A stretch of 40,884 nucleotides of DNA from a virus. A program made the position numbers and the translations under genes. This document shows, one piece after another, positions 1 to 40,884 of this stretch. The notes beneath the pieces were generated by a model. It was not told where the DNA came from. It ran no database searches and was given only the letters and a program-made list of their open reading frames with translations. Numbering within the stretch: the stretch's first letter is position 1; each line of letters starts with the position of its first letter. The stretch lies in IMG/VR virus record IMGVR_UViG_3300045988_051648, positions 1 to 40,884 of that record; one strand, written 5' to 3'.

Positions 1-23
1 GGGTTCGAGTCCCGCTGGAGGCA
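1..23 (+). tRNA. 3' end of the host target tRNA gene (T-loop, 3' T-stem, 3' acceptor strand, discriminator A); the gene body lies left of the window
   Basis: GGGTTCGAGTCCC T-arm consensus is followed by GC + TGGAGGC + A. No CCA is encoded. tRNA identity cannot be read from this fragment. Confidence 0.7.
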
Positions 24-41
24 CTTTTGGAAACCGCCAGA
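1..41. repeat. attL core (direct repeat copy 1)
   Basis: Identical to 40844-40884 at 41/41 positions. The repeat may extend beyond the right window edge. Confidence 0.9.
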
Positions 42-62
42 AATGGCGGTTTTCCTTTATTT
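29..62 (+). terminator. Intrinsic terminator downstream of the tRNA
   Basis: AAACCGCCA-GAAA-TGGCGGTTT hairpin (31-39/44-52) followed by a T-rich run. The 5' arm is inside the att core. Confidence 0.6.
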
Positions 63-130
63 TCCAACGGTTTTCAAGCTTTCCTATTTCACTCTAATTC
101 ACTCCAAATCACGTCATTTCTCTATAAAAC

Positions 131-149
131 GTGGGCAAAATGTGGGCAC
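131..149. promoter_or_regulatory. Putative integrase arm-type binding site (attL side)
   Basis: GTGGGCAAAATGTGGGCAC is repeated exactly at 40764-40782. Each copy holds two GTGGGCA half-sites 11 bp apart. Confidence 0.5.
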
Positions 150-153
150 GGAA

Positions 154-636
154 TCAAAGGTACATGTGCTGTCGCACGTATGCTTCGACCTCAGCGTTTT
201 CCTCTGGAGTGCCGATGGTCAGAAGCCAGACGGCATTGTTCTTGCGCTGCACGTTGCCCTTGCGAAGGCATTTGATGAGTCCTGCGGCTTCGAGCTTCTT
301 GGCGATTTTGCCGATGCGGTTGTAGGCCAGCTGCTCGCGCTTCGGATTGCGCGGTTCATTGCCGATCGCCACGAGCTCATCCATTGACTGTGGGAGCGTC
401 ATGCCCCAATCGATGGCGATTTTGAGCCAGCCGGAAGCGTAGGTGCGCGGCATCATGTGCTTCTCCTTTGCTGCCTTGTCCAGCGGCCAGTCAGCGGTGA
501 GCCATGCCATGCGGCTGAGCAGGGCGTATTGCGCGAAGTCGAAGCTGCGTGCGCCCTTGTGGGTGACGGTGAGTTTCCCTTGGCTTGCGAGTTCTTCGAC
601 TGCCAGCATGTTGCGGTATCCCATTTCACGGTCCAT
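154..636 (-). CDS. Hypothetical cargo protein with a C-terminal winged-helix-like segment
   Basis: From ORF 154-654. The start was moved to ATG 636, which has GGAGG 6 nt upstream. The C-terminus NRIGKIAKKLEAAGLIKCLRKG looks wHTH-like. No family recognised. Confidence 0.55.
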   Translation of the reverse strand: MDREMGYRNMLAVEELASQGKLTVTHKGARSFDFAQYALLSRMAWLTADWPLDKAAKEKHMMPRTYASGWLKIAIDWGMTLPQSMDELVAIGNEPRNPKREQLAYNRIGKIAKKLEAAGLIKCLRKGNVQRKNNAVWLLTIGTPEENAEVEAYVRQHMYL

Positions 637-700
637 TTCCGACCTCCAAGCCATGCGTTACAATGGTTTTGGAAGTCTTTGAGTGAGGCTTCATGTTTTA

Positions 701-736
701 CCTCCGCGGTGCCGTTAACACTGCGGAGGTTTTTTG
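701..736 (+). terminator. Orphan terminator-like hairpin plus T6 on the + strand
   Basis: CCTCCGCGG-N11-CTGCGGAGG then TTTTTTG. No + strand ORF lies upstream. It may instead be leader structure of the - strand gene. Confidence 0.35.
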
Positions 737-752
737 TTCTGAAACACATTAT

Positions 753-841
753 ATACTAACTTGCAAACATGTGTGTATGGCGTGTTGTAAACAAGGGCGC
801 ATATTAACCTTGCAAGCGGAAAATACTAACTTGCAAACATG
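753..841. repeat. Operator/promoter-like direct repeats upstream of the exonuclease gene
   Basis: ATACTAACTTGCAAACATG occurs at 753-771 and 823-841 (identical). A degenerate copy ATATTAACCTTGCAAGCGG is at 801-819. The TTGCAA core resembles a -35 element. Confidence 0.6.
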
Positions 842-875
842 AAATATGCATATATACATATGTAACATTATTTTC

Positions 876-915
876 ATTCTTTCATACAGCGACAATGCGC
901 TGAAAATGAAAGAAT
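876..915 (+). promoter_or_regulatory. Interrupted 15-bp inverted repeat in the exonuclease gene leader
   Basis: ATTCTTTCAT-A-CAGCG-ACAATG-CGCTG-AAA-ATGAAAGAAT. No T-run follows it. Confidence 0.5.
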
Positions 916-971
916 CGGCACGTCCAATCCCCATCTGCGGTAGCTTGAAGCAAGGAGAAAGAAGGGGAAAA

Positions 972-1757
972 ATGAAGAAGCTGATTTATCTCATTGCGTC
1001 AATACTCTTCGCGCTGACAAGCGTCTATGGCGTCTATGACATCTTCGTGACGAAGCAGGATGATCTGGTGGCGAGTATTATGGCGGTCCTGTTTGCGGCC
1101 TTCCTTGCATGGCTTTTCATGCATCTCTTCCTCAAGCCGGAGCCGCGCCATAAGCATCAAGCGACGAATGCGCCTGAATCATCGTCGGAAGCCGCCTCAG
1201 ACGCTCCAACAGCGGAAACGGCACCAATCACCCACGTCAACGCGAATAGTGGCGTGGAGGACGATTACGTGGCTGTGGATATTGAGACCACCGGCCTAGG
1301 TCGTGACGCTCGAATCATCGAGCTGGGAGCCGTGAGAATCAGGCACGGACGCAAGGTCGCGACATACAGCCAGCTCGTCAACCCGCAGATTCCGATCCCA
1401 GCCAAGGTCACGCAGATCACCGGCATCACCGACCGGGACGTCAAAGGCAAACCCACCATCGACAAAGCGCTACCCAAGTTCTACGCTTTCTGTGGGCGTG
1501 ACACTTGGATAGGCCACAATATCCGACGCTTCGACATTCCGGTGATCGCTAGGGAGGCGCAGAGGGTCGGCGCCGGAATGCCGGACGTGAGCTTCTACGA
1601 CACGATGGAATTATCCCAGGCATTGCTGCCGCAGCTTGACCACCATAGACTGCTCGACCTCATCCGCTATTTCGGCATCGCCAAGACGGAGCGTCATAGA
1701 GCCGCCGACGATGCCGCACAGACGGCACAGGTATTCGAGCGCCTGAAGCAGATATAA
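972..1757 (+). CDS. Membrane-anchored DEDDh (DnaQ/epsilon-like) 3'-5' exonuclease
   Basis: From ORF 846-1757. The start was set at ATG 972 behind AAGGAGAAAGAAGGGG. There are two N-terminal hydrophobic helices, then a linker. The exonuclease motifs DIETTG, GHNIRRFD and HRAADDA are all present. Confidence 0.8.
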   Translation: MKKLIYLIASILFALTSVYGVYDIFVTKQDDLVASIMAVLFAAFLAWLFMHLFLKPEPRHKHQATNAPESSSEAASDAPTAETAPITHVNANSGVEDDYVAVDIETTGLGRDARIIELGAVRIRHGRKVATYSQLVNPQIPIPAKVTQITGITDRDVKGKPTIDKALPKFYAFCGRDTWIGHNIRRFDIPVIAREAQRVGAGMPDVSFYDTMELSQALLPQLDHHRLLDLIRYFGIAKTERHRAADDAAQTAQVFERLKQI

Positions 1758-1787
1758 GTCTTATAAAGACTTATAAGACAACATAAA

Positions 1788-1808
1788 AGCCCCACGAATT
1801 GTGGGGCT
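1788..1808. terminator. Bidirectional intrinsic terminator between convergent genes
   Basis: AGCCCCAC-GAATT-GTGGGGCT, flanked by AAAA upstream and TAATGCTTTT downstream. Confidence 0.7.
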
Positions 1809-1816
1809 TAATGCTT

Positions 1817-2107
1817 TTAGAGGCTGTTCACGGCATTGTAGAATTCCTGCGCGTCCTCGGCTTTTTTGAATTTCAGTGGCAGTGAGCGCAGCGTACTGTA
1901 TTTCCATGTGACCGTGCGCTTCTTCAACACCACGCCCTGCAGGTCGCTTACCTGGTATGCTTCGGTCTTCTTGTACCGGTGCAGGTACGTCGTGCAGACA
2001 TCCAATTCCAGGCGATTGGCATACAGGCGGATACCCATAAACAGCGGATCGTCAAGCCTTTCGCACTCGTAGATCGCGTCCGGTGCTGGCTGTGGTCTCT
2101 TCGCCAT
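1817..2107 (-). CDS. Hypothetical 96-aa protein, third gene of the lysogeny operon
   Basis: AAGGAG lies 6 nt upstream of the ATG. The gene starts 36 nt downstream of the ImmA stop. No TM segment and no recognised motif. Confidence 0.7.
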   Translation of the reverse strand: MAKRPQPAPDAIYECERLDDPLFMGIRLYANRLELDVCTTYLHRYKKTEAYQVSDLQGVVLKKRTVTWKYSTLRSLPLKFKKAEDAQEFYNAVNSL

Positions 2108-2142
2108 GATTGTTCTCCTTCGCTTTCCATTGATTCTATGCT

Positions 2143-2595
2143 TCAGATGATGCAGACTCGCTCAGACATTGCCAGTCGGAAGTCTCCGAGCACTTGCTGG
2201 GTCACCTCCAGTTCCTGGGAGATGTTCCACGAATTCCCTTCGTACATTTGTTCCAGCATGCCGTAGCGGAGTGGGTCTATCAGCGTCAAGGCAGTTTCGC
2301 GTCTTGCCCTATGTTCCTCGCGACTCTGTGCCATACGGTCACATGACGTGCCGCCGTGCCGCCAATGCAAGAGCTCGTGAACGAGCGTGCACCGTTTCGC
2401 CGCGTAAGTGAGCCTGCGGTCAATCAAGATGACATGATTCTCGTTGTCGTAGCAGCCCCATAGTCCGTCCGGCAGGATGGCGCTGGACACGGTGACCGGC
2501 AGGCCGATGATGGCGCGGCGCATGGCACCGTAGGTCATGCGCCGGTCGATCGGCAGGTCAGGCAGGCTCGTCGTAATCCGGCCCAGCCTCTCCAT
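2143..2595 (-). CDS. ImmA/IrrE-family zinc metallopeptidase (anti-repressor protease)
   Basis: HEXXH motif LVHELLHWRHG. The start was set at ATG 2595 with AGGAGG 6 nt upstream. It overlaps the repressor 3' end. Confidence 0.8.
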   Translation of the reverse strand: MERLGRITTSLPDLPIDRRMTYGAMRRAIIGLPVTVSSAILPDGLWGCYDNENHVILIDRRLTYAAKRCTLVHELLHWRHGGTSCDRMAQSREEHRARRETALTLIDPLRYGMLEQMYEGNSWNISQELEVTQQVLGDFRLAMSERVCII

Positions 2596-2914
2596 TGATG
2601 GCCTCCTGCTTGCCGTCAGCGTTATAGGCGGCAAGACCATAACCGCCTGCCTGCGCTTTCCTCTCGGCGGCTTCGACAGCATGGCGTTTGGAGTCCATCA
2701 CGATGTCTCCGATGGGTACGCCGGTCACTTCGCTGATGCGTTCCAGGTCACTCAGGTTGAGCGGGCGCGTGAAGTTCTGCCGTTTGTACCAGTAGTCCTC
2801 GCCGAAGCCGCAGGCCTTGGTGAATTCCTTGATGGTCATGCCGCTTTGCTTTTGGAGTCTGACGCACTCTCGCATGACCTGTTTTGCGAATGTGGTCACT
2901 TCGTTTGCTTTCAT
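2558..2914 (-). CDS. XRE-family HTH repressor (CI-like)
   Basis: HTH segment MTIKEFTKACGFGEDYWYKRQN. The start was set at ATG 2914 with GGAGG 7 nt upstream. It is divergent from the Cro-like gene. Confidence 0.8.
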   Translation of the reverse strand: MKANEVTTFAKQVMRECVRLQKQSGMTIKEFTKACGFGEDYWYKRQNFTRPLNLSDLERISEVTGVPIGDIVMDSKRHAVEAAERKAQAGGYGLAAYNADGKQEAINGEAGPDYDEPA

Positions 2915-2951
2915 ACCCATGCCTCCAGTATAGCCAATTACGTAGTCATTG

Positions 2952-3008
2952 TGTGCAAATTGTAAAGAACTATGCAAATTCATAGTATAAATCTACGAAT
3001 TTGCATAG
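2952..3008. promoter_or_regulatory. Immunity-region operators (three TGCAAATT-core sites)
   Basis: TGCAAATT occurs at 2954-2961 and 2973-2980, and inverted as AATTTGCA at 2998-3005. CTATGCAAATTC (2970-2981) and GAATTTGCATAG (2997-3008) form a 12-bp inverted repeat. A candidate rightward promoter is TTGTAA(2960)-17-TAGTAT(2983). Confidence 0.6.
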
Positions 3009-3035
3009 ATTAAAAACGTCGAAAGGAAAAACGAG

Positions 3036-3164
3036 ATGTTGAGCACCAAAAAGACCAAGACCCCCGACCACTACCCGTGCGGCCACATGCGCGGCCCCGG
3101 CTGGCACGACTGGAGAGCCTGCCTCACCAAGCAGGGAGTCGAGGAGGATGAATGGCCGGTCTGA
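3036..3164 (+). CDS. Possible 42-aa leader ORF of the early operon
   Basis: ATG lies behind AAAGGAAAAACGAG. The ORF overlaps the Cro-like start by 13 nt. It is too short for the ORF track and has no motif. Confidence 0.3.
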   Translation: MLSTKKTKTPDHYPCGHMRGPGWHDWRACLTKQGVEEDEWPV

Positions 3165-3400
3165 CGGAAACAGCCAGCAGAAACCTCAAAGCCGAACTCG
3201 CCAGACGCAGTAAGACGCGCGCCGACCTTGCAAACGCTTGGGGATGCACCCTCAAGACCGTCGACCAACGGCTCAACGGAAGCATCTCGATGACCATCAA
3301 GGAAATCGAAGAAGTCGCACCGGTCTTCGGCATGGATTCCATACAGCTGCTCATGCTCCTCATCCAGCCGATTGACAGCATCAAACAATTCAAAGCCTAA
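3152..3400 (+). CDS. Cro-like XRE-family HTH regulator
   Basis: GAGGAGGA lies upstream of the ATG. HTH segment KTRADLANAWGCTLKTVDQRLNG. First substantial rightward gene of the immunity region. Confidence 0.75.
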   Translation: MAGLTETASRNLKAELARRSKTRADLANAWGCTLKTVDQRLNGSISMTIKEIEEVAPVFGMDSIQLLMLLIQPIDSIKQFKA

Positions 3401-3411
3401 GGAAACCGAAC

Positions 3412-3639
3412 ATGAGCCAGTTGCTTAACCCGCCGGCACCACCGGAATCGAGGAAAACCATGAAACCAAGAATCGAACTCATCGGCACCACAGGCTACGC
3501 CATCCGCATCCAGGAAGACAAGAGCGGCCAACTCATCGAACTCCACGCGGACGGCGAGGAAGTCCTTGCGGACATCCCCGAAAGCACCCTCGACAACTTC
3601 GCCTACAGCCTCAACGACGCCCTAGGGAACATGCGATGA
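3412..3639 (+). CDS. Hypothetical early protein
   Basis: Same strand as its neighbours, with ATGA overlap to the next gene. Confidence 0.6.
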   Translation: MSQLLNPPAPPESRKTMKPRIELIGTTGYAIRIQEDKSGQLIELHADGEEVLADIPESTLDNFAYSLNDALGNMR

Positions 3640-3830
3640 GCCAATCATTCGAACTGCGAATCATCGAGGACGGCACGCACAGCAGCGACCACAGCTGCCT
3701 CATCGGACTCAGATTCGACATGGCAGACGGATACCAGGAACACATGCTCAACAAAACCGACCTCATGAACCTCCGCCGCGAAATCGGACGAACACTCAAG
3801 GAACTCAACCAGAAGAAGGACAAGAAATGA
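3636..3830 (+). CDS. Hypothetical early protein
   Basis: ATGA start/stop overlaps on both sides. Confidence 0.6.
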   Translation: MSQSFELRIIEDGTHSSDHSCLIGLRFDMADGYQEHMLNKTDLMNLRREIGRTLKELNQKKDKK

Positions 3831-4189
3831 ACATCTTCCAACAGCGAGAAAAAATCATCGAAGACCTCATCACGGCATGCAAGGACTACGACGAAGAGAA
3901 AACCAACCACCTGCTCAACCAACTCATGGAACTCGACAAGTCAGCCGAACAGAAGCCACTGCCTGAAGAACCGAAGGAGCGGGGCTTCTATACCACCGCG
4001 AATGATGGTCGGCTCCTGCTTAAGGACATCGATGATAACTGGTCGGCGCGCACATGGGATGACTGCTCGGCTAATCACATGTGGAATGGCAATAGACAGT
4101 ATGCGAAGTGGCCGACTGTCTGCGAAACGCTCCCGCCTGAAGCCTTCCCGTTAAAGCGAGTGAACACGGGAGACGGTAACGATGACTGA
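3827..4189 (+). CDS. Hypothetical early protein
   Basis: ATGA overlap with the upstream gene. Confidence 0.6.
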   Translation: MNIFQQREKIIEDLITACKDYDEEKTNHLLNQLMELDKSAEQKPLPEEPKERGFYTTANDGRLLLKDIDDNWSARTWDDCSANHMWNGNRQYAKWPTVCETLPPEAFPLKRVNTGDGNDD

Positions 4190-4412
4190 CCATGATTACT
4201 GGCTTGAAGACATGCAAGCAATGAAGAAGCGGCAGAAGCCGAACTACCCGCTCCGACGCGTCAAATTCGCCCTCGCGGTGGTCGCCCTCATCGTCACATC
4301 CACACTCATGCTCACCTGGCATGACGGTGACACCACCGCCGCGCTCATGGTGGAAGGCGTGTACATCGCCACCGCATTGTGGCTGATCGTCAGATTCGCG
4401 CCACGCGACTAA
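4182..4412 (+). CDS. Small membrane protein (two hydrophobic segments)
   Basis: 8-nt overlap with the upstream gene. Hydrophobic segments FALAVVALIVTSTLMLTW and VYIATALWLIVRF. Confidence 0.6.
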   Translation: MTDHDYWLEDMQAMKKRQKPNYPLRRVKFALAVVALIVTSTLMLTWHDGDTTAALMVEGVYIATALWLIVRFAPRD

Positions 4413-4419
4413 AAGACTT

Positions 4420-4498
4420 CCCACCAGCGACGTCCATGAAACAAAACAACAAAACGGGACGTTCCATGGACATCCACGTTCAAGCCGTCGCTGGCGGG
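4420..4498 (+). other. Long imperfect hairpin immediately after the early operon
   Basis: CCCACCAGCGACG (4420-4432) pairs with CGTCGCTGGCGGG (4486-4498) with one G-T pair. The interior is A-rich and carries GACGT(T)CCATG direct repeats. Confidence 0.5.
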
Positions 4499-4614
4499 CC
4501 ATAACTGAATATCGATTATTATCCACGCGCCGATGAAACCGCGCATACACTCTTCGGCGCATTCGGCTGGGCGACGGTTCGCCCGTCCACGGATTCCATC
4601 TTCTTCTCTCTCTA

Positions 4615-4643
4615 TCAAAAAACGCAGGCACTCCGGTGTTTGC
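4615..4643 (-). terminator. Intrinsic-terminator-like hairpin oriented on the - strand inside the ORF-poor spacer
   Basis: The - strand reads GCAAACAC-CGGA-GTGCCTGC then GTTTTTTGATAG. Confidence 0.45.
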
Positions 4644-4844
4644 AACCCTTTCAAATCCGCCTGACGGCCAGTCACCGTCGGCCACGCCACCGATCGCGAA
4701 CACGTTCAGGTCGTTGTTCCAACGGTCAAAGGGGCGCTCGGGAATCCACGGACGGCATCGGTCCGACTCCGATGCCAGCCACTCAGCCCCATCCACTCGT
4801 CAGGGTGGGGCCTACAACGCCAAACAAGCAAAGGAATAAAGCCT

Positions 4845-5624
4845 ATGAGCAATGAAATCCAGCGATTCGAGTTCAAGGGCGCATCATTACGCGCCCTGAC
4901 CGACGAAGCGGGGGAGCCTTGGTTCGTCGCCAAGGACGCATGTGACATCCTCGGCAATGACACAAATCATCTCCGCGAGGCTCTTGATGATGACGAAATC
5001 ACAAACCTCCGTAATTCGGAGGTTTGGAATCAGCCAGGGCGTGCGCCTCTCATCATCTCTGAGCCCGGCCTGTACAAGCTCATCATGCGTTCGCGGAAGC
5101 CGGAGGCGAAGGAGTTCCAACGTTGGGTGACACATGAGGTGCTTCCGCAGATCCGCAGGACAGGCGGCTATATTCCCACCACGGACGCGGATGATGACAT
5201 AACCATCCTGGCGAAGGCCGTGATGATCGGCCAACGCACCATGGAGGAGCAGAAGCGTCGCATTGCCGAGCAGCAGTCGCGCATCGTTGAACTCGAACCG
5301 AAAGCCCTGTTCGCCGACGCGGTGGCCGCGTCCGACGGCACGTGCCTGGTGGGCGAATTGGCGAAGATGCTGCGCCAGAATGGTCTGAACATCGGCCAGA
5401 ATCGGCTTTTTCAGCTTCTTCGCGATGATGGGTTCTTCGGCAAGTCCGGCTCGAACCGCAACGTGCCGACCCAGAAGGCGATGGACCTCGGCCTGTTCCG
5501 CATCAAGGAGACGGCGGTGACACATTCGGACGGCCACGTGACCATCAGCCGCACACCAAAGGTCACAGGCAAGGGACAGCGCTATTTCATCGCCCGCTAC
5601 TGCCCGAAGAAGCCGAATGACTGA
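4845..5624 (+). CDS. Phage antirepressor (Bro-N domain plus KilA-C/ANT domain)
   Basis: N-terminus FEFKGASLRALTDEAGEPWFVAKDACDILG...EFQRWVTHEVLPQIRRTGGY is a typical Bro-N sequence. Confidence 0.8.
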   Translation: MSNEIQRFEFKGASLRALTDEAGEPWFVAKDACDILGNDTNHLREALDDDEITNLRNSEVWNQPGRAPLIISEPGLYKLIMRSRKPEAKEFQRWVTHEVLPQIRRTGGYIPTTDADDDITILAKAVMIGQRTMEEQKRRIAEQQSRIVELEPKALFADAVAASDGTCLVGELAKMLRQNGLNIGQNRLFQLLRDDGFFGKSGSNRNVPTQKAMDLGLFRIKETAVTHSDGHVTISRTPKVTGKGQRYFIARYCPKKPND

Positions 5625-5835
5625 CCTGCTTCGGCCGGAGGAGTTCGCGGCCATGATCGGCTTGAGTCCACGAACCCTCGCCAACTGGCGGAGCAATGGC
5701 AGGGGGCCGAAGTATCTGAAGCTTGGCCCTGAACCACCAGCTGGCAAGCAGGACAGGCGCCCGGTGCTTTACGAGCGTGACGTGGCCGAGCGTTGGGCTA
5801 CAGCACACCAGTACACGAGGACGGTGGCGAGATGA
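5617..5835 (+). CDS. Excisionase/MerR-like HTH DNA-binding protein
   Basis: LLRPEEFAAMIGLSPRTLANWRSNGRGPKY. 8-nt overlap with the antirepressor gene. Confidence 0.65.
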   Translation: MTDLLRPEEFAAMIGLSPRTLANWRSNGRGPKYLKLGPEPPAGKQDRRPVLYERDVAERWATAHQYTRTVAR

Positions 5836-6011
5836 AAAACGGAATGTTCGTTCCGGCGACACAGTGCAAAAGCCATCCAGACGTCAAAAGCGATGGGAAG
5901 GCACGCGTCGACACCGGCAAGCCGACCCTCACGCAGCGGGGAATCGACGTGGACGCTTTCATCCGCAAAAACAGGCGATTGATCGAAAGACTCAGGAAAG
6001 GAACACAGTGA
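5832..6011 (+). CDS. Hypothetical 59-aa protein
   Basis: ATGA overlap with the upstream stop. Internal start of ORF 5793-6011. Confidence 0.5.
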   Translation: MKNGMFVPATQCKSHPDVKSDGKARVDTGKPTLTQRGIDVDAFIRKNRRLIERLRKGTQ

Positions 6012-6679
6012 AACACGAATACACAGCCGACGAGCTCGCCGAACTGAAAAGCATTTATGCCGAGTCAGGAGAAGCCGGACTCCAGATCGGCGAAATGCGT
6101 GCGTTACGCAAGGCCGGACTCCTCACGCAGGACCTGCCACCAAAGCCGCATGAGGACACGCTGGCCGACTATCAGGCCATCAGCGTTCCCAAGCCGAAGC
6201 CGAAGCCGGAACCGGTGAAATTGGAGTCCACCAACACGAACCGCAATCCGGAAATGCGTCAGGCAGTCTACGACACCATCGCCAGTTTCTGCGATTCGGG
6301 CCACGTGCCGACCATCCAGAAAATCGCGGACGCAATGCACAAGAGCAAAAGCACGGTAGCCAACCACATGCTCGCCCTCGCGAAGGAAGGCCGCATCAGC
6401 AAAGACCCGGAGACAGGCCGCTACCGCATCACCAACCAAACCATCGAACAGAAGGAGCCCATCATGACCACCACAGTCCAGGAACAGCAGGAAGCCAAGC
6501 CGGAAGAGCCGCGCACCATCATCGCAAACGCCTTGGTCGGCATCTTCGACGCCGTATCAGCCTTGCAGCGCACCGCATTCCAAGCCAACGACAAGGTCGT
6601 CTATCAGTTCGCCACGAAACTGCTCACCGGCGAACTCATGGACATTAAAGCCAACTACAGCAAGGACGCGGCGAAATGA
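6008..6679 (+). CDS. Winged-helix (LexA-N/MarR-like) DNA-binding protein
   Basis: GTG 6008 overlaps the upstream TGA (GTGA). wHTH segment IQKIADAMHKSKSTVANHMLALAKEGRI. The upstream part of ORF 5723-6679 overlaps other genes. Confidence 0.6.
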   Translation: MKHEYTADELAELKSIYAESGEAGLQIGEMRALRKAGLLTQDLPPKPHEDTLADYQAISVPKPKPKPEPVKLESTNTNRNPEMRQAVYDTIASFCDSGHVPTIQKIADAMHKSKSTVANHMLALAKEGRISKDPETGRYRITNQTIEQKEPIMTTTVQEQQEAKPEEPRTIIANALVGIFDAVSALQRTAFQANDKVVYQFATKLLTGELMDIKANYSKDAAK

Positions 6680-6834
6680 GACTCAATTTCAACAGCAAGG
6701 ATGGCGTTTTCACCGTCAAACCCGAAAACGAAGAGGAAAAAACCGCGCTCAAAACGTCGGCACCTGCCATCTGCAATCTCATCATCGATTTTTTTAACGG
6801 TGAAGTCCAGGAAATGAAGGTGGCGAAGGAATGA
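6676..6834 (+). CDS. Hypothetical 52-aa protein
   Basis: ATGA overlaps at both ends. Below the ORF-track size cut-off. Confidence 0.5.
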   Translation: MRLNFNSKDGVFTVKPENEEEKTALKTSAPAICNLIIDFFNGEVQEMKVAKE

Positions 6835-7793
6835 AACGTATCCCACTCAAGGACACGGAACGCTACACGTTGGAACGGTTCCGACAGTGCAAGAAAACGG
6901 AACGGCATCTCGCGTGGCTGAAAAGCAGGAAGGCCGGCGTGGGCGGCAGTGACATGAGCACGATTCTCGGCCTGAACGCTTTCAAAACGCCTTACGAATT
7001 GTGGCTGGAGAAGACGGGTCGCGTGGAGCCGGAGGACATTTCGGACAAATGGGCGATCGTCAAGGGCAATGCCCTGGAAAACGAGCTCCGTAAGCGTTTC
7101 CGCGCCAACCATCCCGAGATGCTGGTCACGGACGGCACCGACAAGCAATTCATCAGCCGCGAAAAGCCCTATCTGAGGGCTTCCCTTGACGGCATCCTAC
7201 AGAAAGAGAACGGCGATTTCGGAATCCTCGAAATCAAAACGGCGAGCAGCCGTCGAGCGGGGGACTGGCGTGACGAGGACGGAAACCTCCGAATCCCGCC
7301 CTACTACCTCGCTCAGGTCGAATTCTACGCGCTCGTCACTGGATGGACATGGGGATACGTGTACGCCGCCATCGGAGACGACGAGCCGGTAGAGATCCCA
7401 TTCCAGGCGGACGTGGAGGATATGGCCGCGATCGACAAGGCCGCCGCCGACTTCTGGCATTTCGTCACTTCCGGCACTCCACCGCAATTGACCGGCGGTG
7501 ACGTGCAGAAGGCGTTCCCCGAGCCCACGCCGGACATCGTGGACGAAAGCGCCGACGATGACCTCTACGCCCTGCTCGCACGATACGAGAGCGCCATCAG
7601 AATGCTGAATGACCTGAAGGCCACTCAGAAGGCATTGCAGGAGCAGATCATCCTGCGCATCGGCTCGCATACGGGCGTGCGCTGCGGCAACCTGCAAGCC
7701 ACCTACAAGCCGACGACCCGCAGGGAATACACCGTCAAAGCTTGCCAATACCGCAAATTCGCACTCAAAACCATCGAAGACAAGGAGCAATAA
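6831..7793 (+). CDS. YqaJ-like (lambda Exo-type) recombination exonuclease
   Basis: GVGGSDMSTILGLNAFKTPYELWLEKTG and LEIKT motifs. Lies directly upstream of recT. Confidence 0.85.
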   Translation: MKRIPLKDTERYTLERFRQCKKTERHLAWLKSRKAGVGGSDMSTILGLNAFKTPYELWLEKTGRVEPEDISDKWAIVKGNALENELRKRFRANHPEMLVTDGTDKQFISREKPYLRASLDGILQKENGDFGILEIKTASSRRAGDWRDEDGNLRIPPYYLAQVEFYALVTGWTWGYVYAAIGDDEPVEIPFQADVEDMAAIDKAAADFWHFVTSGTPPQLTGGDVQKAFPEPTPDIVDESADDDLYALLARYESAIRMLNDLKATQKALQEQIILRIGSHTGVRCGNLQATYKPTTRREYTVKACQYRKFALKTIEDKEQ

Positions 7794-7795
7794 AA

Positions 7796-8650
7796 ATGGG
7801 AGCAATCGCACAGCAGGCACAAGGGCAGCAGTTACAGCCACTCAATCCGAAGGGCAAGCTCAAGCAGCTTGTGGAGCATTCATGGCCGCAGATCGCACGC
7901 GTCATCGGCGGCAACCTCGACAGCGAGGCATTGTTGCAGATGTGCATCAGCAGCATCAACCGCACACCCGCCTTGGCCGACTGCACGCCGGTGAGTGTCC
8001 TTTCCTGCTTCATGCAGTGCGCGGCACTTGGCTTGCGCCCATCCGACGTGGATGGATTGGGACAGGCGTACATCCTGCCCTATGGCAACAAGAACTATGC
8101 CACGGGGGAGAAGCAGGCCACCTTCGTCATCGGCTACAAGGGCATGCTGAAACTGTTGGAGAACAGTGGAATCTACGCGCAGCCGCGAGCCGTCTACGAG
8201 GATGACAACATCAAGCTCAAGCTTGACGAAAATGGCGTGCCGACCATCGAATGCCCGGACGAGGTGAACGTGGACGCCGACCACAGCGAGGACAAGCTGA
8301 AATTCGTGTACCTCTCCGTCCAGCTGCCGAATGGCGGACGATACGCCGACTACATGTCGAAACGCGACCTGCTCGAATACCGCGAGAAGTACGCGCCACG
8401 TAATCGCAGCCGTCAGATCACCGGACCGTGGCTGAAGAACTTCGTGGAGATGGCGAAGAAGACCATCATCCGTCGCAGTTTCAAATATCTGCCGGTCAAC
8501 ATCGAGGCGAAGAAGGCCGCGAGCGTGGACGAGACCACACCGGATTACAGCGACGTGTTCCAGCCGGTAATCACCGATTCGACTGATGACGTGACCGCCG
8601 AGGTCATGGACACCGACACTGAGGCCGATTCGGAAGCAAAGGATGAGTGA
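7796..8650 (+). CDS. recT: RecT-family single-strand annealing protein
   Basis: ATG 7796 lies behind AAGGAG. Sequence [20 protein letters not shown]...AYILPYGNK...[11 protein letters not shown]. Confidence 0.85.
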
Positions 8651-9150
8651 TGGCCGGAGAAACCGTAATCACCGTGGTGGGCAACCTCACCGCAGATCCT
8701 GAGATGCGCACGACCCGTAATGGTTCCACGGTGGCGAATTTCAGCATCGCGGCCACGCCGAGAGTGTTCGACAAGCAGTCGAACCAGTGGGTTGACGGGG
8801 ACGCGCTGTTCCTGCGCTGTTCCGCCTGGCGTGACCTTGCCACTCATTGCGCGCAGAGCCTGAGCAAGGGCATGCGCGTGATCGCTCAAGGCCGGTTGCA
8901 GCAGCGTTCCTATCAGGCGCAGGACGGTTCCAACCGTACCGTCATCGAAATGACCGTGGACGAGATCGGCCCATCGCTCAAATATGCGACGGCTCAGGTG
9001 CAGCGTCAGCAGCATGGCAACGGTGGTGGCTTCCAGGGCAATAATGCGGGTGGTTTCGCCGGTGGCGCTAGGGATCAGCAGCCCCAGCAGCAGTCGCAGG
9101 CTCCGGCCGATGATCCGTGGGGCGCTCCGGCTGGAGAGCCTGATTTCTGA
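8650..9150 (+). CDS. ssb: Single-stranded DNA-binding protein
   Basis: [22 protein letters not shown]-fold N-terminus, a Gly/Gln-rich tail and an acidic C-terminal tip (DDPW...EPDF). Confidence 0.9.
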
Positions 9151-9314
9151 TGCGTGAGTGGATTGAGCCGCCGGACGTGCTGCCCACATGTCCGATTCAT
9201 GGGTGCGCGCTGTATCCGGCGCGCCCCATCCCATGCCCCGAATGTGAGGCCGAAAGCGAAGACCATTACGCGGACATTGGCGATGCCGACATTTGGATTT
9301 TGGAGGACGAATGA
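9150..9314 (+). CDS. 54-aa zinc-ribbon-like protein
   Basis: TGATG and ATGA overlaps with neighbours. Cysteine pattern CPIHGC...CPEC. Confidence 0.45.
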   Translation: MREWIEPPDVLPTCPIHGCALYPARPIPCPECEAESEDHYADIGDADIWILEDE

Positions 9315-9703
9315 CGCAGGAAACCACCATCGACGTGCCGAAGGCCTACTGGTGGACCCAGAACAAGCGTGGAGACTGGCGGGCGAAATACCGGCGCACC
9401 AGCGTCGTGAAAAGACGCGCCTACCTCACCTACCGCAGTCTCATCAACAGCGGCAAACTCAAGCCGCCCACCAAATGGCCGGTGCATGTGACCGCCATCA
9501 TCCACCCATTGACCCACGGACGCTTCGACCCGGAAAACGCGGCACCCATGGTCAAAGCCATCCTTGACGCGCTCACCGATACCGGCTTCTGGCCCGACGA
9601 TGACTCAAAACACATCATCGGCCCCGACTACCGCGGCGGAGAGCCAAGCACCCGAAAAGGCTGGTACCGAATCACAATCCGAATCGAAGAAGAGGAACAC
9701 TAA
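9311..9703 (+). CDS. rusA: RusA-family Holliday junction resolvase
   Basis: FDPENAAPMVKAILDALTDTGFWPDDDSKHI matches the RusA D-x-N/K/DD signature. Confidence 0.75.
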   Translation: MTQETTIDVPKAYWWTQNKRGDWRAKYRRTSVVKRRAYLTYRSLINSGKLKPPTKWPVHVTAIIHPLTHGRFDPENAAPMVKAILDALTDTGFWPDDDSKHIIGPDYRGGEPSTRKGWYRITIRIEEEEH

Positions 9704-9705
9704 TC

Positions 9706-9942
9706 ATGGCTACGAACGTGACCGAAAAAGACAAGACGCTCAACGAGATCATCGACTGGGCGAAAAGTCGCTGTCATGAAGCCGCACTTTCCAGATTCGA
9801 CGTTCGCAGAAAGAGCGACCGAGACTTCTATGACGGCCAAGTTAACGCATTCCATGAAATGCTAGAGCTTTGCCGTTCCATGCTTGGCTATTCCGGCTCC
9901 ATGCCGTCCGAGGTGCCGAATCAAAGCGAGGACGCGGAATGA
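9706..9942 (+). CDS. Hypothetical protein
   Basis: Compact same-strand gene with ATGA overlap to the next gene. Confidence 0.55.
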   Translation: MATNVTEKDKTLNEIIDWAKSRCHEAALSRFDVRRKSDRDFYDGQVNAFHEMLELCRSMLGYSGSMPSEVPNQSEDAE

Positions 9943-10148
9943 GCGACTACCGCGATGGATACGTGCAGGCCATATGCGAAATAGGCGCAATCGCCTATGA
10001 AAGAGCGGCAGAAGCCCGACGCCGAGAAGGACTGGCATATGAGGCCGAGGAATACGAGAAGGAGTCATTTTGGCATGCGGTGGCCGTCACCGCCGAAATG
10101 TTCTACGACTACTGCCAAGAACGACGTGACAAGGAGGACACGGAATGA
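9939..10148 (+). CDS. Hypothetical 69-aa protein
   Basis: Internal ATG of ORF 9870-10148, overlapping the upstream stop (ATGA). Confidence 0.55.
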   Translation: MSDYRDGYVQAICEIGAIAYERAAEARRREGLAYEAEEYEKESFWHAVAVTAEMFYDYCQERRDKEDTE

Positions 10149-10624
10149 GCAGGGCTGAAACCACTGCCATGCTGTCCGAGCTGGTGGAGAAACGATTGAG
10201 GAATCAGACCGCGTTTTGGGCGAGTGAGGTCAATTTCGACCGGAATACGCCTGACGATAGGCGAGTGGATTACGTGGGCTTCGCCCCGTGGAACATCAAC
10301 GGCGAGCCGGTGCCCGCAAGCGTTGAAAAAGGCGTCTTCGAGTTCTACGAGGTCAAGTCATGCATGGCTGACTTCACGAGCGGCAACGGCCTGACCTTCT
10401 ACGGTGATTCAAACTTCCTCGTCTGCACGAAGGAATTGTGCGACGAGATTGTGTGGCGGAAGATGGTGCCGGAGCGCGTGAACGCGATCCTTACCCCCGA
10501 TTCGACCGGCTCGAAACTGATTCTCGACTATGTGCAGTCCTACAACGACCTGTCATACAGGAGGCGTCCGGCAAGCGAAATCCTCTGGGCAATGGTCAAA
10601 GCGAACGGAAAGAGGACGAATTGA
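10145..10624 (+). CDS. PD-(D/E)xK-like nuclease (MmcB-like)
   Basis: VDYVGF ... FYEVKS fits a D...E-x-K arrangement. Family assignment is from memory only. Confidence 0.45.
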   Translation: MSRAETTAMLSELVEKRLRNQTAFWASEVNFDRNTPDDRRVDYVGFAPWNINGEPVPASVEKGVFEFYEVKSCMADFTSGNGLTFYGDSNFLVCTKELCDEIVWRKMVPERVNAILTPDSTGSKLILDYVQSYNDLSYRRRPASEILWAMVKANGKRTN

Positions 10625-10923
10625 GCATCATGCTTGACGAGGCCAACGCTTACGAGCGTGGCATGGATGATGATTTGACTTTCCAGACGGTTCGGGAGCT
10701 TGCCGGTACAGCGTACATGGCCGGACGTTCCGCTCCACCAACTGCCGTTGAGATTGAGGCCGTAGCGAAAAAACTGCTGTGGTGGGACATGGCACCAGCC
10801 TGGGAAGACGTCATGCCCAGTGAGGACTGCTTCTGGACTCTGGCCGAGCCGGAGATGCGAGCCAATTACATCAGGGACGCTCGGATAATGCTCGAAATCG
10901 CACGGAAGGCGGTGACGGAATGA
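10621..10923 (+). CDS. Hypothetical protein
   Basis: TTG 10621 overlaps the upstream TGA and has AAGAGGA 5 nt upstream. ATG 10630 is an alternative start. Confidence 0.5.
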   Translation: MSIMLDEANAYERGMDDDLTFQTVRELAGTAYMAGRSAPPTAVEIEAVAKKLLWWDMAPAWEDVMPSEDCFWTLAEPEMRANYIRDARIMLEIARKAVTE

Positions 10924-11132
10924 GCATCGACGACTGGATTGGAAATATCGGCGTCACCGTCTTTGCAATGTTCTGTGCCTTATTCATCTACTACATCGGC
11001 TATGCCGGCTGGGCGGAAGATGTGGCTGACACCATCATCATCCGTGATGACGGCCAATCATACGCATGTCAGACCAGCAGAAGCTCACCAGCGCCACACA
11101 ACTGCAAACCGGTCAAGGAGAAACGATCATGA
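10920..11132 (+). CDS. Small membrane protein
   Basis: ATGA overlap. Hydrophobic segment IGVTVFAMFCALFIYYIGYAGW. Confidence 0.55.
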   Translation: MSIDDWIGNIGVTVFAMFCALFIYYIGYAGWAEDVADTIIIRDDGQSYACQTSRSSPAPHNCKPVKEKRS

Positions 11133-11257
11133 ACATCAGATACGTGGAATGCGCCCACTGCGGCGAGACTGTCGGCACATATTACGTGACCTGCCCGTAT
11201 TGCGGCTACAAGCTGGTGGACGCCATGCAGTCCATCGGCGAGGCATTGCCATGGTGA
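11129..11257 (+). CDS. 42-aa zinc-ribbon protein (CxxC...CxxC)
   Basis: ATGA overlap. Sequence ECAHCGETVGTYYVTCPYCGY. Its last 26 nt lie inside the duplicated unit. Confidence 0.5.
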   Translation: MNIRYVECAHCGETVGTYYVTCPYCGYKLVDAMQSIGEALPW

Positions 11258-11427
11258 CGCTCGACCCGCCGCCAGACCTCGTGGAAATCGCCGACGCATT
11301 GGACATCATGGCCAAGCCCCACGTCGGCAGCGGTTGGGCGAACCTCAACTTCGACGGCCTTCCATGCGCCACGCCACGGCAGGAGGCCATCTGGATGGAA
11401 TACAACGGAATCACAAGAGGAGATTAG
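11251..11427 (+). CDS. Hypothetical 58-aa protein (copy 1)
   Basis: The ATG overlaps the upstream stop region. An identical copy is at 12182-12358. Confidence 0.45.
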   Translation: MVTLDPPPDLVEIADALDIMAKPHVGSGWANLNFDGLPCATPRQEAIWMEYNGITRGD

Positions 11428-11430
11428 GCG

Positions 11431-12369
11431 ATGGCTAGACGCGGCTACGTGCAGCTCGTGAACGAATTCTACGCTAACGAGAAGGTGCAGGAACTGGCCC
11501 GCAGCGGACGCATGGACGCTGTTGGAGTCTTCTGCATGGCTTTGACGTATTGCGGCGACCATCTCACGGACGGATTCGTGCCGCGCCGCGCCATGCTCTA
11601 TGTCATCGGCGCCACGGGCGAGCAGGTCAACGCACTGTGCGATGTCGGAATGCTCGAAGCGGTTGACGAAGGCTGGATAATCCACGACTACACCGCCCAC
11701 AATCGCACCAAAGAGCAGGTATTGCACGCCAGGAAGAAAAGCGCCGAGCGCGTGGCCAAGCATCGCAACGAATCGGATGTAACAGCGTTACATCGGAACT
11801 GTAACGCTGTTACATCGGGACAAACACCAGAACACCAGAACACCAGAACCCAAAAGAAAGATGAAGAAGAATATTCTTCTTCTTCATCCAAAGAAATCGG
11901 GCTGAACGGCTTCGAGCTGGTCAGGGAGAAAGCCCACGCCAATGCCGCCATAATCCGCGATTACCCGAATCTCGACCTGTCGGACGCATGGGCGGCATTC
12001 GCACAACACCATTCCGGCGAAACACGCTCCGTCAACGACTGGACACGACTATGGAAAGGCTGGTGCCAACGCAGAGCCAACATGAGCGGCATACCACCCT
12101 CGAAACGACACATACACACGTGGAAATGCCGCCACGTGCTCGAAGCGCTCGGACGCGACGAACCATCGGCGAGGCATTGCCATGGTGACGCTCGACCCGC
12201 CGCCAGACCTCGTGGAAATCGCCGACGCATTGGACATCATGGCCAAGCCCCACGTCGGCAGCGGTTGGGCGAACCTCAACTTCGACGGCCTTCCATGCGC
12301 CACGCCACGGCAGGAGGCCATCTGGATGGAATACAACGGAATCACAAGAGGAGATTAGGCGATGGCTAG
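11431..12369 (+). CDS. Replication-organiser-like protein, copy 1 with a junction-derived aberrant C-terminus
   Basis: The first 244 aa are identical to the 12362-13159 product. The last 68 aa are an Arg-rich out-of-frame read of the duplicated segment. Confidence 0.55.
   Translation: MARRGYVQLVNEFYANEKVQELARSGRMDAVGVFCMALTYCGDHLTDGFVPRRAMLYVIGATGEQVNALCDVGMLEAVDEGWIIHDYTAHNRTKEQVLHARKKSAERVAKHRNESDVTALHRNCNAVTSGQTPEHQNTRTQKKDEEEYSSSSSKEIGLNGFELVREKAHANAAIIRDYPNLDLSDAWAAFAQHHSGETRSVNDWTRLWKGWCQRRANMSGIPPSKRHIHTWKCRHVLEALGRDEPSARHCHGDARPAARPRGNRRRIGHHGQAPRRQRLGEPQLRRPSMRHATAGGHLDGIQRNHKRRLGDG
11776..11888. promoter_or_regulatory. ori-like repeat cluster inside the rep-like gene (copy 1)
   Basis: Two 19-bp iterons TGTAAC-NNN-GTTACATCGG start at 11778 and 11800, 22 bp apart. 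They are followed by 3 x AACACCAG (11823-11846) and the AT-centred palindrome GATGAAGAAGAATATTCTTCTTCTTCATC (11860-11888). Confidence 0.5.
12182..12358 (+). CDS. Hypothetical 58-aa protein (copy 2)
   Basis: Copy of 11251-11427 shifted by 931 bp. Confidence 0.4.
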   Translation: MVTLDPPPDLVEIADALDIMAKPHVGSGWANLNFDGLPCATPRQEAIWMEYNGITRGD

Positions 12370-13159
12370 ACGCGGCTACGTGCAGCTCGTGAACGAATTC
12401 TACGCTAACGAGAAGGTGCAGGAACTGGCCCGCAGCGGACGCATGGACGCTGTTGGAGTCTTCTGCATGGCTTTGACGTATTGCGGCGACCATCTCACGG
12501 ACGGATTCGTGCCGCGCCGCGCCATGCTCTATGTCATCGGCGCCACGGGCGAGCAGGTCAACGCACTGTGCGATGTCGGAATGCTCGAAGCGGTTGACGA
12601 AGGCTGGATAATCCACGACTACACCGCCCACAATCGCACCAAAGAGCAGGTATTGCACGCCAGGAAGAAAAGCGCCGAGCGCGTGGCCAAGCATCGCAAC
12701 GAATCGGATGTAACAGCGTTACATCGGAACTGTAACGCTGTTACATCGGGACAAACACCAGAACACCAGAACACCAGAACCCAAAAGAAAGATGAAGAAG
12801 AATATTCTTCTTCTTCATCCAAAGAAATCGGGCTGAACGGCTTCGAGCTGGTCAGGGAGAAAGCCCACGCCAATGCCGCCATAATCCGCGATTACCCGAA
12901 TCTCGACCTGTCGGACGCATGGGCGGCATTCGCACAACACCATTCCGGCGAAACACGCTCCGTCAACGACTGGACACGACTATGGAAAGGCTGGTGCCAA
13001 CGCAGAGCCAACATGAGCGGCATACCACCCTCGAAACGACACATACACACGTGGAAATGCCGCCACGTGCTCGAAGCGCTCGGACGCGACGAAGAAACCG
13101 CACAGGCAGACGAAAAGGCCTGCGAATTAGCCGACAAACTCAACAAGGAGAAATCATGA
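12362..13159 (+). CDS. Replication-organiser-like protein, intact copy (265 aa)
   Basis: N-terminal domain GYVQLVNEFYANEKV...GVFCMALTYCGDHLTDGFVP resembles phage replisome organiser/DnaD-like N-domains. An iteron cluster lies in its low-complexity linker, as lambda ori lies within gene O. Confidence 0.5.
   Translation: MARRGYVQLVNEFYANEKVQELARSGRMDAVGVFCMALTYCGDHLTDGFVPRRAMLYVIGATGEQVNALCDVGMLEAVDEGWIIHDYTAHNRTKEQVLHARKKSAERVAKHRNESDVTALHRNCNAVTSGQTPEHQNTRTQKKDEEEYSSSSSKEIGLNGFELVREKAHANAAIIRDYPNLDLSDAWAAFAQHHSGETRSVNDWTRLWKGWCQRRANMSGIPPSKRHIHTWKCRHVLEALGRDEETAQADEKACELADKLNKEKS
12707..12819. promoter_or_regulatory. ori-like repeat cluster (copy 2)
   Basis: Same elements as 11776-11888, shifted by 931 bp. 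Confidence 0.5.
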
Positions 13160-13791
13160 AACACGACAACCCGGAAACCATGTGCAGCTTGGAATGGTTG
13201 GAACACGAACGCCGCAAGGCATGGCAGGAAGGTTACGCCGCCGGATGGAAAGACCAGGAATGCGATTTCCCGCAATATACAAGCGAAAACCCATACAAAG
13301 GAGACCGCCGAATGAAACGCAACCCGTTTGAAATCGCGTTCGACAACGTATTGGCCGGTGCCGCCTATGCGTCGCAATCATCAGATTCAGCATCGGTCAA
13401 GGAGCAGCCCATGGACAACGTCAACCACCCAAAGCATTACGAGAACGGCCCGTTCGAATGCATCGAACTGACCCGCCTGTTGAGTTTCGACTGGGGCAAC
13501 GTGGTCAAATACTGCTACCGCTGGCAGTCGAAGAACGGCGTCGAAGACTTGAGGAAGGCGCTCTGGTACGCGAACGACGCGGTAATACACGGCATACCGC
13601 TCTATGCAGCCACCGGCTTGTTTGACAAGCGCTATTTTATCTTTTGCCATTCGCTGTTCGGCGCTCTCGCGGACACCGATTGGGCAGGGCTTAAAGACCT
13701 TTGGCGGGCATTCGCGAACAACTGTTCGAACAAAGACATTCTAACGGCCATCAAGAACAAGATCAACGAAATCGAAAAGGAAGGTGAGTGA
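13156..13791 (+). CDS. DUF3310-like protein with an N-terminal extension
   Basis: ATGA overlap with the rep-like gene. VNHPKHYENGPFECIELTRLLSFDWGNVVKYCYRWQSKNGVEDLRKALWY is the DUF3310 signature as I recall it. Confidence 0.6.
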   Translation: MKHDNPETMCSLEWLEHERRKAWQEGYAAGWKDQECDFPQYTSENPYKGDRRMKRNPFEIAFDNVLAGAAYASQSSDSASVKEQPMDNVNHPKHYENGPFECIELTRLLSFDWGNVVKYCYRWQSKNGVEDLRKALWYANDAVIHGIPLYAATGLFDKRYFIFCHSLFGALADTDWAGLKDLWRAFANNCSNKDILTAIKNKINEIEKEGE

Positions 13792-14012
13792 TGGACGGAT
13801 TGGACAAGGTTGAGAAAATTATGATTGGCGCACTGGTGGTATCCCTCGCCGCAACGCTCTTCCTGATGGGATTAAGCATCTACGCGTACTGGTATGTGGG
13901 CACGCATCACGATTACGGCATGACGACGGTCAAGACCGGCGACGTGACATGGGTCTGTCTGACCGATCATGGCAAGACCATCGGCTGCGACACTGTGGAG
14001 GAGTACAAGTGA
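13791..14012 (+). CDS. Small membrane protein
   Basis: TGATG overlap. Hydrophobic segment IGALVVSLAATLFLMGLSIYAYWYV. Confidence 0.55.
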   Translation: MDGLDKVEKIMIGALVVSLAATLFLMGLSIYAYWYVGTHHDYGMTTVKTGDVTWVCLTDHGKTIGCDTVEEYK

Positions 14013-14152
14013 AGAAAATACTCGAAGACATGATCATCAAATGGCATCAGGCCGGATACGCGCTCGACGAGATCGCGCCACTCGTGCCACAAGTGCCGAA
14101 AGCCGCAATCGCGGCCATCATCCACCAGTACGACAAGGAGACCAGACTTTGA
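14009..14152 (+). CDS. 47-aa HTH-like protein
   Basis: The GTG start overlaps the upstream TGA. Sequence IIKWHQAGYALDEIAPLV. Confidence 0.4.
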   Translation: MKKILEDMIIKWHQAGYALDEIAPLVPQVPKAAIAAIIHQYDKETRL

Positions 14153-14901
14153 CCGACTGCCAGCACTGCCGCAAGCCCATGAAACCGGCGGCGGACAATC
14201 TGCTCTGCCAAACCTGCCGTGAAACCTACTGGACCATGATTTACCAGCTCGGACACATCCAGCTCCCGACCCTGCGAAGCATCATGCTCCGTCAGGCGCA
14301 CATCGGCACCCCGGCACACACGCCAAACAAAGGCAACGCGCCACTCCCGATCGACACCCGCGCGCAAGACCTCATCAGCGAATCGGAAGCCTGGCTGGCC
14401 GAACAGGCAGGGAAAATCAGAGCGGCATACGCTGGATACGACTGGCGGAAAGCATGGTACGCCATCATCAGCAACCGGCACACCATCCTCAACATGAGCA
14501 CAGCAGCAGACGACTACGCCGCCCTGGAACACATCACCAGACGCAACGAACGAGCGTTGACCCCAGAAGAGGCAATGGTCATCATCGGCACATGCCCACA
14601 ATGCGGCCACCAAGCCACCAGCACGCCACAAGCCGAAACATGGACATGCCCAGACTGCAAATGGCAAGGCGGAGTCCAAGCCATCAAAGCCGAACGCGAC
14701 AACAAACTCTGGCAACTCGAATACACCGGAAAACCAGTCGAAGTCGCACGCTACCTCGCCAAAATGGACATCCACTGCACCAGCGACCAGATCCGCCAAT
14801 GGCTCACCAGAGGCAAACTGCACGCCACGCCGACAAAACACAAAGGAGAGTACGTGTTCAACCTCGGAGAAATAACCGCCATGCTTGACTGTCACAATTA
14901 A
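14149..14901 (+). CDS. Two-zinc-ribbon plus C-terminal HTH protein; candidate late-gene regulator
   Basis: TTG 14149 has AAGGAG 8 nt upstream. Zinc ribbons CQHC-x13-CQTC and CPQC-x14-CPDC. C-terminal segment VEVARYLAKMDIHCTSDQIRQWLTRGKL. Last gene before the late operon. Confidence 0.55.
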   Translation: MTDCQHCRKPMKPAADNLLCQTCRETYWTMIYQLGHIQLPTLRSIMLRQAHIGTPAHTPNKGNAPLPIDTRAQDLISESEAWLAEQAGKIRAAYAGYDWRKAWYAIISNRHTILNMSTAADDYAALEHITRRNERALTPEEAMVIIGTCPQCGHQATSTPQAETWTCPDCKWQGGVQAIKAERDNKLWQLEYTGKPVEVARYLAKMDIHCTSDQIRQWLTRGKLHATPTKHKGEYVFNLGEITAMLDCHN

Positions 14902-14912
14902 AATGCTATACT
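14885..14912 (+). promoter_or_regulatory. Near-consensus sigma70-type promoter (candidate late promoter)
   Basis: TTGACT(14885-14890), 16-nt spacer, then TGcTATACT (extended -10, hexamer 14907-14912). Confidence 0.55.
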
Positions 14913-14932
14913 GTCGTATGTTTGTAAAATGA

Positions 14933-14964
14933 AATGGTCCAGCCAGAAAATGGTTTGGACCATT
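14933..14964 (+). terminator. Leader hairpin (terminator-like) downstream of the late promoter
   Basis: AATGGTCCA-N14-TGGACCATT is a 9-bp stem, followed by ATTCGTAT. The U-tract is weak. Confidence 0.4.
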
Positions 14965-14975
14965 ATTCGTATCCA

Positions 14976-15135
14976 GCTTCGGTAGCTCAGTGGCAGAGCA
15001 CGAGGGATAGCACAGATACCTAGGACGGATGCCTTACCGGCCATGGTTTCCTACTTCTTTAAATCGAATGCCCGTGATGAGAAAAAGACAGTGCACCCCA
15101 CACAAGCGCTGGTTCGACTCCAGCCCGAAGCACCA
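14976..15135 (+). ncRNA. tRNA-like gene with intact acceptor, D and T arms and encoded CCA, but 107 nt in place of the anticodon arm
   Basis: GCTTCGG (14976-82) pairs 7/7 with CCGAAGC (15125-31), followed by ACCA. D-arm TAGCTCAGTGGCAGAGCA. T-arm GCTGG-TTCGACT-CCAGC (15108-24). No 5-7-5 anticodon hairpin exists in 15001-15107. Confidence 0.7.
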
Positions 15136-15150
15136 CAAGGCGGTGACCAC

Positions 15151-15459
15151 ATGCCAGGAAGAACGCGCAAGACAAGCCGCCAATTCGAAAAAGACAAGGC
15201 CACATTCTTCACACAATGCAAAGCACAGCATGCAGTCTGCTGGTTGTGTGGTATGCCAATCGACTACAACGCAGTCAAGAACACCACAGATGACAGCTTC
15301 AACCTCGATCACCTCTATCCCGTCTCGAAGCATCCCGAACTCCAATTCGACCCGGCAGGCTTCAAACCAAGCCACACCAGCTGCAACCGGCTGCGCGGAA
15401 ACCAAGACCCGCCAGCACCAATCGGCACACTAAGCAGACAATGGATAAAGACAGCATGA
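15151..15459 (+). CDS. HNH endonuclease (packaging-associated, HK97 gp74-like position)
   Basis: CWLCG...LDHLYPVSKHP...HTSCNRLRG. The start is taken at ATG 15151 so the gene does not overlap the tRNA-like element. Confidence 0.8.
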   Translation: MPGRTRKTSRQFEKDKATFFTQCKAQHAVCWLCGMPIDYNAVKNTTDDSFNLDHLYPVSKHPELQFDPAGFKPSHTSCNRLRGNQDPPAPIGTLSRQWIKTA

Positions 15460-15737
15460 GCAAGGAGGGAATGATGCCACAGCAGCCAGTCACACTAGAG
15501 CTCACCGCCACAATCAGCGACAAGACATTCCCAATCAGCTCATTCACCGTCAACATCCCAATCAACGTCACCCACAACGAAGTCAACACCTTCAAGGTCG
15601 GCGGCGGATACACCACACTCATCACTCCAAAGCCACCAAGCACAGACGAACTCATCACACGATTCACAAACGCAATCAAAGCATTCACAACAGCATTCGA
15701 AACCAACCCAAAAGGGGTAGGGGCGGTGAAATCGTAA
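15456..15737 (+). CDS. Hypothetical protein
   Basis: ATGA overlap with the HNH stop. Alternative starts are 15441 and 15471/15474 (behind AAGGAGG). Confidence 0.5.
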   Translation: MSKEGMMPQQPVTLELTATISDKTFPISSFTVNIPINVTHNEVNTFKVGGGYTTLITPKPPSTDELITRFTNAIKAFTTAFETNPKGVGAVKS

Positions 15738-15840
15738 AACCAACGCAAGAACGCAAGACGTCCCGCGTGGTTGGTCTCCCTCTCCCCGATGGCCGAAATT
15801 GACCGGGGTCGCGCGCGCGATTGCAGATTCGAGGTGAAGT

Positions 15841-16182
15841 ATGTCGGTGAAATTCCCGAGCCATAATGTGGCGGAGGCTTTGGAGCGCTCATTGAAGAAC
15901 GCCGATGGGCTGAAGGCCGTGAATTCCGCAGTGGTCGCGGCCGCCCGCGTACTGGCTGGTCGGATTGACTTCCTGAATGCCACCGGATTCGTTGACGAGA
16001 ACGGGAAGATCGACAATGTGACTCTGCCGACTTTCCTGAAATACTGCCAGTCTCTCGGATTGACTTTGGACGCTCCAGCGAAGGTCGGGCGTCCGGCCAG
16101 GCAGAAGCCCGAAGTCAGGGCTGAGGAAGCGAAGAGCGACAAGGTTATCGCGATGGATGATTTCATGAAGCGGTTCGGCTGA
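15841..16182 (+). CDS. Putative terminase small subunit
   Basis: 113 aa with GAGGTGA upstream. Called from its position immediately before the large terminase; no motif recognised. Confidence 0.5.
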   Translation: MSVKFPSHNVAEALERSLKNADGLKAVNSAVVAAARVLAGRIDFLNATGFVDENGKIDNVTLPTFLKYCQSLGLTLDAPAKVGRPARQKPEVRAEEAKSDKVIAMDDFMKRFG

Positions 16183-16192
16183 GGAGGTTGCG

Positions 16193-17806
16193 ATGGCGGC
16201 TGAGAATCTTACGGTTTTCGGTGCCATCGACGATGAGAGGCACGGCGTGACGCTTCCTAGAATCTTCACGCCGCCGTTACGCCCGTTGACGAAGGAGACG
16301 AGCAACGGGTTCGCGGTGATCGCGTTCGCGGAAATCATGCTGCACGTGCATTTGTATCCGTGGCAGCAGTGGCTGCTCGTCCATGCTTTGGAATTGCTTG
16401 AGGATGGCAGCTATCGCTTTCGTAAGGTGATTGTGCTTGTGGCCCGTCAGAATGGCAAGACCACGCTTATGGGCGTTTTGGCCGCATGGTGGCTTTTCGT
16501 CGATTCCAACAAGCATCCCGACCGTGTGCCGCCCGTGAAGTTCCTGGTGGTCGGCGCAGCGCAGACATTGGACAATGCCAAGGGTCCTTACAATCAGGTC
16601 AAGGAGTGGTGCAATCCTCAGCCTTCTACCGATGAGGAAGAAGATCTGGTCATTCCCGATCTCGCCGCGATGACGCAAAAATTCGTGAACACTAACGGTG
16701 AGGAAGCGATCATCACCCGCTCGAAGGCCCGCTATATCGTCCGCGCCGACAAGAACATTCGAGCGAAATCAGCCGCGCGTGTGGTGTTCGATGAGTTGCG
16801 TGAGCAGCATACTGATGATGGCTGGAATGCCGTCAGCCAGACCACGAAGGCAGTCTGGTCGAGCCAGTTGTGGGGCATTTCCAATGCGGGCGACTATCGT
16901 AGCGTCGCGCTTCGCAAGCAGGTGGACAAGGGCCGAAAGCTTGTTGACGAGTGGACTCGTCTGAGCGCCGCCGGTGGCAATCCGGCCGACGTGTTCATGT
17001 CCGGCGAGCAGGACGGCAGCTTTGGATATTTCGAATGGTCGGCTCCGGACAAGTGTCCGGTGGATGATGCCGACGCTATCCGGCAGGCGAATCCGTCGCT
17101 CGGGTATGGGCCGATGACTGTTATGTCGGTTCGGTCCGATATCGATGGCATGACCGAGGCCGCGTTCCGTACGGAAGTCCTGTGCCAGTGGGTCACTGCC
17201 GACATCGTGCCCTATATCAATCCGAAAATGTGGGCGCATGGCACTGATAATGCGTCACGCATCCCCGACGATAATCGCGTGGTGCTGGCCGTCGATACCA
17301 GCGCCGACAGGAAGACCACATATGTGGCCGCTGCTGGCCTTCGTGCCGATGGCCTCCCGCATGTTGAGCTGATAGCTCGTCGTGACGGCATGCTGTGGGT
17401 GCCGCATTATCTTGACATGCTTCGTGAGAGCTGGCCGTCGATTTGTGAGATTGCCGTGCAGTCGAAGGGCTGTCCGGCTGTCGATTTCACCGACCCGCTC
17501 ACCGAAAAAGGCTGGAATGTGCATCTCATCGAGGGATTCCGGCTTGGCGCGTGTTGTGGTCGTTTCCTCGACCGAGTGCGCGAAGGGAAGCTCCGGCATC
17601 TGCCGCAGCCAGCCATCGAACAGCAGGTTTCCGTGGCCGTGACCCGCCGTCTTGGCGAGGTCGAGGTATGGGACCGTGGCAAGAGTGCTTTGCAGATCAG
17701 CGGCCTCATCGCCGAGAGTGAGGCATTGTATGCGCTTGAGACCATGCAGGTCGAAGCGGAAACACCGAAATATGCGCCGAGCGTGACCCATTTCGCAGTC
17801 GTATGA
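16193..17806 (+). CDS. Terminase large subunit
   Basis: Walker A-like VARQNGKTT, size 537 aa, and YPWQQWLL terminase_1-type N-terminus. Confidence 0.85.
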   Translation: MAAENLTVFGAIDDERHGVTLPRIFTPPLRPLTKETSNGFAVIAFAEIMLHVHLYPWQQWLLVHALELLEDGSYRFRKVIVLVARQNGKTTLMGVLAAWWLFVDSNKHPDRVPPVKFLVVGAAQTLDNAKGPYNQVKEWCNPQPSTDEEEDLVIPDLAAMTQKFVNTNGEEAIITRSKARYIVRADKNIRAKSAARVVFDELREQHTDDGWNAVSQTTKAVWSSQLWGISNAGDYRSVALRKQVDKGRKLVDEWTRLSAAGGNPADVFMSGEQDGSFGYFEWSAPDKCPVDDADAIRQANPSLGYGPMTVMSVRSDIDGMTEAAFRTEVLCQWVTADIVPYINPKMWAHGTDNASRIPDDNRVVLAVDTSADRKTTYVAAAGLRADGLPHVELIARRDGMLWVPHYLDMLRESWPSICEIAVQSKGCPAVDFTDPLTEKGWNVHLIEGFRLGACCGRFLDRVREGKLRHLPQPAIEQQVSVAVTRRLGEVEVWDRGKSALQISGLIAESEALYALETMQVEAETPKYAPSVTHFAVV

Positions 17807-17823
17807 CCCAGTGAGGAGGTTTC

Positions 17824-19107
17824 ATGGGGTTCTTTTCCAGATGGCTCAAGAAAAGCCCGGTATCCGTGGCCCAGAAGTTCTCCGAATCGCCAGTCAACAT
17901 TTCGCAGGTCACTCAGCTGCCAATCGATTGGTTCGGCGCCGGAGTCTACGAGCGAGAGGCGGCGGTGCGCACCGTCATCGACCATATCGCGCGGAACATC
18001 GCCAGCATGCCATTCAAGGTCTACACTCGCCAGCCTGACGGTGACCGCGTGGAGGACACCACAAGCCCGTTGGCGCAATTGATGGCAAAACCGAGCGTTC
18101 TCCCTGGCATGACACGCTACCGATTCTTCTACTCGCTGCTCTGCGATGGCCTGCTCAATGACCGATGGCTCTGCCTGCTCGATGCCGACAAGAAGACCGG
18201 CAGACTGTGGCTGCGGCGTATTCCGGTGCAGAATTTCACGCTTTCCGGCAACACCCTTGACGAGATCACCGGCGTGCAGATCAGCACCGGACAGCCGGAA
18301 GGCAGCCAGTATTTCAAACTGCCAGACCCGCAGATTCTGCTGGATGTGGGGTACAGCACGTCCGGCATCGGCGGTTCTCCCGTGTCCGGCACTCTCGCAC
18401 CGCTTTTGGCGGAGGCGCGTGAGATGGCCGAATATCGGCGTGCGATAGCGAAGAACGGCGGCCAGATTCCAGCGTACATCTCCCGTCCGAAGGAGATGCC
18501 GTGGCCGTCGCAGGAGGCGCAGGACGAATTCGTGCAGGGCATGCGCAATTACAAGTCCGGCGGGAATCTTGCCGGTGGCTGGCCGCTGCTCAACGACGGC
18601 ATGGAAATCAAGACCGTGGACGCCTTCAAGCCGATCGACATGCAGGACATCGACGCGAGGGACAGGATTCGCATCGACGTGGCCAACGCATTCCATATCG
18701 CGCCGGAGAATCTTGGCTTTCGCAGTGGCACGAATTCCAATATCGCTTCCTTCAAGGAGCAGATGTGGAATGTGGAGTTGATGCCGTACATCGTGGCGTT
18801 CGAACAGTCGCTCAATTTGCTGCTGCCAGATGCGCTCGGCCAGCCTGACGCCTACATCGAAGCGAACGTTGACGCGAAGCTGCGCGGCACGTTCTCCGAG
18901 CAGTATCAGGCGCTCAGCACGGCCACGGGGCGCAGTTTCATGACCACGAACGAGGCACGGCGCATCCTCAACTATCCGAAGCTTGATGGTGGCGACGAAT
19001 TGGTGACGCCACTGAACGTGGCAACCGGCGGTCAGCCCAGCCCGCAGGATGGCGGCAGGACGCAGAACGCGCAACAGAACAATCCAGTGAACGGAGAAGG
19101 ACAGTGA
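17824..19107 (+). CDS. Portal protein (HK97 family)
   Basis: 427 aa, GGAGG upstream, positioned between TerL and the prohead protease. Confidence 0.8.
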   Translation: MGFFSRWLKKSPVSVAQKFSESPVNISQVTQLPIDWFGAGVYEREAAVRTVIDHIARNIASMPFKVYTRQPDGDRVEDTTSPLAQLMAKPSVLPGMTRYRFFYSLLCDGLLNDRWLCLLDADKKTGRLWLRRIPVQNFTLSGNTLDEITGVQISTGQPEGSQYFKLPDPQILLDVGYSTSGIGGSPVSGTLAPLLAEAREMAEYRRAIAKNGGQIPAYISRPKEMPWPSQEAQDEFVQGMRNYKSGGNLAGGWPLLNDGMEIKTVDAFKPIDMQDIDARDRIRIDVANAFHIAPENLGFRSGTNSNIASFKEQMWNVELMPYIVAFEQSLNLLLPDALGQPDAYIEANVDAKLRGTFSEQYQALSTATGRSFMTTNEARRILNYPKLDGGDELVTPLNVATGGQPSPQDGGRTQNAQQNNPVNGEGQ

Positions 19108-19871
19108 ATCTCAAACAGCTCAGATTCAACGTGAAATCCTTGGATGATTCGGCTGGCGAAGGCGTTTTCAGCGGCTACGCCAGCACTTTCGGCAACAAGG
19201 ATCTGCAGGGTGACGTGATCGCCAAGGGCGCTTTCGCGGAGACCTTGGCGAAGGATTACGACGGCGGAGCCGGCATCCCGATCCATTGGAACCATCAGGA
19301 CGGCAAGCCGACCGACATCATCGGACGCACCTTGAGCGCCGTCGAGGACGAGAAGGGCCTGCTCATCTCGGCCCAGCTCGATATCGAGGATAATCCGACC
19401 GCACAGCAGGCTTACGACCTGCTCAAGGATGGCAGGGTTCATCAGATGAGCATCGGCTTCGTGCCGACGAAGACCGCTTGGATCACGGAAAAGGGCGACG
19501 GCCCGTGGGGTGGCCATTCCGAATTCCAGCAGATCAAGCTTTTCGAGATCAGCGTGGTGCCGGTGGCCGCTAACCAGCAGGCCGAGATTCTGGCCGTGAA
19601 GTCGGGTCGTGCCATCAGCTCCGCCAACGAGGAGAAGCTGCGTGCCGCCTTGGCTTCGCTGAACGAGGTGCTTGACGGCATCGATTCCGATAATTCCGCT
19701 TCCGACGAGGATAAGGCGGATGATTCCAAGACCGGCGAGAGGCCGGACGATAAGAAGCTTGACCCTGATGAGGGCAAGGACGCTGAGGCCGAGAAGGCCG
19801 AGCGCCTGAATGTAATCAAATCCGCCCGTGAACTGGTCACTGGCGGCAAGGACAACAAGGAGACCAAATGA
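19104..19871 (+). CDS. Prohead maturation protease (HK97/S78 family) with an acidic scaffold-like C-terminus
   Basis: The GTG start overlaps the portal stop. Sequence FSGYASTFGNKDLQGDVIAKGAFAETL...ISVVPVAANQQA. Confidence 0.8.
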   Translation: MNLKQLRFNVKSLDDSAGEGVFSGYASTFGNKDLQGDVIAKGAFAETLAKDYDGGAGIPIHWNHQDGKPTDIIGRTLSAVEDEKGLLISAQLDIEDNPTAQQAYDLLKDGRVHQMSIGFVPTKTAWITEKGDGPWGGHSEFQQIKLFEISVVPVAANQQAEILAVKSGRAISSANEEKLRAALASLNEVLDGIDSDNSASDEDKADDSKTGERPDDKKLDPDEGKDAEAEKAERLNVIKSARELVTGGKDNKETK

Positions 19872-21073
19872 GTTTCAATGATCGTCTCGCCAAGACCAAG
19901 GCCGCCATCGAAGCGGTGCTGGCCAAGGGCGAGGATAATCTCACCGCTTCCGACATCGAGAAGCTGAAGGGTCTGAACGCCGAAGCGCACGAATTGCAGG
20001 ATTCCATTGAAACGGTGGATGCGGTGCATAAGCGTTTCGCGGGATTGACCGACAATCTGGCGGACACACAGAAGAGCGGAGCCGCATCCGGCGAATCTCT
20101 TGGCGATTTCGTCGTGAAGAACATCGGCGAACAGCTGGCGAAGATAAAGGGAGTTTCGGGAGCGTCAATCGCAGCACCGGAATGGGTTCCGCGCCGCAAG
20201 GCCAACACTGACACGCAGGTTACCGGCGGACCGTCCGGCGTGTACGGCTCCCTGTTGACATACGTGGACCCGAATTTCGTCCAGGCTTACCGCCGTCCGA
20301 CCATCACCAACCTATTCGGTGTCGGCGCGATAAGCGGACAGGCCATCATCTACTACGTGGAAGGCGAAAAGGAAGGCGATTTCGAAACCGTCGGCGAAGG
20401 CGAGAAATTCAGTCAGATCCATTACGCCGACGCGACAGAGCACACCGACGCATTATCCACAATCGCTGGATTCATCAAGGAATCCAACGACATGGTCACC
20501 GACCTCGAATTCCTGAAGTCCGACATCGATGGACGTCTGCTCTACGATCTGAGCATCGCCGAGGAGAAGCAGCTGCTCAACGGCGACGGCACCGGCAAGA
20601 ACATCAAGGGCCTGCTGAATCGTGAAGGAATCCAGTCATACACCGCTACCGACGCCGGTAATGACGTTGCCGTACTGCACGCGCAGTCGATGATCTCCAC
20701 CACGACCGGCATGATGCCGGATGCCCTTGTCATCAATCCGACAGACTATGAGGCCATTCGATTGAAGAAGGACAATGATGGCAATTTCATCGGCGGTGGA
20801 CCGTTCTACGGCGTGAATGGCGGCGCGCTGACCATCACTCCGCGCCTCTGGGGTCTGGACACCGTGGTGACTCCCGCTGTCGACGCCGGCACAGCCATCG
20901 TCGGCTCCTTTAAGGGCGCTGCCACCTTCTATCGCAAGGGCGGCGTGACGGTCGAGGCCACCAATTCCAATGACACCGACTTCATCTCCGATCTGGTGAC
21001 CATTCGTGCCAAGGAGCGTGTGGCTTTGGCCGTGCGCAAGCCGAAGGCTTTCGTCAAGCTGACTCTTAAGTAA
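19868..21073 (+). CDS. Major capsid protein (HK97 fold family)
   Basis: ATGA overlap with the protease gene. 401 aa with an N-terminal coiled delta-like region. Confidence 0.8.
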   Translation: MSFNDRLAKTKAAIEAVLAKGEDNLTASDIEKLKGLNAEAHELQDSIETVDAVHKRFAGLTDNLADTQKSGAASGESLGDFVVKNIGEQLAKIKGVSGASIAAPEWVPRRKANTDTQVTGGPSGVYGSLLTYVDPNFVQAYRRPTITNLFGVGAISGQAIIYYVEGEKEGDFETVGEGEKFSQIHYADATEHTDALSTIAGFIKESNDMVTDLEFLKSDIDGRLLYDLSIAEEKQLLNGDGTGKNIKGLLNREGIQSYTATDAGNDVAVLHAQSMISTTTGMMPDALVINPTDYEAIRLKKDNDGNFIGGGPFYGVNGGALTITPRLWGLDTVVTPAVDAGTAIVGSFKGAATFYRKGGVTVEATNSNDTDFISDLVTIRAKERVALAVRKPKAFVKLTLK

Positions 21074-21084
21074 GGAGACGTGAT

Positions 21085-21315
21085 ATGGCTCGACAGTTTC
21101 GAGTGATTCCAGCCTCGGCGGCGAAACTTGACTCGAATGCCAACGTGGCCGATGTGGTCTTCGTCGGGGCCAACGGCAAGCCGACCGATATTGGCAGCGC
21201 TGCAGTGAAGCCTGCAACGCATGTGGCTTTGGCCGCCGGCGCCACACCAACCAAGAGCGAATTCGACGCCCTAGTCAATTCTCTGATTGCGGCTGGCCTG
21301 ATGGCTGCAGAGTAA
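21085..21315 (+). CDS. Small head-associated protein
   Basis: AAGGAGA upstream. The C-terminal KSEFDALVNSLIAAGLM motif resembles head-fibre-like small proteins. Function uncertain. Confidence 0.5.
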   Translation: MARQFRVIPASAAKLDSNANVADVVFVGANGKPTDIGSAAVKPATHVALAAGATPTKSEFDALVNSLIAAGLMAAE

Positions 21316-21329
21316 GCGTGGAGGTCGGC

Positions 21330-21845
21330 ATGAGTGATGTGAATGTGATTCCCGACATGATTGCCGACCCTTCGGCTTTCGAGGACGACGCGGCTTTCAG
21401 GCTTAAGGCTGCGCAGTCGGCCATCCGCCGCGAGTGTGGCTGGCATGTCATGCCGAACGCGGCATTGTCCGGCGTCATCAACTCGCGTGGCGGCATGGTG
21501 ATTCGACTGCCCGCACGTCATGTGACGAGCATCGAATCATTGACCGACAGGGACGGCAACAAGCTGGCTTACGCCTATGACCCGGAGACAGGTCTTGTGG
21601 AGTCGCTTTCCGGTGGCTTCCCGGCCGGCGTTGCGGCCATCCGCTACGCGATCCATGCCGGCTATGATGACGCGCCGGACGTGCAGCAGGTGCTCATCAG
21701 TGCCGCGAAGCGAGCTGGCATGAGCCCGGTCGGGCTCGTCACCTCGCAGTCCACCAACGGCTCCAGCGCGAGCTTCGACGTGGTGTCGCTCATGCAGGCG
21801 GAGAAGGACAAGCTCAAGCCCTATAGGATTGGAGGGTTGCCATGA
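21330..21845 (+). CDS. Head-tail connector (gp6-like)
   Basis: ATG 21330 has GGAGG 5 nt upstream. Called from position and size. Confidence 0.6.
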   Translation: MSDVNVIPDMIADPSAFEDDAAFRLKAAQSAIRRECGWHVMPNAALSGVINSRGGMVIRLPARHVTSIESLTDRDGNKLAYAYDPETGLVESLSGGFPAGVAAIRYAIHAGYDDAPDVQQVLISAAKRAGMSPVGLVTSQSTNGSSASFDVVSLMQAEKDKLKPYRIGGLP

Positions 21846-22240
21846 GCCTGCTTGACGACATGAATGCCGGTGGCGGCGGATGGCGTATGCCGGGCGCCAC
21901 CAAATGGCGGCGACTGCGTGCCAAACGCAAGGCCAACCCGTACAATCCGGCGCAGAACGAGCCGGACTGGAGCGTGCCTCCGGACGAGCTCGTCATCATG
22001 GGCGCCCTCTCGTCCAGTTCCAGCACCCGCACGCCGGACACGCTTGACACGCAGACAGCATCCACGGCGTACCTCACCATCCCGGATCCGACAGCCGACG
22101 TGAAAATCGGCGACCGGATCCGCGCCGACCCAGACGACGGACGCTTGTGGGAAGTCGACGGATTCCCCTCGAAGGACGCGAACGCGTTCACCGGATGGCG
22201 TCCGACCTTGGAATGCCGTCTGACGGAAAGAAAGGGCTGA
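21842..22240 (+). CDS. Head closure / head-tail adaptor protein
   Basis: ATGA overlap. Called from position in the HK97-like order. Confidence 0.55.
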   Translation: MSLLDDMNAGGGGWRMPGATKWRRLRAKRKANPYNPAQNEPDWSVPPDELVIMGALSSSSSTRTPDTLDTQTASTAYLTIPDPTADVKIGDRIRADPDDGRLWEVDGFPSKDANAFTGWRPTLECRLTERKG

Positions 22241-22244
22241 ACAA

Positions 22245-22532
22245 ATGGCGAAAAGCAGGATATCGGTCAACTTCAACCAGAAATTCTTCGACGAGATTCT
22301 CAATAGCGCCGGAGTCAAGGCGCTCACCACGCTGGCCGCGAACAGGGCACTCGCCTACGCGAAGGCGTCCGCTCCAGTCGATACCGGCGCATACCGCGAC
22401 GGCCTTGGAATCGAGGAGGTCAAAAGGGAGCACCGAACGACCGTCATGGTCGTCGGCCACGACCAGAAGACCCTGCTCGTGGAGGCGCAGACCGGCAATC
22501 TGGCCAAGGCGCTGAAGAAGGCGAGGGTCTGA
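22245..22532 (+). CDS. HK97 gp10-like neck protein
   Basis: ANRALAYAKASAPVDTGAYRDGL motif. Confidence 0.6.
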   Translation: MAKSRISVNFNQKFFDEILNSAGVKALTTLAANRALAYAKASAPVDTGAYRDGLGIEEVKREHRTTVMVVGHDQKTLLVEAQTGNLAKALKKARV

Positions 22533-22963
22533 TGGCAAGCGTCATCCCACCCGACCTCGAACTATTCCTCACCGGATGGCTGCGCTCCAACATCACGGAC
22601 ATCCCCGGCCTGCAGGTCGGAAACCGTATCCCTGACGGTTACGACGGTTCCTATCCGCTCGTGGTCGTGCGTGACGACGGCGGCACGCAATCCGCCAACC
22701 GCGTGACGTTCGACAGGTCGATAGGCGTCAACGTGCTCGGATGGACGCGCAACGATACGAAACCATGCCGTGATCTGGCGGCCCGCGTGTACGGCGTGCT
22801 GACCGGAGAGCCCGGCATCCTCATCGGATTCGCCGAAGGCAGCCGCATCTGCGCCGTCGTGCCCGACGGATGCAACGGCCCGTACCCGGTCGGCGAGGAC
22901 GCGGCATGGTGCCGCTACTACATGACCGTCGAATATTCGACGGCCGGAATCAGACAATCATAA
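22532..22963 (+). CDS. Tail terminator-like protein
   Basis: TGATG overlap. Lies immediately before the major tail protein gene. Confidence 0.5.
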   Translation: MASVIPPDLELFLTGWLRSNITDIPGLQVGNRIPDGYDGSYPLVVVRDDGGTQSANRVTFDRSIGVNVLGWTRNDTKPCRDLAARVYGVLTGEPGILIGFAEGSRICAVVPDGCNGPYPVGEDAAWCRYYMTVEYSTAGIRQS

Positions 22964-22976
22964 GAAAGGAAACGCC

Positions 22977-23576
22977 ATGGCCAAAGACAGTCAGGGCATG
23001 GATCTGGGACAGGTGGAGGCGCTCGTCACCGCCGCCATCATGATCGTCCCGTACTCCACCGAAAACAAGATCACGCCGGAGATGATCGCATCCAGCAATG
23101 CGACGCCGGAACTTCCGGCCGCCTACAATCGGTCGACCGCATGCATCGGACTCGTCAAGTCCGACGGCGGCAACCAGGATTCGCGCGACGGCGACGACCC
23201 GCTTGAGTTTTTGCAGGACGGTTACAAAAAGCTGCCGCTGGCGACCAGCCTTACGCAGACGTTCAGTCCGGCCGAAAACAATGCGCTGACACGCAAAATC
23301 ACCATCGGCGAGCCGGACGCCCAGGGCGTCTACCACGTGGCCGACATCATCCAGGATGCGAAGTGGATGGTGTACGAGGAGGAGACGTTCGACACCGGCC
23401 GTGTGCACCGTCGTGCCGGCGTCATGCAGGTCACCGGCAACGAACCGGACCAGCAGGAGCGTGGCTCGGTCACCGGTCGCGCGCTCACCGTCGAATGGAT
23501 GAAGGACCCGCTGTATGTGGATGCGGAGCATCCGAACACGCGCTGGATCGAAAGCTGGTACGACCCAAAAGCGTGA
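22977..23576 (+). CDS. Major tail protein (zero-frame product)
   Basis: 199 aa. Lies before the chaperone pair and is followed by a terminator. Confidence 0.7.
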   Translation: MAKDSQGMDLGQVEALVTAAIMIVPYSTENKITPEMIASSNATPELPAAYNRSTACIGLVKSDGGNQDSRDGDDPLEFLQDGYKKLPLATSLTQTFSPAENNALTRKITIGEPDAQGVYHVADIIQDAKWMVYEEETFDTGRVHRRAGVMQVTGNEPDQQERGSVTGRALTVEWMKDPLYVDAEHPNTRWIESWYDPKA

Positions 23577-23848
23577 CGGCGGTGGCCGTGACCTCGGCTG
23601 ACGGAAACACGAAGCCGTCGGTCGTCCAAGGCGCGAAGCTCGCGCTCAAGGCCGTCGCCACACATGTGGACAAGACCACCGTGGACGTGACCGGACAGGC
23701 CACGTTCAAGTCCAAGGATGCCGGCGTGGCGACCGTCGATGGCGGCACGCTCACCGCCGTCAAGGCCGGAAGCGCGAGGATCAACGCCACCTATGACGGC
23801 GTGACCTCACCCGATCTGACGGTCACTGTCACCGCACATGCCGCCTGA
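22977..23848 (+). CDS. Major tail protein with C-terminal Big_2 Ig-like domain via -1 frameshift
   Basis: Slippery heptamer C_CCA_AAA (23564-23570) sits 2 codons before the stop. The -1 frame is open and encodes VTSADGNTKPSVVQGAKLALKAV...ATFKSKDAGVATVDGGTLTAVKAGSARINATYDGVTS, which is Big_2-like. Confidence 0.6.
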
Positions 23849-23864
23849 CCGGCGGACGAAAATC

Positions 23865-23915
23865 TTCCCGGACCGCCTATCTCGCCTGTCTGCGCGGTCC
23901 GGGAATCTTCTTTTT
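23865..23915 (+). terminator. Intrinsic terminator after the major tail protein gene
   Basis: TTCCCGGACCGC (23865-76) pairs with GCGGTCCGGGAA (23894-905), followed by TCTTCTTTTT. Confidence 0.65.
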
Positions 23916-23952
23916 CCACGGCAGGCAGGCGAAAAGCAGATAGGACAAGACA

Positions 23953-24375
23953 ATGACTTCAACTTCCACCGACTTCAAACCGACCGTCGAGGATTTCGAC
24001 CAGTGGACGGAAAAAAACGACGAGGAGGCGTTCGCCTCCATCGCGCGGAACTACAAGGTGCGCCACATCATCAAGGGCGATGTGTATTGGGCGCTCGTGC
24101 CCGGCGGACGCACGTACAAGCTTCCATTGTCGATGAGCATCGACGATTTCACCCGATTGTCGAACACGTCCGATGATACGGAGAGCGTCGAACAGCTCAA
24201 GCGCATGCTGAGCGCCTTCGCTGGCGACAAGCAGGCGGAGCAGCTGAACGGCGAACCGGTGCAGGTCGTGTTCAATCTTCTGTCCGACTATGGCGACGCG
24301 GTGGTGCGCTCGCAGGGCGCCTCACTGGGAAAATCCAATGGTTCTCCCGCCAGCTCGCCGAACACGGGAGCGTGA
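23953..24375 (+). CDS. Tail assembly chaperone (lambda gpG analogue)
   Basis: 140 aa, upstream of the tape measure gene. Contains the slippery site near its 3' end. Confidence 0.7.
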   Translation: MTSTSTDFKPTVEDFDQWTEKNDEEAFASIARNYKVRHIIKGDVYWALVPGGRTYKLPLSMSIDDFTRLSNTSDDTESVEQLKRMLSAFAGDKQAEQLNGEPVQVVFNLLSDYGDAVVRSQGASLGKSNGSPASSPNTGA

Positions 24376-24698
24376 TCCGAGCCGATTTCACGGCGCATGG
24401 GTGGAGTCTGCAGGCCGATCTTGGCGGCAGGCTCCGCTACGGCGACGCGATAGCGCTCCTCGAGCAGATTATCGGCGATCCGTCATCCTACACGGGCGCG
24501 GAGCTCAACGGCTTGGATTATCCGGTCCGGTGGGGTGAGATACCGGTCGTCTACGCGCTTGGCAGCGACGAGTATCCGAAGCCTTTCGATTCGCTTGCGA
24601 AACGATTGCGGGCGGATAGGGAGAAGGCCGAGCGTGAGCGGCTGCGCGAACAGACCAAGGGCATGAGCCCGGTTTTCCGGACTCTTTACGAAGACTGA
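23953..24698 (+). CDS. Tail assembly chaperone frameshift product (gpGT analogue)
   Basis: G_GGA_AAA lies at 24327-24333 in the zero frame. The -1 frame is open from there and runs into ORF 24372-24698. Confidence 0.7.
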
Positions 24699-24722
24699 AT
24701 AACTGAATAGTGGAGGTGCCGC

Positions 24723-27500
24723 ATGGCGTTCGGCAGCGAACTTGGTTCCGCGCACATCAGCGTGTTCCCCTCGATGAAGGGTTTCCGCAGCGTGGTCAAC
24801 AAGGAGGTCGGCGCGAGCGGCAAGGCCGCGTCGAAGGCTTTCGATTCGAGCATGAACGGCGGCAAAAGCGGCGGACTGTTCGGACGCGCGTTCAAAACCG
24901 GTTTCAAGCAGTCGGCGAACGATTTCAGTGCTGACGTGCTGAAATCCTATGAGCGTGACGTGGCGAAGTCCACGGCCGCATACCGTCAGGCCATGCTCCA
25001 GCAGAAGGCGGCGGCGAATCAGGTGCGTGCCGCCGAGGAAAGCGTCGCCAATGCCGTTGCCAAGCATGGTGAGGGCAGCACGCAGGCCGAGGCCGCGACC
25101 ATCAGGCTCGAACAGGCCCGGCTGAAGCTGTCCACCATGACCGACCGGGCGACGCAGTCCGAGAACCGGTTGAAGGATGCGCAGAAGGCGCTCAAGGATG
25201 CTCAGGACAATCTCGCTTCCAGCAGTGGTTCGCTTGGATCGGCGTTCAAGAATCTTGGTTCGGCGATAATCCAGCCGGTCTCCGGCGCGTTCGGACGGGT
25301 CAAAAACGTGGCAACGTCGGCGTTCTCCGGCATCGCCACGAAAGCCCGCGACGGCATGAGCGCTGCCGGTACTGCGATGCAATCCACCGCGTCACGGCTT
25401 ACCGCGCCATTGTCTGCGAAGTTCTCGTCGATGAGCTCGGCCATCGCGGCAAGGATACCAGCGCCTTTTAAAAACGTCAGCAATGCCATCGGCGGCTATC
25501 TCGGCAACGTCGGCGGCGCGGTCGGCGGCGTGCTTTCGCAGATTCCGGGAGCCGCCGGCAGTGTCGCGTCGGCGATAGGCTCCAAGCTCAAAAGCGGCGC
25601 AGACACCGCATGGAATGCGATCAGTTCCATGTCGGGCAAGGCCGTCGGCGCGTTGAAGGGCGTCGCCACGGTCGGACTGGCTGGCGTCGGCACCGCCGTC
25701 GCGGCTTTGGCTGGCGTCGGCAAGAGCGCTCTCGACGCATACGCGACATACGAGCAGGCCGTCGGCGGCGTGGACACGCTGTTCAAGGACGCTTCGGGCA
25801 CCGTGCAGAAATACGCGGCGGAAGCGTACCGGACAGCCGGAGTGAGCGCCAACGAGTACATGACGCAGGTCACGAGCTTTTCCGCCTCGCTGATCAGCTC
25901 GCTCGGCGGCGACACCGCGAAGGCCGCGGAACTCGGCAACACCGCCATGGTCGACATGTCGGACAACGCCAACAAGATGGGCACCGACATCGAGTCCATC
26001 CAACAGACCTACCAGTCTCTGGCGCGCGGCAACTACGCCATGCTCGACAATCTAAAGCTCGGCTACGGCGGCACGAAATCCGAGATGGAGCGTCTGATCC
26101 AGGACGCGAACAAGGTCAAGCAGGCGAACGGGGAGATGGGCGACCTGTCCATCGACAAGTTTTCCGACGTGGTGCAGGCCATCCACATCATGCAGGAGCA
26201 GATGGGCATCAGCGGCACTACCGCCAAGGAGGCCGCGACAACCATCGAGGGCTCCGTCGGCATGATGAAGGCCGCATGGCAGAACTGGCTGGCGGAGCTT
26301 GGCAAGGACAATGCCGACATCAACGGGTTGACCAAGCAGTTGGTCGACTCGGTCGGCACTGTCATTAAGAACGTGGGTCCGCGCATCGCGCAGATCATCA
26401 CCGGCATCACCGCCGCACTGCCGCAACTGTTCTCCTCATTGGGCAGCACGCTGCCGGCACTGGTCATGCAGATACTGCCGCCGGTGCTCGGAGCGTTGGG
26501 GCAGCTCGGAACGATGCTGCTGACCAGCGCGACGACATGGATCTCGACGAGCCTGCCGCAACTGCTCGCCCAGTTCCAGTCGTGGGTGACGTCCAGCCTG
26601 CCGTCGTTCCTGCAATCCGGACTGTCGATGGTCACGAACCTGTTGCAGGGCATCGTGCAGGCTTTGCCGCAGATCGCTTCCACGGCGGTGACGGTGCTGA
26701 CGACGCTGTTGGATGGATTGTCGGCCCAGTTGCCGCAGCTCATCCCCATCGGAATCAACGCCGTCCTTAACCTCGTGCAAGGCATCCTCAACAACCTGCC
26801 GCAGATCATCGACAGTGGTTTGAAGCTTATCCTCGGACTGGCGCAGGGCCTCATCAACGCCATGCCGGACTTGGTAGGCAAGGCTCCGATCCTTATCGGA
26901 CAACTGGTCGGTGGCATCATCAATCGTCTCCCGCAGATCCTGCAGGCTGGCGTACAGCTGCTCTTCGCACTGGCCAACGGTTTCATTTCGTCGGTTCCAC
27001 GGCTTATCGGCGCCATCCCCGGCATGGTCGGCCAGATCATGCGCGGTTTCACATCGGTTAACTGGGGTAGCGTCGGACTGAATATCATCACCGGAATCGC
27101 GACCGGCATCGCAGGCGCGGCAGGCAGGCTCGTGACTGCCGCTGTCAACGCGGCCACGAACGCGTTGGATTGGGTGAAACGCAGGCTTGGCATCCATTCT
27201 CCGTCACGCGTGTTCCGCGATCAGGTCGGTGAGATGATCGGCGAGGGCATGGCGGTCGGCATTGACGAGAGCGCGTCGAAGGTGAAGAAGGCGGCCGGAC
27301 GATTGACTGGCATTCTGCCTTCGCAGGACGCCTCGTATTCCGTCGGCGTCGCCAACGCCTCGCGTGGCGTTAACGCTGCAGCTTACGGCAATGGTGGGAG
27401 CGTGACGAACATCACGCAGACGTTCAACTATCCGGCGATCGCGCCGACGAGCATTTCCACGCAGCAGAAGTTGCAGACAGCGGCCATGCCGCAATGGTGA
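24723..27500 (+). CDS. Tape measure protein
   Basis: 925 aa, Ala/Gly-rich and helical, with C-terminal hydrophobic repeats. Canonical position. Confidence 0.85.
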   Translation: MAFGSELGSAHISVFPSMKGFRSVVNKEVGASGKAASKAFDSSMNGGKSGGLFGRAFKTGFKQSANDFSADVLKSYERDVAKSTAAYRQAMLQQKAAANQVRAAEESVANAVAKHGEGSTQAEAATIRLEQARLKLSTMTDRATQSENRLKDAQKALKDAQDNLASSSGSLGSAFKNLGSAIIQPVSGAFGRVKNVATSAFSGIATKARDGMSAAGTAMQSTASRLTAPLSAKFSSMSSAIAARIPAPFKNVSNAIGGYLGNVGGAVGGVLSQIPGAAGSVASAIGSKLKSGADTAWNAISSMSGKAVGALKGVATVGLAGVGTAVAALAGVGKSALDAYATYEQAVGGVDTLFKDASGTVQKYAAEAYRTAGVSANEYMTQVTSFSASLISSLGGDTAKAAELGNTAMVDMSDNANKMGTDIESIQQTYQSLARGNYAMLDNLKLGYGGTKSEMERLIQDANKVKQANGEMGDLSIDKFSDVVQAIHIMQEQMGISGTTAKEAATTIEGSVGMMKAAWQNWLAELGKDNADINGLTKQLVDSVGTVIKNVGPRIAQIITGITAALPQLFSSLGSTLPALVMQILPPVLGALGQLGTMLLTSATTWISTSLPQLLAQFQSWVTSSLPSFLQSGLSMVTNLLQGIVQALPQIASTAVTVLTTLLDGLSAQLPQLIPIGINAVLNLVQGILNNLPQIIDSGLKLILGLAQGLINAMPDLVGKAPILIGQLVGGIINRLPQILQAGVQLLFALANGFISSVPRLIGAIPGMVGQIMRGFTSVNWGSVGLNIITGIATGIAGAAGRLVTAAVNAATNALDWVKRRLGIHSPSRVFRDQVGEMIGEGMAVGIDESASKVKKAAGRLTGILPSQDASYSVGVANASRGVNAAAYGNGGSVTNITQTFNYPAIAPTSISTQQKLQTAAMPQW

Positions 27501-27516
27501 TTGGGAGGTTTCGCGC

Positions 27517-28422
27517 ATGAAGGTCAGCTATTCTCTCAACGGCCAGCCGCTCGATTCCGAGCGGATGCGCGTGCTTGTCGGCACGACGCACTACACGGCG
27601 CTGTCGCCGATCGTTGACACCGTGCAGGTGCCAGGACGGCACGGCTTCATCGTCGGCTCGTCCATTCCGGTGTTGGATGCTCCGGAGCTGACAGTCAAGG
27701 TGGCGGCGTGGGGTGCGGATGCCGATTCGCTGATCGCACGCTTCCGCGCCATGTGCCTGTATGCGTCGAAGCTCACGCTCGGCAAAACGGAGACAACGGA
27801 TGACGGCTATTCGCGCAGCATGGTCACTCGCGTTGTGTGCACGTCCTGCGAGCCGGACGATGATGAGAGGCCGTTCAGTGACCTGCGCGTCATGACCGCC
27901 GTTTTTCAACTGCCTGACGTGTTTTGGCGTGGCGTGCAGTGGCAGGAGCGCACCTTGGACGCGACCGGCGGCCTCCTGCTGGCCGGTAGTGTCGATAAGC
28001 CCAGTGACAAGGGGTATTGGACGCGCTGGGCTGGATTGCCGAACGCCTCGCCCTCGCAGCTTTTCGACACCATCCCCGGGGGCTGGCTGTCCAATGCACC
28101 ACTCACCACGCTGGTATTGCGCTTCGGTGCCGCCACCGGCATGACCATCGCAGATCCGGTGAGTGGCACGAATCTCATGTGGGGCGGCAAACGCGACGCC
28201 TCACGACCTTACCTCTTCGTCGATGTGGCCAATCGCAAGGCGTGGACGGCGGCCAATGCCGACGCATGGTCGGGCGGCACGGATGTGACGTCCGGCGTCG
28301 ACTGGACCACCGAACCACTGCAAGTGTGGCCCGCAATCGATTCCGGCGATTATCGCCTCGCAATCAAACAGACCGGCGGCACCGACAAGGTGGTCTGCCG
28401 GTTTTTGCAATCCTGGGAGTGA
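27517..28422 (+). CDS. Distal tail protein (Dit-like)
   Basis: 301 aa directly after the tape measure gene. Carries one GYWTRWAGLPNASPS motif that is shared with the fibre. Confidence 0.6.
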   Translation: MKVSYSLNGQPLDSERMRVLVGTTHYTALSPIVDTVQVPGRHGFIVGSSIPVLDAPELTVKVAAWGADADSLIARFRAMCLYASKLTLGKTETTDDGYSRSMVTRVVCTSCEPDDDERPFSDLRVMTAVFQLPDVFWRGVQWQERTLDATGGLLLAGSVDKPSDKGYWTRWAGLPNASPSQLFDTIPGGWLSNAPLTTLVLRFGAATGMTIADPVSGTNLMWGGKRDASRPYLFVDVANRKAWTAANADAWSGGTDVTSGVDWTTEPLQVWPAIDSGDYRLAIKQTGGTDKVVCRFLQSWE

Positions 28423-28425
28423 TTC

Positions 28426-31400
28426 ATGGCAAAGACTTTGCATGCTCGTCTCGTGGCATACCGGCCTTTCGGCGCGCGTATCGGCGTTCTTGCGGAGCCG
28501 GTGAGCTTTAGCGCGTCCATGCTCCACGATGATGACGGCGCAATCAGCATCGAATATTCGATGCTGTCCGGTGACGCGCAGGCGTTCGACCGTGAGCTGA
28601 CCGATGGCCTGGAAGTGGCCGTGGAAGTGTCGGACGGCACCGGCTATCGCGAGCCGGACAATGCGCGATTCGTCATCACCGGACGCTCCGGCAAGACCGA
28701 TGACCGCACTCGCACCGTCACCTATTCCGGCCAGTCGATCAGCTGGCTCCTGAGCAAGGCGGAAAACAATGATTCCACCCATCTGCTCACGGACGGCGAC
28801 AACAAGGGCAAGAGGCCCTTCTATTCAGCCAATCCGGGTGTGATTCTCAAGACCTTGCTGGACGAGAACAAGGCGCGTGGCGGCGTGGCCACCGGCCTGA
28901 CGCTCGGCTTCGACACCGCGAAGGATGCTGGCGGCGCGGCATGGGCGAGGAAATACACCTTGTATTACAGCCTTGGCACTGATTTGCAGACCATCCTGAG
29001 TGCTCTTGTCAATGGTGGCGGCTGCGACTGGCGCACGTCAGGTAGGACGCTCAAGCTGTGGAATGCGGACAGCACCGCATTGAGCCGTGACCTGAGCAAG
29101 AGTATTGTGCTGCAGCTTGCGCGTGACATCAGCGAGGCACCCTTCGAGGAGTCCATCGCTGACCTCGCGTCCACCGTCCTCGTCGAGGGTGACAATAACC
29201 TCCTCTTCCGCATGGATAATCCGGCCGCGCCGACACCGTGGGGCAAGTGGGAATCCTATTCGTCGCAGGGCGGCGTGTCCGACAAGGACACCGCCCAGGC
29301 ATTCATGCAATCCACGCTGGATGACGCGGCTCGTGTGCGTGGTCAGTACACGCGCGATCTGGTGACCGCGAATGTGGATAATCTGCCGCTCATCGACTAT
29401 CATGCGGGCGATTGGATTACCGCCCCTACCGTGGCTCACGGCGAGAAGGTGCGCGTGCAGGAAATCGACCTGAGCATGCGCCAGAATGAGGGATTAAGCG
29501 CTTCAATCGCCTTGAACGACATCAAATATGACGCTTCCGTGCGTCAGGCGAAGAAAATCAAGGGCATCACTGGTGGTGCCGCGTTGGCCGGTAGCGAGGG
29601 CGGCACGACCGCCTCTTCCGACCGTGACCATCGCGTGCCGAAGGCTCCGCAGGGTCTGGTCGTGCAGACCGACGCCTACATCGGCTCGGACGGTTTCGCC
29701 CACGGCTTGGCCACCGCCATGTGGTCCGCAGTGACCGAAGCGACCAATGACACGGCCATTGAGATCAGCAATTATTCCGTCGAGTGGCGCAAGCACGTGG
29801 ACGGTGCGCCGTGGCATTCGGCCGGAACGACGGACAAGACGCAGCTGGGCTTCGGCAACCTTGACTGCGGCACTCAGATCGAGGTCAGGGTACGCGCCGT
29901 GCCAACGTATTCCGACAAGCTCGGCGAATGGTCGAGCATCGTCGTGGCCACCGTCGAATCCGACGTGACCCCGTGCTCCGTGCCGTCGAAGCCGGTGCTT
30001 TCCTCGGAATTGGGCGTGGTGACCATCCACTGGGATGGCAAGACCTCCACCGGCGCGTCGATGGAACCCGACTTCGACCACATCGAGGTCGGCGAGGGTG
30101 TCAATGCGGCTGGAATGCGGGTAATTTCCGCCACGCAGTCCGGTCAGGGCGATTATCTTGTGACCGGCCTCACGGGCGGCTCGCAGCACTCCTATGCGTT
30201 CCGCTCGGTGGACCATGCGGGCAATCGCTCCGCCTGGTCTGCCATCGCCACTGTGACCGTGGCTTCGGCTGTCTCTCCTGATGAGGTCAAACAGATTCAA
30301 AAAGATTTGGCTGATAATCAGACGGCTTTGAAGGATAATGCGGCGAAGCTGACGCAGGCGCAGAAGGACATTGCGGCGAATCAGCAGGCGCAGGCCGCCA
30401 CGTCGAAAGAGCTTGAAGCGGCCAAGGCCGACATCAAGGCCAATCAGTCGGCGATCGGCACGGCCAACGCCACGCTGAAGGACAACACCGACAAGCTGAC
30501 GCAGGCCCAGAAGGACATCCAAGCCAACAAGACTGGTCTTGACGCGGCGTCCAAAACGCTTGCCCAGGCCAAGACCGATTTGACGCAGGCGCAGAAGGAC
30601 ATTGCCCAGACCAAAAGCGACCTGACCACCGCGAATGGCGAGATCAGCAAGGCCAAGGAATCGGCGGCGCAGGCGTATGCCGAAGCCCACTCGAAGAATC
30701 ACACTTTTCGTGGGCCGGACGAGCCGAAGGACAATCTGATCGTCGGCGACCTGTGGCTCAAGACGCAGAAGTATTGGACTCGCTGGCAGGGTGAGAAGAA
30801 TAATTCGCCGTCCATGCTGGCCGACTTCTACACGTACTGGCAAGGAACACCCGACAACAGCCCCTCCGTGCTCGTGCCGCTCGCTGATCGCGTGATTGAG
30901 ACGCTTGTCTGGGATGGCACCACGTGGAACCACATGGGCTATGCCGACGTGGAGCGCAATGCCGACGAAATCGCTCAGGCGAAGTCCGACATCGCGGACA
31001 ATGCCGCGAAGACCACCGACGCCAAGAAGACCGCCGAGAATGCCGCTGCCGCCGCGAAAAACGCGCAGGGCACGGCTGACACGGCCACTGGTGCGGCGAA
31101 GACCGCGCAGGATACCGCCAATGCGGCCAATACCGCCGCGAAGAGCGCTACCGCGACCGCCGGTCAGGCCAAGGACGCGGCCAATGCCGCCCAGACCGCC
31201 GCCGAAAGCGCGAAGAAGACCGCAGGCAATGCGGAGACGCTGGCCAACACCGCCAACGAATCCGCGAAAGCCGCCAAATCCGACGCTTCCACCGCCAAGA
31301 CGGATGCGGCCAATGCCAAGACCACCGCTGCCAATGCGTCGAGCGTGGCGACTCAGGCCAAGGCCACCGCCGATAGTGCGGCACAGTCCGCCACCGACGC

Positions 31401-33741
31401 GGCCACCGCCGCGAGGAAGGCGAATACCGCTGCCGCTGCCGCCGCTGGCGTGGCGAACGGCAAGGCCGACGTGCTTATCCAGGGCACGGCACCGGCCACG
31501 TCGATGCGCAAGGCTTCGACCTTGTGGATTGACACCACGAACGGTGCGAACACGCCGAAGCGCTGGAATGGCAGTGCTTGGGTGGCCGTGACCGACAAGG
31601 CCGCTACCGACGCCGCGAATGCGGCTGTCAAGGCGAATGATGCGGCCAAGACCGCTCAAGCCACCGCCGACAAGGCTTCGACCGCTGCCGCCAACGCGGC
31701 TTCTCAGGCTAATCAGGCTCAGGCCGCAGCCAAGAAGGCGCAGACAACCGCCGACGGCAAGAACCTCATCTACCGTGGCCCCGACGAACCGAATCATGAC
31801 GGTCTGAAGCCGGGCGACATGTGGTGGCGCACGCAAAAGTATTGGACGAGGTGGAAAGGCGAGAAGAACAATTCGCCGTCCATGCTGGCCGACTTCTACA
31901 CCTACTGGCAGGGAACGCCGAACGCTTCACCAAGCGTCTTGGTGCCGCTCGCTGATCGCGTGGTGGAAGTCCTGACATGGGACGGTACGAGATTCGAGCC
32001 ATTCGACCTCGTGGCGAACAACATCCTCGCTGCTGGAACCGTGGCCGCGAAGCATCTCGCTGCCGACTCCGTGACCGCTGAGAAGGTCAAGGCCAATGCC
32101 ATCACGGTGGACAAGCTGGCTGCGAATTCGGTCACGACTGAAAAGCTGGTGGCCGACGCGGTGACCGCCACGAAACTCGCCGCCAACTCGGTGCAGGCGC
32201 GGAACATCGTCGCACTGGCCATCACGTCCGACAAGATCGCGGCCAATTCGGTGACTACGGGCAAGCTGAAGGTCACTAAGGATATGACGGTGGCCTTGCT
32301 CAACGTCCACAAGATTCAGGCGGGCGACATTGCGGCTAATGCCATCACGACCGACAAGCTCGCCGCTGGCGCGGTCAATGCGGATAAATTGGCTGCTAAT
32401 TCGGTGACTGCTGGCAAGGTGCAGACCAATGCCATCGGCACCGACAAGCTCGCCGCGAATGCCGTCACGACCGCGAAGCTGAAGGTCACTGAGGATATGA
32501 CCGTGGCGCTGCTGAATGTGCATAAGATTCAGGCGGGCGACATCGCCGCCAATGCTGTCACGACCGATAAGCTGGCCGCCAACGCGGTGAATGCGGATAA
32601 GCTGGCTGCGAATTCGGTCAATGCGTCCAAGATTGTGACTGGTGCCATCACCGCCGACAAGCTCGCGGCGAATTCGGTGACGGCTGTCAAAATCGCGGCT
32701 GGCACTATCACGTCTGACAAGGTGGCGGCAGGCCAGTTCAAGGGCTACGTGTTCACCGGCGCCGTCTTCCAAAGCTCCGAGGCCGCGAACACCGGAATGA
32801 AGCTCAACTCGACCGCATTGCAAATGTGGGATTCCAGCCACAACCGCACCGTCTATCTTGACGGCGAAGGCAAGTCGAATGTGCTGACCGGCACCTTCCA
32901 GACCCGCACGAGCGGGCACAGGGTGCGTATCAGTCCGGATTACAAGTCGCACGCGATTGCCGGGTCGGAGACTTTTACCGGTGACGGATTGGAGTTTTTG
33001 GCGTACAAGGATTCGATCGCATATTACAACTATCCTACGGTCGCGTCGCTCATCGAATCGAATCAGGTCGGCTTGATGAGCGAATTGGACTTGTGGAGCG
33101 GATACGTGAGCAAGAACGACCCCGCTGCTTTCATGAGTCTCAAATCGAAGCCTCGTGCGAAAGGCGGCACCGGCAGCGGCGTCACGTCACAAGTGTATCT
33201 GCACGCCGACACGAATTATGACGAGTCCGACTTGTCGAAAAAAAGCTCCTCATGGCTCACCATGCATGGTGTCGGCGGATCGGGTGCAAGCGCGTATCTC
33301 AACGTGCGCAGTGATTCCGGCAGCTTGTGCGAGGTCGGCGTGCACTCGCAGGGCGCGAAGGCCCGCGCGTACTGCACCGCATCCGACGCGAACGGCGAAA
33401 TCGGCATGGTGTCCGACATCAGCGCAGGCTATCTCTACCTCGGCGGCTATCTTGGCGGCATCACAAGCCGTTTCACGTTTCAAAGCACCAATTGGCGCAT
33501 CTACCAGAACGCGACGCTAACCGCGGACTACACCGTGCCACAGACCACGTGGTCATGGACGCCGGCGAAATACGGCAGATACTACGGCGTGTGCAATTCC
33601 GACCTCAACTTTGGATCGATCTCCATGCACGTGTGCAACACCGGCGGCGCTGGATCGATGCAGGTCATGGGATACAACGCCGGAAACGGCACCTACAAGG
33701 GCGACATGTACGTCGACGCGTTCGCGTGGCTCGTCAAATAA
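28426..33741 (+). CDS. Tail-associated / minor tail fibre protein (Tal-like N-terminus, FN3-like domains, coiled-coil and Ala-rich repeats, DKLAANSVT repeat array)
   Basis: 1771 aa. FN3-like segments PKAPQGLVVQT and PSKPVLSS..IHWDG. Two internal module duplications. Confidence 0.75.
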   Translation: MAKTLHARLVAYRPFGARIGVLAEPVSFSASMLHDDDGAISIEYSMLSGDAQAFDRELTDGLEVAVEVSDGTGYREPDNARFVITGRSGKTDDRTRTVTYSGQSISWLLSKAENNDSTHLLTDGDNKGKRPFYSANPGVILKTLLDENKARGGVATGLTLGFDTAKDAGGAAWARKYTLYYSLGTDLQTILSALVNGGGCDWRTSGRTLKLWNADSTALSRDLSKSIVLQLARDISEAPFEESIADLASTVLVEGDNNLLFRMDNPAAPTPWGKWESYSSQGGVSDKDTAQAFMQSTLDDAARVRGQYTRDLVTANVDNLPLIDYHAGDWITAPTVAHGEKVRVQEIDLSMRQNEGLSASIALNDIKYDASVRQAKKIKGITGGAALAGSEGGTTASSDRDHRVPKAPQGLVVQTDAYIGSDGFAHGLATAMWSAVTEATNDTAIEISNYSVEWRKHVDGAPWHSAGTTDKTQLGFGNLDCGTQIEVRVRAVPTYSDKLGEWSSIVVATVESDVTPCSVPSKPVLSSELGVVTIHWDGKTSTGASMEPDFDHIEVGEGVNAAGMRVISATQSGQGDYLVTGLTGGSQHSYAFRSVDHAGNRSAWSAIATVTVASAVSPDEVKQIQKDLADNQTALKDNAAKLTQAQKDIAANQQAQAATSKELEAAKADIKANQSAIGTANATLKDNTDKLTQAQKDIQANKTGLDAASKTLAQAKTDLTQAQKDIAQTKSDLTTANGEISKAKESAAQAYAEAHSKNHTFRGPDEPKDNLIVGDLWLKTQKYWTRWQGEKNNSPSMLADFYTYWQGTPDNSPSVLVPLADRVIETLVWDGTTWNHMGYADVERNADEIAQAKSDIADNAAKTTDAKKTAENAAAAAKNAQGTADTATGAAKTAQDTANAANTAAKSATATAGQAKDAANAAQTAAESAKKTAGNAETLANTANESAKAAKSDASTAKTDAANAKTTAANASSVATQAKATADSAAQSATDAATAARKANTAAAAAAGVANGKADVLIQGTAPATSMRKASTLWIDTTNGANTPKRWNGSAWVAVTDKAATDAANAAVKANDAAKTAQATADKASTAAANAASQANQAQAAAKKAQTTADGKNLIYRGPDEPNHDGLKPGDMWWRTQKYWTRWKGEKNNSPSMLADFYTYWQGTPNASPSVLVPLADRVVEVLTWDGTRFEPFDLVANNILAAGTVAAKHLAADSVTAEKVKANAITVDKLAANSVTTEKLVADAVTATKLAANSVQARNIVALAITSDKIAANSVTTGKLKVTKDMTVALLNVHKIQAGDIAANAITTDKLAAGAVNADKLAANSVTAGKVQTNAIGTDKLAANAVTTAKLKVTEDMTVALLNVHKIQAGDIAANAVTTDKLAANAVNADKLAANSVNASKIVTGAITADKLAANSVTAVKIAAGTITSDKVAAGQFKGYVFTGAVFQSSEAANTGMKLNSTALQMWDSSHNRTVYLDGEGKSNVLTGTFQTRTSGHRVRISPDYKSHAIAGSETFTGDGLEFLAYKDSIAYYNYPTVASLIESNQVGLMSELDLWSGYVSKNDPAAFMSLKSKPRAKGGTGSGVTSQVYLHADTNYDESDLSKKSSSWLTMHGVGGSGASAYLNVRSDSGSLCEVGVHSQGAKARAYCTASDANGEIGMVSDISAGYLYLGGYLGGITSRFTFQSTNWRIYQNATLTADYTVPQTTWSWTPAKYGRYYGVCNSDLNFGSISMHVCNTGGAGSMQVMGYNAGNGTYKGDMYVDAFAWLVK

Positions 33742-33752
33742 GGAGGCATGTT

Positions 33753-34304
33753 TTGCAAACGGTTTTCGAAGGCGGGAACCTCGTCATCAGAGCGGAAACG
33801 GAAGGCGAGCGGGGGCTTGTGTGCGGCATGGACGCTATCGCCGCATGGCGGGCCCTGCTCGGCACGACGAGCGTCGCGGAGACGTGCGCGGCCATGATGC
33901 AGGCGCGCGAAACGGCCGGCTCGTACGATCCGCAGACCGGACGCAACGCGTACACGACAGCCTACGAGGGCTTGGAGGCTGCTTTGTCAGATACCGCGTC
34001 TGAAATCTCAATGCTTTCCACGGACGGCGAGGTGCAGGACGATCCGATGACGGCCGCACGCAACATGACGCGCGCGGCATTGGGACTGCCCACGATCACC
34101 AACGATGCGGACGCGGCCGTCCAGGCGGCCATGCTGTCGGGTGAAGCGGCCGATGCGACGCCGACCACCGGCATCGACACGGATTGCGTGGACGCCAAGG
34201 CCATCGGAAGGCTTTTCGCCACCGAAGCCATGCGTGCTGACTTGGACGAATGCGAGGAACGCTTTTACGAAGCGCTCATGCCAAGACAAAACCAACAGAA
34301 TTAA
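33753..34304 (+). CDS. Hypothetical tail-accessory protein
   Basis: TTG 33753 has AGGAGG 6 nt upstream. ATG 33829 is an alternative start. The upstream part of ORF 33327-34304 overlaps the fibre gene. Confidence 0.5.
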   Translation: MQTVFEGGNLVIRAETEGERGLVCGMDAIAAWRALLGTTSVAETCAAMMQARETAGSYDPQTGRNAYTTAYEGLEAALSDTASEISMLSTDGEVQDDPMTAARNMTRAALGLPTITNDADAAVQAAMLSGEAADATPTTGIDTDCVDAKAIGRLFATEAMRADLDECEERFYEALMPRQNQQN

Positions 34305-34315
34305 GGAGATTGATT

Positions 34316-34630
34316 ATGGCCGATGTGACCACTGAGACCACTACCGATACCGTGCCTGCCGTGACGCCCGCCGAGCCGTCTGGCGTGCTTGATTTGCGTC
34401 CGCCGAAGGAGTCGGTGCGCGCGGAATTGTGCCGATTGGGATTGGAGTTTTCCAGCGCTGACGGCACCGCCGAATCTTGGCGCGACTATCAGCGTGGCGT
34501 GCTTGCGACGTTCGACGATTCCGGCACGTCCGTCACGTTGACGGACGTGAAGACGAATCTCGGACGCACTTTGACGCTCGACGGACTTAAGGCCGTTACG
34601 CGTATCGATACGATGACCGCCGCCGACTAA
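34316..34630 (+). CDS. Hypothetical 104-aa protein
   Basis: ATG 34316 lies behind AAGGAGA. Followed by a strong terminator. Confidence 0.6.
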   Translation: MADVTTETTTDTVPAVTPAEPSGVLDLRPPKESVRAELCRLGLEFSSADGTAESWRDYQRGVLATFDDSGTSVTLTDVKTNLGRTLTLDGLKAVTRIDTMTAAD

Positions 34631-34652
34631 CCCGTATTTCCCAGTTTTTCAA

Positions 34653-34690
34653 CCCCTGCAATCCAATCGGATTGCGGGGGTTTCGTATTT
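34653..34690 (+). terminator. Intrinsic terminator
   Basis: CCCCTGCAATCC-AATC-GGATTGCGGGGG (12 bp) then TTTCGTATTT. Confidence 0.8.
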
Positions 34691-34701
34691 AAGGAGACAT
34701 T

Positions 34702-34872
34702 TTGACTCAGATTCCAGCCGACGCGAACGAGGTCATCGACTCTCTTTCCGCGCAAATCGGCACTCTCAACAAGCAAATCGCAATCCTGACCAGTCAGCTC
34801 AACGCGGCCATGAAATTGATTCCCGCCGACGTGCTCGAAAGCGTGAAGGGGGATACGCATGCAGAGGATTAA
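34702..34872 (+). CDS. Possible 56-aa coiled-coil protein
   Basis: TTG start 5 nt after AAGGAG. Sequence EVIDSLSAQIGTLNKQIAILTSQLNAAMK. Overlaps the next gene by 14 nt. Confidence 0.4.
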   Translation: MTQIPADANEVIDSLSAQIGTLNKQIAILTSQLNAAMKLIPADVLESVKGDTHAED

Positions 34873-35356
34873 CTATTTCACCAATCCGAATTTCACCGGC
34901 CCATTCGCCGACGTAAACATTTCCGGTGAAGTGAAGGCATCATATAACGCCGACACCAAGCAGCTGAACATCTATGGCAACAATGGCGGTTATGGTTTCA
35001 ATCTCACCGTGCCGAAAAACGCGGCACTCGTATTCGCCTGCTTCCTCTGGACGGAACACGACAAAAATCCGAAGCCGCTCACGGTGTACAGTCTCGAGTC
35101 AAGCGACACCAAGCCTATCGCTTATGCCACCGTCTCCCAGAATGCGAACAATTTGCTCCTGCGATTCAACTCCACCGGCAGTGGCCGGATACGTGTCGAA
35201 TTCTATCCGAACGGCAGTGCCGCGAATATCGCCAATCCGATTTTGGAATTGGCCGACACTTACGATAAAGCCGTGGGGGGGGGCTTCCGGGCTTCTTCTC
35301 CGGCGACACGATGCCACGCGCATAGGAGCGTCCGTCGGGCGGGTGATGTCCGATGA
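34859..35356 (+). CDS. Paralog A of the small GDTMP-motif family; its C-terminus is altered after the G9 tract
   Basis: N-terminal INYFTNPNF. After the G9 tract the frame gives an Arg/Ser-rich tail ending at ATGA with paralog B. The -1 frame gives LPGFFSGDTMPRA-stop (35323-35325). Confidence 0.6.
   Translation: MQRINYFTNPNFTGPFADVNISGEVKASYNADTKQLNIYGNNGGYGFNLTVPKNAALVFACFLWTEHDKNPKPLTVYSLESSDTKPIAYATVSQNANNLLLRFNSTGSGRIRVEFYPNGSAANIANPILELADTYDKAVGGGFRASSPATRCHAHRSVRRAGDVR
35275..35283. repeat. G9 homopolymer tract
   Basis: Counted directly: G at 35275-35283. Confidence 0.9.
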
Positions 35357-35721
35357 TAATCACGAACCTATGCACGAGCCCAACCTCGACCATCACCTTG
35401 AGAGCCAACAATTGGGTGCATCTCACGACCGTTCCGAGCGTGAGATATATGACATATTGGGTCAGTTTCGATATGAACGTCACAGGCGGCACTGTCTCGA
35501 TTATCGGAACACAGGACGAATTCAGCGCACGCCAACGTGTCAGCTACTTGACGTACGTCGCCAATTTCAGTCCGCTATCAGCGAATTATTCCGTCAAGTC
35601 AGGCAGTCCGACCGTCACCGTGACAAATATACTCATCTGCACGTTGGCCGAGTATCAGGCGAACAAGACCCTGCTCGACGGCATCGGATATTTCACCGGG
35701 GATACGATGCCGCGCGCCTAA
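35353..35721 (+). CDS. Paralog B of the small GDTMP-motif family
   Basis: N-terminal ITNLCTSP, C-terminal GYFTGDTMPRA-stop. Confidence 0.6.
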   Translation: MIITNLCTSPTSTITLRANNWVHLTTVPSVRYMTYWVSFDMNVTGGTVSIIGTQDEFSARQRVSYLTYVANFSPLSANYSVKSGSPTVTVTNILICTLAEYQANKTLLDGIGYFTGDTMPRA

Positions 35722-35740
35722 CCCCTTTGGGGGTGGTGGC

Positions 35741-36133
35741 ATGACTCCAATCGTTAATCACTGCGTCATGCCGAAAGACGGTGTGAGCGTCAAGACGACG
35801 AACACGACACCATCGGACATCACCTTCACGGGGTTGACGGCGGGCGTGAAATACCATGTGAGCGTCGTCTGTTACATGCTGTCCACGAGTGGCGACAATC
35901 CGCGCTTGCGTCTCACCACCAATGGCAGTGATAGTGGGCTGGTCCATTCGAATGGTCGCGTGGATTACGTCTTCACCGCCGCCAGCACCACTCACGGCAT
36001 TCTCGTCGGGCTGAACAATTGCACGGTCAATCTGAGCAAGGGCTTGTGCGTGCCTCAAGACCAGTGGCAGCAGCTCGTCTCGTTGGGATTGCCGGGCAAT
36101 TATTTCGATGGCGACACCATGCCAATAGATTAA
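35741..36133 (+). CDS. Paralog C of the small GDTMP-motif family
   Basis: N-terminal IVNHCVMP, C-terminal NYFDGDTMPID-stop. Confidence 0.6.
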   Translation: MTPIVNHCVMPKDGVSVKTTNTTPSDITFTGLTAGVKYHVSVVCYMLSTSGDNPRLRLTTNGSDSGLVHSNGRVDYVFTAASTTHGILVGLNNCTVNLSKGLCVPQDQWQQLVSLGLPGNYFDGDTMPID

Positions 36134-36155
36134 ACGATTTCAAAGGAGATGTGAT

Positions 36156-36545
36156 GTGTTTCAAACGTTTTTAGCGGGTTTTGGTGGTGTGGGTGGCGCG
36201 TGCGCCGTCATCACGCTCGGCCTGAAAGTCTGGCCGGGAGCGCTCGAATCATTGGCTACTGGGCTGTATGCCCACGTCAATCCCGAGCGTTTGCCGTATA
36301 ACAGCGTGCTTTCCCAGCATTTCGCCAAGACACGCCAATTAGGCGAACGCACGGAGCGCTTTGACGAGCGCATGGACGAACTCTGCCGCGACACGATCAA
36401 GAACACGCTCATCAGCCTCATCTACGGCGACCAAAGCCACGACCATTCCGAAGCCGTCCGATACGAGCTGGCTAAGCTCGAAAAACTCGACGCGCAATGT
36501 TGGATCATCTCGGCCGCCGAAAAATACTTGGAGGACAGGCAATGA
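36156..36545 (+). CDS. Membrane protein at the start of the lysis region
   Basis: GTG start 6 nt after AAAGGAGA. N-terminal TM segment FLAGFGGVGGACAVITLGL. Function not recognised. Confidence 0.55.
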   Translation: MFQTFLAGFGGVGGACAVITLGLKVWPGALESLATGLYAHVNPERLPYNSVLSQHFAKTRQLGERTERFDERMDELCRDTIKNTLISLIYGDQSHDHSEAVRYELAKLEKLDAQCWIISAAEKYLEDRQ

Positions 36546-36628
36546 TGCGTCTCATGATCGCGGGCGGCACCTACCTATTGCTCCTCGCACTCATCATCAT
36601 TTTCAACCACGGTGCGCACATGCGCTGA
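36542..36628 (+). CDS. 28-aa single-TM peptide
   Basis: ATGA overlap. Sequence MMRLMIAGGTYLLLLALIIIFNHGAHMR. Confidence 0.35.
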   Translation: MMRLMIAGGTYLLLLALIIIFNHGAHMR

Positions 36629-36650
36629 CATCGATTTTCACAACCGCAAG

Positions 36651-36677
36651 GCCATCTCTTCGGAGGTGGCTTTTTCT
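36651..36677 (+). terminator. Intrinsic terminator
   Basis: GCCATCTC-TTCG-GAGGTGGC then TTTTTCT. Confidence 0.7.
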
Positions 36678-36709
36678 ATTGCCCCGTGAGGGGCGGGAAG
36701 GAGGCCGTC

Positions 36710-36829
36710 ATGGACGAAGTGACCATGACGCCGGAAATGACACCGCAGGGCGATTCGATACCGCCCGAAACCATTCAGGTCGTGTCCGAGGAGGACGCGG
36801 CCAAGGCCGTCGAAGGATTGGAGGACTGA
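36710..36829 (+). CDS. Possible 39-aa acidic protein
   Basis: GGAAGGAGG upstream. The stop lies 1 nt before the endolysin ATG. Confidence 0.35.
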   Translation: MDEVTMTPEMTPQGDSIPPETIQVVSEEDAAKAVEGLED

Positions 36830-36830
36830 C

Positions 36831-37628
36831 ATGGCAAGCGTGAGCGCTTTGATTAACCGCATGCGTTACTGGTGTGCCGTCGCCAACATGGGCTACTCGC
36901 AGGCTGACCGCTGGAACTTCAACCCGCAGGCCGGCAACTGCGACTGCTCGTCCCTTGTCATCCACTGTCTCAAGGAGGCTGGCTTCGACACCGGCTCGGC
37001 CACCTACACCGGCAACCTCTCCGGTGAGCTGACCAAGCGCGGCTGGACTCGTCTGCCCGCGAACGGCAGCCCGCAGCCGGGCGACATCCTGCTCAACGAC
37101 GTGCACCACGTGGCCGTCTACCTGGGCGGCGGAAAGCTCGCACAGGCGTCCATCTCCGAGCGGGGCACAGCCTACGGCGCTGCTGGCGACCAGACTGGCC
37201 GCGAAACCAATATCAGGGGCTACTACAGCTACCCGTGGAACTGCTACCTCCGCTACGGCAACGGCGGCAACACCGGCACCGCGTCCACCGGCGCATTGGC
37301 GGTGGACGGCAACGTGGGTCCCGCCACCGTCCGCAAGTGGCAGGCCGTGATGGGCACTGCGGTGGATGGCATCATCAGCGGCCAGCAGGTGCCGGACGGC
37401 AGGACTTACGCGCGTCCGGCAATCGATTCGAGCGTGGTTCGCTACGGTGCTGGCGGCAGTGATCTGATCCGTGCCGTGCAGCGTCGCCTGGGCTGTGGTG
37501 TTGACGGACTGCTTGGCCCTGCCACCATTCGCGCCATCCAAGCGCATTACGGTCTGGCTCAGGACGCGAGCTTCGGCCCTGCGACCGCACGCGCCTTGCA
37601 GTCGGCACTCAATCAAAACCGATTCTAA
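36831..37628 (+). CDS. Endolysin: NlpC/P60- or CHAP-like cysteine peptidase plus peptidoglycan-binding repeats
   Basis: GNCDCSSLV (Cys) and HHVAVYLG (His) catalytic segments. Three PG_binding_1-like repeats: VDGNVGPATVRKWQ, VDGLLGPATIRAIQ and DASFGPATARALQ. Confidence 0.8.
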   Translation: MASVSALINRMRYWCAVANMGYSQADRWNFNPQAGNCDCSSLVIHCLKEAGFDTGSATYTGNLSGELTKRGWTRLPANGSPQPGDILLNDVHHVAVYLGGGKLAQASISERGTAYGAAGDQTGRETNIRGYYSYPWNCYLRYGNGGNTGTASTGALAVDGNVGPATVRKWQAVMGTAVDGIISGQQVPDGRTYARPAIDSSVVRYGAGGSDLIRAVQRRLGCGVDGLLGPATIRAIQAHYGLAQDASFGPATARALQSALNQNRF

Positions 37629-37639
37629 GGGGGTTCAAT

Positions 37640-37918
37640 ATGGCTCAGCATGCAGCGCCGACGACTTTGGAGACCACCGTCAATAATCTGGCCAACGAAC
37701 GCGAGGATGGTCAGGACAACCAGGTGCCGGACGTGTATACGCCGGTTTTCAGCAAGCAGGTACGCACCGTGGTCTACGTGCTCGGTCTGATCGCTTCGTG
37801 CGTCGGCCTCGGCTTCATGACCTTCGGCGACGCGGCCATCGGCGGATACATCTCGACCGTGGCCGGCTTCATCGCCAGCGGTCTCGGAGTGGCCTACAAT
37901 CCGCTGCGCCGTGATTGA
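37640..37918 (+). CDS. Holin (two TM segments)
   Basis: 92 aa with VVYVLGLIASCVGLGFMTF and YISTVAGFIASGLGVAY. Lies directly after the endolysin gene. Confidence 0.7.
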   Translation: MAQHAAPTTLETTVNNLANEREDGQDNQVPDVYTPVFSKQVRTVVYVLGLIASCVGLGFMTFGDAAIGGYISTVAGFIASGLGVAYNPLRRD

Positions 37919-37930
37919 TTTTTTTGGCGT

Positions 37931-37983
37931 GAGACTCAAACTCGCGCCGGAAACTCAAACTCGCGCCGGAAACTCAAACTCGG
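37931..37983. repeat. 19-bp tandem repeat, about 2.8 copies
   Basis: GAGACTCAAACTCGCGCCG / GAAACTCAAACTCGCGCCG / GAAACTCAAACTCGG... Confidence 0.85.
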
Positions 37984-38039
37984 GTGTGGAAAAATTTGCG
38001 GCACTGTAGTGTCCGTGGAATTTTTTACACCCGTTTTTT
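37981..38039 (+). terminator. Long-stem intrinsic terminator after the lysis cassette
   Basis: CGGGTGTGGAAAA (37981-93) pairs with TTTTTTACACCCG (38021-33), followed by TTTTTT. Confidence 0.7.
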
Positions 38040-38047
38040 AACTTTTG

Positions 38048-38082
38048 TCCCTTCTCCATCATGGAGGAGGGGCTTTATTTTT
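38048..38082 (+). terminator. Second tandem intrinsic terminator
   Basis: CCCTTCTCC-ATCAT-GGAGGAGGG then GCTTTATTTTT. Confidence 0.7.
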
Positions 38083-38179
38083 AGGACTTTTCTAATGGGC
38101 ATCAGACAACAGACGATTGACGATTACGGTGCGTTCGTGGAGAAATTCAAACCAAAGAAGACCACGGACGACTGCTACA

Positions 38180-38186
38180 CCCCCCC
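38180..38186. repeat. C7 homopolymer tract
   Basis: Counted directly: C at 38180-38186. Confidence 0.9.
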
Positions 38187-38774
38187 GCAGTGTATGAGAC
38201 CATAAAGGACTGGGCATGCCGTGAATATGGCATCGACCCCAGCAAGGTGGTGCGCCCGTTCTATCCGGGCGGCGACTACGAACGGTTCGACTATTCCGAT
38301 GGCAAGGTGGTGGTGGACAACCCACCTTTCTCGATTCTGTCAAAGATATGCAAGTTCTACCGTGACAACCATATTCCTTTCTTCTTGTTCGCACCGTATC
38401 TCACGATCTTCTCCAGCACGTCACGCAACGGAGCGCACATGATCGTCACGGATTCGACCATCGAATACGCGAACGGCGCGCAGGTCAACACCAGCTTCGT
38501 GACGAGTTTCGGCGATGACCTGATCCGCACCGCGCCGGATCTGGCCAACGCGATAGACGAGACCGTGAAGCGCGTCAGGAAAGAGCAGCGCAGGCATCCG
38601 CCGAAATACGCGTATCCGCGTGAGTTGCTTACCGTGAGCAGGCTCGGGAAGATCGGCAAGCAGGTCGAGTTCTGCGTCAGGGCTTCGGATGTGGCGTTTA
38701 CACGGGCGCTTGATTCGCAGAAGGCTGTGAAGAAGGCCATCTTCGGCGGCGGCTATCTGATGAGCGAAGCCAAG

Positions 38775-38844
38775 GCCGCGGAACTGAAGGCCGCGGAACT
38801 GAAGGCCGCAGAACTGAAGGCCGCAGAACTGAAGGCCGCAGAAG
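38775..38844 (+). repeat. 15-bp in-frame tandem repeat (about 4.7 copies) encoding (AAELK)n
   Basis: GCCGC(G/A)GAACTGAAG x4 plus a partial copy. It lies in the methyltransferase C-terminal region. Confidence 0.9.
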
Positions 38845-38957
38845 ATGTGACGGTATGGCCGCTCAGCGATTCCGAGAAGCGGATCATCGAAAACCTCGCA
38901 TGAAAAAATCGCGCTTTTGAATTCCTGTTGGAATATTTTGCGCCCACATGCAACATC

Positions 38958-38997
38958 GCCCCTCTCTCAGCTATGGCTGGGGGAGGGGCTTTTCTTG
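38958..38997. terminator. Terminator between the convergent methyltransferase and Xis-like genes
   Basis: GCCCCTCTCTCAGC-TATG-GCTGGGGGAGGGGC (14 bp including G-T pairs) then TTTTCTTG. Confidence 0.7.
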
Positions 38998-39198
38998 TTA
39001 TTCGGTCTTGTTTTTGCGTGGGCGTCCGCCGCCGACGCCGCGGCCGGGGCGCTGCGCGTCCCACTGGTCGATGGTCTCGGGGAGCCAGCCGCGCGTGCGG
39101 CCGATGGTTACGTCCGGCTCGGGCAGGTCGTAGGAGGCGGCGTTGGCGACGCCGAGGCGTTCGGAGACCTGTTTGATGCCGAGGTATTCAGTCGTCAT
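38998..39198 (-). CDS. Excisionase-family HTH protein (best Xis candidate by position)
   Basis: YLGIKQVSERLGVANAASY...GWLPETIDQW. AGGAGG lies 4-5 nt upstream. Near int, on the opposite strand. Confidence 0.6.
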   Translation of the reverse strand: MTTEYLGIKQVSERLGVANAASYDLPEPDVTIGRTRGWLPETIDQWDAQRPGRGVGGGRPRKNKTE

Positions 39199-39352
39199 CG
39201 TCCCTCCTGTCCCTGATGAGCGTGGCGATGCTCCAGATTCCCGCCGCGAGTCCGAACAGTCCGGCCTGCCATGCTTTCCCGGCGCAGCCGAGCGAGAGCG
39301 ATGTCAGGCCGCATACGATGCCGCATACGGCGAACAGTGTGCTTGTCTTCAT
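39188..39352 (-). CDS. Possible 54-aa two-TM protein
   Basis: MKTSTLFAVCGIVCGLTSLSLGCAGKAWQAGLFGLAAGIWSIATLIRDRRDDDD. No clear SD. Overlaps the Xis-like start by 11 nt. Confidence 0.35.
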   Translation of the reverse strand: MKTSTLFAVCGIVCGLTSLSLGCAGKAWQAGLFGLAAGIWSIATLIRDRRDDDD

Positions 39353-39379
39353 GGTGGGTCATGAAATAGGATGGAACCG

Positions 39380-39414
39380 GAGGGTTCCGGGCAGTAGGAG
39401 TGCTCGGAACCCTC
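39380..39414 (-). terminator. Perfect 10-bp inverted repeat just after the 35-aa ORF
   Basis: GAGGGTTCCG-N15-CGGAACCCTC. The downstream U-content on the - strand is moderate. Confidence 0.4.
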
Positions 39415-39417
39415 TTG

Positions 39418-39525
39418 TCATCTGCCGTGCCTAGGCGGCTTTCTGAGCGAGGTGACGAGCGCCGCCAGTGCGATGATGTTGCTTGTCACCGAGCTGATGG
39501 CGTTTACAATGTCCGTCCATTTCAT
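39418..39525 (-). CDS. 35-aa hydrophobic peptide with a basic C-terminus
   Basis: MKWTDIVNAISSVTSNIIALAALVTSLRKPPRHGR. GGAGG lies 5 nt upstream of the ATG, and a near-consensus promoter lies upstream. Confidence 0.5.
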   Translation of the reverse strand: MKWTDIVNAISSVTSNIIALAALVTSLRKPPRHGR

Positions 39526-39544
39526 GTTCACCTCCTTTCCTTTG

Positions 39545-39573
39545 TTGACATAAACTATTGTATCAAATATATA
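39545..39573 (+). promoter_or_regulatory. Near-consensus promoter facing the integrase gene
   Basis: TTGACA (39545-50), 17-nt spacer, TATATA (39568-73). Confidence 0.55.
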
Positions 39574-39585
39574 TAAGTAATGCAA
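39557..39585 (-). promoter_or_regulatory. Near-consensus leftward promoter interdigitated with the integrase promoter
   Basis: The - strand reads TTGCAT (39585-80), 17-nt spacer, TACAAT (39562-57). Confidence 0.55.
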
Positions 39586-39659
39586 GCCGAAACATGAAAA
39601 AACACGAGAAAAAATCAACGGATTGATAGACTTGATGCCACGCAAACGAAGGGGCAAGC

Positions 39660-40829
39660 ATGGCCTACACAATCCGCCAATACCAGACGAAAAGCGGAAA
39701 AAGATACGAAGTCAGATACCGCAAACCGGACGGGTCGTCCACCGGAAGGCGCGGCTTCAAACGCAAGATGGACGCCGATGCGTGGGGAGCGGCCAATGTG
39801 ACCACCGCGAAAAGCGTCGGAGCCTACATCGACCCACAGGCCGGAAGAAGACTCGTGGAGGACTTCTGGGAGCCGTGGCTGGCCGCCAAGAAGACCAAGG
39901 CGAAGCCAAGCTACATCAAGTCGCTGGAAGACGCTTGGCGAGTGCATGTGGAGCCGCAGTGGGGCATGAGGGAGATGCAGTCAATCACGCGCGACGAAGT
40001 GCAGCGGTGGGTCACCGATCTGGCTGGCAGGCGCAGCGCGTCAGTGACCATCCGCGCTGAAAACCTCCTGCGCAGTCTCATGGAAAGAGCTAAGGAGGAC
40101 AAGTGCATCCACGACAATCCATGCGACAACATCGAACTGCCGCGCAAACAGCGTCGACGCCACGTGTATCTGACAGCCGACGAACTCTCGCAGGTGGCGT
40201 TGCATTGTGGCTGGCGTGAGCCTATCGTGCTCACGTTGGGCTTGTGCGGAATGAGGTGGGGTGAGCTGGTCGCGTTGCGCGTCGAGGACGTTGACCTGCA
40301 GCGATGCAGGCTCCATATCTGGCGTAGCATCACCAGACTGTCCAGCGAAATGGTGGAGACGGATCCGAAAACCCATGAAGGACGCTCCGTCATGTTCCCG
40401 CAGATTCTCAGGCCATTGCTTGCCAGGCAATGCAACGGACGTGGCCCGTCGGATTTTCTTTTCACGGCTCCAGGCAAGCCGTTGGACGAGCCAATGACGA
40501 ACGGTTGGAATCCGACCAGGAGCGACGGATGGTTCGCGGTCGCGCTGCGCAGGGCCGGCATCGAGCGCGGGCATATGACGATCCATGACCTGCGGCATAC
40601 CGCCGCGAGCCTCATGGTGCAGTCTGGCGCGAACGTCAAGACCGTGCAGCGGCAGCTCGGCCACAAGTCGGCCGCGATGACGCTGGACGTGTACGCCGAC
40701 CTGTTCGACGATGATCTGGACGACCTGTCGGAGCGTATGGGCGGTCTGCTGTTTTCTCAGGATGTGGGCAAAATGTGGGCACAGTCGGTTTCGAGTGCTG
40801 TTGATTCGTTGGAATCAGTGGTCTTGTAG
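39660..40829 (+). CDS. int: Tyrosine site-specific integrase
   Basis: 389 aa. Arm-binding N-terminus (YQTKSGKRYEVRYRKPDG), then catalytic GMRWGEL (R), HDLRHTAAS (H-x-x-R) and LGHKSAAMTLDVYADL (H, Y). Confidence 0.9.
   Translation: MAYTIRQYQTKSGKRYEVRYRKPDGSSTGRRGFKRKMDADAWGAANVTTAKSVGAYIDPQAGRRLVEDFWEPWLAAKKTKAKPSYIKSLEDAWRVHVEPQWGMREMQSITRDEVQRWVTDLAGRRSASVTIRAENLLRSLMERAKEDKCIHDNPCDNIELPRKQRRRHVYLTADELSQVALHCGWREPIVLTLGLCGMRWGELVALRVEDVDLQRCRLHIWRSITRLSSEMVETDPKTHEGRSVMFPQILRPLLARQCNGRGPSDFLFTAPGKPLDEPMTNGWNPTRSDGWFAVALRRAGIERGHMTIHDLRHTAASLMVQSGANVKTVQRQLGHKSAAMTLDVYADLFDDDLDDLSERMGGLLFSQDVGKMWAQSVSSAVDSLESVVL
40764..40782. promoter_or_regulatory. Putative integrase arm-type binding site (attR side, inside the int 3' end)
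   Basis: Exact copy of 131-149. Confidence 0.5.
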
Positions 40830-40843
40830 TGGTTTATGATTGT

Positions 40844-40884
40844 GGGTTCGAGTCCCGCTGGAGGCACTTTTGGAAACCGCCAGA
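40844..40884. repeat. attR core (direct repeat copy 2; partial tRNA 3' end)
   Basis: Identical to 1-41. The upstream flank (GGTTTATGATTGT) is not tRNA-like, so the intact tRNA is at the left end. Confidence 0.9.

What the first reader, a model, noticed from the sequence alone, without database searches (positions are those of the whole stretch)
14976..15135. tRNA-like gene lacking an anticodon arm: perfect acceptor, D and T arms plus encoded CCA around a 107-nt insert
Four canonical tRNA parts are present:
- GCTTCGG (14976-14982) pairs 7/7 with CCGAAGC (15125-15131), followed by discriminator A and CCA.
- 14983-15000 is a textbook D-arm (TA GCTC AGTGGCA GAGC A).
- 15108-15124 is a textbook T-arm (GCTGG TTCGACT CCAGC).
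- The 107 nt between the D-arm and T-arm (15001-15107) contain no anticodon arm.

I checked every 5-7-5 register in the insert, and every prefix/suffix splice that could rebuild a 17-nt anticodon arm plus a 4-5 nt variable loop. None pairs. The best long-range helix is GGG-ATA-GCAC (15004-15013) with GTGC-A-CCC (15091-15098). That would extend exactly where the anticodon stem belongs.

The insert is far shorter than the group I introns known in bacterial tRNA genes. It shows no strong internal fold.

Three options remain:
- A recently disrupted phage tRNA pseudogene.
- An unrecognised kind of short intervening sequence.
- A deliberate tRNA mimic. tmRNA tRNA-like domains and YrlA Y-RNA modules likewise replace the anticodon arm by a helix. 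Such a mimic might act on RNase P, the CCA-adding enzyme, synthetases, or tRNA-targeting defence nucleases.

The element sits in the leader of the late operon behind a near-consensus promoter, so it should be abundantly transcribed on induction.
Basis: seen in the sequence. Interest (0 to 1): 0.7.

Follow-up and report, generated by a model that had tools for sequence, protein, structure and literature searches.

The report
Conserved tRNA-shaped phage RNA, no anticodon
A Bifidobacterium prophage carries, at the head of its late genes, a conserved tRNA-shaped RNA whose anticodon loop is replaced by a roughly 90-base folded domain; it cannot decode, is under selection, and matches no described RNA family.

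Summary
Window 14976-15135 has a 7/7 acceptor stem, a canonical D arm, a canonical T arm and an encoded ACCA. Rfam tRNA scores 40.9 bits (cut-off 29) with about 103 nt where the anticodon arm belongs.

It is neither a recent pseudogene nor an intron-bearing tRNA:
- I found 130 copies (74 distinct) in gut viral contigs and Bifidobacterium-type prophages.
- Stems are nearly invariant (diversity 0.006-0.03). Loops vary as fast as third codon positions (0.26-0.36 against 0.24).
- The T stem and the long helix that replaces the anticodon stem show compensatory changes.
- Intron-mode ARAGORN gives inconsistent anticodons, and none at all in one subfamily.

The insert is a three-way junction: a long helix plus two conserved hairpins.

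The element exists as two discrete types, A and B. They differ by 30%, while their flanks are no more different between types than within.

It always lies between a strong promoter with a terminator-like hairpin and an HNH-terminase late operon. Related phages carry a real tRNA-Trp, an atypical tRNA-like gene, or nothing in that slot.

Best reading: a non-decoding tRNA mimic, probably matured by tRNA-processing enzymes, with the insert as the working part. Its function is untested.

The parts
14149..14901 (+). Upstream gene (about 250 aa; the longer ORF starts at 13969). It has two CxxC..CxxC zinc ribbons and a C-terminal helix-turn-helix. Candidate late-gene regulator. This is context, not part of the RNA.
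   Evidence: It is 90% identical over 250 aa to P0108. It matches phrog_908, of unknown function. Cysteines are conserved, and 20-27% identical homologues sit at the same place in L217, L218, L220, L221 and L225. The AlphaFold2 model has low confidence.
14885..14912 (+). Sigma-70-type promoter: TTGACT, 16-nt spacer, TATACT, with a TG extended -10.
   Evidence: It matches 10 of 12 consensus positions, with TG before the -10. It is conserved in related loci.
14934..14963 (+). Strong hairpin (AUGGUCCA...UGGACCAU) followed by a U-rich tail and a conserved TCATATCC. It is terminator- or attenuator-like and lies between the promoter and the tRNA-like RNA.
   Evidence: MFE -19.5 kcal/mol, z = -4.64, 0 of 200 shuffles as stable. 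The stem covaries (GGTCCA/TGGACC to GGCCCG/CGGGCC). The tail is UUUUU in subfamily B loci. Unrelated hairpin sequences sit at the same place in L217 and L220.
14976..15135 (+). The whole tRNA-like RNA gene, 160 nt.
   Evidence: Rfam tRNA 40.9 bits. The family covariance model R1 scores 159 bits, and this is the only full copy in the window.
14976..14982 (+). Acceptor stem, 5' strand (GCUUCGG).
   Evidence: It pairs 7/7 with 15125-15131. Pairs 1-6 are intact in nearly all of 74 variants; pair 7 is A.A or A.G in subfamily B.
14985..14999 (+). D arm (GCUC AGUGGCA GAGC), with G18 G19.
   Evidence: Aligned to the Rfam tRNA D arm. The stem is paired in 73-74 of 74 variants. The D loop varies (AGUGGCA, AGCGGCA, AGCGGUUA, AACGGCA) but nearly always keeps GG; L265 and L197 are exceptions.
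15001..15013 (+). 5' strand of the long helix that replaces the anticodon stem (vestigial stem 27-31, then GAU, bulged A, GCAC).
   Evidence: It pairs with 15091-15102. Double-sided changes: el31-122 is G-C in type A and A-U in type B; el37-117 is A-U in A and G-C in 7 B variants. The helix is rebuilt with changes on both strands in L290.
15014..15022 (+). Junction strand J1 (AGAUACCUA). The AUACC core is shared by most variants of both types.
   Evidence: Alignments. Diversity 0.077.
15023..15042 (+). Hairpin A: GGACGG, 8-nt loop, CCGGCC.
   Evidence: Stem diversity 0.006 against loop diversity 0.26. Loop length and sequence vary. Type B has GGUCGG/CCAACC at the same place.
15043..15076 (+). 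Hairpin B: (C)AUGGUUUC, variable loop, GAAUGCCCGUG.
   Evidence: Stem diversity 0.020 against loop diversity 0.36. The loop is cleanly deleted in L145 with the stem kept. CAUGG/CCGUG in A corresponds to CAUGG/CCAUG in B.
15077..15090 (+). Junction strand J3 (AUGAGAAAAAGACA). AUGA is shared by most variants of both types; the A-run varies in length.
   Evidence: Diversity 0.25.
15091..15102 (+). 3' strand of the long helix (GUGC ACC CCACA).
   Evidence: Partner of 15001-15013.
15103..15107 (+). Variable-loop equivalent (CAAGC).
   Evidence: It sits in the register of tRNA positions 44-48 in the Rfam alignment. Diversity 0.34.
15108..15124 (+). T arm (GCUGG UUCGACU CCAGC).
   Evidence: The stem is paired in 73-74 of 74 variants. 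Pair el135-147 has three Watson-Crick types and pair el134-148 has two. The T loop is UCCGACU in type B.
15125..15135 (+). Acceptor 3' strand (CCGAAGC), discriminator A, and encoded CCA.
   Evidence: ACCA is present in most copies. It is replaced by GCUA or ACUU in some mosaics.
15137..15459 (+). Ribosome-binding site (AAGGCGGUGA, 15137-15146) and HNH endonuclease gene (ATG at 15151, 102 aa). This is the first gene of the packaging/late operon.
   Evidence: phrog_338 HNH endonuclease, E = 7e-27. Terminase small subunit, large subunit and portal follow.

Best explanation
This is the gene for a non-decoding, tRNA-shaped non-coding RNA of temperate Bifidobacterium phages.

What the sequence shows:
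- A complete tRNA body is kept: acceptor stem with ACCA, D arm with G18 G19, and T arm with a T-loop.
- The anticodon loop is replaced. The anticodon stem continues as a long imperfect helix that opens into a three-way junction with two sequence-conserved hairpins.
- The gene is the first thing transcribed after a strong promoter and a terminator-like hairpin. It lies immediately 5' of the HNH-terminase late operon.

What I infer (not shown):
- The RNA is made when late transcription reads through the hairpin.
- It is cut out of the leader by RNase P at 14975/14976 and by tRNA 3'-end processing at the CCA.
- It folds into an L-shape that gives it tRNA-like stability.
- It cannot read a codon. 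The tRNA body therefore serves as a built-in processing and stability scaffold, and possibly as bait for tRNA-binding proteins.
- The inserted junction domain is the specific working part, most likely a protein-binding module.
- The two discrete types (A and B) in an otherwise freely recombining background suggest two specificities, as expected for an RNA engaged with a variable host or phage partner.
For: tRNA body:
- Rfam tRNA 40.9 bits, above the cut-off of 29, with 103 nt in place of the anticodon arm.

Family:
- 130 loci and 74 distinct sequences in IMG/VR, one GenBank faecal phage, and Bifidobacterium-type prophages.

Selection on structure:
- Diversity in the hairpin A stem is 0.006, in the hairpin B stem 0.020, and in the acceptor/D region 0.03.
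- Diversity in loops and the variable region is 0.26-0.36.
- Third codon positions of the adjacent HNH gene are at 0.24.
- The hairpin B loop is deleted in L145 with the stem kept.

Pairing and covariation:
- 86.2% of cells are paired, against 25-38% when partners are slid.
- 7 pairs have changes on both sides.
- The covariation score is 0.104 against 0.065 in shuffles (0 of 500 reach it).
- The T stem has three Watson-Crick variants. The long helix shows G-C to A-U and A-U to G-C exchanges. It is rebuilt in L290.

No decoding:
- There is no anticodon hairpin.
- Intron-mode calls are inconsistent.

Dimorphism:
- The element differs by 0.297 between types, against 0.097 and 0.056 within types.
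- The flanks differ as much within types as between them.
- The Fst-like value is 0.69 at the element and at most 0.40 elsewhere across about 9-20 kb.

Context:
- Promoter, hairpin, and an HNH gene always downstream, although of three different HNH types.
- The same slot holds a genuine tRNA-Trp in L220 and an atypical tRNA-like gene in L221-L224.
Against: - There is no expression, processing or binding data. RNase P cleavage, CCA status and stability are inferred from the shape alone.
- Single-sequence folding is not better than shuffles.
- Covariation rests mainly on two or three lineages, so statistical power is limited.
- Type B relaxes canonical tRNA features: U55 becomes C, pair 7-66 is mismatched, and some copies lack an encoded CCA.
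- The element is dispensable in some phages. There are deletion derivatives (L198, L202, L213), remnants (L308, L329), and relatives with an empty slot (L217, L218, L225).
- No partner gene co-varies with type A or B within the flanks available.
- No antisense target exists in the prophage.
Confidence: 0.55

Rival explanations
1. A purely cis-acting processing signal ('tRNA punctuation'). Any tRNA-shaped structure here recruits RNase P and 3'-end enzymes. These detach the promoter-proximal hairpin leader and create a defined 5' end, with the ribosome-binding site close to it, for the HNH-terminase mRNA. The excised RNA itself has no function.
For: - The slot between the hairpin and the HNH gene holds different tRNA-shaped occupants in related phages: tRNA-Trp plus a cloverleaf-like RNA in L220, an atypical tRNA-Leu-like gene in L221-L224, and types A and B here.
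- The ribosome-binding site starts 2 nt after the CCA.
- The acceptor and T arms are the best-kept tRNA parts.
Against: - It does not explain why the insert's two hairpin stems are the most conserved part of the element (0.006-0.02).
- It does not explain why two discrete insert types persist.
- Related phages with the same operon layout manage with no tRNA-like structure (L217, L218, L225).
Confidence: 0.2
2. A decaying tRNA pseudogene: a phage tRNA gene (perhaps of tRNA-Phe type) that suffered an insertion and is drifting.
For: - Normal tRNAs with the same acceptor stem exist in unrelated phages. The closest are tRNA-Phe(GAA) genes that share GCTTCGGTAGCTCAG..GAGCACGAG and CCGAAGCACCA.
- Deletion derivatives and remnants exist.
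- The anticodon stem is degenerate.
Against: - Within-type diversity (0.056-0.097) is far below third-codon diversity next door (0.23-0.24).
- Stems are nearly invariant while loops are free to vary.
- Compensatory changes occur in three helices.
- 130 copies keep the full architecture.
Confidence: 0.05
3. A tRNA gene with a new kind of short intron, about 75-100 nt, in the anticodon loop. The intron is spliced out to give a working tRNA.
For: - ARAGORN in intron mode finds tRNA-Ala(TGC) with an 83-nt intron. The last exon base is U and the last intron base is G, as at group I splice sites.
- The insertion lies where bacterial tRNA introns lie (bioRxiv 10.1101/2020.01.27.920355).
Against: - The predicted isotype and anticodon change among near-identical relatives (Ala tgc/agc/ggc, Thr agt, Phe gaa). 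Nothing is found in type B.
- The Ala call lacks G3:U70; the pair here is U3-A70.
- The model needs 2 nt at position 26 and a 4/5 stem.
- The helix continues straight through the supposed splice sites, with covariation.
- No group I intron or ribozyme model matches at E <= 10.
- The insert is far smaller than known group I cores.
Confidence: 0.04
4. A DNA-level site, such as cos or a terminase-binding site, an operator, or a recombination site. It would merely overlap a tRNA remnant. The palindromes GCCATGGC and GTGCAC would be protein-binding sites.
For: - The insert contains conserved palindromes: CCATGG in both types, ATGGCGCCAT in B.
- Mosaic junctions fall exactly at the 3' end of the element.
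Against: - Helices keep pairing through changes on both strands, and loops are free. This is the pattern of a folded single strand, not of a sequence-specific duplex site.
- Full tRNA tertiary-contact residues are kept.
- By analogy with HK97-type HNH packaging systems (my own knowledge, not tested here), cos is expected between the HNH and small-terminase genes. A separate conserved non-coding gap exists there (15738-15840).
Confidence: 0.05
5. A member or miniature of a known tRNA-mimic family: a tmRNA (tRNA-like domain plus tag) or a YrlA-type Y RNA bound by Ro/Rsr.
For: Like tmRNA and YrlA, it keeps acceptor, T and D-loop elements and replaces the anticodon arm by a long helix (structure).
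Against: - ARAGORN in tmRNA mode finds nothing, even at a relaxed threshold.
- Neither the Rfam tmRNA model nor YrlA (RF02553) matches the window region at E <= 10.
- Pair 3-70 is U-A, not the G.U needed for alanylation.
- There is no conserved reading frame or stop codon; the only TAA lies in the variable, deletable loop of hairpin B.
- YrlA has the permuted topology: free ends in the Ro-binding helix and a closed acceptor.
Confidence: 0.03

Closest known systems
Bona fide phage tRNA genes placed in the late-operon leader. Here: tRNA-Trp(CCA) in related locus L220. From my own knowledge: the tRNA genes downstream of the late promoter in Stx phage 933W.
   Same: - Same genomic slot: after the promoter and hairpin, before the HNH-terminase genes.
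- Same acceptor, D and T architecture, with the CCA encoded in most copies.
- Presumably the same processing enzymes.
   Different: - It has no anticodon hairpin and so no decoding function.
- It carries a conserved junction domain of about 90 nt instead.
- It exists as two discrete types.
tmRNA tRNA-like domain
   Same: The acceptor and T arm are kept, and the anticodon stem is replaced by a long helix leading to further structure.
   Different: - It has a full D stem.
- Pair 3-70 is U-A instead of G.U.
- It has no tag reading frame and no pseudoknot series, and it is only 160 nt.
- tmRNA detectors find nothing.
YrlA / bacterial Y RNA tRNA-like module (Chen et al. 2014, PMC4201824; Rfam RF02553)
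   Same: It is a tRNA mimic with T arm, D arm and acceptor-like stem, in which the anticodon stem is replaced by a long helix. Some examples are phage-encoded.
   Different: - The topology is the reverse: here the free ends are in the acceptor stem with CCA, and the far end is closed.
- There is no Ro-binding helix motif.
- RF02553 does not match.
RNase P-processed phage regulatory RNAs with tRNA-like ends, such as the P1/P7 C4 RNA and the phage T4 stable RNAs C and D in the tRNA cluster (my own knowledge)
   Same: These are small phage RNAs released from longer transcripts through tRNA-like termini.
   Different: - Those RNAs have only an acceptor-like stem, not a complete tRNA body.
- C4 acts by antisense pairing, and no target complementarity is found here.
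Bacterial tRNA genes interrupted by group I introns in the anticodon loop (bioRxiv 10.1101/2020.01.27.920355)
   Same: The extra sequence sits where the anticodon loop should be.
   Different: - The insert is about 100 nt with no group I core (no Rfam match).
- The exons do not rebuild an anticodon arm.
Engineered 'tRNA scaffold' RNAs, in which a recombinant RNA is inserted in place of the anticodon loop so that it is processed and stabilised in bacteria (Ponchon and Dardel; my own knowledge)
   Same: The architecture is identical in principle: an intact tRNA body, an extended anticodon stem, and a foreign structured module at its tip.
   Different: That is a laboratory design. This would be a natural counterpart, and its payload is unknown.

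Membership tests
Canonical tRNA (Rfam RF00005) | 7-bp acceptor stem, discriminator base and 3' CCA | tested here: met
   7/7 pairs, A73 and CCA. Pairs 1-6 are kept in nearly all of 74 variants.
Canonical tRNA (Rfam RF00005) | D arm with G18 G19, and T arm with a T54-psi55-C56..A58 loop | tested here: met
   Aligned with high posterior probability to the model. The T stem covaries. Type B has C at position 55.
Canonical tRNA (Rfam RF00005) | Anticodon arm: 5-bp stem and 7-nt loop with U33 and an anticodon | tested here: not met
   103 nt replace the 17 model positions. Default ARAGORN finds no gene. Only a partial stem remains: el28-125 is paired in only 1 of 74 variants.
tRNA gene with group I intron | Group I catalytic core (P3-P9) inside the insert | tested here: not met
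   No Intron_gpI match at E <= 10 in 14850-15250. The insert is only about 100 nt.
tRNA gene with group I intron | Exons that join to give a canonical anticodon arm with one consistent anticodon across relatives | tested here: not met
   ARAGORN -i gives Ala(tgc/agc/ggc), Thr(agt) and Phe(gaa) among relatives, and nothing in type B.
tmRNA | Detected by tmRNA models; G3:U70; tag reading frame with a resume codon and a stop | tested here: not met
   ARAGORN tmRNA mode finds none. There is no Rfam tmRNA match. Pair 3-70 is U-A. There is no conserved reading frame.
YrlA / Y RNA | Match to RF02553; ends paired in a Ro-binding helix with a closed acceptor-like stem | tested here: not met
   No YrlA match in the window region at E <= 10. 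The topology is the opposite (structure).
YrlA / Y RNA | Linked rsr (Ro60) gene or Ro binding | not tested
   Only part of the window was annotated, and none of the genes around the element that I annotated is Ro-like. Binding cannot be tested with these tools.
tRNA pseudogene | Neutral decay: no excess conservation and no maintenance of pairing | tested here: not met
   Stems 0.006-0.03 against loops 0.26-0.36 and third codon positions 0.24. Compensatory changes are present.
RNase P substrate / tRNA-like processing element | Coaxial acceptor plus T stem of 12 bp, T-loop/D-loop elbow, and 3' RCCA | tested here: met
   All are present in the sequence.
RNase P substrate / tRNA-like processing element | Actual cleavage at the 5' end of the acceptor stem | not testable with these tools
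   This needs an in vitro RNase P assay or 5'-end mapping.

The most novel reading that the evidence does not exclude
This is a natural 'tRNA-scaffolded' effector RNA. The phage uses a complete tRNA body so that host RNase P, 3'-end trimming and the tRNA fold mature and stabilise the RNA. In place of the anticodon loop it displays a three-way-junction module. That module binds and neutralises a host factor, for example a tRNA-directed defence nuclease or a toxin acting on the acceptor end, or else a translation or packaging protein. The two discrete types, A and B, would be alternative specificities kept by selection in an arms race.
Probability: 0.2. Interest if true: 0.85.

Novelty: new variant of a known kind. 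Interest (0 to 1): 0.62.

Why it matters
- tRNA mimics are few and each has been informative: tmRNA, Y RNA modules, viral tRNA-like structures. This would add a widespread family from phages of a major human gut commensal.
- Its design has otherwise been known only from engineering: a full tRNA body carrying a foreign structured module.
- It is abundant in gut viromes and dimorphic. It sits at the switch point of late gene expression, so it may report on a phage-host interaction in Bifidobacterium, such as tRNA-directed defence, RNA processing or late-gene control. Almost no phage molecular biology is known for this host.
- There is a practical side. Gene callers currently translate straight through the element and deposit spurious 129-176-aa 'proteins'. 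tRNA finders miss it.

Tried and rejected
- Default ARAGORN and the Rfam gathering-mode scan of the window gave no call. The element only appears in a sensitive local search.
- ARAGORN in intron mode gave an apparently neat tRNA-Ala(TGC) with an 83-nt intron. I rejected it after running all 74 variants.
- Hammerhead, K-turn/C-D box and bulge-helix-bulge readings of the GUGAUGA and GCAC/GUGC motifs were considered by eye. I dropped them: junction lengths and conserved positions do not fit, and Rfam has no match.
- The scan for the insert core ACCGGCCATGGYTTCC returned mostly chance hits in integrase genes (TGHGFR motif). The insert was not found outside this tRNA-like frame.
- My first HNH query was in the wrong frame. 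It nevertheless led to subfamily B, through spurious ORF calls that read across the element.
- The genome-collection scan gave one hit, labelled an uncultured Collinsella MAG. Protein names point to Bifidobacterium instead.
- The second cloverleaf-like RNA in L220 looked related by shared words (alignment z about 4). The family model does not support it (11 bits, E = 0.65).
- A search for antisense targets in the prophage found nothing above chance.
- A search for a partner locus linked to type A or B found none within the available flanks.
- The AlphaFold2 model of the upstream protein was too poor to use for fold search (pLDDT 66).
- Literature searches found no description of this RNA.
Full report
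**Observation**

- GCTTCGG (14976-14982) pairs 7/7 with CCGAAGC (15125-15131), followed by A and CCA.
- 14983-15000 is a textbook U8-A9 plus D arm.
- 15108-15124 is a textbook T arm.

The Rfam tRNA model aligns from its first to its last position at 40.9 bits (gathering score 29; E = 2e-07 for the 401 nt searched). It places 103 nt where its 17-nt anticodon arm should be. Default ARAGORN and the gathering-mode Rfam scan of the whole window report nothing. This explains why the element would go unannotated.

Folding the single sequence gives the cloverleaf frame, but the energy is not better than shuffles (z = -1.0 for the element, -0.5 for the insert).

**Whose genome**

- The window is a prophage of about 40.9 kb. 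It is bounded by an identical 41-bp direct repeat (1-41 and 40844-40884) that looks like the 3' end of a tRNA or tmRNA-type gene.
- The large terminase is 51% identical to those of Propionibacterium phages and 37-41% identical to Microbacterium and Arthrobacter phages.
- Homologues of the HNH and upstream proteins are named from Bifidobacterium breve, B. pseudocatenulatum, B. catenulatum and B. adolescentis.
- Size and G+C (58.6%) resemble the tmRNA-integrated bifidoprophages Bb447phi1 and Bb1192phi1 of Mavrich et al. 2018 (PMC6109161). That paper does not mention this RNA.

**Context**

The gene order is as follows:
- A 250-aa protein with two zinc ribbons and a helix-turn-helix (14149-14901).
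- A promoter, TTGACT-16-TGcTATACT (14885-14912).
- A strong hairpin (14934-14963, z = -4.6) with a U-rich tail.
- The element (14976-15135).
- A ribosome-binding site two bases after the CCA.
- The HNH endonuclease gene (ATG at 15151), a 98-aa ORF, the small terminase, the large terminase and the portal.

The hairpin covaries among relatives and is followed by UUUUU in many of them. This reads as a promoter-terminator switch at the head of the late operon.

**A family, not a one-off**

Pattern scans of IMG/VR, one GenBank faecal phage, and contigs reached through neighbouring proteins gave 130 loci with 74 distinct versions.

They fall into two types.
- Type A (the window) has 56 distinct sequences.
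- Type B has 18 distinct sequences. Its T arm is GCCGG UCCGACU CCGGC, its D loop is AACGGCA, and pair 7-66 is mismatched.

The inserts of the two types are only about 70% alike. They share the motifs AUAGCRC-A.AUACC, CCAUGG, YGAUGA-A-rich and GCAUYCC, in the same order.

**Structure**

In what follows, 'el' means position within the element; the window coordinate is 14975 + el.

On a 30-sequence alignment of both types, the structure I propose has 86.2% of cells paired. That falls to 25-38% when the 3' partners are slid by 1-3 columns. Seven pairs change on both sides. The covariation score is 0.104 against 0.065 in column shuffles, and none of 500 shuffles reaches it.

Specific findings (unless stated):
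- T stem. Pair el135-147 is U-A, G-C or C-G. Pair el134-148 is C-G or U-A.
- Anticodon-stem position. The stem survives only in part: el29-124 and el30-123 are paired, and el28-125 is paired in only 1 of 74 variants. It continues as a long helix.
- Long helix. Pair el31-122 is G-C in A and A-U in B. Pair el37-117 is A-U in A and G-C in seven B variants. In L290 the helix is rebuilt with changes on both strands.
- Inside the helix lies a three-way junction with two hairpins:
  - Hairpin A is GGACGG-loop-CCGGCC.
  - Hairpin B is (C)AUGGCUUC-loop-GAAUGCC-CGUG.
- Their loops vary in length and sequence. The hairpin B loop is cleanly deleted in L145.

**Selection**

| Region (type A unless noted) | Pairwise diversity |
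|---|---|
| Hairpin A stem | 0.006 |
| Hairpin B stem | 0.020 |
| Acceptor and D arm | 0.03 |
| Loops, variable region and J3 | 0.25-0.36 |
| Whole element, type A | 0.099 |
| Whole element, type B | 0.054 |
| HNH third codon positions | 0.24 |
| HNH first and second codon positions | 0.087 |

This is the signature of a folded RNA under purifying selection. It disposes of 'recent pseudogene'.

**Not an intron**

ARAGORN in intron mode calls tRNA-Ala(TGC) with an 83-nt intron for the window. This call does not stand up.
- It needs two bases at position 26 and a 4/5 stem.
- It lacks G3:U70.
- Across the 74 variants the same program calls Ala(tgc), Ala(agc), Ala(ggc), Thr(agt) or Phe(gaa), and nothing at all for type B.
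- The helix runs straight through the supposed splice sites.
- No group I intron, ribozyme, tmRNA or YrlA model matches the region at E <= 10.

**Two discrete types in a recombining background**

| Region | Within A | Within B | Between A and B |
|---|---|---|---|
| Upstream gene | 0.210 | 0.202 | 0.218 |
| Leader | 0.134 | 0.088 | 0.144 |
| HNH gene | 0.122 | 0.128 | 0.177 |
| Element | 0.097 | 0.056 | 0.297 |

The flanks differ about as much within a type as between types. The element does not.

An Fst-like scan gives 0.69 at 15001-15200 and no more than 0.40 anywhere else between 9 and 20 kb. So the element behaves as a dimorphic cassette. No linked partner locus shows up in the available flanks.

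Mosaic junctions fall exactly at the 3' end of the element. The gene that follows is always an HNH endonuclease, but of three different kinds.

**The slot in relatives**

More distant phages with the same layout (homologous zinc-ribbon gene, promoter, hairpin, HNH, terminase) carry different things in this position:
- L220 has a genuine tRNA-Trp(CCA) (Rfam 60.7 bits), followed by a 107-nt cloverleaf-like RNA.
- L221-L224 have an atypical 'tRNA-Leu(CAG)' with a very long anticodon arm. ARAGORN finds it, but Rfam does not in the multi-locus search at E <= 0.5.
- L217, L218 and L225 have nothing.

The element is also lost in some lineages:
- L198, L202 and L213 have a 74-nt deletion derivative that is not a tRNA.
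- L308 and L329 keep only ...CCCGAAGCACCA next to a different upstream module.

So the position is a tRNA 'cargo' slot, and the element is not essential to every phage of the group.

Normal tRNAs with the same acceptor stem occur in unrelated phages. The closest are tRNA-Phe(GAA) genes, which hints at ancestry but proves nothing. In the viral collection I found no uninterrupted version at this site.

**How it most likely works**

Shown:
- It has a tRNA body without an anticodon loop.
- It carries a conserved junction domain.
- It is under purifying selection and is dimorphic.
- It sits first in the late transcription unit.

Inferred:
- Read-through of the hairpin transcribes it together with the late genes.
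- RNase P and the 3'-end machinery release it, since every known determinant is present: a 12-bp acceptor/T coaxial stack, the elbow, and RCCA.
- The tRNA fold makes it stable.
- Because it cannot decode, the body acts as scaffold and perhaps as bait, and the junction domain provides the specific activity, probably protein binding.

The dimorphism fits an interaction with a variable partner. tRNA-directed defence systems are an obvious candidate class; for example, P2 OLD cuts off anticodon arms (PMC12445682). Nothing here tests that idea.

A purely cis role, as a processing signal for the late mRNA, is the main rival. It is compatible with part of the evidence, but it does not explain the conservation of the insert.

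**Comparison and novelty**

The element works like a tRNA mimic, but it fails the defining features of a decoding tRNA, an intron-bearing tRNA, tmRNA and YrlA (see the membership table). The nearest analogy in design is the laboratory 'tRNA scaffold'.

I found no description of this RNA in Rfam 15 or in the literature searched. I therefore rate it a new variant of a known kind: tRNA-like non-coding RNAs of phages.

**Verdict**

The element is a conserved functional RNA family. Its function is unknown and all mechanistic steps are inferred. Interest is moderately high.

Noticed in passing
window 1-41 and 40844-40884: An identical 41-bp direct repeat (GGGTTCGAGTCCCGCTGGAGGCACTTTTGGAAACCGCCAGA) lies at both ends of the window. 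It looks like the T-loop and acceptor 3' end of a tRNA or tmRNA-type gene plus the start of its terminator. These are probably the attL/attR cores of the prophage. It differs from the tmRNA att core published for Bb447phi1 and Bb1192phi1.
   Followed up: partly
window 14885-14975: The late promoter is followed by -10-like hexamers in the early transcribed region (TATGTT, TAAAAT), a covarying hairpin with a U-rich tail, and a conserved TCATATCC. The layout recalls a lambda PR'-tR' type antitermination switch. L217 and L220 have the same layout with unrelated hairpin sequences.
   Followed up: partly
window 14149-14901 (ORF from 13969): This is a conserved 250-aa protein with two CxxC..CxxC zinc ribbons and a C-terminal helix-turn-helix. 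It always sits just upstream of the late promoter, also in distant relatives (20-27% identity). Some genomes annotate it as 'PhnA protein', which looks like a misnomer. It is a candidate late-gene regulator. The structure model was of low confidence.
   Followed up: partly
window 15029-15459 and public protein sets (P0001-P0011, P0012-P0068): Gene callers translate through the tRNA-like element. They give HNH proteins with false N-terminal extensions (129-176 aa instead of 102). They also give an out-of-frame 160-aa 'protein' that contains the D arm and T arm as peptide.
   Followed up: yes
L220 2283-2358 and 2360-2466: A related phage has a genuine tRNA-Trp(CCA) in the same slot. It is followed at once by a 107-nt RNA that folds as a cloverleaf with an extra long arm and a 5-nt 'anticodon' loop, and has no CCA. 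It shares words with the window's insert (AGAGGAC, ACCGGCCAU, GUGAU, AAAACAGAC), but the family model does not support homology.
   Followed up: partly
L221-L224, about 2396-2480: An 84-nt gene directly upstream of the HNH gene is called tRNA-Leu(CAG) by ARAGORN but was not reported by Rfam in the multi-locus search at E <= 0.5. It can be drawn with a 13-bp anticodon arm and a weak D arm. Its 3' end resembles the att repeat of the window.
   Followed up: no
L198, L202, L213 (type B loci): These are 74-nt deletion derivatives. They arose between the imperfect direct repeats ACGGTCGGACCCC (insert) and CCGGTCCGACTCC (T arm). Part of the type B insert therefore resembles its own T arm.
   Followed up: partly
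window 11431-12369 and 12362-13159: Two adjacent ORFs both match the same N-terminal region of phage replication-initiation protein families (phrog_2447, phrog_3926). This looks like a tandem duplication.
   Followed up: no
window 15738-15840: A non-coding gap of about 100 nt lies between the 98-aa ORF after the HNH gene and the small terminase gene. A similar gap is present in L184 and L220. It is a likely place for the cos site.
   Followed up: no
L102 (GTDB contig CALBBA010000007.1): The only representative-genome hit to the element is labelled an uncultured Collinsella MAG, whereas protein homologues point to Bifidobacterium. The cause could be mis-binning of a prophage contig or a wider host range.
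   Followed up: no
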